A DNA stretch of 63,272 bases, filler included, from Lenisia limosa (GCA_001655205.1; 15 parts of 15 records of this genome joined end to end with filler, not necessarily neighbours in it); one strand, 5' to 3'. Numbered from the whole stretch's first letter, positions 1 to 63,272 are shown. Notes: generated by a model from the sequence alone, not told the origin. Numbers and translations: made by a program.

Positions 1-235
1 TTATATTCTCTCTCTTCTGTGGTATTGTAGTTTGATTGTAGTGTTGTACGCAGGTTGTACGTGTGTGTACCGTGCGTTTGGATTGTTACCCCCCTCACAA
101 CCATATCACAATCTACACGTGAAATTAGCAATTACCCTTTATTACTTGACCTCTTTCAAAATCGAAGAAGTTAATAAAATTCATACTTCGTTGAAGCTTG
201 TTCGTCTGAAGGCATTGAACGCTGGATCTGGTGTT

Positions 236-2008
236 ATGGTAGGATTACTGCCCTCTTCACTGATTCCGTTTCATTTGTGCGAACTAGTAATCCTCACATC
301 CCTCTTAGGATATTTTCTTCCATTGCCAAACTGATGACTTGCCCGGTGTATTATCATGCTTAGACCAGGGTGTAGACCCTTCTAAGCCAAAAAAGCAGGT
401 TGGTGTTTTTAACATTACGCGATAGGTTCTACAATGAATAATTTCAGAAGCTAATTTTCCCCAGGAAACTCCTTTGGAAGTTGCCTCCAAGTTCGGCCAT
501 GTGAACATTGTCGCGGCACTCATTAAAGCAGGCGCAAAGATGGACCCCACATATATTGTTAGTGGCTCCTTTTTGTTTTCAACAAGTCCATACTACTGAT
601 ACCAAGTAATTACTGATATCGTTTAATCATACAATCAAAATCCTTGAGACCAATAATCCAGGTTCATTTTTTCCCCTCTTTCTTTCTTAGATCTCATATT
701 TATATATTATTTGTATTCAAGTATATGATAACCTTGTGTTAGAAATAATAGATCAGGAAAAGAGTCCACTTGGCAATGCTATCAAAAACAGGCATTTGGA
801 TGTTCTGAAGATTCTATTGGGTTCAGGTGCTCCCGTCAATGGTGAACCTTCAAGGGTAATGAAATTTTTGTATGGAAACGCATACTTCCTTTCAAAACCC
901 ACTTTTTTGCTTTTCTATTTTGTACAAGCATTTTTGACCTTACAGCTGGGCCTTGAAACGGCCCTTCACACCGCGGCGCGTGAGGAGTTTTGGGAATGTG
1001 TCTCATACTTGGTTCAAGCAAGGGTCGACTTGGACGCCATTTTTGAGGTAATATGGCTATTCTTTTGATTTGGGCTCAGGGAGGTACTTGTATCCTCTTA
1101 TTTTGGCAGAACATGACGGCATTGGACATAGCATCATCCTTCAACAGCAGTGAAGGAGTTTGTGAACTTCTCAAAACAAATGTTGACATCAAGAAGGCGA
1201 ACAAATATGTTAGAAAATTTATGGGGGAATTAAAATACTATAATTAGTATCTTAGGGATGGATTCACCAGGTACTCTTTGTTTTTCGTTTTTCATTTCTC
1301 ATTTCTACATTGTGTTTGGTTTTACACTCAAATCACAAAATTGTAGCTCTAATTTAGTACTTGTCAAACAGCCTTGCATCATGCATCAATCTCCCAGAAT
1401 CCAGAAGCAGCTAAAATGCTCTTGAAATCGGGTGCAGATGTAAATTATACCAAAATTAATGTAGGTAATTCCCAAGTCTAATACACAAATTTGATTCTAA
1501 AATGAACCAAATAATTCGGTTTTTTTGTGGCATAATTATTCAGTTGCGTGTAATAATTCAGGGCTTTCCTCCAATTAGTGGTGCCATTAGTAACTGCTTC
1601 AAAACCACCAAGACTCTCGAGGTGTTCCTAATGGAAGGTGCAGATGTTTTGCAAAAAACACCTGTGGGGGGAGGGGGGAGATGTCTTGACAGTTTGATGA
1701 GACAAAATTCCAGGTCTGGTCACGGCCTCGATTAAGATATGATGGAATAATGTCTTTCGGTGTAATGAATGCAGTTGGGATTCTCGGAAATGGCTCGAGC
1801 GTGGAAGGGTCGGGTCATCACAGTCCTTGCCACGCTGCTTGATTACCATCCTGAACTCTCAGGTTTGTACTTGTTTATACCCTAGGTGTGTACCTTGTTC
1901 CAATAATGATGCTAATGCTGCAGTTAGAAGCATTTCCACCTCAATTTTGTTTATAACTATGTAGCGAGGGAGCTGTCAGCCTTGGACGACATCGAAGATC
2001 TTAGATAA
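236..2008 (+). CDS. Ankyrin-repeat protein, about 10-11 exons
   Basis: Manual splicing gives ETPLEVASKFGHVNIVAALIKAGA, KSPLGNAIKNRHLDVLKILLGSGAPVN, ETALHTAAREEFWECVSYLV, MTALDIAS and LHHASISQNPEAAKMLLKSGADVN, which are ankyrin repeats. Putative ATG at 236 directly followed by a GT; TAA at 2006-2008. The start is uncertain. Confidence 0.85.
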
Positions 2009-2193
2009 TTAGAATGTAATACATTATTGTGTAGTTAGTCTAAATTTGCAATGTGTCGTAGTATGTTATGTTTCACAGATGTTTGTATGTAATTATAATT
2101 CATGGGCATTCAGTGAATAGAAAACCATGTATATTTGAAGTACAATTTAGCCTTCTCAGAGACACTTGAGTCGAAGGTAAAAAACAATATAAT

Positions 2194-5100
2194 TTACATA
2201 ATTGCACATCCCTTCCATTCGCTGTCCGTTCGCTGCTTCTACAATATGAATGAGAGAATCCAATGGTAAATGGGTTAAAAAAAAAAAACGAGTTGCCCCA
2301 CTTTAGCCGGGCTAATTGGCACCTCCCCTGCCTTCTCCTTATCAATGTCTTCGTCTCTCTGACGCTTGATCACGGCTCGGGACTACTGGGTTAGAAACCA
2401 GCCTTTCAATGAACTGTTATTCGTATTCCACTCTACATTCTTTAACATTTTTGTCCCATTATCTTACCTTCGGTCCCCAGTGTTTCTGTTCATTCAGTGG
2501 GAAGCGCAGAGCTGATGTTCTTTGCTTCTTTGATAGCGTATCACACACCGTGAAATCATAGGTGTTTTTCGCTTTCCTGAAGCATAAATCCGACTGAAAC
2601 AAGTTGAAAATTCGACTCAAAATTGCTCAAATAAAGGCTTTTCCATCTTAAAGAAAAAGAGCCTGGTGTTCCTCTCCACATACTTGGACAATAGCCTGAG
2701 GGCAATAGGGGAGGTGGGAAGCTTAGGGTAGGGGTTATTGTCAACGTGCGCACTACTTTATGAAATCGACAATGACAACGCAAAAGGCGATAAGATGATT
2801 AAAGGAACAAAGTACAGAGAGTCCTCTTCCATTTGTAAACACCATCATACCGGAACACATCGAAGACGGTTTGCATAGATGCGTTGGTCTTGAAGGTGCC
2901 CTTCTTGCAGTGGCTGGCCGATACCTCATATCCGGCGTTGATGAGTGCGGAACTGGGCTGTTAGGGAAAAAGACGGGGGGGGGGGGGGNNNNNNNNNNNN
3001 NNNNNNNNNNNNNNNNNNNNNNNNNNNNNNNNNNNNNNNNNNNNNNNNNNNNNNNNNNNNNNNNNNNNNNNNNNNNNTTGCATGCGGATAACTTGAATGC
3101 TCTGAACATGTCGTCCAATTTGACATAGTATACGGTGGGTAGCTCCTTAAGCGCCAAGCCTAACATGGCGCCAGCGCGCTGAAGGGTTAAACAACTACAT
3201 TCCAATGGTGTCGACAAAAAGTGCTAAACTGATGACATATCTGGTACATTTTTTGGTAAATCTGTAATCTGACAATCCAATTTACGTACATGTACATGCT
3301 ACGTTCCTAGCGTTGACACAGAACTTGACAGCAAAAACACAAATATCATAATATCACATGATGCCCATTCATATCTGACCACAGTGTCCCTTTCATTTTG
3401 AGGCATGATTAAACCGGGTCCACGCCGTCTTGTATTTAAAGACTATTGGACAGACCTTCCGTGTTGTGATAAACGGATGCTGTTCTTCATTGAGCATTCT
3501 GTCGTGAAGCCTCTGTGTAAACTCAACGTCATGAATTGCGCCTCCCCAAACCGGGCCGCCAAACTATTTGGTCAGTATTGCCAAGACTTAAATGGAATAC
3601 ATTGACTCCCCCCCCCCCTTAATGCTGTGATGCCCAAAAAAAAAAGGTAAAACAAAGCAAGCAACTTGCAAATAAAACCCAAACGCCAGCTTACATGGCA
3701 AACCGCGTCACATTCCGGGCAGTGAGAGAACGTCGGTGCAAGTGGCACCTGCAATGTCAAGAGGTGAACATACGATTCTTATCCCATCATTATATTTAAC
3801 ATTATCTTCCTTTTAGCGGCAAATAAACCGTAGAAGTGGCATCGGTCTTTCTTCCATTTAGCGTACGAAAGGCCAGAGAGACTCACTTGGTACTTGATTT
3901 TCTTGCCGTCAGTGAGGCGACGGCCAACATCGGAGGTAGTGAAGAACGGACACTCCGAGCATTGTGTAATCTTAAGATGTCAAATAATACTGAGTAAAGC
4001 TTCTGCCTTATGGTGATTCAAGCATTGTTTGGAATTTGAGGAGGAAGTCGATTCAGTGGGATTATAATAGCTTTCCCAATTCAAAAAATACAAAATAACA
4101 TACCATAGTATACTATGTCATATACGTACTACATCATGTACGAAAGTAAAATCCTCATATAAATCAAATGACATATCATATGTATGCATACTAGACTAGT
4201 ATATCGAAACGTGCAGATGATCAGAATAAAATTATGGCTAAAAAGGGGGTTATGTTGGTTCTGAGTCTCAACTTCATTCTCCTCTTACATAGCAAAGGTT
4301 ACTTGCAGAGTCCTTGACCTTGATTACGCTTTCGTACACCCTCACAAAGACGCGGATGTAGAAGTCAATACTCAAGCAGCACATTGGCACAATGTAACGA
4401 GAATGCCGACTACGGAATGAGACAAATTCAGCGGTGGTGACTGGTGATTCACTAAGGCAACAAAAATACTGAATTTCTGATAATTCTGCAATAAGTGTCG
4501 ACAGCAGATAATTCCATACCACTGCCTTTGGCTATCTAGGGCAAAGTCCCACATACGACGCTGAACTCTGGAGTGAGTTGAGGATAGTTCTGAGAGCCTG
4601 CTCGTGACCATATGAGGTGTGATGTGTGTAGCTTGAATACTTCGCGTATCCGGTCTAAAGTGTCATTCAAGTTGACAGGCGACTAAAGTGATATTTATTA
4701 CCAAGGAAAAACAGAAAGCAAGCGTTCTGAGACAGAACGGGCTCCTTTTAAAACAGAGATTCTAACCCACATACCTCGCCATGGTTGCCAGCCAAAACAG
4801 CCATATCAGTGCATGTGACCAGCAAGAGGCCGCCGTCAGCAACACATGCGGTGGCGGCGTCGATGAAGGGAGCTGCGGTGCCGTAGGGGTCAAGGTCAAT
4901 GACGTCAAACGCGTTTGCACAGAACCCGGCACGACGTTGGAACATAACCTTTGAAGCATGATTATTAATTCTGGATTGGAGGCAATTTGAAAGATTACCC
5001 CCAGTCTAATTGACAATACTCAGATAACTGAAAGTTAAAATTTTTCAACAATAAATAAAAGTAAAAATAAAAAAGAAAGTAGTTGGTAATGTTGAGCAAA

Positions 5101-6317
5101 AGGGCAGTTTTGTAGAGGGAAGCTTACAGCAGAGGCCTCGCCACAATTGGGAGTGACCACGTGTTCAACATTGTTACTCTCAATGTTCTTCTTGATCTGA
5201 CGAGCAGCAATGACAGACAGGTCATTAGCTACAATCTCTTTCACACCTACAGTGTCACATTCGACATGAAGAGAATAGTAATGGAATACTTAAAGAATAA
5301 GGTAGAAATAGTAACAAAAAAATGCCTTTGACTTCGCAAAAAAGAAAAGAAGATAACTTCCAAAACTAGAACATGACAACCCTATGTGGTTCCAGCTCCA
5401 TACAGGGGTGAAACACGATAAAAAAATTGACTTGATGATCATGAATGAAATAAAACTATGAGACAAAGTCCCTTCAAATCCCACAAAGACAAGCATCCTT
5501 GTATGAAAGAGCATATTCCATTTGTTGTTTATACTCATGGAAACTTTCAAAATACCCAATGGTTTATGTATCTCTACGAAACAAAGCAACACCATCAGAA
5601 TGCAAAAAGTCATTTCATCGGAATGATCCAAAGTTTACAAGAAGAGTCATGTACCAACCGGTCAGCTCCTTGCCGTACCGTACAGCCCTAAGCCCAGTGG
5701 CGCTGAGAGCCTCAAGAATGTTCACTCCTATGAGTAAAACTGCTGCACTTTCGCAAGCAAAAAACCCCCGCATATAAAATGATGGTTCAGAAAAAACAAG
5801 TTTTACTTGTTCAGCGATAGTCATTCTTCAGAGAACAATTGAGCCAGCTTACCTTCAGGTTCATAGATTTCAGGGTTGAAATCCTTTATGGTAAGAAGAA
5901 AGCAAAAGAGGAAAGACACGATGGTACTACAACATTTATCCTTTGGCCTTAATAGTGGCAAAAAAAAAAAATATCAAGGAACCCAAGTGGCTGCGTACCA
6001 AGCCTTTCTTGTTTGCATGCTTCTGAGCCAGGTCTGTCTTCTCCTTTTTGCGTACGTCAATAAAGTCCTGAAAGTTAGAAGGCTCTGGTAAAATCAAAAT
6101 CAACACAAAAGATGACCTTTCTTACCTGAATAACAGCGGTAGAAAGGTCACGATTGTAGACTTGGACGGGATTGTAAAAGGCCTCGCCTTTTGGGAACTC
6201 GCATTCAGCTGATCCTTCACAAATAAGCTGTCCTTCAATGATAGGTACGCCGGAATTCTTGCCCTTGGCTTCCTGTTGAGCTGGCTCTTTCTTTGAAGAA
6301 CTTTTATCACCATCCAT
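2194..6317 (-). CDS. TRM1: tRNA (guanine26-N2)-dimethyltransferase Trm1, multi-exon
   Basis: Exons encode [109 protein letters not shown] and HWGPKSRA, all Trm1 motifs in the expected order. ATG 6317, TAA 2194-2196. Confidence 0.95.
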
Positions 6318-6537
6318 TGTAAAACTTAAAGCTCTTTAATAGGTTTACGTAGATTTCAAGTAGAAGAGGCACTGATTTTGCACTATTTTGGAAATAAAGG
6401 AAAAGTATGGCGACCAGAACAGCTTTTGATTTTTTAAAAATCGTTTTCAGAAATGCATTTTGCGCTGTATTGATAGATATTCTCATGTTATATTGATAAA
6501 GAGGTGGCATATGAATTTATAATAGGAGCATACCCCA

Positions 6538-8999
6538 ATGTCAACGGAATCACCCCTCCTGCTAAGTGCAGGTTTGCACAGCAGCATCAGGCTTGATTTT
6601 TAACTATTTTTTAGAAAAGGACGTTTTTGACGAGCTCTATCGACAATTCAAGGCTCTCTCTTCCCCTCCCCTTTCCAACAATGCCTTCTCTGAGTACCCT
6701 TTCTCCACAACCGCAGCAAGCTCGGCTATAGTGTGATGGCGATTTTTTTTTAGTTGAATTATGAACTTCTAATGTTTTTTAGAAGCAAGAACCTCCCACA
6801 GTACAAATCAATGAGCACCTTTTCAGCTTGCATGAGTTTGCAATCTTGTTTCGAGCCGTCTCCGGGTGGCGTAGTTGGACGGTAAAAGGGAAACAGCTTT
6901 TAATTGACTCAAGGAAAACGCACAGTTTTTGTTGTCAATAATCCACCGTCAAAGCCTCTTTCTAACTGGCTATTTAACTGCTCTTCTTCCATCGTATCTT
7001 TAACTCATATTTGTTCCTTAATTCCTTTGTCCCTCCCCATGTGCCTTCTCTTTGTAATTACTTTAATCTTTTACGTGTTTTCTTGCAGATTTAGAGTTAC
7101 ATTAAATTAGTTTTCCACTCGAACAGTTTTCATTAAGCCTGCCTACCCCTCTTTTTGTTTATTATGGTTGATAGTTTTGCTTTATTATCCCCATCCCATC
7201 TTTTTATTACATAGTTTCCCTTTTTTTACTCCTTCTTTATTCTCCGTCACTTCTTTTTACGGAATATTTTTACAAAATTTCCTCTGTTTTACCCAATATT
7301 TTGAGCTGTGGCTCGGGCTTGTTTTTGTTTTTGTGTTCTTGTCATCTGGCTTTTGTCTAGTTTTAGCGTTGGTTGCTTTGTTATTGCTTGTTTTTTGTTT
7401 TTTGTTTGTTTGGAGTTTCAGATTATTTGGTTNNNNNNNNNNNNNNNNNNNNNNNNNNNNNNNNNNNNNNNNNNNNNNNNNNNNNNNNNNNNNNNNNNNN
7501 NNNNNNNNNNNNNNNNNNNNNNNNNNNNNNNNNNNNNNNNACTTCCGAACACTCGCGACACATCCGCTCTCATCAGGAAGGCTTACAACCAGTATCTTGT
7601 GTCCTTCATTGCCTTTTTCTCTCAAGGCTATCTCTCAGTTTCAAATGTGAGTGAACTTTAGTTTTGGAGAATGATACCCCATGCCACGCAACATATTTAT
7701 CTTACAGTTTCAAGAGTGTTCTGATAATATGTCCAGCTTCTTTCACACTTCCAGGCCACTCACCCCGGAAACGGCTGCTCCTACTGCGGCTCCAATGAAA
7801 ATTTGGTTAGTTGCACCCGTTGTCTAACCTATATCTTCCCTCAATTGCAGGACGATCAATATACTCGCCCAATTCATCTTGCGTTTCTTTACACCACCTA
7901 AATGGCCAGGTGTTTCATTTGTGGTAGCATGCATCCCCCATTTCGGATTATGCGCTTTGAAATTGTGCATTTAGCCACCATCGGATTTATGTTTCTCGTT
8001 TCTCGTTTTTTTCATTATTTTTGTTTTTTTTTTGTGTCATAAATTTTCTTTTTCTCACACTCCCCACCAGGATGACGAGGAGGAACACTGCCGCTCTTGT
8101 GACGCAATCCTCNNNNNNNNNNNNNNNNNNNNNNNNNNNNNNNNNNNNNNNNNNNNNNNNNNNNNNNNNNNNNNNNNNNNNNNNNNNNNNNNNNNNNNNN
8201 NNNNNNNNNNNNNNNNNNNNNNNNNNNNNNNNNNNNNNNNNNNNNNNNNNNNNNNNNNNNNNNNNNNNNNNNNNNNGATTAGTACCTTTACGCCCATCGA
8301 AATTCCCTTCGTCCCCCTTCTACGGGAATATCTGGATTCAGCTCATTCCTCACATCTTCCTCATGATTTGTAGAAGAACCTGCCGCAGCAGGAAGCATCT
8401 CTCCAAAAGACACTTGCCGTATGGGGGTTCCTTGTATTTCACTACCTTTGAATTGGCTATTATTGCGAGGAATTAGGATGACATTCACTTACGAATTTAG
8501 ACCGTTTTGACTGCAACATCAAATGGAGTTTGCTGGGGGTAAAAGAAGGGTGTTCTATGTGCTCGTGTTTATCTGTTATTTATTTATCACTAACACATTA
8601 GTTCCTCTTAACTGTTGTTTACCACTAACACATTAGTTCCTCTTAACTGTTGTTTACCACTAACACATTAGTTCCTCTCATTTGCCCCATTCCTGTTCCC
8701 TCCCCTCTCCCTGACCACTATCCGACATCAATCAACTCGGTACGTCCTCTCGGATCATAAAATGGCATTTCTGAGGCTGTCAGTCTTTTGAAGTAGTCAT
8801 CCCCTGCCATTCCTCGTGTCATTCTTGTTTATCATATTGTGTCTGATTAAAACTACGCATTGCTTTGAAGGTGCATTATACTCTTCGGTTCGTATTCGAC
8901 CTGCACCGAATTCACCTATCTCCCCCCACTCCCGTGTGTTTCAGATGTCAAGCCAATATTTGTTTTGAGTTTTTGTTTTCGCTGCAGAAGCGACTGGCC
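6538..8999 (+). CDS. Unknown multi-exon gene, partial, divergent from TRM1
   Basis: GT-AG-bounded open exons such as LPNTRDTSALIRKAYNQYLVSFIAFFSQGYLSVSN (7541-7647), GHSPGNGCSYCGSNENL and PLICPIPVPSPLPDHYPTSINS. No family recognised; ends approximate. Confidence 0.4.
8588..8678 (+). repeat. Tandem repeat, 35 bp x 2.6
   Basis: Unit CACTAACACATTAGTTCCTCTTAACTGTTGTTTAC. Confidence 0.95.
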
Positions 9000-9099
9000 N
9001 NNNNNNNNNNNNNNNNNNNNNNNNNNNNNNNNNNNNNNNNNNNTTAATTAATTAANNNNNNNNNNNNNNNNNNNNNNNNNNNNNNNNNNNNNNNNNNNN
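9000..9099. other. Artificial contig-joining spacer (N44-TTAATTAATTAA-N44); also at 14328, 16921, 20802, 24061, 28456, 31013, 35231, 42815, 48198, 50797, 56305, 58079 and 59836
   Basis: Identical 100-bp structure 14 times; TTAATTAATTAA places stop codons in all six frames. Confidence 0.97.
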
Positions 9100-9229
9100 G
9101 AAAATAAAAAAAAGTGGACACGGTCATGTCCCTGGACACGGTCATGTCCCCCCACCTATGCATATATAGTAATAATAATAAAAAAACAGAATTGACTGAG
9201 AATTGTTCTGATGGGCGAGTCCCAAGACC

Positions 9230-12200
9230 CAAAGTTTCGTTGATCAGAAGAAAAACGACACTTTAGATTGTGTGAAACATGGTTGATCATACTTCGATGA
9301 ACATACGAGATTTTGGGGTCGAACTCAGCGGTATACGGACTGGTGATGGTGAGAATGTAGCGTTGCTTGTAGAACACGGTCCAAAGCGAATTAGGAGCGG
9401 TTTCGAAGACTGGGTCGGTGGTGCGGATTACGAGGGGGTTGGAGTTCAGTTCGAGGAGGTAAGGCGGCGTGAATGACTCAATGGTTGTGGTCACGTTGGC
9501 AGTGGGCATGTGAGGCTCTGGGACATTAAAATGCCAAGGGTCTAATTAAGGTGCCAAGGGTTGGTCATTATTATACACAAGTTGAAGAAAGAGCTGTACC
9601 ATGGTGGTCCCTTACTCACGTCTTCTAGACACAAAGCCAAATTTGGTGGGACGGACGTTCGACAGACCAATTGTTCCCGGCTGGATCTGAGCAGATAAAA
9701 CGGACTAATTTGATCTATAATAGAGTATATATGCATATGCATATTAGATCATAGATTATGATATTTTACCAATACACAACCATACTGTATGATACTATCA
9801 TATTCGCTCAAAGCCGCTATTGTCGACTTTTGGTTGCCATAATTCTTGCCCCCCCCCCCCCACGTAATGGCGNNNNNNNNNNNNNNNNNNNNNNNNNNNN
9901 NNNNNNNNNNNNNNNNNNNNNNNNNNNNNNNNNNNNNNNNNNNNNNNNNNNNNNNNNNNNNNNNNNNNNNNNNNNNNNNNNNNNNNNNNNNNNNNNNNNN
10001 NNNNNNNNNNNNNNNNNNNNNNNNNNNNNNNNNNNNNNNNNNNNNNNAGGATATGAGAGGTCTTTTTTACCGTGAAAAATAATAAACCTCGACTATATTC
10101 AGTTAATACGCTATCATGAACTGGATCTAAAGATAGTCTGATCTTCAGGTACACGATATTAGTTCTCATCATAAATACAATACTAACAACAGCTTCAGTA
10201 AGAGATGCAAGCCCTTACCATTGGCCAACACACAACCTATTGTTGTACACATAACATTAAGGTGGTATCTCACGTATTTTCCTTCTGAGCACAACTCATT
10301 ACAACCCTCTTACATCTCCTTTAGAAAATCTGCTGAGACCATTATCAGGGAACGTGAAGACCGTGCCGTCAGCTACAGTCGTTGGTAAGATTGTAAGCAG
10401 GAAATATGCAAGAATAACTACATCAAACACGGGGAGTAACCAACGCCCTAACAAATACTCGAAAAGCAATTCTTTTGGATAAAAAAACAAAACAAAAAAC
10501 AATCCAGACATAAGTACTCTCAGGGAATTGATATGAATGGGTAAATACTTTGAAAGTTGCTAATGGTCATGTGTAGCTGTACTGGAATGAGAATTATTCA
10601 CAGAGATCAATATATATTCTGTTGCAATCTTGACTCATCATTTCAGCTCTATACGCAGAATCCATCTACCATACGTCCTCTATAAACCAATAACACCCCG
10701 GAGCTGACTTGTGATAGCGCACGCGTGTGTAGGCGTCATTCCAATGTCGATGAAGGACAATGAGGTGTAATGGTCCTAATTGGTCACCAAATAAGTTTTA
10801 CAACACCTGAGGGAAATAAAAAAAAACTCACATAATTGAATCGTTTTTCTATCAAAAGAAACTCAATTAACCCAAAACATTTTAGTGATAAAAAGAGAAA
10901 AAAAAAAGGGTAAAATAGTTCGTGAGGGATATTGAGCATAAAGTTCATTCTAACGCTAATAGTTGTTGAAAATCGGTCAGGTTTAAAGTACAAAGCTTAC
11001 ACCAGGGTAAATGTAGACGCCAGGGGAGAATAGCCCGCCCGTAAAGACACTATCAGAACCTGCAGAGCGTGAAATGAACACAATCTAATGTCAAAGGAAT
11101 TCATCTCAGTCAAGTATTAGTCCTCTCGAATTCACGCAACAGTGTGTGACATGCTCCACCCATGACCCACTGTGGAGCAGCAAAAGGAGATTGTTACGGA
11201 GAAGCAGCTAAGAGGGTCAGAAAACAATTTGTTACGTAGAAGCAGCTAAGAGGGTCAGAAAACAATTTGTTACGGAAAAGCAGCTAAGAGGGTCAGAAAA
11301 CAATTTCAAATAAACCGTTTTAAAAAGTCCTATCCATCAACCCTAACCCACTTTTTGTGCTACAGTATGTTTGTTGAAAACGGCAAGTGCGTAGAGACCA
11401 AAGTCCCCTGTTCTCCCCATGGTCTGTCGTGTTGTCGCTGAAAATATCAATTGCGCAGTTGGAAAATAATAATACTAATACTAATGATAGTAATAATACT
11501 AATACTAATACTAATCAAAAATAATAATAATACATTCGCCAAAATCATCCTCAAATGTCACAGAATTAAAAGTTCAATAGTGAAACTGGACCATGCCTTT
11601 CTATTTCGTCAAAACCCATATTAGCAGTAAAATTATATAATTAAATTCGATAGGGCTCCATGATACTATGCAATACTAGGTGTAGCACAGCTCACTTGCG
11701 TCATTGTTGCAGACGTAGATCACATCATTTTCTAAATTAGTTACTTTGGTAAAATTGTGAGCCTTCTTTCCATAAAACGCAACAAACCACATATCATATA
11801 GTGCATGGTTGGAATTTTGAGTGACTAAGAGAAGCCTTGGCCCAACCTCACCTTTAGCGCACATGAATGTTGTGCCATCAATGGACTGAGTACAGAGTTT
11901 GACGGAGCTGAGAGTGCCTGACACAAGGCACGGCGACTCGGGATTGTCAAGGAGGTGGAGCAGTCCGCTTTCTGGGGCAGTGATATGGTATGAGACTGCT
12001 TTTTGAAGTGGCTTATTGAACAGGGCATTAAAAAAAGAGATACAGAATTTCTTGGTGTTATATCATACATGTATATTGCACAAATATGGAGAAACTGTAC
12101 TTTTTTGTTTTGGATGGGGAGTTTGTCGAATTAAAATGAAATCCTGGAATTAACAAACCGAATAACACAAAGAACTTAGAGAAGTCCTTGATTGGAGATG

Positions 12201-14327
12201 CACTCTAAATGGAATGAGGAACGAACACTTCCTGAAAAAACCAATATCTTACGTACTATAAGATTGATGTTGATTTAAGTTAAATCGAACGCCCCTCTTC
12301 ATTACATAGTGTGACTATCATCAACCTCAAACAAACCAATGCAATCATGTCGGGCCAGGGGAGGTACTTTTCATAGTAGCCAAACGGGCCTTCTGTCACA
12401 TTACCTAAAGTGTCATCGTGTGTTTGTTGCAATAGTGAATAAATATCACCCGGAAAATCCCTCAAACAGGCAATAACACCGGCGGTAGGGTAGTGCAGAA
12501 CCTGAAAGTTAGCAGATATGGGTTGAGGGGGGCAATGGAAGAGTTTGAAATATATTGACATCAAACAAAGCAACGTGCAATAACAACAAACAAAGCAACG
12601 TGCATTAACAACAAACAAAGCAACGTGCATTAACAACAAACATGAAAAGCAACGTGCATCGACAACAAACATGAAAAGCAACGTGCATCAACAACACACA
12701 TGAAAAAAGGGAAGTATTTATAAAAAAATAATCATTCAGAAGGGAAAAGAGACTCACTGTGGTAGGGCACATATCCGTGTAGATGTATTGTACGAAGTTC
12801 TCAAATGGCTTATAGGCCTGAATAGTCCCATCAGCTGGATGGTAAGACTAGTTACTGTCCGAATAATCGGTAGCATATTCAAGACACTCGGTGAGGCTTG
12901 AAGTCAAGCCTCAACAACCCACTTAGATGGTAGTACATCTCAGGACCGTTGACAGGAATGAAGGCCGATTTGATCTAAAAAGTGATAATGGGTCAATCAT
13001 ACTATTGTATACAGCAACGAGAAATAAAAAACAAGGCTGTATCAGCCTAAGCGTCCACACCATCACACAAGTTGGCAATAATAGAGAAGAGATAGGGGCA
13101 ATTATTTCTACTCCCTAATCAGCCTACCTCGGAAGCGAGGGGAATGTTGATATAGTCCAATACAGAGACACAGTCGGTGTAGTCAAACTCAATCTTGTTG
13201 TCTAAATGATCAAATGAATATTAGTCAAATTTAAACTAGTCCAAGTTTTTCAGACGTTAGAGTATCGAGTTCGATACAGTATATCATATCAACAAGGGAA
13301 CATGAACCCGAATTGCCATATGTCAATATATCATCGAGATTCAACAGACCTCCCGGGTGAGGGGGAAGAGAGCAACCTTCAAAGGAAAGAGGGGAATGAG
13401 AATAAAGGCAAGCAGAAATGAGGTTGACATAAGTCGATGGACATGTAGCAAGGACAAACCTGTGGTAACAAAGACCCTTGCAAAGCGGTCAAGTACAGAG
13501 GTGACGTTGGTATACGGTCCGCTATAGGTGCCGTTTTTATCTGCAACATCAGCAAGGGGTAGGAATGCAAAGAGGGAAATAGTAAGCCTGGAAGACACAT
13601 AGGACCTGGAGTATCATGAATAAGCCGTATGATGTATTCGAGTGACTTTAGACTTTAAAGCACACCTATCAGACAAATCAACAATAACAATCAACTGGGG
13701 CTCGGAAACATATGACAATATTTGATATTATTGAGTTTTGGAGAGCAATTCAGGCATGAGACCAGAAGCTCACAGGAGCTGTGGTCACCCTCAATGTAGT
13801 CGATGAGAGCTGAATGGTCTGTGCCCGTAATGGCGATGTCTGCACCAATAATGGGCATCAGGAAGTATGAGTATATCCTGTCCACGCTCCGAACTGCAAG
13901 CGTTCCGTCCGCTGTGAGTTGGTTATCATGATGATTGAGAGTGCGGGATACCGTATAAATATAAATTAATTCACCCAATCATCGCCCCACAACTCCATAA
14001 AACAGCTTTGATCCAAAATAAGTAAAGGTTGAATTGTACAAGGTCATTATGTTTCATAAAGCTGAATCCATATCTTTCCATGGACAAAATAATCCAACAC
14101 TACAAATCATTCATTTGCCAACATTCCTAGTATCCCTATGTCCTACCAGTAAAGAAGTGGAAGTTGGTGGAGTCATAACGCGTCCATACAATGGGAGATG
14201 CTAAGGAATAAGTGTTTGATAAAATATAGGGTGATAAAGATAATAAGAGAAGATATGATCGACACAGTCTCCCTCCCCTCTCCTCTCCGCCCCACCCCTC
14301 TCCTCTCCGCTTACGTAGGTCAGGTCT
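9230..14327 (-). CDS. Large unknown multi-exon gene, partial
   Basis: Many GT-AG-bounded open exons on the minus strand (e.g. SPIVWTRYDSTNFHFFT, DNKIEFDYTDCVSVLDYINIPLASE, IKSAFIPVNGPEMYYHLSGLLRLDFKPHR, VLHYPTAGVIACLRDFPGDIYSLL, GSDSVFTGGLFSPGVYIYPG). No family recognised; could be more than one gene. Confidence 0.45.
11191..11306. repeat. Tandem repeat, 38 bp x 3
   Basis: Unit TTGTTACGGAGAAGCAGCTAAGAGGGTCAGAAAACAAT. Confidence 0.95.
12562..12702. repeat. Intronic minisatellite, 22-24 bp x about 6
   Basis: Unit AACAAACAAAGCAACGTGCATT with variants. Confidence 0.9.
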
Positions 14328-14614
14328 NNNNNNNNNNNNNNNNNNNNNNNNNNNNNNNNNNNNNNNNNNNNTTAATTAATTAANNNNNNNNNNNNNNNNN
14401 NNNNNNNNNNNNNNNNNNNNNNNNNNNGCGTTGTTAACCTTTTTTAGAAGAGAGGGAATATCCCCTGCTCTTGCACCCAATCTTGGGCTTTCTATCTTCA
14501 ATAATCTGCCTTCTATTCAAAAGTAGTAGGATTATTAGGCTCCGTACAATTAATTTGAATTATTATGGTGATTTGATATTGATGAAGTGAATATTGCAAC
14601 TCATGCGCTAATAA

Positions 14615-14705
14615 TAGGATTCACTCCGGAACTAAAGAGTTGGTAAAATATCGATAGTTTTGAAGGATTTATCGAGAAATTCAGTCTTTTTTCGGACCAG
14701 CACTA
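14615..14705. mobile_element. MITE family A, degenerate copy; further partial copies near 23045, 26745-26818, 45875, 56804-56884, 57677-57760 and 60425-60493
   Basis: Shared core AATATCGATA...GATTTATCGAGAAATTCAGTCTTTTT. Confidence 0.7.
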
Positions 14706-17129
14706 CGTTCATAATCTTCACCATAATCAATTTTCCAACTTGTTTGTTTTATTTTCAGTATCGTTTTGCATATAATATACTCTTAGTAAATAATATTAAT
14801 ATCGTATCATATAGAAGAAATCACTGTGTATTTTGTTATTAACCATTGATTGCATTGTGTGTAGTAAATGTTCTTGCGTTAAAACACCAATGTGTTTCAT
14901 GGTTTTAGGGCGGGTACGAGGGAGTATAAAAAGTACACAAACCTCGTTTTTGATGATGAAGTTTGTTTGGTTTTTGCAGTCAGGCTAGATTCGCTTTTCT
15001 ACAATGAAGATCAATAAAATAGCCATTATTTTGGTCACTAATTGATATTAAACTGTTATCGACAGTAAGTAATTAATCTGAAAATATACATAATTCTTGG
15101 TAAAATGCTGTGTTTAACTGTCGTTTCCAAGGTCTGCAATACTACACATCAATATCTCTTGAGGATTGATGTTCAATTGTCTTTTTTTGGGTCGAAAACG
15201 CAAGTGTATCTCAAATAAAGTATCTTGCGAAGAAATAGAGCAACAAGAAACTACCCTGGAGCTCACATTTCAGGTTATTCGTTCTGGTCCGCTCTACGAG
15301 TCAATCCACTCAATTGTCCAGCGGGTAGTTAAAGACAATAATCTGAGCAAGCTTATGCCCAATTCAGAGTATGGTGTTGTATTTCGTCTCAATAAGATGT
15401 TTACTATATCTATATCAACATATATTTATTGGGTTCATATTTCTCATTGAATACATATAGCTATTGTATGTATTTAGGCTACATTCCAAGCCTTTGTTAT
15501 TTTTTAATTTTTGGCTTCGATTTACTGTGATATGGTGGTACGTCATTAAGAGGTGTATGTTGAGTATTACCTATTTTGAATGAAGCGCACTTTTTTAAGT
15601 TAAATTTATTTCTTTTTAGGAACATCACTATCGTTAATCGAGACAGTTTGGAAATGAGGGTGTTTCCTGCGGGAGAGGTGTTTGTTTCAAGTGGTGAGCC
15701 TGGATGAGTGTGTTTTGTGAGCTTTGCTTGTTTTTCCAAAAATAGGATTTACAATAATATCCTGATAAATATAGAATTACTTATGTATGAATATCCATGT
15801 TGGCAGCATTAATCGAGGAATTTTGTCGTTAAGTCGTCAAACATCCACGACCCCCCTCCCTCCTTCCCCCAACAATTCCTTTCATCACCCAATCTTCAAT
15901 ACCCCCATCCTGTCATCTTTTGAATCATTTTTATTATTAGCCACAGCCATGCTCCTTTTTCCATCTCTGTCGTCAACATATTGGCAATACCATCATTCAT
16001 ACCCTTTGACGTACCCAAGGAATCCTGAAACAGTTTGGCTCTGAGGAGGACTTGGCCTTTCTGATGTGCCGTCAAGCCGCACAATCCACTTCTCTTCATC
16101 ATAGTTAGGAGGGGGATTTGGAAGTATGTATGATATGTTTTTAATGGGTGATTCCATTCCATTATAGGCTGGTCTGAGTGGGTCTGTTTTAATTTATGGG
16201 GGGAGGCGTTTTACCATCCATCTCTTTTGAACCGAAAAACAAGTTCTAATTAGTTCACTTCAGTTCTGGCAAAACGAAACCGATTTGCAGGCAACCTTCT
16301 TGGGATGTTCACGGCCTTTATGATGATATCTGGTAGGTAATTGGTTGATCAGATCTATTAAACTTCACTTTCTGAACTTATAAAATAATTCATGAATCCT
16401 TGAGACAGCTATATCTACTAATTGATACTGTATCTTTTTTCAAAACTAAAAGTATAGCTCTAATTACAGCTGTATCAATCCAAATCTCCATTCTCAATTA
16501 AATATTATATTATATCTTACTATTGCTGATGTGAATGTGAATAATAAATAAGTGGTTTATTGTTATAAGTTTTCAAATAATAACTCTTTCTTTGTTGAAT
16601 GATTATTTTCCCTCAATTATTGATGGTCTTGTTGAGGATTCGGTTGAAGATCCTGTTGTTGATAATGGGAGCAGATCTCTTGTTGAGTTGTTCCTATTGT
16701 TGTTGATTCACTTACGCAGGGGAGGGGGGAGTGACGAGTGGGCTTACGTTATGTCACACACGGCATATCAGTCGTGATTTTCACCCAGATAGTCGTTTTT
16801 CTAAACCTCTTACCCTTTTGTCCACGCTATGTGCAATAGTGAAATACATACACTCAAGAGTTTTAAACATGACATTGTCAACAATAAAAAAAAAAAGTAA
16901 AAAGAGGAAGTTTTGGGGGTNNNNNNNNNNNNNNNNNNNNNNNNNNNNNNNNNNNNNNNNNNNNTTAATTAATTAANNNNNNNNNNNNNNNNNNNNNNNN
17001 NNNNNNNNNNNNNNNNNNNNGGGGCGGGGGGACGTTTGAGTAGTAATGAGGGAGAATGATATCATGGGGAGAATGGAAGATGTAATGTATCAAGCATCTG
17101 AGACGATGGTTTGAAACAAAAACGAACAA

Positions 17130-20100
17130 ATGAAAAAGAGAAACAGAAAGCAGGGATCCAGAACCAGGAGCCAACTTTGTTGAGGCCATCATAACGTTCC
17201 AGCAGGCCTTATTGACGTCCTCCTCTTGACCAAGATCTAGACAATATCAATTTGGCATGTTTCCCTTGAATATGTACTTTGAAAAAAGTGTTGCAACATC
17301 ACCATAATAAACCTACATGACCATATGAAACCATTTTTAAGAAGATAATGGTAAGCAGATAGGGCTGATGTTTCAATACTCCGAATGACCTGACTCAGAG
17401 CCATCCCCCAACCTTGAATGGCCTGACTCAGAGCCGGGGGGAGGCTCAACAGTCCGGCAGCAGACTCGTCATTGAACGTCTTCCACGTCACCGCAGCGTT
17501 TTCGGCTGCGGATAGGGCCATCTGGGGGGAGGGGTGAATGATGATATGGCGTCATTACGAATTCCAATGACTCAGTGCTTCATTCAAGATCACCCCCCCT
17601 CCCCCACGGTGAGGGCCTTAGCGGCTTGGAAAACCCCAGGGTGCGCCAAAAGCCTGAGGCATCTGATGAACGAATTTGAAGGCGTGTCACTACCTACTGG
17701 TGTAAGTTATAGGCAATAGACGAGACGACAAAAACATATCATATTATCTTTCCAGCCCCCTCCCCACAATCATGAGGGATAATACCCATATCAGCGGCCA
17801 GGACCTGTAGCCAAGGTGAGCCGCTTTGCTTGATCGTTTCGGTGACCAGACATGCCAAATCGGGAACAACTACTGCGGCGGCGAGGAGTCTGGAGGCCAC
17901 CTCCGTCCACACCGGGTGTGTTTTCAACGTTTCAGTGCAGAGGAATAATGCGGCTCGGCGGAGCGGGGTGGAGGCTCTCTTCCACGATATAATGCTGGGG
18001 GATGTGAAAGGCCTTGATAGAAGCGACAAACACCCTGCGGTTATAAGTGCTATTGTGAATATGGGTGACTTGGATAAAAGAATTATGAAGACAAACTATT
18101 TACTCGAGGCAAAAGCCCTCAATAGACATATTCCCACAAGCGTTCGAGTATCCCTTAATAGGCATATTCCCACAAGCGTGAGGAGCACCCCACCTGAGAA
18201 GCAACAAGGCAATGGACTCCGCCTCCATAGTATAGCCACTGAGACGCTGTAGGGCCTGGGGTGGTGAATAGACACATTGGGGCTTATCTTATCTCAAAAA
18301 AGAAACAGACATATTGACAAAATGTTCACAGAGTATCCAGTTTTCTCCAAATATTATCGGTGATACCTGACACCCACCCTCTCCTAAGATTCCACTACAC
18401 CTACCCCACTTACAATTTACCAGGCATATATACATGTATATTACCAGTAACCCCCCCCCCCACATGCTGTGCAGTCATGAGTGTTCTCGAAGCGGGGCTG
18501 GTGGCGGACAGCGAGCTTGAGTCTGACTGAGCCCAATTGGGCGGCAGAGGGTCTACAAGGGGCTCTTTGAACGCAATTGAGCAGTCGCCTACACGGAAGT
18601 TAGCTATATCAGAACAATCTCCCAAGGGAGTTTAAGCACGGATGTCAAGGGAACTAGTTATCCGATGTTAATTCCCTCATGCGAGTGAATGCATACTTTT
18701 AGAGAATCGAACGGGACAATAATACTAAAGCTAAAGTGCGACAAAATATGAACCGAAACCCCCTCTGACTGATGGCAAAGAAGGAGTGGCACAGCTGAAC
18801 CCAAGGGATGGATGAATCACCATACTTGTTTTGTTCTAAAGCATAAATTTGAGAGCTGGGGTTTTGTGTTATTTTATGCTATTTTCGGTGGAAGATACAA
18901 AACGGATGATGAGAGAGAAAAAAGATAATGGACATTGGGCACAAATAACAGCACCTATCACCTGCCCCCTCTCACCAGCCAAATGAAGGCCCCATACAGC
19001 TGCCTGTGCTGTACATGGGTGTAAGGCATCAGGAGAACACGAGGTCTCCGCACTGAGAACTGCTGAGGCCTGGGGGGGGGGGGGTAAACGAAGGAAATGA
19101 AGAATATTGGTGAAAAGGAACCGAATAATCTGAAACTCCAAACAAAAACAAAAAAAAAAAAGCAATAACAAACAGTAAACGCTAACATTGTTGAGATTTA
19201 GATATCGATATTGCATATCATAATAAATAATTATATACATATTTGGACCAAATATCGCCTTCAATGCAGCCAACCATATCAGCAGCCAGCATAACGGAGC
19301 TATTACGAACTTGTGGCACCTCCACCGCCCAGTCCGCAACCTCGGAGGCCAGTGCGAGACACATGGGACCGCACTAAGTCGTCGGTAATGGCAAAACAGA
19401 GGAGCTTTGATTTTGTCGGTAATGGCAAGGCAGAATAGTTTTGATTTAGGGTGTTTATAAATATCTTGTAAAACAATACCGAACAAATGCCATACCTGGT
19501 TTCTCAATGTCACTATTTTGGCCGCCTGTTGTTGGAGAGGACTGTGGGGGGTGGTGGGCGCCAATCTAAGGATGATTATTGTTATTCTCACAATAGGACG
19601 AATAGCCCACTTGAACACCCCCCCCCCCACTTGATGGAGAGCTGTTTCCTCCCTCCTGCAGCTGCTGCCATGCTAGCTAAGGCCAAAATCTCGTTCACAC
19701 ACTCCATGTTGGATGCTAAAAGATCATGAGGATTGAGTGGCGTGTATGGGCTTTCAGGTAGGGTACACGGGAGAGTAATTTCCGGAAAGAAAACGCAAGC
19801 GTGATTGTGACCAACCTCTCTCAACAGGTGAAAATCTGTAGGAGGCAACTTGAGTGACCTTGGCCGAGAGCGTTAATGACGCCTTTAAGAGTAAAATGCA
19901 ATGACGTTGAATTGTTTTTGGTTACAAAATAACACCCTTGAAAGAGTATCCCCACTCACAAGAGAATTGACATTTGGTGTTTTGTACCAGGGCTTGAAGG
20001 ATATAAACTCCGCTGATGGACAAGAAAGTGCCACATCATCCAAGGCAAAAGGCCGGGGTGCTCGGAAGATGGAACCGGGTACAAGGTAGCTGGGGTGACT

Positions 20101-20801
20101 TGGAGCAAGGTGTCGGGCTGGCAGAAGGCCGGCTCCCGGAAGGAAGGTTTGTTTCACGTGACTTGAGGCAGATGATATGGCAACCTAGGGTTGCAATAAA
20201 TCCAATAGTGTCGTACACCATTATTTAAAGAATTGCAGTTGATAAAACACTGTATATATTCCCTCCCTTTTAACTTTCACACTGCAGATCCCTTCCACAA
20301 GCCCATTATATAGGTTCAAATGCAGAGACATAATCCCTTTTATCCAGTCTAAGATTGGATGCGTAACCCAAACAGCTAGGGGCCAACCTGGGCGTTTCTG
20401 ATAACCCTGAGGGCCTGGGTGATGGGGACTAGCGATTCGGTTGTTGACGAAGCATGAGCGGGGAGGAAGCCACAGAGGGAAGTGGAAAGACTTGTGAGGC
20501 GNNNNNNNNNNNNNNNNNNNNNNNNNNNNNNNNNNNNNNNNNNNNNNNNNNNNNNNNNNNNNNNNNNNNNNNNNNNNNNNNNNNNNNNNNNNNNNNNNNN
20601 NNNNNNNNNNNNNNNNNNNNNNNNNNNNNNNNNNNNNNNNNNNNNNNNNNNNNNNNNTTATCCCAAGGTATCAGTACCATCCAAGCATTTCAACCTCCAT
20701 CAAGGGTACGTTACACCAAAAACCACCTTAGAGCCTAGTATTTTGCCCAGCCACCAACCATTAGAGGCTAGTATTTTGCCTGTTGTGTCAAGCGCAGCAT
20801 C
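17130..20801 (-). CDS. Unknown helical-looking multi-exon gene, partial
   Basis: Exons such as MALSAAENAAVTWKTFNDESAAGLLSLPPALSQAIQ (after CCCCCCAG at 17522), ASTPLRRAALFLCTETLKTHPVWTEVASRLL, ALQRLSGYTMEAESIALLLL and ASAVLSAETSCSPDALHPCTAQAAVWGLHL are bounded by splice sites. No family recognised. Confidence 0.45.
19070..19175 (-). repeat. Intron 3'-end module D1; copies at 7377(+), 8277(+), 28790(+), 32255(+) and 32945(+)
   Basis: Consensus TTTGTTATTGCTTGTTTT..GTTTGGAGTTTCAGATTAT..GGTT..CCAATATTCTTCAT..TTCGTTT(T)AC(T)CCCCCC..AG. Confidence 0.8.
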
Positions 20802-21445
20802 NNNNNNNNNNNNNNNNNNNNNNNNNNNNNNNNNNNNNNNNNNNNTTAATTAATTAANNNNNNNNNNNNNNNNNNNNNNNNNNNNNNNNNNNNNNNNNNN
20901 NTTCCAAAAAAAAAACAATAAATATTGAAATATTTTGGAGTCTTTTCTTGAACCGGAGTGATGCACTCGCTAATCAACATTTGGAATGATTAAGCTTCTT
21001 TATGATTTGCTGCATTGGCACGACCAAATGTTCTGATAAAATTTGGATAATTGCATTTCACTCCACATTTCACGCCACAGCTATGCGAAAAAGCTTGGTT
21101 ATAAGGGCTTCAAGGATACCGGAGACAACCTTGCAGGTGGGGGGTATGATGGTAACTGTGTTTCTTTGTGTTCAATTCATCCACCGCATCTTTATGACAC
21201 CAGTTTCATGAGAGACTTTACTGCAAAAGTAACGTCGAAGATGATTATTGAGTCATTTGCACATAATTTGAGATTGCTGTTTTTAGAAATGTTTAGCCCT
21301 CTGCCACTATTTTTTTTTGGAACTGTTCAACCGAAAATTGTTCTAAGTATAATATATTATGCCATAAGTATATCATATATCATATGATATGCATATAAAC
21401 TGTATAGATACAGTATATATGATATATTATTTACCTTTTTCAGAG

Positions 21446-24060
21446 CTGTTTGGTGACTTTGGTGCACCTCCTCCTGAGAAGAAAAAGAAGAAACACAACA
21501 TCGAACTTCCCATGCCTGAGTAACTGGGGATGTTTTGAATGTGTTAAAAGGGTGTATCAGTCACATGTCGAATTTTCTTTGCAATTGAATGAACTGTACA
21601 TTTCATATTTGTCTTTCATACCTTATATGGAAGGCAGTTTTGTGGAACTTACCATATCAGGAAGGCCCCTGTCGTGGAACAAACAATGGCAAATCCAGAT
21701 GGAGAAGCCCCTATGAGGTTTTGCGGGGATGTTTTTAAAGCATTGCTATTATTTTTTTTGACTTGGTCCACAAATATCTTTCTCACCCATCAGTGCGGAC
21801 ATCTTTCTCACCCATCAGTGCGGACATCTTTCTCACCTATCAGTGCGGACATCGAGAGTGCCTTCACAGACCTCACGGACGTGCTATTTGACATGGGCGA
21901 TTCCGAGGAAGATGAGGAGGAGGACGGTGTTGAAGACGACGTTGAAATGGATGAGGAGAGCCCCGATGTGTATCCGGTTTGTTGCTGCTTCACAGGCATA
22001 TTCACAGAGTTCCGGGTTGTGTTGGATGTCGGATCAGATTTCTAAGGTCAATTATCGATATGTATGATACAAAAACAAAGAAAGTCTGAAGTTTTCGATG
22101 AATAAATGGATGAAAGTGATTCTATTTCAGAACATCGCAATTGCCTCTGAAGATGACGAGGACATTGACAGTGATATGGCTTTTGGAGAATCCCCGGGTC
22201 CTTCTGACAAGACCAAAGTGGGTCCCGGGGGTATACTGCTTTTTGTACCTATTTCATCGCCAATATTTCAACGNNNNNNNNNNNNNNNNNNNNNNNNNNN
22301 NNNNNNNNNNNNNNNNNNNNNNNNNNNNNNNNNGAGTAAATTTTTGAAGAAATTCGTGATATATCAAAGACAGTTCGGTTCCTTTTTTGTCACCCTATTT
22401 CAGAGCACCACAATTGCCTCTGAAGATGACGAGGACATTGACAGTGACATGGCTTTTGGAGAATCTCCAGGTCCTTCTGACAAGACCAAAGTGGGTCCCG
22501 GGGATACTGGTGCTAATAAATGGAATAATTTTGCTGTATATTTTTGCTATTGAAGGGTTTTTCGAAATCAAAAAGTTATTATTATTCACTTGAACCCAAT
22601 AGCAGGCAGTTTCGACCGAGGACTCTGAGAGCGAAGGTGACTCAGGTGGATGGGGGGCTGTCGCTGGTACAATCACACCACGTGATCGCAATCGGCGCTT
22701 GGGATTCTCATGAAAACGTGGGATTCTCACTCTTTACATGGGAATCTTATGGGTTGGGGTGATGTACTCGTTAGAATAGATTACAATTCAATTCAAGTGA
22801 TTGTATCTTGGGCTTCACTTACCCCCCCCCCCCNNNNNNNNNNNNNNNNNNNNNNNNNNNNNNNNNNNNNNNNNNNNNNNNNNNNNNNNNNNNNNNNNNN
22901 NNNNNNNNNNNNNNNNNNNNNNNNNNNNNNNNNGGAGATGGAAGAGGAGGAAGAAGAACCGATCATAACTGCCGAGGCCCCCGCAGTCACTACCACAGGT
23001 TTGATCAAACACCGGGTTCCTCTTAAATACCAATAATATGGGTGTTTTCCGTCTTTTGAACCGAAAGTGAAGAGTTACTCAGGTGCGACAGGAGTCTCCA
23101 TTATTAATTCAATAGCGAAGAATGTGTCTTTCTCACAGTTTTTCAACTGTCAGCCCACTCCTTCTTTGAATCAGACAAAATGACCGATTTCAGAGGTCAT
23201 TAAGGGCAAATACATCCCTCCAGCCCTTCGAAAGAAGATGGAAAGTGAGGACCCCCTCTTGCCTCTGAAGCGAAACGTGGGGGGGGGGGGGNNNNNNNNN
23301 NNNNNNNNNNNNNNNNNNNNNNNNNNNNNNNNNNNNNNNNNNNNNNNNNNNNNNNNNNNNNNNNNNNNNNNNNNNNNNNNNNNNNNNNNNNNNNNNNNNN
23401 NNNNNNNNNNNNNNNNNNNNNNNNNNNNNNNNNNNNNNNNNNNNNNNNNNNNNNNNNNNNNNNNNNNNNNNNNNNNNNNNNNNNNNNNNNNNNNNNNNNN
23501 NNNNNNNNNNNNNNNNNCCGTTTTTTATTTCCCACCCCTCCAGGTTAAGGGACTGCTTAATCGCCTGGCTGAAATGAACATGGTTGAAATTCATAAGAAG
23601 CTGGAGGAGATCTATCACACCGGCCCGAGAGGAGGTATGTGTGGGCTACTTATATCCAATATGTTTGGGTATCATCATCGCACGAAAGAGTAAATTTTAC
23701 TCTTAGCTTCCTCCACTTTGCCTACACCAGTCTTGTTGCTTCCCCCACTTTGCCTACACCAGCCTTGTTGCTTCTTCTCGTCTTATCGAAAATAATCCTT
23801 GTGCATCCTTCTTCTTGACCTTGTGTACTTGTTTGCTTCTGGTGCCATTTTTGTTTGTATACACTCCGGAGCTTGATCCATCAACCTCAAACCCTTAAAT
23901 TGTCTAAACAGCATTTGAAGCCCATTTGGCCACTTCAAAAAAGGCGCAGCAAATTGTACATATATTACTCACCCCCGCGCAGCAGTTACAGCCGCCATTG
24001 TGGACTTCATTGTTGGCCAGTGTGTGGATTTGGACAAAGCACTTTCGCAGTTTGTGGCCG
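21446..24060 (+). CDS. NOM1: Nucleolar MIF4G-domain protein NOM1/Sgd1, 5' part
   Basis: Acidic N-terminal exons are followed by in-phase exons 23194-23276 (VIKGKYIPPALRKKMESEDPLLPLKRN), 23544-23634 (VKGLLNRLAEMNMVEIHKKLEEIY) and 23983-24060. KYIPPxLR followed by VKGLLNRL is the NOM1/Sgd1 signature. Confidence 0.85.
21776..21853 (+). repeat. Tandem repeat, 25 bp x 3
   Basis: Unit ATCTTTCTCACCCATCAGTGCGGAC. Confidence 0.95.
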
Positions 24061-24169
24061 NNNNNNNNNNNNNNNNNNNNNNNNNNNNNNNNNNNNNNNN
24101 NNNNTTAATTAATTAANNNNNNNNNNNNNNNNNNNNNNNNNNNNNNNNNNNNNNNNNNNNCCCCCCCAG

Positions 24170-26990
24170 GTTGCTGCTCATCTCATCCGTTTGGCTCCTG
24201 TCATTTCTATCTTCCTCAGACCGAAAGGCAGTAACGCATCAGATCACATCATCCACCTTATCAACTCAATCGAGGTTTGTGCTATGGCTAAGGCTTCTCG
24301 ATAAATGTGATACAATGCATCTTCTTGAAACTAGGTTCATAAAGATCCTCTATATCACATTCCACCTTATCAACTCAATTGAGGTTAGTGCTATGGCTAA
24401 GGCTTCACTTCGTTATCAGCCAACAGAGTTGATTTTGGGCTATTTTTTTTGTGTTTCAGAAATTTCCCAATTTGACTCCCCCCCCCCCCCNNNNNNNNNN
24501 NNNNNNNNNNNNNNNNNNNNNNNNNNNNNNNNNNNNNNNNNNNNNNNNNNNNNNNNNNNNNNNNNNNNNNNNNNNNNNNNNNNNNNNNNNNNNNNNNNNN
24601 NNNNNNNNTTAGGCCGAATTATCTTAGACCTTGCAAAATCCGCTATCAAGAACCACCCACATGCTGTTGAGGGGGGAATAGAATACTTTTAAGGTTTCAA
24701 TGAATCAACCTGTAAATGAATCAACCTGTAAATGAATCAGCCTGTAAATGAATCAACCTGTATAAAACAATACAAAATAAAAGGCGGGGGGGCTTCTGCG
24801 TGATACAGTGGCCAGGATAAGTCTTGACCTATTTTCCTTTGGAAATCACATAGCAAAATGGTCAAGACTTATCCCGGTCACTGTATATGGTATTATAGCA
24901 GTATATGCACCCACCTCTGTCTACATCCGACTGAAGTGCTGGAAGCTTTCCCCTCATCCTCATTGTAGATAGTGAGGTTTATTATCGGATTTCAAAGCTG
25001 TTTCGAATTATATTGGACTGAGATGATGTTTTGCTGATATCATCCCACATATACCTTTGTACCAGATCTTGACGCCAATACTATTAATCGTAATTTTCTT
25101 ATTTTTTGCTCTCTCTCTCTCCCAGAGTGATCATTTTTAATACCTCTTCTTAACTCTCTCCTGCAGAATGACAGATTCTGGGCCAGGCCGGCTGCAGAGG
25201 AGAAGGCAGTCAGACAATACGGCAATTTCACGCGAAGTGCCCAGGCTTTATTGGTGGGAGTGGGGGTATAGTGATGATGTTGATAATGTTGATGATGGTG
25301 ATAATGATGATGACGATGATGATGACGATGATAATGATGGTGATGATGACGGTGATGATAATAATAATATTATTAATGATTATATTATTTATAATAAAAA
25401 TGATGATAATGATGATGATGCTATCCCGTTTCAAATAATTCAGAACATATTATTTTTCAATCAATTTTTTTGACATTCTAGGATGAATCCTTCAAGTGGG
25501 CCTTGCTCTCAGCTGTGTACACTCTTGACGCTAACTCAGATTCCCGTGGGAGTGGGGGTGTAATTATACTTTTGTAATTATGCACAGTGACCGGATAAGT
25601 CTTGACCTGTTTTCTTTGGGGAATCATTGAGCAAATCGGTCAAGACTTATCCTGGTCCCTGTATGTGTATATCGGGTGGGGTATATAATGCATAGCATAT
25701 GTAGGGGTTCCCTCCTGTCAGAAAAAGGACCGTTAAAACAACGACTCTGTTCCAGGATTAGTTGAGAGATTCAGTCTTTTTTTTGGGACCGTAGGGAAGC
25801 CCTCTGCATATTATATGTAATATAAATAAGGCATTCTAAGTGTACTCGGCAGAGATCAGAAACTTCTTTTATGGGAATCCGCCCCCACTCATCCATTTTC
25901 TTTCCATTTTTAGCCAAAATTGTTGATTTGGGCTTTTTGTTTTTGTTTCATAAATTTTCCCCAATGAGATGCGGTGCAGAANNNNNNNNNNNNNNNNNNN
26001 NNNNNNNNNNNNNNNNNNNNNNNNNNNNNNNNNNNNNNNNNNNNNNNNNNNNNNNNNNNNNNNNNNNNNNNNNNNNNNNNNNNNNNNNNNNNNNNNNNNN
26101 NNNNNNNNNNNNNNNNNNNNNNNNNNNNNNNNNNNNNNNNNNNNNNNNNNNNNNNNNNNNNNNNNNNNNNNNNNNNNNNNNNNNNNNNNNNNNNNNNNNN
26201 NNAAATACTCATTCTGCAAAAACGCCCATTATTTTGATTTACCACTTTTTTTACAAATGTAGCTCTTATTGTTATAATACTGGTACATATGTACATTATG
26301 GTATTATTTTGATTATTACCTCGCTTCTTACATAGGAATGTTGCCCTCACTGTTATAGACCCAACATTTCCCGTGGTCGCAGTCTTTCCTGCCGTCAATC
26401 TTCAATGCTGCTTCCCAGGCGTCTAAACGGTACTGCTATTAGTATTAGTATTAGTATTACTTACTGGGTGAATTAATATTATCTATAATATCTCTTATGA
26501 GAGTGATGGTGTGGACAGCTTCTGCCAGATACANNNNNNNNNNNNNNNNNNNNNNNNNNNNNNNNNNNNNNNNNNNNNNNNNNNNNNNNNNNNNNNNNNN
26601 NNNNNNNNNNNNNNNNNNNNNNNNNATTGCTCTCATTAACTGCTTCTATTCTCACTGATTTTCATTTGTGGTTGTTGCTGTTTTTTTTATTTTTATTTTT
26701 TCATAGACATCCCAGTGTCACTTTCTTCATCTAATACTTTTTATACCGGTAAAATATCGATATTTATCGAGGATTTATCGAGAAATTCAGTCTTTTTTGG
26801 GACCATAGGGAAGTCCTAGTTATACCGTTTGCGTATAATAGGAGGATTCTTTATTTTTTTTATTTCGCATTGCTCTATTTCTCAATTTGGTTTTCTAATT
26901 AATAATATGGTTTTTTTTTCTTTTCAAATCTTTCCCTTTTACCCCTCAGAATGGAACCCATGGACATCATGCAGCAATCCAACTTCTTTG
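24170..26990 (+). CDS. Unknown multi-exon gene(s), partial
   Basis: Splice-bounded open exons VAAHLIRLAPVISIFLRPKGSNASDHIIHLINSIE, GRIILDLAKSAIKNHPHAVEGG, NDRFWARPAAEEKAVRQYGNFTRSAQALL and DESFKWALLSAVYTLDANSDS. Confidence 0.4.
24699..24762. repeat. Tandem repeat, 16 bp x 4
   Basis: Unit AATGAATCAACCTGTA. Confidence 0.9.
24806..24883. mobile_element. Tc1/mariner-type MITE family B, full copy
   Basis: TA-CAGTGGCCAGGATAAGTCTTGACC...GGTCAAGACTTATCCCGGTCACTG-TA; opposite orientation to the 37460 copy. Confidence 0.9.
25272..25420. repeat. (GAT/AAT)n trinucleotide-type microsatellite, intronic
   Basis: GATGATGAC/GATAAT runs between a donor at about 25255 and an acceptor at about 25481. Confidence 0.85.
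25585..25661. mobile_element. MITE family B
   Basis: Same TIR (CAGTGACCGGATAAGTCTTGACC...GGTCAAGACTTATCCTGGTCCCTG). Confidence 0.85.
25702..25804. mobile_element. hAT-type MITE family A, diverged
   Basis: TAGGGGTTCCC...GGGAAGCCCTC; flanks AGCATATG / TGCATATT (6/8 match). Confidence 0.65.
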
Positions 26991-28555
26991 AATTTCTCCT
27001 GGTTTGTTTTATGAAAATAATTGACAATTCTGAAAAAAAATAAGTTCCTGATATTGGGCTCCTATTTCAATATGTCTCACTTCAAATTTTGAATATGCAT
27101 GTTGCTATATATCGATGTGTTTTATTTTCCAATTAATTGCACAGAGTCGTAATTACTACTATATGTGAATAGGCACGTAGGAAGCTGTGTGTACAGAGTT
27201 GTTAAGCAAATGTTTTGTATTAATTGATAATCCAATATCTCTTAATTATGACGCCATATGCAACCTTTATATTTCACATTTCGACATATAATATGTATTA
27301 TATGATATCAAATACCATATATTGTGTAGTACTACATCTTTCGGTGTGTTTTTTTGTTTCTACCAATAATAAAACAATTCTTTCACTGTACTAAATACAT
27401 CTTTAACTGTTTTAGTCCGCAAAGACAGCTGGCAACATGAATGTGGGGCATTGTTGGGGGTAAAAGTGAAGTGGGTGAATCCTGGGGGAGGGGGGGAGGG
27501 GGGGAATAAAATTGGAACATTTATGAAGCAAAANNNNNNNNNNNNNNNNNNNNNNNNNNNNNNNNNNNNNNNNNNNNNNNNNNNNNNNNNNNNNNNNNNN
27601 NNNNNNNNNNNNNNNNNNNNNNNNNNNNNNNNNNNNNNNNNNNNNNNNNNNNNNNNNATTTGGTCTTAAGTGAATCCCCTTATTCCCGTTGTATTTTCAT
27701 GGGAAATATTATACTGTATTATGATTATTTTTACTTTGCATTTATTAACACTACTTTAAGCTAAAACGTCCACTTTAGAAATAAACAACCTTGTTTTACA
27801 GCTGCAACAGTATACTACTAGAAGTCCTTGTTTTCACCTGCTAAAGAGAGGTCTACTCGAGGATATTGTTGTGTACACCTTGAAGGAGAACCCTGCATAC
27901 AACGAGGAGACTGTCAGAGACAGTGGGGGGAGTATTTTGTGTGGTGGTGTGAGTTGTATACAGTATGTCATAGATATATATTATAGAATCTCAATATTAT
28001 TTCGTATCTATATTTTTGCTATAGTTAATTATTGCAATCCTGGAATATAGTATTGTATTATAGGAATATAATTCTGAATTATTATTTCTTGTATTATTAA
28101 GCTTTGAGGATGGATAGAATCAGGCGTTCTGCAACTTTACGTATGTATTAGTATCGTTTCATATATTATATTATATCGCAATTATGATGAAAAAAAAAAT
28201 GAAAAAAAAATGGTCCAATGTTCACGGTCAGGTGACGCACCTTACTACTTTTATATTAGCACGAATTATTATTATTTTAATCTAGGGGTTCGAGCTGGCG
28301 TCAGAAATGAAGTTAATCCAATCACGATCATCGCATCCTGGCTCAACGTCCTTCCGAATCTCAAGCTAGACACCCTATTAACTCGGCTGTTTGGCGAGGT
28401 CAGGGAGTATGAAGGTCCTGAGGCCCTTGTGCAGGACTTCTTGCAACTTCGAACANNNNNNNNNNNNNNNNNNNNNNNNNNNNNNNNNNNNNNNNNNNNT
28501 TAATTAATTAANNNNNNNNNNNNNNNNNNNNNNNNNNNNNNNNNNNNNNNNNNNN

Positions 28556-31012
28556 TGTTCAGGCCCCTGTGAAACTGGGGAGTATTGGGTGAACCGCATG
28601 AGTGTCATTCCTCGGGATGCCAATGGCGACGGTAGGTGGGGTATTTATTGAGGCTTTCTCGCTTTCTAAACTGCATACCCCGCGGTCGTCTTCTTATTTT
28701 TATCCACCATCGTCATTGTCCAAAGAGAATTGCCTGGGCGTTGTTTTTTTAACCCTTTGTGTGTGTTTCTCAAATATCGGCCACATTTCAAATTTTACTT
28801 TCCTGTAATTTCCTTCGTTTTACACCGTACATCAATAGTCTTCATCGAAGTTTTCTTCGTTTTACTTTGCCAGTTGTCTCTCACGGACACATGACCATGA
28901 AGCCTCGAGTTGCTGCAGGTGATGAAGACGGCCTTGTTGACATTGAATGTCGAACCCTTTCCGTAGGGGAGGTAGAAAGAGCAGGATCTTAGATAGGGAA
29001 TGTGTGAAGGACGTGTGAGAAGACTGGTTTATAGGGAGAGGCGAGGGTGTATAAAATGATAACTACTCCTTTCATAACACAAAAATCACTTCGTTTAGAG
29101 CAATAATACCTTTAGAGCTGTAACATCTTTTGAGCGATAACTCCTTTAGAGCTACAATATGGACGATGTATTTGAGTTTAACTGTCGCTTCAATTCTGCT
29201 GTACCTGGTGGGGGTGTCTGTGTTAGCCAACAGAGTTGAACTTTTNNNNNNNNNNNNNNNNNNNNNNNNNNNNNNNNNNNNNNNNNNNNNNNNNNNNNNN
29301 NNNNNNNNNNNNNNNNNNNNNNNNNNNNNNNNNNNNNNNNNNNNNNNNNNNNNNNNNNNNNNNNNNNNNNNNNNNNNNNNNNNNNNNNNNNGGTGCTAAC
29401 GAGGTTGTAACGTCGGACCCGATTTTGGTGTCAAAGTGGGGAGGGGTAATACGTAATGTATATATTTAGGGCTTCACTTCTGTTCGAAAAAGTACTGAAT
29501 TTCTCGATAAATCCTCGAAACTATAGATATTTCACCGGTTTTTTTGAACCGAAGTGAAGCCCAACGTATATGACATACTGATCGCGATTGTAAACACGCT
29601 TCAAGACTAATCCAGTAAAATGACTTATCACAGTCTCGGGACTAATAATAGCACNNNNNNNNNNNNNNNNNNNNNNNNNNNNNNNNNNNNNNNNNNNNNN
29701 NNNNNNNNNNNNNNNNNNNNNNNNNNNNNNNNNNNNNNNNNNNNNNNNNNNNNNNNNNNNNNNNNNNNNNNNNNNNNNNNNNNNNNNNNNNNNNNNNNNN
29801 NNNNNNNNNNNNNNNNNNNNNNNNNNNNNNNNNNNNNNNTTGTTACATAAATTATCCAATTCTCCTCCCATTCTCACCCCTCAGCACCACAGCAAACCTT
29901 GCCGACTCGACCGAGAGATGTGGCCGCATCAGCGTTGATTATATGCAGCCTGCTACATGGACTATGGGCGCATCGTTCAACTCTTCTGTGACCGTAGGGA
30001 GGGGAGTATGTAGCTCATCTTATTGTGGGGGGGAGGTACAGGTATCCTTCGATTTTGATTCCGCATTTTGATACCTTATAAAGTTCTATGCAATTGCCTA
30101 AGATATATAGCTATGCCAGAATCCCTTGATATTTGACCATGTTGACACCCTACCCTAGGTACATAATTTTATTACCCTAAATATTTATTCTAATCTTGCA
30201 GGTATACGACATAAACGGAAACGCTCTTGTAGGTACTTCCAGTGATCAGGTGGGGAGGGAGTCAGGTATCGGGTCATAGTTTTTTTTATGTTAAAAAGAG
30301 ATTTCCCCCATTTTCTTACATCTGAGGATCCGACGTAGTCTCTTAACGTGTTTTATGATATTTCAATTGTACACCCACATTCCTCTTTACCCTAATGTCA
30401 AATACCCTTATACACGCTACTGCATTTTACATCCATCTTAGGTCTGTTTTGGCGCGCGAAGTGATGAGCTTGTCGCCAATTTGGTGGAAATTAACCCAGA
30501 GAAAGCCATTGTACCATTCCAGTGTAGTCCTATTGATGCACTTGTAGGCGGATGGTGATGGATGCAGCAGTGTGTGGTTTCGTTTTAGTTATTGTTATGA
30601 TTTTGGGATTAGAAATTCGTCCATTGTCTTTGTAATTACTGATTACAAATTGTTTTACTCTTTTACTTTCAAGGAGAAAAAATGCACAATCTGGTATTTG
30701 AGTTAATGATTTATATCTTCCCCCTTATTACTTACGATATAGGGCAAAGCAGTGTTCAACTTCTCTTTGAGTACCGAATTGATCAGTATGATGGTTACCT
30801 TCAAGGGCATTGTGTTATCATCCCTTTTGTTTTTTTTGTCTTGATTTTGGGCCTTTTATTATTATTTTTTTTTAAGTCATAAATTTTCCGATTTTGCTTT
30901 CTCCCATTACCTCCGCAGTCGGCTATAACGTTGAAAGTGAAATCAGTTCCGCATACTTCTTCCAAAACTTCGAAGCCGATAGTACCCTTGACGGCGTATT
31001 CATGTGAGGGGG
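28556..31012 (+). CDS. Unknown multi-exon protein, possibly surface or Ig/filamin-like
   Basis: Exons ETGEYWVNRMSVIPRDANGD, SYNMDDVFEFNCRFNSAVP, TTANLADSTERCGRISVDYMQPATWTMGASFNSSVT, VYDINGNALVGTSSDQ and VGYNVESEISSAYFFQNFEADSTLDGVF. The xxRDANG and VYDINGN motifs recall Ig-like beta-sandwich repeats (weak). Confidence 0.4.
29467..29563. mobile_element. hAT-type MITE family A
   Basis: TAGGGCTTCACTTC...GAACCGAAGTGAAGCCCAA with family A core; no clear TSD. Confidence 0.8.
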
Positions 31013-33178
31013 NNNNNNNNNNNNNNNNNNNNNNNNNNNNNNNNNNNNNNNNNNNNTTAATTAATTAANNNNNNNNNNNNNNNNNNNNNNNNNNNNNNNN
31101 NNNNNNNNNNNNGTCTGTAATGAAGCGGCGATGTGCTTTTTGGAGATGGACTGATGAGAATATGATCGCAAAGTCACCATCGGTGTCAATGCAGAGAAAG
31201 GCATCGCGAGGGAGAGCGTCGGTGGTTCCAATCTGGTTGTGGTAGTGATCTCTTTGACATTTAAATACCCAACTCCTTCTGCTAGGTTAGATTTCGAAGG
31301 CTTATTGCCTCTCGACCAGGACTTCAGTTGGTCTTTGCTGNNNNNNNNNNNNNNNNNNNNNNNNNNNNNNNNNNNNNNNNNNNNNNNNNNNNNNNNNNNN
31401 NNNNNNNNNNNNNNNNNNNNNNNNNNNNNNNNNNNNNNNNNNNNNNNNNNNNNNNNNNNNNNNNNNNNNNNNNNNNNNNNNNNNNNNNNNNNNNNNNNNN
31501 NNNNNNNNNNNNNNNNNNNNNNNNNNNNNNNNNNNNNNNNNNNNNNNNNNNNNNNNNNNNNNNNNNNNNNNNNNNNNNNNNNNNNAACTTCAACAAAAGA
31601 ATGGAAAGATGATTTACGTTTTTAAGGATTTTTTTTTTATTGGGTTTGATAGGGTTTAGCCGGTCCTGCATATTACAAGCATGATGGTGTGGACGGTTTC
31701 GGTCAGATACAACTTGTTTTTTTATTTCTCATTGCTCTATGGTGTGATGTTTACACATACTCGATTTATATTCTTTTCCAAAACAAGGTCTTTTGGTGTG
31801 TTCTTGAAGGCAAACAGAAAGTTGTGTGCTCAGATTCTTCTAGCAAACGATTCAGTGAATTAATATCTTTTATCAGATTGATAATGTGGGCCTAGGCTAG
31901 TTAATACCTTGTGTTTTAGTTCTCATTTCTACGTTATGCATATTAATCACCAAACACTTCCTCTCACCTATTTTAGAGAGTTTTCGCACTTTATAGAGTT
32001 CAACTTTCTCACAACGCTCCTTCTTGACGCNNNNNNNNNNGGTGATATGATATGTTTGCCCATATCCACATGTAATATGATTATATGTATGTCCGACTTT
32101 TGAGTCGAAAGTATGCTTCAAATATGCAGCAATCTGACAACTTCTGTACACAAAAACTGAAATGAAAGAAATACTTTGCCAAACAATACTCATTCGAAAT
32201 ACTGTTTTTTTTATGGATTTTTTTTTGTTTTCTTTTTTGTGTCATTAGTTGCTCGTGTTTGTTATTGCTTGTTTTTGGTTTGTTGTTTGTTTGGAGTTTC
32301 AGATATATGGTTCGTGATTAGTACCTTTACGCCAATATTCTTCATCGAAGTCTTCGTTTTACTCCCCCCCCCCCNNNNNNNNNNAACAAATATTTTTTTT
32401 ATACGTGTGATTGGTTTTTGGCAGTTGTTTTAGGCTAATCGGGTATTCCTTTTTGCCAGCAATTTGAAAACAAAGGAAAATTAAGTCTGGATGAATATGA
32501 GAGCTTCAACAGTTATATTGGTTGAAATTCCTTCATGTTACAAAACTCCTTTATTTACGGTTTAGTGGCTTTGAAAAACATGGTCAACACCAATTGCCAT
32601 TTAGGAGGTATTTGAGAAGGGGTACCATTGGATGATATGATATGTTTGCCCATATCCACAAGTGATATGGTAATATGTCCGACTTTTGAGTCGAAAGAAT
32701 GAAAGTGTGCTTCAAATATGCAGTGATCTGACAACTTCTGTCGTTCTTTCATTTCACCTATCGCTTTATTCGAAATACTGTTTCTCTTTGAGTGTTATTT
32801 TTTCATATTATTCTTCCATCCCCTCCCCTCTCCCTTTCATGTTTTGTGTTTTCAAACCTGTTGTGTTTTTTTTTCATTTTTTTTCATCATTAAGCTTGAG
32901 TAGATTTTTGGATTTTGTTTTGTTTTCTTTTTGTGTCATTAGTTGCTCGTGTTTGTTATTGCTTGTTTTGGTTTGTTGTTTGTTTGGAGTTTCAGATTAT
33001 ATGGTTCGTGCTTTACCCCAATATTCTTCATCGAATTCTTCGTTTTACTCCCCCCCCCCCCNNNNNNNNNNGCTCCCTATTCGGGTCTTGTGAAAGTAAA
33101 AACACAGATTGCCATGTCTAACGTGGGCTAGTATGACGAATTGTTGCGTGTTTTTTCATTAGCTTTGACACTTGTGGG

Positions 33179-33263
33179 TAGAGCTTCACTTTCGGTTCCA
33201 CAAAAGACTGAATCCTTGATTACGATATTTTCCCGGTCTTTTGGAACCGAAAGTGAAGCTCTA
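33179..33263. mobile_element. hAT-type MITE family A
   Basis: Perfect TIR TAGAGCTTCACTTTCGGTTCCA / TGGAACCGAAAGTGAAGCTCTA; flanks CTTGTGGG / CTTGTGGA. Confidence 0.9.
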
Positions 33264-36088
33264 CTTGTGGAAATCTACTTAGTTACATTATCATCTTTTA
33301 GATTGAAAATGGAGTTAGTTCGTTTAACACCTCCAAAATCCTCGCTCCTCTTGTTTTCAGTGGACAGGAGGTAAGCAGGTAACTAGCAGTTAGGGCTCCG
33401 TGCAATTAATTTCTTGAGGAAATAAGTTGACAAAATATTAAATTTTAAGTTCCTGAAATGGAGTTCCCGTTTCAATATCACACCGTTCATAAATATGTGT
33501 TTTGTTAACTAAATGTGTTTCTTTTCGAGAGTTGCAAAAACAGTGCTTGGAGTCTCAAAATGAATAAGTAAACCTAGTTATGTAACAAATACACAAGTTG
33601 CAAGATGTATACATGTTTAAACCAACTTTCTGATGAACAAAGACAACACAAGGGTTCATCCTTGGTTTATCAGAGGATCATTGTGATTTGTTGGTCATTT
33701 ATCATTGCATGGGAAATGACAGTAACTTGTGAATGACCCGAAAAGTGATATGGTAGATGTAAATAATACGACTGTCCAAAACCTCTTTGAGCAAAAAGAC
33801 ATTCTTCTATCCAAAACCTCTTTAAGCAAAAAGACATTCTTCATTATAGTTGGCAGTTTTTGCTTTCTTAATGGTCCCTAGCTTAAAAAGTTTTGTTGAG
33901 GGGTATGGTGATTTTATTTTAACCACAAAGGGATTCCTGCCCTGCCTTGAGACAAGACTCGAAGGTTTTTTGAGCTACATGCAGATCAGAGATCAATACA
34001 ACCCTTGGAATGTTGGATGGGTGATGTAACGTCCCTCTGCTCAAATCAACAATAAGTCCTCTGTTTTTCACATATGAAGCTATTCGGGATATGATTCTGT
34101 GGGTTTTGTGAGGCTTTTTGTTTTTTGATTCTTTTTTAGGATGCACGAAGTAGAACGGTCTTATCCGTCCAAGGTTGCCTCAAGCCGGCGCCTTACATCC
34201 TGATATATGTTGGGTTGATTTCTTCTTTATCCATTATTGTTTACTTTTATTAATTTGTTTCATTGTATTTTATGTTAATTTGATACAGTATTTCAACCAA
34301 GACATAGTTTTAGCGATGAATAATGTTGTATTCTATCCCACAGTTGCTTATCTCATTTTAAACCGCATTTTTTTTTATTATGTCCGTATTTGATAGCAAT
34401 TCCAATATCTCTAATAAGCGTGATGGTGTGGATGGTTTCGGTCAGATACCACTGTCTTTTATTACACTGAGCGCAATAAGTCCTGTCACGGATATTGAAC
34501 TATGTATATTTAGTCAATCGTGTCAAGACTTATCTCGTCACTGTACAGAATTAAGCAGATCCGTNNNNNNNNNNTGATGTAGGAGCTGCCATTCTTGAGG
34601 CTGGATGCTTCAAAAGTCGTTGAGGGTTGGTGGGAATACCCTAGGCTTGAGGCGTGAAAATGTGATTATTCAAGCAAGGCAGAAAAGCAATTTTCCGTAG
34701 AGTGAAAGTAATGTTTTTTACTAGGGTACTATTGAGTGGACTTGTTTGAGTGGAAGGGATTTCTTATTGCTAATTGCAGGTAAGTTGAATGTGACCACCG
34801 ACATCACCATGACATTATTACCGGAATTCATGCGCGTAAGAGGGGGTCAAGACTTCTCCTTTGACTTCTCGTTTCTATTACTTCCATCGCATTTAACGAA
34901 AAATCAAATTTTTAGCAGTTCAATTCAGTTCAGTTCTTTGACTACTGTCTTGTCGTTTCCAACTTCACTCCAGCAATACTGATGGATACATAGGTGGTGA
35001 ACACTACCGATCTTATTGCCGGGGATAAGACACTGTTTCCATCGTGCCCTGGCCCTGACCTTCCTGAAAAAGCGATATTCTTCTCATGTAGGCTTCCTGC
35101 GACCTGCTAAATTGAAAGCAGCTGTATTATTATAGTATGATACTATGATTTATATTATAGCTACATGTAGTATATATGCTAGGCAACCTAAACTCCGTAT
35201 TTTATTCAAAACTCCGTATTCTATTTTTATNNNNNNNNNNNNNNNNNNNNNNNNNNNNNNNNNNNNNNNNNNNNTTAATTAATTAANNNNNNNNNNNNNN
35301 NNNNNNNNNNNNNNNNNNNNNNNNNNNNNNCCCCCCACCCCGATCCCCCTCCATAAATCCTGTTCTTGCTTCTCAGAAAAGATACCGCTAGTATTACAGC
35401 AAGGAAGGTTGATGGTCTGAATATGGCGCTCCGCAACCACTTACCTTTGGGCCTTTTCTTTGGTTCTGCTTGTGTTCCATAGTGCTAGAATTGGCCTCAG
35501 TCGCTCCTTTCACACTGGGGGAAACTCGTTTGGAAAAAGGGAAAATCGGGATTCTGAGAGGTTTACGATCAATATGCTTCTACCCTCCTTACTAAGATAT
35601 TAAATATTAAAAAAAACAATTAGGCGCTTAACGAGCGTTTATTAAAGAGAGAAAGCGAACTGGAGGAAATTAGTTTATATATTCAAAGAACTTGGGGTGG
35701 TATCTTAACCTTGTTTTACAGTTATCAAGCCGCCCCCTGGCACTCCCTTTTCCTTTTTTCTATAGGAAAATATAAATAAATAACAACTTAATCAGATATT
35801 TAGACAGTGACACAGCTTTAAGAAGACTGACTAGAATACTCAGTTACCCGCATCTCACTTCTCAGTCTTCTCCTCAAAGGTATGTTTTGGCTGGATCAGA
35901 AGCCTTTTCAATCGTCAAAGAAAGATTTTTTATTCTCTACACGTTTTGATAATCATTTGTATTTCACCTCGCTCATGAATCATGAGGGAATATGTGACTG
36001 CTGTTGCCATACATTTTTGCTTGTAATTTTGATGTACTATTTTTTTTTTGTTTTGTTTTCATCACATGTAACTAAGATAGGATACGTC

Positions 36089-36925
36089 ATGAAGATCAAG
36101 CTGGAGTTTCTGTGAGCTTGAATACTTAGTAACTTATCATATCGCTTATAAGAGATATTGGATTATAGTATAATATTAATTCATCCAATCATTTGTCTTT
36201 CAACTCTGTGCACACAGCTTTCTGCGTGCCTCCCCAGCATACCATCATACCTAAGTCAATACCACCATAAAAGTTATCTCTCAAACCCTACGAGTCAAAA
36301 TAAGGCTGCCTAAAACTAACACGTTGGTGATTTTATTCACACAATTATCTTTTTTCTCTTACCCTTTAGTGGAGGTTGTGAAGAAGTTTTCTCTGCCGAC
36401 TCACTTACTGTAAGCAGAATTAGAGTTTACTTTGGCGCAAGGAATGAATAGAAACTATTGGCTTTGAGAAAATCAGCCTTTTCCAACACCAGAAGAGAAC
36501 TCTAAGCCCTGATTTTGAAATACCAAGATTTTCACTTCTTCCCTAACGTCACAGATGGAGGCCGAAGAAGGCACTGTGTTGAGAGATTTCCTGCCGAAGG
36601 TATGGAACTGTTAAATCGAAAAGAGAGCAAACATAAAACGATATATGATATGTTTTCTTAAATTGGAAATTTCACTGGGTGGGTCTCATTGCTTAGGTTG
36701 CTCTCAAAATGACAGACCCCCGAATGGACATGTTCATGAATGGTGATGAGCTGTTGGTGGGATTCTAATGCGCCAACTTAGATTAATTGCTTTATCTGAC
36801 GTTGTAGAATTGCAGGTATGCTGGTTTTGATCAACGAGATCGACTGGGACCTTTGCGACACCTACGACTACATCTTGGAAGACAACGACACCGTCACGTT
36901 CATGTCTACCATCCATGGCGGATAG
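36089..36925 (+). CDS. URM1: Ubiquitin-related modifier Urm1, 5 exons
   Basis: Spliced product MKIKLEFL-GGCEEVFSADSLT-MEAEEGTVLRDFLPK-VALKMTDPRMDMFMNGDEL-IAGMLVLINEIDWDLCDTYDYILEDNDTVTFMSTIHGG*. Matches the Urm1 GxLVLINxxDW and STxHGG C-terminus. Confidence 0.95.
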
Positions 36926-36996
36926 ACTACTAAACCATGGTCTCTTAGGTAATGGTACTCTCTTTATTTATCGTGGTTAAGACCACTTAAGAACGT

Positions 36997-39900
36997 TTAT
37001 AGGTCACATGAGTTAATTGTGGTGGAAGCGGTGCTGGTGGTGACTTTCGAGAAGATGGTATCCTTGGCTGGCTCCAAAGTGTACACAACGTTGTCAGACA
37101 AGGATGCCGACTACCAGTGTTAATAGGAGAAAACAAACAGAAGTGACTTTGAACTTTTATCATAAATTTTCATTATAAAATTAGAAATGGTGGAGTGTTT
37201 GTGTATGTGGGAGATGGGCATTGCCTTTGTTGTTTAACAAAAAAAAAACAACCTCCTCCCCGCAAGGTTCAAGGGATCATAATAGACAATCCTCCTCCCC
37301 GCAAGATCATAATAGTTGCAAACTTCAGCAAACCGAAGCCTACATATTTGTTGGTAGATAGTCCTGCTATTTCTGAGGAACTTAGAACTTTGTTGTAGAT
37401 CCTCGTCTACAAGATGAGATTTCTCAAAGAACAGACAAGGCAGCCAGATATGTAATATACAGTGACCGGGATAAGTCTTGACCGATTTGCTATTGCATTT
37501 CCCAAGAAAAAATCGGTCAAGACTTATCCTGGTCACTGTATTTGATATAATATGTCTCATTTGTACTAATAATAATGTACTATGTACCATTTGAAATAAT
37601 ATACTATCTAATGCAGAATTATATCATAGTCCAAACTTATTGTATTTATTCAATCCACAATACAATGCATATTAAACTTGTAATACAACAATATGAGAAT
37701 CGCACCAAGAGATTTTGATAAGGAAGACATTGTACCGTCCACGTGCTTCCCCAATCATACATAGAAGAGAGTTTCCTTTTCCTGAAGACCAATTCCTGCA
37801 ATTGAGGTTCCCGGGTAGGCTGATGTCATATACGCCCCGAAAGATGCTCTCTACACAATGAGCCGCCTTACTTTCATACCTGGTGTAAATTCATCAGATA
37901 CTCTGTAACAAAATAAGAGAAGTGGAGTATGTTGTGTGTTGTTAAAAACTTTTTATCATATGCTATGAACAGTTGTACCTGAAACTGTCTATGGAAGTGC
38001 ACCCATTTCACCACTTCCCTCGCACACACAGCGTGGTTGCATAGTCGCAAACCAAATGAACACTTGAGCCTACCACGTCGGTTGCAAACCAAATGAACAC
38101 TCGAGCTTACCACGTCGGTTGAGGGAATCAGAGAGTTGTAGTTGAAGGCCAGCACGTGTTTTCCGTTGTGGTAAATGTTTGCCTTGATATGGTCATATGA
38201 TTGTCTTAATTTTGTGACATGCAGGGTGAAAAGGTACAGAGAAACAAAAACATCTCCCTATGTCCTGTCACTACAGTCTAAAAGTGGCAACAACAAAGAG
38301 CATTAGTGTTGCTATATAAATCCTTAGCGAACCGCCGTAGTTCCGTCACATGTGATCACAATGTGGAGGGGTGCATCCATTGCTGGATTGATAAAATAGA
38401 AGATTATGTTGATCAAATGAATTCACTTCACTTGAACATATTAGCCATATAATTAACTGATCGTTTGAGAGAGGTAGAGCAAAATCTTGCCACTCCCACA
38501 CATACGAGTTGAAAGAGACAGAGCCTTCTCATTGCCATTGCTATATATACTATAAACTGTCTACAATTGTGATGGCAGTTCCAAAATAATCAATATAAAA
38601 ATCATCATTTTGACACTGTTTTTTTTTAACTTCAAAAGAAGCAGATTGTGGCGCATAAAAACCTATCTTACGGTGACATCATCTCTATAATCCAACTTTT
38701 ACAAAATTTCAAATAATATGTTCAGCTTTTGTTCTTTTATGTCAATAGTAATTACGTTTATAACACCACCTCGAAACCGTAGAAGTTAGACTCAGTTGTA
38801 TTTCTATTTGTTATTTGACAGATTACCCCTTTATAACCTTTATAACTGCTTTTGGAAAAAGGCTAAAAACTACGCTACTGGAAATGTTACCCCCAAACTG
38901 ATGTGAATCTAAAGATAGTGTGGTATCTCTGGGCAGATGATTGTGTAGTCAAAAAGTGGAAATCACCATACCCGCCCGAACTTGGGAACAGGTATGCCTA
39001 GAGCTTTATTAAGATTTCTTAGAAGAAAAAAAAGGTGACATCTAACCATCACGCTTTTGCACCACGGATTAGGATGTAGTTAGAATTGCAGACCAAATAT
39101 ACTATATATCATATTATATGATATATTATAAACACCTACTATGCAGCCTAAAACACCAATAATATGCAGCCTAAAACAGTAATCTCCCTTTAGTGACTGC
39201 GATAAGTCCTGTTTCTGCTGAAGTGAGGCCCAACCAACTTCAACGGACCAAGATAGTGGCCATGTAAACTGCTCATTGTAGTAACCGTTTAGATAAGAAC
39301 CGCCATTGCGAACGCCATCCAAACACTAGAGTCTTAATACTTCTCGAAATCGAATATTTAATGAGTGAGAAGGTGGTATCAACGTACTATATATGCAGAT
39401 ATCATATGTGTATATGTACATAATATACAATGTAAAACTCAAAAAACAAATAACTAATTTATCGTTCTCACAGAAGATGGTCGAAATTGTATACGTTAAA
39501 ATAAATAGTCGGATATTGTAGACGTTACATGTACTCTAACAAAAATACTAAAGGTGGTCGGTTGATAGGGTCATTTTTGGATTTTAACTTCCTCTGGCAA
39601 TTTTCATTACAGTATATGTTGCAAATAAATGAGCACAAGAAAGGGAAGGTCTCACAAGCAGGCTCAGAGCACAAAATTAGTCGAAAGGTGGCGTTCCTTT
39701 GCGCTGCCAATTTATTCAGCGGATTAAGCCCTCTTTACAGCTCTTGGTTGAATAAGTTCTTTAGTTATGAAAGTGGAGAGTGTGTTCTTAGTTATTTTTG
39801 TTCATGTTACAATCATTTTCCAAATGAGAGCGCAATTTGCACTCTACACACCTTAACACTGTACACACACTTACCATTTCTGACGCTGTCACATAGACCA

Positions 39901-41183
39901 CACTTCCACAAACGGGCATTCCAGAAATCTCAGCACAAGCCTGTGGAATGTCAATGACATACATATAATGACCTAATTTGGACTTTGTTCAAAAAAGGGT
40001 GACTTTGCACACCACTAGCCCACTGAGATGAAGTGACTCCGAACGAGGGTGTAGTTGAAGATGTGCTCATTAGCAGTACTCAGGTCATATATGATGGTGG
40101 TGTCATCACTGACTACCTGTGAGATTATTAGGAGATGGCATGTCTTCATGGCGCTTTCCCATTGGCCACACTTATAAGACAATAACATTTTGGTAACTCT
40201 GATTCGCTAGAGATAAGGAGCAGAAAAACACTCTTAATACCCCCTCTCTCTCTCTTTTCTGAGACTGTTTGAAAGCTCTGATTGGGTACGAGAAGGCATA
40301 TCGCCTTCACTTCAGCTCCAAAACTGCCCTCACCCTATCACCATACCTCTTCCCCAAAAAAACAGCCATTTCCCGCTGGAGAACACATGTACCATTTTCA
40401 ACCAACTTTGAGACTCGAGACGCTATTTTCAAGGTACGTGATGTTGACCAGTCTCTCCCTTCCGATAGTTTCCACGGAGAGTGTTGACAACCGCAGTTCT
40501 AGAGGTGAATGAGATAATAAAACGGCCCAACGCAAAATAATATCCGTCCGAAAGCGAATGTTTATCATGACAGTAAGTATCTCGCCAATATGATCAATTC
40601 ACGTTCATGAACATCTATCAAAAACAATGGCAAAGATAAAAATAGTTTAAAGGAAATATCTGTCCCTCCTTACGACTATGGATGATGTCACCAGCAGCCT
40701 TTTGGCCATTGATGAGCACTTCGCCACTCCCATCTAGTAGCACCGGTGCACAGAGAGCAAAACTAATCAGTCAACAGATTTATCACTTTTTTTATTCTCA
40801 TCAACAGATGATGTGGAGTTTGCAGATTGTGATATTGTATTTTCATGAGAGTTGCTTAGTCTGCAATGAACAGATGCATGCTGGGGGCAGGCGAACACAA
40901 ATTATGCATAAGACCAATACACACTCTAAAAGCCAAGCCAGAGTTATTCTGGATAATGGGAAGCAGCAATAACACCTGCCCAGAAAGGAGGAATCTAAAA
41001 ATTTCGATTACATATTTATTGATATAAGATTTATCTCTATTATTCCTCATATATGTGTTTGTATGTACATATATGTGTATTTACACTTGAATATAAAATG
41101 CCAAAATGCCCTATTGATAACTTAAGGACATGAACGGACCTGAGGATGGAGAGAAGCGGAAGAAGAATCGTCATCATCATCAT
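36997..41183 (-). CDS. Unknown multi-exon gene, possibly secreted
   Basis: Hydrophobic N-terminal exon MMMTILLPLLSIL, many internal open exons (e.g. CLDGVRNGGSYLNGYYNEQFTWPLSW, HIKANIYHNGKHVLAFNYNSLIPSTDV), and a last exon ending TINSCDL* at 36997. Could be more than one gene. Confidence 0.4.
37460..37538. mobile_element. Tc1/mariner-type MITE family B, full copy
   Basis: TA-CAGTGACCGGGATAAGTCTTGACCGATTT ... AAATCGGTCAAGACTTATCCTGGTCACTG-TA: long TIR and TA on both sides. Confidence 0.9.
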
Positions 41184-41687
41184 TTAGCCCACAAAAAAAC
41201 CTCTCTAATTTTGCTGAGAATTATTTATAACAATTATGATGGTTTGTTATGGTTGCACGACTGTTGTACCAGTATTATACCCCTTTTTTGATTGTCGATC
41301 TCGAATATCAGTTTTTCTCTCGATTTTGGACTCTCGACCCGCCCCGTGCTCTCGGGTCTACGGCCCTAACTAACTAACTAACGTGTTATTTAGTTATTGT
41401 GTCATTATTATTTATTATTGAGTTAGATTAGTTGAGAAGAGGTTAACCAAGCTAGACAAGAGCACTTTACTTTTGCAGTATTGCAACTTAGCTCAAACTG
41501 TGCTTCTTTGGTTGCAGCTTTATTGTTTCGTTGAGTGCTTCAGATGTGCCTACGGCCTGGTCAATATATAATATAATATAATATTATTATTTTGATAATT
41601 ATTGGCTAAACATTGCTTCTGGAAGGACCATATCATATATTTACCAAGTTGTTGATTACCCCCTAGCAAAAGCCCAACCAAACTCCA

Positions 41688-41690
<3 letters not shown>

Positions 41691-41722
<32 letters not shown>
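41691..41722. repeat. (CA)n microsatellite
   Basis: Perfect CA run just beyond the ACSBG stop codon. Confidence 0.95.
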
Positions 41723-41725
<3 letters not shown>

Positions 41726-41732
41726 CAAAAAA

Positions 41733-42814
41733 TTAATCCTCGGGGTACATGGAGACAATCAGCTCGCTGTGGATTTTGGAGACCACTGATCTGCGGATCT
41801 TCATAGTAGGCGTCATCTCAGATCCTAGAGGTGTGGTGAATAATGGAAAATGTTGATGATGAAACCAAATGAAAACTGGGAAGGAAATAAGTTCCATGAA
41901 GGACTATACTATAAAAAGCACATCCTCCACCATCAAGTGAAATGAAATAGGTATCAATAGAATTCGTTCACCAACATTAGGGGTATTGGTTTGAGAACTA
42001 TTTCAAATGAATAGCTGAGGAAAGCCAGGTACACCAACCGTGAATGGTCAGGTCCTTGGGGAAGAAGCGGAATTTCTGAATCTTCTGGGCGCGGGAAATG
42101 CAGAAGTTGTCATTGTAGTCCTTGATGGCTAACTCAATGGTCTTGTTCAGCGATTCGCTCCTAAAATGTCACCTCAATGCTCGATGTACATTTGTGATAT
42201 TTCCGTTTGCCATAGTATATTCATTGAGGAAAAATCAGTCAAGAGATAAAGGCTTTATTTGTTTAAAGCTTCACCTTTAGCTTTGATGTGAAAAAAGATC
42301 AACTATGTAGCTACTGTGCCTACTCCTCAGCTTCCTTGACGGTCTTGAAGCTTTCACCGCACTAAATAATGAGCAAATACCAAGAAAATAATGAAGCCTT
42401 CAGGCTAATGCCGTTTTGAAACAATTGAACATAGTAGAAAGATTAGCATTGATTCTCTCAGTTCCTAAAGCCAATCACCCACAGCAGCTTGGAGGAGTTT
42501 CTGACAGGGCCGAGTCAACTCAGTCGAAGGTACACCGTCCTCATCTTGCTGCACTCATGACAAGGAATCAAAGCAGTTTTGACAAGATTATATCATCATA
42601 TATATACATACATGGTATACATAATAAGGATAACATGGATTATTCTTTGAATTTGGCACAAAATAAAAGCCTCCCCCCATACGACACACTCAAGCGCGAA
42701 CAGACACGAAAGGTACTTCTTACGGTCACCGATGACGACGCACTGACTCAGGAAAGGCATCTTCAACTTCAGGTTATCCTCAATGGGAACAGGGGCCACG
42801 TTTTCTCCTCCTGT
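41733..42814 (-). CDS. ACSBG: Long-chain fatty-acid-CoA ligase, bubblegum (ACSBG)-type, 3' part
   Basis: TGGENVAPVPIEDNLKLKMPFLSQCVVIGDRKKYLSCL ... ISRAQKIQKFRFFPKDLTIHGG-SEMTPTMKIRRSVV ... MYPED*. This is the typical C-terminus of ACSBG-like ligases. Confidence 0.85.
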
Positions 42815-45800
42815 NNNNNNNNNNNNNNNNNNNNNNNNNNNNNNNNNNNNNNNNNNNNTTAATTAATTAANNNNNNNNNNNNNNNNNNNNNNNNNNNNNN
42901 NNNNNNNNNNNNNNGACTGACTTTCGGTATCGAAAAAATGAAGGACGATAGCACAAGAGTTGATTTCGAGTGTATCAGAGTACGAGTATCTTTGAGCAAT
43001 AAAGAACAAACAGTTTTCAGCCCAAGAGACTTTAAAGAAAGAGTAAAATACAATCAGAGACCAAGTAGAATTTGGCATGGCCACTATTACATTCAATGCT
43101 TGGCACGCAAAAGGCTGTGTAAAAAAAAGTCGGAATTGGGTGACTTAATGTTGTGCTATAACTGAAATCCCAACAAGCATGATGGTGNNNNNNNNNNNNN
43201 NNNNNNNNNNNNNNNNNNNNNNNNNNNNNNNNNNNNNNNNNNNNNTGCTGAAGCAGCATCATGGTCGGCTGAGGACTGCGAGAGATAGCGTTTAAACAGC
43301 AAGGGAATCGATATTTTCGGCACATAAGATGTTGAGTGTCGGAACAGCGATGGAAGAGCCATCGTGAGGCTCTTGGAGAGGATAGCCCGATGTTTTGCAA
43401 AAGGCTTCCTCGCGGATTCAATGCCCCGTTTTATTTCTATCTGTTAGAGTTTTTTTAAGTCCTTTCTGATTTTTTTTCTTTTCTTCACGTCTTTATTTGA
43501 TTGTGAAACATTGTCATTTCTAATTTCTTTTTAATAGGAATTATCCTGGGGATGACTTTCATCTTCCAAAGGCTTTCATTTTGTGGAAGGATAAAGTGAA
43601 TGAATGGTTCGCTCTTCGCTCGTCCTCCATTTTGTCATTTTGCCATTGCTCCTGCATTATTCTCTTTTGTCAATCCTTCCTTCCATCTAATTTAATAATC
43701 AAATATTCAAAGACATGCACACAAGCACACTTGTACATCATCTCACATCCCCATATCCGCATATGTCATCCATGCTCAAATTTTATGGGTCAATACTTAA
43801 TTCCTGATTAATATCATATTAATTAAACCTTTTCAATTAGTAAAAAATACCATCAGGGCAAAAAAGGACTTCTCTTGATTTGTGTTCGAAAATCCATGAA
43901 ATACCATATAACCATCACCATTACTTCTACTCTGGGGAAGTCCTAAAGAATTGAGATAATTCAAAGAATGATCTTGATTAAGGAAACCAGTCATGTTCAA
44001 TAGCAAAATGGAACCATTATGCCCTTTCATTCAATATAAAAAAAACCCCCTTTACCATTTATTTCACCAACTTACCTCATGCAGCAAGATACAATTCAGA
44101 AACAATCACATCGAATTTTGTCCTTTTATTTTCATTTTCCAATCTGACCCCTGAGTCCCTCACCCTACTTTTATGCCAGAATTTGCAAATCCCTCCACTG
44201 CGGTCTGAGCAAGTCAATTCATTTGGGCATTAAAGGACAGCTTTATTTTCTAGAATATTTTGACATTATCCCACGGTCTTATAGATAGTTTGTTTTTGTC
44301 ATTAAAGAAGATGCTCAATCTAAAGCCATGATGAGATGATGATGACAAACACTGAAAAGGGGGAAAGGAGCGGAAGAGAAAACGAACCAGTCTTTGATAC
44401 GTTTCGAACGTTTTCGTTACTTTCGCATTTGTCTTCAAATTCTGTTGTTGTTGAAAAATAAAAATATATTCCTGAGATAATAACCCCCAACATTCAACTC
44501 AGACATGATAGATGCTTTGATAAGATGTGCTGTCGGAGGCATCGACGACGGAAGGGTTTCTCAATAAACAGTTACTGCGGGTAAATTTAACTTCAGAAGA
44601 AAGAAAGTGTATTTGATTGGGTACAAGAAGAGCGGAGGAGGGAGGGGTGTCTACCGCAGTTTCTGTTCCGTAGCCAATTTGAAATCCGCAAGGATTTTTG
44701 ACCGCCCATTTTTCGGGCCCGGTTATTTGTTCAGATGTTCAGATTTGCCGCCTCCATTTGTGGGCTTTCCAGAAGACCAAAGGCAAATAATAAACCTGGG
44801 GGGCTAGTGTCTTTCAGATTTCATTGACAAATAAATTGCCTTATTTGGTAAGTTGGATCCTTTTATTCGTATTCGCCCCTGTTTTTGTCTTACGTTTCCT
44901 GTTTTCTTTACAGTAATATTATTTTTTAGTGAATTTATCTCAATTATCGAAGGTCACTGGTAAGCCCAATTATTCTACTATTTTTCCTCAATTCTCAAAG
45001 CCGCCAACAGGGCCCTTGTGTTCGATATACTCCCATGCTAGCATCATCTCGGGATATTACGCTGCTATCATTCATTTCATGAGTGCTTTTAAGGAAGAAA
45101 TGATAATGATTGTTCAACGATGGCCTTTATTACCCTCACGACCATCGGAACGATTCTTATTCTCAATTTATTAGGATGTTGTGACTCCTTTAGACCATTT
45201 CTACACCCATTGCATGAGCCAATGTATAACGTCAGATCAACTCAAAATGACTCAGTATGTCGGTCCATCTTGACCTTCTCCTTATGGCAACTTTCAATAT
45301 GTATATGTCCTTCGTTTCAAAATTACATCCTCTTTGAATTGGACCACCTTCGATAGTAGCATTGGAAATTCTGTCATCCCACCACCCTTTTGTTAAATTG
45401 CCATAATTTACCATTTTCCAAATGTGATGTTACGTTTTCAAGAATATTCACCATTATTAGCATCATATTTCACCATCATCATTTTCACCACCGCCACCAT
45501 TTTCACCACGTTTCCAACTTTTCAGGTTATCAAAGGAGACAGTATCTCCTCCAGAATCGACCGAGCTTTTAAACAATCAACAAAAGCAGTGGGAAGGGGC
45601 ATTAGAAAGCCGGGGTGTTTGTGAGGGGGTATTAAACAAGTAAATTTCTTCATTCCTCATCTTCTACCACCATTTGGTAGTTCTATTACTTCCAGTATTT
45701 TGGGGTTTGTGGGTACAATTCTGAAGAGCTGTTATCAAAGTGGAAAACTTTGCAATTGCAATTCTATCAGCAACATCTTCCTAATTAGACAAAATTCAAT

Positions 45801-45978
45801 TGATTCAAAACCGCAACACTTGAAATACCTTGTAACATGATGCTTGCGCTTCAGGTTCTGGAAAATAAATTCTCTATAAATCCTCGAAAAATATCGATAT
45901 GACATGTTTTTTTGGAACCCTATCAGACAATTTGAATTGATTTTGGCTTCCCTTCATTTTACCTGCATTACCAAACAG

Positions 45979-47110
45979 GGACTCCTCACAAGTCTTTCTG
46001 TCACGTCCCTGGACAACTTCATCAAAGAGGGTGGATTTGAAATTACGGACGCAATTGGAAAGGTACATATGGGGATTGTGATATTGTTGGGATAATTGGA
46101 ATATAAGGAGTAGTTCATAATTGTGGGTTTTTTCCGAAAGCTGATTAAGATTTAAATTGAAAGGAAGACAGTAATATATTAACTTTCTACAATTTCTAAT
46201 ATTTGACAAATTCATGAAGTGATAAACTCTTGGGTGACAATAACCTTGAGATGACCTGCACCTCGAGCTGATGAATACCAGCCCAAATGGTGAATCGAAC
46301 TGACCTCTTAGGGCCCACTCCACTACGCATGCGAAAAGAACGATCCAGCCCTTCTTTCTCAGTAAGCTAGATGTCATATTTTCCTACTATTTCATATCAG
46401 TAGTCTGGAAGCTATGTTCAAATCCCCCTTCATTCTCATCTATTTTCAGAAATATTTTATGATATGTATGAGACAAGTTTGAATGGATCAAATTAGGAAA
46501 TAGTGTTAATTAATAAACATAGAATCATATCTGTAAATTACTGTACCAAAATATTCTCACACTTATCTCACCAAATATGACGAATGATACCATTTTTGAG
46601 ACAGAATATGACGATTGTAGGCTCCTGCAAATGGAGGGTGCGGATGTAAATGCCCAAACCCTGAGCAACCGTACTCCTCTGCACTACGCCTGCCTCTGGT
46701 TTGCACTTTGCGTGACATGTGTATTACCAAACTACAGTTCTTTGTTATTAATTTTATGAATTACCTTTCAATTTGTAATTAATTTTAAGAATAACCTCAC
46801 ATTTCAATTATTGTTTCAAAGATTCTTAAATTCTCCAATTTTACTTCCTACACTTTTACCTTTGTCAGGGGAGCGGAGGCATGTGTTGATATTCTGCTCA
46901 AGGACGGAACTATTCACCCCTTCATGCGGGATGATTGGAACGAAACAGCCCAGGTGAGTCGTGTTAAATATGCTTAAAAAGTTGTTTTCAATTTTGTATC
47001 CAACAGTTTTGGTTTTTGCTATTTCATAATAGTANNNNNNNNNNNNNNNNNNNNNNNNNNNNNNNNNNNNNNNNNNGGTCATCGGAAGATTTCAGCCATG
47101 CTGGATCATG
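45979..47110 (+). CDS. Ankyrin-repeat protein, partial
   Basis: Exons GPLHYACEKNDPALL, LLQMEGADVNAQTLSNRTPLHYACL, GAEACVDILLKDG...DDWNETAQ and GHRKISAMLDH. Confidence 0.8.
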
Positions 47111-47985
47111 TATGTTGTTCTTCTGCTCTCATTTAGCTATTATCATTATTGGCTCTCATGTACAATCGCATAATCAAAGTTTCTCACGTTTTACCCCCCC
47201 CCCCNNNNNNNNNNNNNTTCAACCTGTCCCTGCATGAGCACACTTGATCAACCAAAGTGCTTAAGCTGACTCGAACTGACTGAATATATTTTTTTTCAAT
47301 ACCTCCAACTTGAGAAGGGGGATCAAGGCTTGCCCGCAAACAGCCAAACATCCCCTTTTTTCCCGTTTCATGGCGTTCGCTGTCATGTTGGGCTTTTGAT
47401 TTGCCTATCATATCATGCAACAACCAAATGGAAATACAATGAGAAACCTAGGGCGTCCTATTCGGATGTAGAAATGAGAATACATTATTTGAGCGAATTA
47501 GACCTGAAGGGTTTGCTCTTCAAATTTCCCTTTCTCAATGAAACAACACTGTCCCTCACTTTAGAATTAAAATTACAATACATTCTACCATATAAATACA
47601 ATATACTACATTACAGTGAACTCTCAGACCTGAGGACGTGAAACGAGGCAAAGTAGCGGTAATACAAAAAGAAATTTGGTACCCAAGATTTTATTTATTT
47701 CATTACCAGAATTAGCAAGATCTTGAACAATATTCCGAATTCCGAATTCAGCAAAACAGTTCTTTTTACAATATTCAGAATCAAGTATTATGATATCTCA
47801 CAAGAATCAAATCACAAAACCACAGCTTTCAAAGCATCAAAAAAACCAGAATATCAAAACACCACAGAATATCAACCTATTCCCACCGAGGCGACTCTTT
47901 GGCTGAGGAGGTAAGGGGCGGAAGACTGGGTAGAGCCCGGCTTTTGGTGGACGCTGCAAGGATTAGGAGCTGGCTTGAGCACCCC

Positions 47986-48076
47986 TAGGGTTCCACTTCG
48001 GTTCAAAAAAGAACACTACATATCGATAGTTTTGGATTTATCGAGAAAGTCAGTCTTTTTTGATTAGAAGGCCCTA
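47986..48076. mobile_element. hAT-type MITE family A
   Basis: TAGGG...GCCCTA termini; flanks AGCACCCC / AGTACCCC (7/8 match). Confidence 0.8.
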
Positions 48077-48402
48077 AGTACCCCGCGCCCAACTCATTCA
48101 GACAACAGACACCTCCCCCTTGACCTCTGGCACCATCCCGGGGCGGGAGGGGTGGCAGGTTAGCCTCGGCGCGGGACACGTACATCGACGCCCTCTCNNN
48201 NNNNNNNNNNNNNNNNNNNNNNNNNNNNNNNNNNNNNNNNNTTAATTAATTAANNNNNNNNNNNNNNNNNNNNNNNNNNNNNNNNNNNNNNNNNNNNTAA
48301 AGATATACTATATAATCATATAAAATCATATAGTAATCATATATCTTATACTATACAAAAATCATATATTATACACAAATCATATAGTCCACCTCCCCGC
48401 AC

Positions 48403-50230
48403 CCATCAACAACGGACACTCCCGCCAGAAGTGGATGTCCAGGCGCTTATCGTCGAACTCCGGGTCATGGCGACCGCAGAAGATACAGGTCTTGTCGAGG
48501 TTCCATGAATTACCAAAGATCTCCTTTCCATCCTGGGGGGGGGGGGTGNNNNNNNNNNNNNNNNNNNNNNNNNNNNNNNNNNNNNNNNNNNNNNNNNNNN
48601 NNNNNNNNNNNNNNNNNNNNNNNNNNNNNNNNNNNNNNNNNNNNNNNNNNNNNNNNNNNNNNNNNNNNNNNNNNNNNNNNNNNNNNNNNNNNNNNNNNNN
48701 NNAGGGGGGGTGAAATATATAATAAGTAAGTGACACACACATGGTATATTCAGCATTCTATAATTCTTCTATCATAACCCGTGAGCTGCCTCGGAGTAGA
48801 CAATAGCATCCAGGTGCCAGTTTGAGTTCTTTTTTTTGTTCTACCTTATTCCATTGACCATATATGCATAATTCAATTCAACAAGAGAAGTGGGATCCTC
48901 GTGGCTTCCTTTTCACCGTCCTTGACGTGTTGTTAGCGGAAATGTCAAAGTCTTTCATAGCTACACTCTTCGTCATGTCGTCTGTCGAGCCCAGTGGCGT
49001 CATCTCCCAATATTGCGTTGGGGCCGAGCGCCTGATGGAGGCGACTTCCAGTCTCCTTCTGATGATGTTTGGTTCTGCCGCAGGGGAGCTTGGCGGTGTG
49101 GCTGAGAAGGCGGCGGCGGCCAGGGACACGTTTATTCGGCTATACAACTCTTTTGAAGGTTGTTATTTCTATTTCGTAATAATCTTTTCTGTTTATTGTT
49201 TTTCAAGACATCGAGGTAACAGCCCCGAGTGTTGAGCCGGAGCAACACCACACAGCTGACCAAAAACTGAGTCATAATAATATGTACTATACATATCATA
49301 TCGATTGTATAATATTATGATACTCCACGTACAACGTTTCTTGATATTAAAGCAAAGTTCCTTTCATGAGTCAACTTTCACCTAAGCTGGAAATCTCACT
49401 TCTCCAGACACTGTTCTATGTCTCTGAGTGGGAACGAACATTGCATTTGTTCGAAATCGTTCTGGAGCTTGTGACCTAGGCGTTCCACACCCTAATGGGC
49501 TATTTTAGTGTAGTACACGCTATGGAAATAGCTGTGGGCAGGTACTCGTGTTGTCTTTTTATAACATTCATTTCCATTACCTCCCCCCCCCCCCTTTTTT
49601 TTTTNNNNNNNNNNNNNNNNNNNNNNNNNNNNNNNNNNNNNNNNNNNNNNNNNNNNNNNNNNNNNNNNNNNNNNNNNNNNNNNNNNNNNNNNNNNNNNNN
49701 NNNNNNNNNNNNNNNNNNNNNNTGTCCTGCACAGTTACTAACTCCAGTGCCCGAGTTTGTGCTATTCGACCCGACCAGGTAGATCAACACCAGATATGTA
49801 TTGATAGTGACGGAACAACTGAGGACAATTCTTCAAAAGCTGTCTTTTCACTGATGGGGGTTTCCTCACGTGGTGTCGCAGAAGTTGATTTCGTTCATGG
49901 GGAATAAACGTGGCTTCGGTGTCGTATTTTGCTCTTATAGTATTCCTATGCACGTATTNNNNNNNNNNNNNNNNNNNNNNNNNNNNNNNNNNNNNNNNNN
50001 NNNNNNNNNNNNNNNNNNNNNNNNNNNNNNNNNNNNNNNNNNNNNNNNNNNNNNNNNNNNNNNNNNNNNNNNNNNNNNNNNNNNNNNNNNNNNNNNNNNN
50101 NNNNNNNNNNNNNNNNNNNNNNNNNNNNNNNNCGTTTACCATCCGTCTTTCACTATCTATGAAGGTCCGCAAAATTTGTGGTTCCTGATCATGTGGAAGA
50201 CCCACTGGAGTTTCTTGAACAGTTAAGTAC
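48403..50230 (-). CDS. CEP104: Centrosomal/ciliary-tip protein CEP104-like, partial
   Basis: Exon 48403-48532 encodes KTCIFCGRHDPEFDDKRLDIHFWRECPLLM, matching the CIFC...LDxHxWxxCPxL zinc finger of CEP104. Upstream open exons lie on the same strand. Confidence 0.75.
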
Positions 50231-50917
50231 GTTCAACACAGCATCTTCGGGATGAGAAGGTTAGTAGATTGAAGGAATTCAACCCATGCTACTTTGAGTG
50301 ACCCTGGAGCTTATTCTTCTTAATCAACATGAAAAACTGAAGAAAAGATACACCAAAGAGCCACCCAACTCCAGCAAAGTAGGGATATGTTACAGGTAAG
50401 TGTTATGCATGTTGTACGCGACATAGTTGTGCTACTTTGATAGTACCATGGTTGTTTTACGGTCTCTTTTGGGAAAGTTCAGTGAGATGTAGGATGAAAA
50501 TATTGGACAATTGTTCTTGATTCATCACCTCTTGACCTAAACATGGACCCTTACGTTCTATTATGAAATGCGCAGACGAATGCAATCGTGGTGAAGGTAT
50601 GGATACCTTTTTTTTTTTATGGATCCTGAAGTATCCCATGACGCCTGTTATGACGCAGCAGCTGCCCTATTATTCGAACGCACCGCGTCCACAAGATGTA
50701 TGGGCTGGTAGCTTTATATTAAAGCGGGAAAGGGGAGAGGGAACAGGAATAAACGTAAAAGGGTATGAATGAAATAAAAATAAAAGAAAAAGTCCANNNN
50801 NNNNNNNNNNNNNNNNNNNNNNNNNNNNNNNNNNNNNNNNTTAATTAATTAANNNNNNNNNNNNNNNNNNNNNNNNNNNNNNNNNNNNNNNNNNNNCCCC
50901 CCCCCCCCCACTTTCTT

Positions 50918-53900
50918 GACTCTCTAAGTACTCCTCTTGAAAAGCCGGTTCGTCTTCAATTCTGATTCTGTGGAAGGGGTCAGCCGTGAAGCACAAATAA
51001 CAGCAAAAAACACACAAAAATAATATTAAAAACAAGCAGCATCTCAATGATATCGAATGGCTATTGAAAGCACCAATAGGGCGCGCGGGAAGGCAGGGGG
51101 TAGGGAACTGCATCAAACGAATTCAGCAATACCCACTTTTTCTCCTTTTTCTTTGTACGGTCCTTTTTGCTGCGTTTTTTGAGGATTGATTTCGTGGCCT
51201 CTTCTACAGCAATGAAAATGTGAACAGAGAAAGACGGAAAAACTCTCCGTGTTAGCGAACACGTATAGTGACCGGGATAAGTCTTGACCGATTTGCTATG
51301 TGATTTCCCAAAGAAAATCGGTAAAGACTTATCCCGGTCACTGGATTTATCAAATTGGTATCAATAGTTACTCCTGCAATTCTGACCCCCCACCCCCAGC
51401 ACACAGCATATTCGCGATAATACCATACCTGCCGCGCCGGGTTCGTCATCCAAATCCAGGGGTTCCATGGGGGGCTCCTCCGTCGGTTCCATATCGTCCG
51501 GCGGCGGCGGTGGTTCGTCTTCGTCATCCTGGGGGGTTACTCTTAATTTTATCAATCGATATTATCTTAAGATTTTGGTGAGAGATAACAAACTCCAAAA
51601 CAAACTTCACTTTGTTTCCAAAATACTCGTAAATTGTTGTTTTTATTGATCAAGGAGTAATAGAGTATTAAGTTGTTTGAGCCCATTGGAGGATTCATCG
51701 AGAATTTCGCTAGTTTATCGAGGATATATAGTAGAGCTTCACTTTCGGGTCCAAAAAAAAGAAGACTGAATCTCGATAAATTCTCGATAAATTCTCGATA
51801 AATATCAATATTTATCAGTCTTTTGGAACCGAAAGTGAAGCTCTGGTTTAGAGACCGTAAGAGAAGCTCTAATATCATATATTTGTGGCCTTGATGAGTC
51901 CAAATACGGATATTGAGCTCAATCTTTTCCATCGTATCAGGTCTGATCGTGATCACTATTCAGGCTCTCAGAAACCGGGCCGACCTCGGGCATTTCCGGC
52001 AGTTCATCATCCTCATCATCTTCAGGACCCGGCGTTGGGGGAAGTTCCTCTGCTGCAGATTCTGAAGGTGGTAANNNNNNNNNNNNNNNNNNNNNNNNNN
52101 NNNNNNNNNNNNNNNNNNNNNNNNNNNNNNNNNNNNNNNNNNNNNNNNNNNNNNNNNNNNNNNNNNNNNNNNNNNNNNNNNNNNNNNNNNNNNNNNNNNN
52201 NNNNNNNNNNNNNNNNNNNNGTAAAATTGGAAATTTATGAAAGCCCAAAATCAACTCTGTTGGCTAACAAGTAACATTGGGATGGTATGCAGTGAAGGCA
52301 CTACCATTTCCCCCATTAACATCGACCCAGCATACCGGACATGGAGTGGGGGAAGGCGTGGGGTAGGAGGGGGCTGGAGGGGTCGGACGGCGGCGGCGAC
52401 GGAAGAGACGCGTCGTCCATCTAAATAGTGAGGTGATAGAGGTGGGATACTTCTACTATGGACAACAGAAATTTTAAGAATATATATATATGTGCCTGAA
52501 CAACCCAAAACCCCAAAATATGACCTCCACCCCCCACAATAAATAACAAACAAATAAACAAAATACAATAACCCCAAAACGACCCCTCCCAAAACCCACG
52601 AAGAAACCTGGGGGTTCAGCGAACTCGGTCACGATTCTGGCCTCCTCCTCAGTTTCAACCGGCACGGGCTCAAGAGGGGCCACTGGGTCCACAGGGTACC
52701 CCAAAGAGCTGAATGTCAGAAATACGTGAATTGAATACCAAGAATACCACCATTTTTGTACAACAACACGGTACCTCAGTATATTACCCCTCCCCTCCCC
52801 CCCGTACCGAAGAGTGTCCAGAGCGGTGCAGATGTCGTCAACCGTGGACATGGTCACCCCATTTTGGATGTCTATCGGAAGTTCCGCTCCAATTCCCTAA
52901 TATGGTAAGCTGAAATCTGCATTTTTGGTAAGCTCTGAAAACTGCTTACTAATACGAACCCCATATCCCCGCCCCATATCCCCGCCCCATATTTCAGGAA
53001 GCATAATGAGTGACTTGTTCCTTTTGAGACCGCCGAAGCCCCCCCTCCGAATCTCCCTCAATAGATAGCAATGAGTAAAAATAAAAAAAAGGTTGTATCT
53101 GGCCGAAGCCATCCACACCAACGATATATTATAGTAATTCACCCAATCATTTGCCTTACAACTCTGTGCACACAGCTTTCNNNNNNNNNNNNNNNNNNNN
53201 NNNNNNNNNNNNNNNNNNNNNNNNNNNNNNGCCTCCCCTCATCCCCCTCACGGCCTCGGCTGCAGCGGTACAGAAGGCCGCGCAGTTCCTGGAGTATGCT
53301 GCCTATGGGAGTAAAATCGGAAAATTTATTAAAAAAACAAAAGAGCCCAAAATCAACAACTGTTTGCTAGAAACATATGAGGGTTGAAAACAGCAAAACA
53401 AACAAAGCCCAGGCATGACGTTTCTCCAGCGTATGGGTGAAGGAATGTTTGCTTGTACAATAATGTCTGTTGCAGTGAAGGGATGTTTGCTTGTACAGTA
53501 ATGTCTGTTGCAGTGAAGGGATGTTTGCTTGTACAGTAATGTCTGCTGCAGTGAAGGAATGTAGTAAGGTTTCTTAGTGCTCCAAAGCAGGTTCTCTGAT
53601 AATCGACACAATTTCAGTTTCCTGATATATTACTCCCATATTATGAAATTAATGAGAACTTGATCACATTCCACCGAAACTGGATTTAATGAAACAAGTC
53701 CACGCCTACAGGTCCCTTTAAAACCAAGGGTGCCACAATATCGCGTCGCCGGTCGGACAGGACGGCACGGGCTACTTCACAGAGGGCGCGGCCGTCTGAG
53801 AGGTACTCGATGGCAGACTGGTTGCATTAGTTGCATTAATGTTGGGTGAAAAAAAACAAAACAAGTTAATTTGATCAAAACAAAAAACAGAGAATATACA

Positions 53901-55685
53901 CGTAGATGTATATTTCCCCGGAACCCACATCCAGCGTAACGGGCAGGTCCAGAGAGCCGCCAGCTATGGCGCATGTCCACGCCAGCGCGCGGCGTATGGC
54001 GGGCTGGAGAGAGGTAAGGGATGAGGGGAGGATTTATTGGTAGGGGCGTGATGAGTGAAAAATACGACGCATACTCCGTCTTCCAGTTCCAGTGGGAAAA
54101 TAAGGAAAATTAATGAAACAAAAGAAATGGAAAATACGGAGAGGTGTTAAAAAAGATATAAAATGAACCCATTGATAAGGCTTGAGAGGTGGTGCCAAAA
54201 AAGACCACGAAAATACATCATATGATATGCATATCATTTATAATACGGTATTTAGAAATAATAATCGTAACTGCCATACGGATGCGAGGTTAGCTTCGTC
54301 ATTAAAGTCCTCGGTGACATGCAAACGTTGTGAAGATGCCTAATATGGTAAGTACGTAACAGAGGCAAGTATGAATTTGAAACAAAAAAAAAAACCTGTC
54401 TAATACTCAAGCACTCAATACTGTACGACTTATTAGTATGTTTCCCATATTCCGTCTTCCAGTTCTAGGGGGGAAGAAAAAGAGCTGCATTTATACCAGG
54501 AGACTCACCATTTTGATAAAGGACATTGTTAAGACAATCATCATAAAAGATTATTTTCGTTCATTTTCAACCCCCCAACCCCAACCCTCTCGTCTCATCC
54601 ACTCCAGACAGCATATCCCTCTCACCCGCATTCTTTTTTCCTCCTCTTCCGCTTCATAACGAGCCTGGATGTGTAAACGATGTAAATAATATAAACACTA
54701 AAATCAGTCAACAATGTATAATATGATCTGTGTGTCAACTGAGAAATGGGTTTCATGATAATGCTAATTGAACAAACCTGTTGTCTATTTCTCATGATAA
54801 AAAGTAGGGCTCCGTACAATCAATTGAAAGAATAATTACGGGATATAATGAAATGTAAACTCAATTTCAGACACTTTAATCTCAAATTTTGGTAATTAGT
54901 TTCTTCAAAAAATTGCACAGACTAAAAAAAGCTAAGAGCATCTGTTGGTATTACCCCCCCCCCCACCTGGGATCTTTGCTGCTCTCCCCGGGCTATGTCG
55001 TNNNNNNNNNNNNNNNNNNNNNNNNNNNNNNNNNNNNNNNNNNNNNNNNNNNAGGGCCTAAAGGGTCACATTCACCTTCTTTTTTCGGTTCCAAAAGACA
55101 TGCTAATATCGATGTTTATTGAATTTTATCCGACTTTTATTGAATTTTATCCAAAATTCATTTACTTTGAAATGAAGGTAATGTTATAATATCATATCAT
55201 ATAGTATATATATATATCTATGATACTGTTTCAAAACGACACGTAGTAAAGACGCAATATTAAGAATGAATCATTACTCTTTTTCTTCTCTTAACGCAGC
55301 TGATTATCCAAAATAAACCTCAATGAAAGAATACTCACTCGTTTTACCAAAAATCATAGATTTAGGTGTCGATTAAGACCACATAATAGATCCGGTTGCC
55401 CCCTCCTCACCTGCTGCTGAGTCCACTGCACTTCTTGCTGAGCCTTCAGTTCCGTAACTTCCGCCTGATTGTAAGATGGCGGATTTATAACGTGTTAATG
55501 CCACAATCGAAGATAATATCACACTTTTTTACTTTTACCACCTCTCCCACCACTCGGACAGCCGCAGCCTGGTTAGCGCGGTTCTGCTCGTTCATCAGCC
55601 GCCTCTCCTCCTCAAGTCGGCGCTCCATCTCAAGCAGTTTCTGCTGCAGGTCATCGGCGTTGCGCTTTTCGAGGTCGGCCTGGTT
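50918..55685 (-). CDS. Calponin-homology (CH) domain protein with coiled-coil N-terminal part and acidic/Pro-rich C-terminal part, partial
   Basis: In-phase exons 54003-53929, 53817-53710, 53302-53252 and 52896-52808 give RRALAWTCAIAGGSLDLPVTLDSAIEYLSDGRALCEVARAVL...YSRNCAAFCTAAAEAGIGAELPIDIQNGVTMSTVDDICTALDTL, a CH-like pattern (W...LSDGxALC...NxxxF). Coiled-coil exon QADLEKRNADDLQQKLLEMERRLEEERR upstream; DDEDEPPPPP exons downstream. Confidence 0.6.
51266..51343. mobile_element. MITE family B
   Basis: Same TIR and loop (GCTATGTGATTTCCCAAAGA). Confidence 0.85.
51732..51845. mobile_element. hAT-type MITE family A
   Basis: TAGAGCTTCACTTTCGG...CCGAAAGTGAAGCTCTG with internal CTCGATAAAT repeats. 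Confidence 0.8.
53063..53236 (+). repeat. Dispersed repeat family C (about 150 bp, no TIR); copies near 13007, 13962, 26478(-), 31684(-), 34398(-), 36136, 56142(-), 56405, 57095, 57374 and 62927
   Basis: Shared blocks GCAATGAGAAATAAAAAA...GTTGTATCTGGCCGAAGCCGTCCACACCA and AATTCACCCAATCATTTGCCTTACAACTCTGTGCACACAGC. Confidence 0.85.
53438..53560. repeat. Tandem repeat, 38 bp x 3
   Basis: Unit GAAGGGATGTTTGCTTGTACAGTAATGTCTGTTGCAGT. Confidence 0.9.
54805..54924. mobile_element. Second TAGGG-terminated MITE-like family E; ends also at 14535, 33391 and 27131-27151
   Basis: TAGGGCTCCGT(A/G)CAAT(T/C)AATT terminus, its reverse complement AATTAATTGCACAGAGTCGTA at 27131, and a shared internal AAGTTCCTGA...TTTCAATAT. 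Confidence 0.55.
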
Positions 55686-55786
55686 CTAAACGCGGTAACT
55701 GCCTGATATGGAAGGTGCTTAACCAAACAACTGCCATATGAAGAAGGTTCTAAACAAAGTACCTGCCTATTATGGAATGTATAAAT

Positions 55787-55868
55787 CAAGTAACTGCCTG
55801 ATTGTTAACCAAGTAACTGCCTGATTGTTAACCAAGTAACTGCCTGATTGTTAACCAAGTAACTGCCA
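55787..55868. repeat. Tandem repeat, 23 bp x 3.5, within older diverged repeats 55682-55880
   Basis: Unit CAAGTAACTGCCTGATTGTTAAC. Confidence 0.9.
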
Positions 55869-56519
55869 GTTATGGAAGGTCCTAAATCGAACCTTCATAA
55901 AACTTAAGGCAAAATCAGAGAATATTCAACCTCCCCCAACTTTCAATTCTGACATTTGACGAGTGACGTCTCCTGCACCCAAGCCTTCGAGCAGTGCAAC
56001 GGCTTCGTCTTTTTCCTATTAAATTACAGGGGTATTAAAGTGATGGGTGTATTGCGAGGATTATGTTCAAATACTATGACGCTGAATAGTGGGGAAGGGA
56101 ACGCCAAAAACTTACTATTTCATAATGTAGTATAACTATCATACGGCTTCGCCAGGTATAACCTTATTTTTTTATTTCTCATTGCTATAATATATATGAT
56201 ATATCACACCGTCCATATATCTGTGAATTTTCCTCTATCTGTGGATTTATTTGAATTGTGCGAAAAATTTTGCTAAAAATATGGCATATAACTAAGAAAA
56301 TTGTNNNNNNNNNNNNNNNNNNNNNNNNNNNNNNNNNNNNNNNNNNNNTTAATTAATTAANNNNNNNNNNNNNNNNNNNNNNNNNNNNNNNNNNNNNNNN
56401 NNNNCCGTCCACACCACCACGCTTATAAGAGATATTTGAATTTAGTATATTAATTCACCCACAGCCTTCTGCGTGCCTCCCCGGCATAGGAAAAACTGCC
56501 CCCTCACTTGTTAAAAAGG

Positions 56520-57048
56520 ACAGTAATGCCATTTTCCTTCAAACTGTCTTCAACCAAAATGTTGGCATCCAAGCTCTGCGAGTTCAATTAGTTGAATATT
56601 TAATGGGAAATATAAAGGACGTTTAAATCTGAGAATGGGAAATTTAATGGGATGACAGATAGATAGATGGATGGTTATGAGGTGCGAACAAAACGAAAAT
56701 TAGTATCCAAGGAAACATACACAAAAAATGCCCCCCCACCCCCCACATACAATAAAATAATAAAAATACCATATTTCCTGATCATAGAGATCACCCCCAT
56801 AAATAGGGCTTTACTTCGGTCAGAAAAAAGACCGGTAAAATATCGGTAGCTTTCGGGGATTTATCGAAAAATTTCGTCTTTTTTCTTACAGAAGTTAAAC
56901 CCAACCCACAATTAAGACCTGGATCATAGCGATCCGGCCAGTCCGGGCTGCAAAAGTTACCCCGGTCCAGTGATCGGCACAGGCCAATTTTGCACCCGTG
57001 TCGTAGTGCGGATACTCGTTTATCAAACGCCGGAGGCCGACAGGCGAC
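56520..57048 (-). CDS. Probable ankyrin-repeat gene fragment
   Basis: Exon 57048-56919 encodes RRLINEYPHYDTGAKLACADHWTGVTFAARTGRIAMIQ; a downstream piece encodes LDANILVEDSLKENGITVL. Confidence 0.45.
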
Positions 57049-57159
57049 CTAGTTGGTGAGTTGCCTTATATGGTAGATAAGTTTTATTCGATGATAGTTG
57101 ATACTAATTCACCCAGTCATTTGCCTTACAATTTTGTGCCTAATATATATCACTATCAC

Positions 57160-57247
57160 TTGGGATTCTCTATGGTGCCAAAAAAGACCGAAATCCTCGA
57201 TAAATATCGATATTTGACCGGTCTTTTTCGAACGTAGGGAAGCCCTA
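57160..57247. mobile_element. hAT-type MITE family A, full copy
   Basis: Family A core (CTCGATAAATATCGATATTT); perfect 8-bp duplication ACTATCAC. Confidence 0.85.
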
Positions 57248-57759
57248 ACTATCACCCTTTAGCCCACCTTGTATAGAGTAACATGACGAATATCACATCA
57301 AGCTTCAGGCTTGTTGTATGGAAGCTGTATACCGAGAGGAATTCGAGCTGCGGTAGTGAGATTTGTGATTTTTGTGTCTGGCCGAAGCCGTCCAAACCAT
57401 CACACTTATAACAGATATTGAATTACTTACACTTACATACCACGTTGAAAAGAGATATTAGATAATAGTGTCATTTTAATTCACTCAATCATTTGCCTTA
57501 CAGATGTTTCTCTTTTTTTAAAAAAAGATTTCCTCACCATATAAGTTGGGTTGAAGAGGATGCATCGAGAAGTTGTGCAGTCATCTGAGAGTAAGATGGC
57601 AAATTTTTAGAGCTTTTTTTTAACAAGAGAAATAATATCTATTAGAATTATCAAGGGAAAAAATAATAAGTATTGAATGTTCCAAAAAATACTTAATTTT
57701 CGATAAATCCTCGATAAATATCGAATTTTGTCAGTCTATTGGAACCGAAGTGAGGCTCT

Positions 57760-58078
57760 AGAAGATATTATAAAACAAAACGCTATTCAGCCCTTATCAC
57801 TCACAAAGAAGCCCCCTCCCACCAAGAACGCTATTAAGGGCCCTTATCACGCCGGCCTTTTTGTTGCTCTTGTTGTCGAAAACAGTCACAGTAGACGCAA
57901 CTGGGATGAGATCCTGGACGAACTACGAAGGATAAGAAAAACGGACAATTTTATGAAACAAGAGGGGGTGGTGGAGGTACACTACAGCACATCGACTTGG
58001 GATTCTTGTGAAAACGTGTATGAGGAATTCCATGGAATTTTATGGAAATTTGAAGAAATCTATGGGATTCCCGTGAAT
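57760..58078 (+). CDS. Open reading frame of unknown identity, truncated by contig end
   Basis: About 105 uninterrupted codons (…RRNWDEILDELRRIRKTDNFMKQEGVVEVHYSTSTWDSCENVYEEFHGILWKFEEIYGIPVN) directly after a MITE. Confidence 0.3.
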
Positions 58079-59586
58079 NNNNNNNNNNNNNNNNNNNNNN
58101 NNNNNNNNNNNNNNNNNNNNNNTTAATTAATTAANNNNNNNNNNNNNNNNNNNNNNNNNNNNNNNNNNNNNNNNNNNNAAAAAAAAAAAAAGAAAAAAAG
58201 AAAAAAAAAGAAAAAAAAAGGAAAACTAAGAGGCTATTGAAGGGTTTTTCCTTAATTAATTGATACAGCATTATTGTTTCAAAAAAAGGAGGGTTTATTC
58301 AGAATGAAGGGGGCCACCGGTATAAAACCGTTCTCAAAACTGACAGGAAATCTATAATAACAGATTTTCATTATTTTATTAATGGCAAGAAGAGATATGG
58401 TTTAAGGGGGCATCGAGAGAAATAATTCGCCACCACCCCCATACTCCATTGTAGGCTGCTTCCCGTTGTTCACCCTGGAGGAGTAAATTGAGGAACATTT
58501 GGAAGATGGCAAGGCACAAAATTTCTAAAACCCAAATGGAAAATAACATTTATGAGGGTTTGACTACCGAATTCGTCCGAAGTGTTACTTATATACATGT
58601 ACATGTCACTTTTGGGTCATTTTCACACGTGTGAAGTAGTATTTTTAACGATATGGTACCTCATATTCGCTCGTGTGATATAATTGACTGAAAAATCTCA
58701 ATCGTTCATCATTTGACTTGTAAGTCAGTCATATGATCATATCACTTGTGGATATGGCTATCAATGTGAGTCATTGTAACGTACCTCGATTTCATCACCT
58801 AAGGGCCTGTGCATCCAAGACGCAAAACGAACTCCTTTCTTATCTTGAGGGTCAACGAAACTGGCAAAAGAGAGTACAGCACTGCATTTATATCATATAG
58901 CTACATGTATATATATTATAGCTATATATATATACTACTATTATATAATAGACTAGTAGTATATCAAATAATATATTTATTATTCAATTATATTCATAAT
59001 ATGAATTGATTGACCCCCCCCCCCTTGTTCACTCCTTCATCCATCNNNNNNNNNNNNNNNNNNNNNNNNNNNNNNNNNNNNNNNNNNNNNNNNNNNNNNN
59101 NNNNNNNNNNNNNNNNNNNNNNNNNNNNNNNNNNNNNNNNNNNNNNNNNNNNNNNNNNNNNNNNNNNNNCCTCAATCTACAGGGGTAAGAAAAGGTCCAA
59201 AAATGGCAGGCTTTCAATTTCGTATAAGTTTTTAGTGACAGAAGGGAGGCTGTTGACATAAGACAAGGTTATGTTAACCCATGTCAACTAGCTAGTGATA
59301 TGATCATATGATCTACTAACGAGAAGTGATGCGCGAAGATAGCACAAAGTGATATTATGAAGAGAGTATTCTATGGACATGATTTATTCGAACAGAAAGC
59401 ACTCGATATTATCAATATCAAGAGGCATGAGAACACTAACACAGCCTACTGCAGCGGCCCTGTTTTTTTCCTGTTCTTTTACTGCTTTAGCCTGTCGTTG
59501 TTTCGCACGGACCTTCTTCTCTGCCAGCTAAACGGTCAATTTCGCCCCTCGTTCATATCCAATTCCATTATTTCATCCCTCATACC

Positions 59587-59675
59587 TTGGGCTTCACTTA
59601 GGTTCAAAAAAGACGGAAAGTCTCGATAAATCCTCGAAAACAATCGATATTTTCCCGAACCGAAGTGAAGCGTGA
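59587..59675. mobile_element. hAT-type MITE family A, full copy
   Basis: TTGGGCTTCACTTAGGTTC...GAACCGAAGTGAAGCGTGA; perfect 8-bp duplication CTCATACC. Confidence 0.9.
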
Positions 59676-59790
59676 CTCATACCAAAACAAGCCCCCCAGC
59701 CCCCTAACCTTTTTTTTGCAATAGTTTTATCCCATAGATGTACCCCATCCAAATATCACATATATCGATATATACATAAGTGGCCGAGTT

Positions 59791-59835
59791 TGGCCTTGAC
59801 CGCGTATTTAGCCTTGACCGCGTATTTGGCCTTGA
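59791..59835. repeat. Tandem repeat, 18 bp x 2.5, at contig end
   Basis: Unit GGCCTTGACCGCGTATTT. Confidence 0.85.
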
Positions 59836-59988
59836 NNNNNNNNNNNNNNNNNNNNNNNNNNNNNNNNNNNNNNNNNNNNTTAATTAATTAANNNNNNNNN
59901 NNNNNNNNNNNNNNNNNNNNNNNNNNNNNNNNNNNACCCCCCCCCCCCACACACACACATACAATATAACCCTAACAACACCTCATAC

Positions 59989-61096
59989 CACTGCTTGTTA
60001 ATCATTTTGAAGGTGACATGGTTGTGCTCCCCTCCAACTGAAGTTGTTGTACTAATCAGAAATCAGAAAAAGATAGAAAAAGAACAAGTACTCCTGGTTT
60101 CACTTCAATTACACTAAGAGACTGGAATAGTGACATGACTGAATGGTAGAGCATTTCTGGGACCCCTCAATTTCGGCACCCCCCTCCCCCACCCAGCGGC
60201 CGGATGCTCGTGGTCAACAACGTGCTGATGGGCGGGCCTATCCGTGACGTGGTTGTGTGTTTCGGCTCCGTTGGTGGCTCCGTGGTTATCGATGTGCAGA
60301 TCGGTACCCATGATAAAACGGCCGCGGAGGTCTGGAACCTGTGGGGTAAAATTGGAAAATTGGAACAAAAAAGCCCAAAATAAAGTCTGTTGGCTGACAC
60401 ACAAACACGAAAGGTTGGGAACAAAAATATCGATAGTTTTCGAAAATTTATCTTGAAATTCAGTCTTTTTTTGTAACCAACGTGAAGCTCTACATCAATN
60501 NNNNNNNNNNNNNNNNNNNNNNNNNNNNNNNNNNNNNNNNNNNNNNNNNNNNNNNNNNNNNNNNNNNNNNAATCCCCACGATGCTATTATTTACATGTAC
60601 AGAGACCGCGGAAAGTCCTGACACAATTGACTGTAAGGCAAGCTCAATTTACGTGGCATGACTTATCGGGTCAGTGTTATTACTTTCTCATTAGTTTTGC
60701 TGAAAACACAGAAATATTCCGGACCATCCCTCCCACCTTCTCTCATCCGTGACGGTTGAGCCGTCACAAATCATCCAGCCGTAGGGCAGTTCCATAGCTC
60801 CGGGACGGGGGACCCACTGTGTTATCGAGCCGAGGGGAGCCACTGGATTGTTATTTGGGGTTGAGAAGCAATTTAACTAGGTATTGACTATCTTTGCCAC
60901 AAGTAGGGCTTCCCTTCGCAGACCGTTTAAATATCGATATTTATTGAGGATTTATCTAGAAATTCAGTCTTTTAAGGGAGCGTAGGGAAGCCCTAGCCAC
61001 AAGCACCCACCCCCTTACATCCAACATCAAGCTTCTGGTCTTCACCAAAGTGGATTGCCGTTGAAACTGAAAGATCCTCCTCAATTATGGCCTTTT
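59989..61096 (-). CDS. Phage tail-collar domain (PF07484-like) protein, spliced, partial
   Basis: Exons 61096-61019, 60842-60737, 60338-60193 and 60051-59989 give LAPLGSITQWVPRPGAMELPYGWMICDGSTVTDER...VPDLRGRFIMG...GATNGAETHNH...AGTTTSVGGEHNH. One small exon may be hidden near the 60500-60570 gap. Confidence 0.8.
60339..60420 (-). repeat. Intron 3'-end module D2 (sense, abutting AG); copies at 24412(+), 25910(+), 27480(-), 29208(+), 30840(+), 52221(-), 53303(-), 58480(-) and 61097(-)
   Basis: Consensus ..GTGTTAGCCAACAGAGTTGATTTTGGGCTTTTT..TTTCATAAATTT(T)CCAATTTTAC(T)CCCC..AG. Confidence 0.8.
60904..60995. mobile_element. hAT-type MITE family A, full copy
   Basis: TAGGGCTTCCCT...AGGGAAGCCCTA termini; perfect 8-bp flanking duplication GCCACAAG. 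Confidence 0.9.
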
Positions 61097-62771
61097 CTGT
61101 GGGGAGGGGAGGTAAAACGAAGGAAATTTATGAAACAAAAAAAAGCCTAAAATCAATTCTGTTGGTTAGCAACACACGAGGGTTGATAACAACCAAGCAA
61201 ACAAAAATTTGCCCATTTATGACACAAAAAATGCCCCAAATGGGGGTGGGGGAGTAAAATGGGAACCTTGCGTATCAAATGTGTTTGCTCACACACAAGG
61301 ATTGAATAATAATGATACAAATATAAAAAAAAAAAACACGAATAAATGGAAAAACGAACAAATAAACCACAAAAGCAACCTTGCTAGTTCTATACATTTA
61401 AGAAAAAAACGTGGCTTATGCAGTTGGGTGGTCAAATGAAAAAGTCAAAACACACAACAAACAATAAAAAAAAAGGGGAGAGGAGCAAATAAATGTATTA
61501 TTAGTATCTNNNNNNNNNNNNNNNNNNNNNNNNNNNNNNNNNNNNNNNNNNNNNNNNNNNNNNNNNNNNNNNNNNNNNACATTGTAAGATTGAAGAAAAA
61601 GAGTGATAAGTATTCCGGTTTCAACATTTCCATCCCTTATGATGAGGGGGGTTGACAAAACTAGACACAGCATTACTGACATGACAAAGATCTCCATGAT
61701 TCAAAATAACTAATTGCCTGCGCCAAGTCGGCAGGACTCACCCATTGGCCCATCTGTCCTTATAAACAGCGATACAGCGGTCTATACTCCCGTCTTACGG
61801 ATATTTACGACGTTGTTCTGGGTCGTCTCATAAGCGAAACTGGGTGACCAGAGGAAAAGCAAGGCAAAAAGAGAGTAAAGAAGGCCTTGTGTCCTCATTG
61901 TCATTTCTTTCAACTAAGCCCAAACTGGGAGTAGAAGGGGCTGGAAGCAGGGTCTCCGACCAAATAAAGCCAAAAAAGAAGCTGTCCGATTTTCTACCCT
62001 TTATTCCTTATAAATTTGGATTAGTGGCCAAACAAAAGTATTTACCAATCAGTCCTAGCTCAAAAGCTCACAATACTGTCAATATATGACTATGTGACTA
62101 TTTAGCTTATAACACAATCCAGGGGGCATTTATATCATAGTTGATTGTCCCCATTTTTCTTTGATTTTTCGATTTTCCACCCGCAGAATCAATCTAAAGT
62201 TATTTGCTGAACATATTAGTACCGGAAAATAAAGGAGAACGGGGTTCAGTAACATGGGAGTGGAGTCTTCGGTCAAAGACGCGCTTCTTGAAGCCCAGGA
62301 AAGGTTTGAAGAGCTTATATTGGGTGTAGTGACGCATTCAGTGTTACACAGCGCAAAAGATCGGTGGAGGTGATCAAAAAGAATTTTGTGAAGGATGCGG
62401 AGCTCACAGCTAAGCTGCTTGTGGAGGCGCTGAAGAGATCTTTCTTGGTTTTGGGGGTGGATTTTGAAGTTGGACGACTCAGGCACCTTAACTGTCAACG
62501 TCTTTTCTGTGTCCTTTATGAAAAGACCCCTAACCATCAAACAAAGCTATGGTTCCATTGGAATTTGGCTTTTTAATTTTTTTATTTCACAGGCTGATAT
62601 TCACCGCTATCATGATGAATAAGTTGAATGGAGAGTTTGCGTAAATAAGTACTTGCTCTCTTAGCTTTGTGGAAAATTAAAATAACTGTTTTTACAGAAC
62701 CTCTAGAGAAGAATCACATGTTATATGATGATGTATGAATGATAGATTGTTTTGCAAAACAGTACTACATA

Positions 62772-62841
62772 CGAGCGGGATAAGTCTTGACCGATTTGCT
62801 TTCTGATTTCCCACAAATAGGGGAAGACTTATCCCAGTCTG
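62772..62841. mobile_element. MITE family B, degenerate; half copy at 34522-34545
   Basis: GGGATAAGTCTTGACCGATTTGC...AAGACTTATCCCAGTC. Confidence 0.7.
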
Positions 62842-63272
62842 TTTATTAAAGAATAGAAAAAAGTACATTTACTCTGAGACAATAGTTTTGGAATGCTCTT
62901 CAAATAGAGCATTCATATCATATATATTGCCATGAGAAATATAAAACAAGGTTGTATCTGTGAAGTAATAGTTTCGGGATGTTCCTCAAAGAGCAATCAT
63001 TCATAGTTGATCTCACCCCACATTCAGATCCCGAAAAAGGAGTCGGCTGTTGAGCATCTGTTTCACCTTGCTGCGACGGTTTTCAGTGATAGCAAGGAGG
63101 CTGAGGTTTGTGGGGTTTACACCGTGACAGACTTATACAGTGACCTTGGTAAGTTTTATTAACGACTTACTTTGTGATCTTGGGATATCTTGAAACAGTC
63201 GGTTCCTTCAGGCAGACGGCCATCCATGTGAAGCAAAAATACAAAACATGCCTTATAAAATAGATAGTATAA

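Follow-up and report, generated by a model that had tools for sequence, protein, structure and literature searches.

Fibre-tip knobs are the parts of phages that touch the LPS or the outer-membrane proteins of bacteria, and the His-x-His motifs found in the T4 proteins gp12 and gp37 hold metal ions. Free-standing collar proteins are also encoded by bacteria, where they are secreted or surface proteins. The transfer of genes from bacteria to anaerobic protists is well known and concerns mostly metabolic enzymes. Phage-fibre-like adhesive trimers that recognize prey are described, in a study on the bacterial predator Bdellovibrio (PMC10769870), for an organism that is itself not a virus. Lenisia limosa, the organism considered here, is a breviate, i.e., an anaerobic amoeboflagellate, and carries Arcobacter epibionts (PMC12453579). 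Neither tail-collar genes of breviates nor introners of Lenisia are the subject of any paper that our literature search retrieved.

The window analyzed here is a stretch of DNA of 63,272 nucleotides, one piece of which (59936-63272) contains on its minus strand a gene that a first-pass annotation, made from the sequence alone, had read as an intron-bearing tail-collar gene in a eukaryote. The present analysis shows that this collar gene is a real, expressed eukaryotic nuclear gene, with exact GT-AG splicing in polyA RNA. Below, the gene and its protein are described, after which the origin of the gene and its possible role are discussed in relation to the known systems.

Gene structure and splicing

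The features of the piece are the following, with all positions counted in the window.

62064-61799; 61096-61019; 60842-60737; 16 extra letters; 60341-60193; 60051-59987, minus strand: blocks of the RNA contig
62064-61799, minus strand: exon 1, a block of the RNA contig; matches P0001 residues 1-35; ends in phase 1
61798-61097, minus strand: intron 1, GTAAGA..CACAG, 702 places including the N run 61510-61578; from the RNA contig
61096-61019, minus strand: exon 2, 78 nt; enters in phase 1 and leaves in phase 1; short helical stalk upstream of the collar
61018-60843, minus strand: intron 2, 176 nt, GTAAGG..TCCAG; from the RNA contig
60995-60904, no strand assigned: MITE in intron 2, 92 nt; very high depth in the DNA run
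60842-60737, minus strand: exon 3, 106 nt, a block of the RNA contig; first half of the collar (PLGSITQW..PYGWMICDG); ends in phase 2
60736-60339, minus strand: intron 3, 19-nt micro-exon 4, and intron 4; inferred place of the micro-exon in the assembly gap 60500-60570
60338-60193, minus strand: exon 5, 146 nt; VPDLRGRF, end of the collar, and three His-x-His motifs; ends in phase 2
60192-60052, minus strand: intron 5, 141 nt, GTGGGG..ATTAG; from the RNA contig
60051-59989, minus strand: exon 6, 63 nt; fourth His-x-His motif (GGEHNH)
59988-59936, minus strand: intron 6, start only; donor GTATGA at 59988; cut by the edge of the piece
62240-63105, plus strand: divergent neighbour gene, from a second RNA contig; exons 62240-62301, 62340-62446, and 63027-63105

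In a three-frame reading of the minus strand, four open blocks are found (61096-61019, 60842-60737, 60338-60193, and 60051-59989), each with an AG upstream and a GT downstream, and the strings PLGSITQW, LPYGWMICDG, VPDLRGRFIMG, GAETHNH, and GGEHNH are translations of these four blocks. Two runs of one study, a DNA run with 95% of the words of the stretch and a polyA RNA run, were both mapped onto the piece. A single contig of 1017 nt in the RNA run follows the gene blocks in gene order. It skips 61097-61798, 60843-61018, and 60052-60192, each of which reads CT..AC on the plus strand, i.e., GT..AG on the minus strand, and joined (spliced) forms of these blocks are absent from the DNA run. The four GT-AG exons that the first-pass annotation had quoted are thereby borne out as exact blocks of a polyA RNA contig, and the spliced transcripts that its reading implies are observed directly at the joints.

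Exon 1 consists of a 5′ UTR (62064-61905) followed by the ATG at 61904-61902, which is the first ATG after an in-frame stop. As read from the sequence, the coding part opens with a signal-peptide-like start of ca. 24 residues (61904-61833), composed of a basic residue, a hydrophobic run, and then S-F-A. The frame of the transcript is uninterrupted over 261 codons, from this start to the conserved last strand of the family. The final 90 codons of the gene and its 3′ UTR lie outside the window, where 337 nt of the RNA contig are unlike the window; these codons correspond to residues 172-261 of the protein record P0001, described in the next section, which supplies the missing C-terminal 90 residues.

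The phases of the junctions were derived by hand. The block at 61096-61019 ends one base into a codon and the one at 60842-60737 opens with two, and in the same way 60338-60193 ends two bases into a codon and 60051-59989 opens with one. Across the assembly gap at 60500-60570, on the other hand, there is a mismatch, as the exon at 60842-60737 ends in phase 2 while the one at 60338-60193 starts on a whole codon. Between these two exons the RNA contig has 16 letters that are absent from the whole window, even when two mismatches are allowed, and three letters (CAG) fit on either side of the junction, giving a micro-exon of 19 nt (16 + 3). With the micro-exon, which reads S-RYINT-Q and is identical in P0001, the frame returns from phase 2 to phase 0. 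The junction thus appears out of phase because the micro-exon is hidden in the gap, and it follows from the 16 absent letters together with the phase mismatch that the flanks of 60500-60570 form no continuous coding sequence. We infer that the genomic place of the micro-exon is inside this gap, along with parts of two introns, so that an assembly gap in this locus conceals coding sequence.

Once the micro-exon is counted, all five junctions seen are in phase, and the junction codons derived by hand, including those of the micro-exon, are all equal to the P0001 sequence. The earlier statement that two of three junctions are in phase was correct as read, while the third is restored by the 19 nt concealed in the gap. 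Intron 4 ends CCCCACAG. An alternative exon following a TTACAG acceptor at ca. 60633 was also considered and was dropped, since the RNA contig does not use it. One DNA contig of 2120 nt spans the second gap of the piece (61510-61578, in intron 1), with 60 letters at this place.

The encoded protein and its family

Homology searches were run exon by exon, and the public record P0001 was later used as the full-length query. With exon 5 alone (48 residues), a phmmer search of 1.84 billion representatives yields nine matches, the top one being the 261-residue P0001, which is 100% identical over exon 5 (residues 104-151). P0001 corresponds to an unannotated Trinity ORF of Lenisia limosa in EukProt (EP01086). 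Since this ORF probably derives from the same RNA data, it does not prove the gene independently, and the same holds for the species label, which is that of this one record.

The layout of P0001 comprises a putative signal peptide, a short helical stalk, a shortened tail-collar, a His-x-His-rich head, and a C-terminal strand, the latter being of the P-x-Y..L..I type of the family. The five His-x-His motifs are located at 131/133, 140/142, 146/148, 161/163, and 216/218. Only ca. 35 residues precede the collar, and the protein has neither a membrane anchor nor a long shaft. P0001 corresponds to the tip of a phage short tail fibre, with the collar-plus-head knob but without the long shaft, and its sequence suggests that it is secreted.

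Exon 3 alone matches the Pfam family PF07484 (Collar) with an E-value of 0.0027 (18.1 bits, profile positions 7-24 of 57), while Pfam gives nothing for exons 2, 5, and 6, and NCBIfam nothing for any of the four exons. The full-length P0001 reaches 23.1 bits (E 7.2e-5, residues 78-112 on profile positions 10-57), which is 0.9 bits short of the gathering score of 24 bits; its relatives P0002, P0007, and P0009 pass this cut-off. The motif set of the collar, i.e., P.G(S/T)(I/V)..W, P.GW..CDG, and (L/V)PDLRGR, is complete in exons 3 and 5, and 31 family members show little or no variation in its columns. P0001 does not constitute a full-length collar, the middle third of the canonical domain being missing: the spacing from CDG to PDLRGR is 14 residues, 7 of which come from the micro-exon, compared to ca. 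27 in canonical collars (e.g., P0003). This short form of the collar is common to P0001 and its nearest bacterial relatives.

P0001 also matches the PHROG families 'tail collar fiber protein' (1.8e-10) and 'tail protein' (6.9e-9, residues 60-260). Among the structures in the PDB, a seven-row profile matches 6ov6 (Bizionia argentinensis C24, 3.5e-9), the phage tail fibres 9qgo (6e-9) and 9nxk (3.9e-8), and, with ca. 2e-3, T4 gp12. The tail-collar identity proposed in the first-pass annotation is thus upheld by the Pfam score just under the cut-off, by PHROG, and by the solved fibre tips at 3.5e-9 to 3.9e-8. P0001 belongs to the tail-collar/fibre-tip family, as a so far undescribed member; what is new is the kind of host, while the system itself is of a known kind. 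An unannotated EukProt ORF hereby receives a family assignment.

The AlphaFold model of the monomer is poor (pLDDT 60.7), with confident prediction limited to the collar and the last strand. All top matches found by Foldseek with this poor monomer are fibre tips, the best being 1ocy (E 4.4e-4), at a TM of ca. 0.2 that indicates a direction only. The prediction of a homotrimer from three copies of residues 25-261 gives a score of 0.78, compared to 0.00 for the best of three controls. In the calibration, which concerns two copies and not three, a score of 0.78 is reached by 21 of 30 solved one-chain pairs and by none of 23 solved single chains, and the passing of the trimer may reflect memory of solved fibre tips. 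The trimer runs agree in at least 78% of the contacts, with a pLDDT of at least 66.

The predicted interface involves the stalk (residues 30-53), the collar, the His-x-His stretches, and the C-terminal strand, and the contacts of lowest error are those of residues 105-114 of one chain with residues 251-255 of another. The protein is accordingly modeled as an intertwined homotrimer, in which the C-terminal strand is predicted to pack on the collar of the neighbouring chain. In gp12, the end of the chain returns to the collar, like in these predicted contacts. Three of the His-x-His pairs are invariant in the subfamily of nearest relatives and fall within the predicted interface, and the axis of the trimer is predicted to be lined by His-x-His motifs.

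Origin of the gene and its place in the host genome

A word search with P0001 finds only the protein itself. The relatives retrieved with a two-row profile number 23, without any eukaryote besides the query. The seven-row profile retrieves 4653; among the 120 listed, which stem from metagenomes and bacterial genomes, the query is the sole eukaryotic source, and the names include tail fiber protein, microcystin-dependent protein, and prepilin-fused forms. Because thousands of relatives are prokaryotic or viral and no other eukaryotic one occurs among those listed, these comparisons support the horizontal acquisition of the gene, as had been claimed before. A metagenome scan found 251 relatives, none of them above 27% identity, and gut-metagenome loci were left out of the later work. 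The ORFs L041 and L042 were dropped as wrong-frame artefacts of GC-rich DNA.

The closest relative is P0006, a metagenome protein that matches the protist protein end to end with 117 bits (E 2e-36) and 36% identity over 216 residues. The insertion G.EG.GIYPL is common to the two proteins. P0006 is encoded on a contig of 1151 nt by an intronless gene, with an upstream gene 30 nt away. P0008, with 79 bits, and P0130, with 69 bits, come next, and the gene of P0130 belongs to a tight row of genes on one strand. Together with a protein from a KSB1 bacterial MAG (L040), these three form a subfamily having the motifs DWWRP and LLKIMRIR. On its 174-kb contig, the gene of the KSB1 member has a sigma-54 activator on one side and a CBM4_9/BACON/T9SS-sorted surface protein on the other, and no phage context is seen around it or around the other nearest bacterial relatives. 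The KSB1 protein also matches the protist protein end to end, and in both cases the match includes the C-terminal strand.

In a 23-row tree with more columns, the protist protein is sister to the bacterial subfamily (support 90/90), whereas a tree of 45 rows leaves the position of its branch unresolved, a union with the subfamily (AU p 0.14) or with P0006 (AU p 0.13) being neither supported nor rejected. The phylogeny, which the first-pass annotation had proposed as a check, is limited by the very long branch of the protist protein, with 1.7-2.5 changes per column.

The unresolved branch in the larger tree would also be compatible with the same gene having come from a virus of eukaryotes, such as a giant virus, a virophage, or a polinton-like element. 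The clusters that are nearest in a language-model atlas are from viruses of eukaryotes (Nucleocytoviricota collar proteins with 0.92 and Preplasmiviricota with 0.91), and contigs of IMG/VR hold relatives with 33-37% identity over residues 56-172, some of which (L008, L012) are AT-rich and membrane-anchored, as is typical of such viruses. However, the viral ORFs score below 52 bits, compared to 117, 79, and 69 for the subfamily found in prokaryotic context, and they match only the N-terminal half, while P0006 and the KSB1 protein match throughout, including the G.EG.GIYPL insertion and the C-terminal strand. The 23-row tree, moreover, joins the protist protein to the bacterial subfamily. No viral genes flank the collar gene in the piece, and no context of a phage or contractile-injection particle is found there: the gene adjoins an unrelated spliced gene, and its product has a putative signal peptide and no more than ca. 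35 residues ahead of the collar. A viral donor is in our view unlikely and a bacterial one probable, the resolution between the two being only moderate.

The long branch could also be that of a decaying or functionless relic of the transfer, transcribed without giving a working protein, and the shortness of the collar, its score under the Pfam cut-off, and the lack, among the searches listed, of paralogues or orthologues that would show selection can be cited in favor of such a relic. The frame, however, is unbroken over its 261 codons from the signal-peptide-like start to the conserved last strand, and the residues that are invariant in the family alignments are kept, including the three His-x-His pairs shared with the subfamily. 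The short collar is common to the bacterial relatives and hence does not indicate decay, the 19-nt micro-exon is spliced correctly, and the trimer is predicted with confidence. We regard a relic as very unlikely.

The explanation that we consider likely is that of an expressed eukaryotic nuclear gene that entered the genome by horizontal transfer, the most probable donor being a bacterium, and afterward obtained introns and the codon composition of the host. A bacterial gene would, in other words, have entered the nuclear genome of the protist and gained at least six introns. The composition of the gene is host-like, with a GC3 of 0.58 for its exons and 0.60 for the neighbouring spliced gene, and the GC content of the introns of both genes is near 0.36-0.39. 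The depth of the exons in the DNA run is that of a single contig, so that paralogues with 90% identity or more are absent from this run. The divergent neighbour has two introns in the piece, of 38 and 580 nt, and its exons have no match in Pfam. The DNA contig of 2120 nt mentioned above spans 61164-63272 and holds this neighbour; as the latter is spliced, the contig is eukaryotic beyond the collar gene.

The view that the gene is eukaryotic and intron-bearing is thus confirmed by the polyA RNA spliced at GT-AG borders, by the spliced neighbour, and by the GC3 values. It is most improbable that the contig belongs to another organism in the culture or is a chimera of bacterial and eukaryotic DNA, since, although the culture is a mixed community whose libraries are labelled metatranscriptomic and the piece has two assembly gaps, five introns are removed in polyA RNA whereas spliceosomal introns do not occur in bacterial DNA, the exons are flanked by high-copy repeats of the genome itself, and the neighbour on the same 2120-nt contig is spliced too and matches in GC3. 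Another eukaryote in the culture is a possible, though improbable, source.

The summed depth in the DNA run reaches 1e4 to 5e4 in parts of introns 1, 2, and 4, and in the case of intron 1 it does so at 61056-61279. Short repeats dispersed in the genome account for these intron parts of high depth. The one in intron 2 is a MITE with terminal inverted repeats of 16 nt (TAGGGCTTCCCTACGC / GCGAAGGGAAGCCCTA), flanked by a perfect 8-bp target-site duplication (CTTGTGGC, at 61003-60996 and 60903-60896), and its core is shared with 60425-60469 at 87%. In view of the target-site duplication, the MITE was inserted after the intron existed, the intron then being of 76 nt. An introner origin of intron 2 is ruled out by this duplication inside the intron. 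The last ca. 75 nt of introns 1 and 4, including the acceptor tract, are homologous and belong to a very abundant repeat, and from these shared 3′ ends, part of the introns may have been gained in a repeat-driven manner. The earlier claim of a repeat in at least two introns is therefore correct as to its presence; the copy in intron 2, however, arrived later and did not give rise to the intron.

The gene has probably gained at least six spliceosomal introns since the transfer, five of which are complete in the piece while the sixth is cut. As the ancestor was intronless, this represents a clean case of intron gain after transfer, comprising at least six introns and a 19-nt micro-exon and giving for one intron the order of events, i.e., intron first and repeat second. 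Taken together, the locus has the features of a horizontally acquired gene: spliceosomal introns that are removed in polyA RNA, a host-like composition, and relatives that are otherwise prokaryotic or viral.

Possible role and comparison with known systems

With neither a membrane anchor nor a long shaft, the product would act as a lectin-like trimer, soluble or bound to a matrix, and not as a long fibre on the surface. The extrusome link suggested in the first-pass annotation finds no support in the present results. The secreted 261-residue protein would form a homotrimer having the His-x-His motifs on its axis, which would be released or displayed by the protist and would bind bacterial surface glycans or LPS, and this binding would serve the capture of prey or the holding of the Arcobacter epibionts. 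Envelope binding is rated the likeliest role because the protist eats bacteria and carries epibionts, and because of the role of the family. By this analogy, a trimer that is released or displayed and binds bacterial envelopes for either of these purposes has a somewhat less than even chance of being the actual case. More tentative is the reading in which a bacterivorous protist reuses a phage-type knob as its own secreted, metal-stabilized trimeric lectin for bacterial envelopes, which we suggest as a possible but rather doubtful one.

A transferred phage-type recognition module that is now secreted by a eukaryote would constitute a different class of acquisition from that of metabolic enzymes, and the protein is a concrete candidate for how breviates recognize their prey or partners. 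Should the lectin reading be true, the knob would be for a eukaryote what the adhesive fibre trimers are for Bdellovibrio.

Among the known systems, the tips of T4 gp12 (1ocy, 1pdi, 5iv5) and the needle tip of gp37 (2xgf) resemble P0001 in having the collar motif set followed by a His-x-His head. In gp12, as in P0001, the last strand returns to the collar, the trimer being a predicted one in the case of P0001. The differences from gp12 are considerable, as P0001 is without shaft, baseplate-attachment part, and virion context, its identity is only ca. 20%, and its collar lacks the middle segment, while the protist gene is spliced, eukaryotic, and provided with a putative signal peptide. The collar proteins of giant viruses and virophages, which form the nearest atlas clusters, are like P0001 in the collar and the His-x-His stretches; their scores, however, are below those of the bacterial subfamily, and the protist locus has no viral neighbours.

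The MAT fibres of Bdellovibrio (PMC10769870) are a functional analogue, i.e., phage-fibre-like trimers of a non-viral predator, and the likeness is one of proposed role and not of membership. The N-terminal domain of the KSB1 relative has a weak match to the NCBIfam family Bdello_MAT_N (E 1.6e-7, 31 bits, cut-off 60), and no MAT match is found by NCBIfam in the protist protein itself.

P0001 can also be compared with the free-standing collar proteins of bacteria, i.e., those of the 'microcystin-dependent protein' type, such as 6ov6 (E 3.5e-9 over profile positions 60-193), and the DWWRP..LLKIMRIR subfamily. Their genes are intronless, and most of the proteins have an extra N-terminal domain of ca. 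125 residues that the protist protein lacks. The homology with P0001 nevertheless extends from end to end, and the bacterial proteins, secreted and non-phage as P0001 also appears to be, have in common with it the shortened collar, the His-x-His positions, and the C-terminal strand.

Repeats in the introns of the collar gene and its neighbour

The introns of the collar gene, the minus-strand, intron-split tail-collar gene of the window, carry the following repeats.

60339-60415 (intron 4) and 61097-61175 (intron 1), minus strand: homologous intron 3′ ends
60904-60995: MITE of 92 nt in intron 2

The homology between introns 4 and 1 covers ca. 75 nt at their 3′ ends and runs through the pyrimidine tract up to and including the CACAG acceptor, and it is possible that the repeat supplies the splice signals at these two ends. 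In the DNA sequencing run, other copies of the repeat diverge near 61124. The MITE is bounded by terminal inverted repeats of 16 nt each and by a perfect 8-bp target-site duplication, CTTGTGGC, and the DNA run has members of its family in thousands of contigs. A duplication of 8 bp is a typical size for hAT-type elements.

The polyA RNA contigs of the same study define a divergent neighbour of the collar gene, which contains a further repeat.

62240-63105, plus strand: neighbour gene, from an RNA contig
62777-62835: inverted repeat of 22 nt with a loop of 15 nt, in the long intron of the neighbour gene

The RNA contig ends of the two genes are separated by ca. 175 nt. The neighbour gene has three exons within the piece (59936-63272), divided by a very short GT..AG intron of 38 nt (62304-62341) and an intron of 580 nt, and a Pfam search with these exons gave no match. 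The inverted repeat falls in a further stretch of very high depth, 62736-62959. In DNA contigs from elsewhere, it is joined directly to repeat modules of the collar-gene introns, and the repeats thus appear modular.

Assembly gap and edge of the piece

61510-61578: second assembly gap, written as 69 N

This gap is spanned by one DNA contig with 60 letters at that place, so the estimated length is ca. 9 too long. At the left edge of the piece (59936-59969), where a C run is followed by (CA)n, the reads are apparently cut; such cutting is probably the reason that the contig stops within intron 6 of the collar gene.

Possible relatives in Parabasalia and a relative in a KSB1 bacterium

In the language-model protein-cluster atlas, the cluster at rank 70 by likeness to the collar protein comprises 76 Parabasalia proteins with Gp10_C and PTR domains and bears the name "Tail fiber protein, putative". 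Another anaerobic protist lineage may thus have fibre-like genes, which the score of 0.85 makes a lead only.

L040:3602-4741: bacterial relative of the collar protein, on a contig of a KSB1 bacterium MAG

The gene of this relative adjoins one for a CBM4_9/BACON/T9SS-sorted surface protein. Its product has an additional N-terminal domain, weakly matching NCBIfam Bdello_MAT_N (E 1.6e-7, 31 bits vs a cut-off of 60), the family of Bdellovibrio mosaic adhesive trimer fibres.
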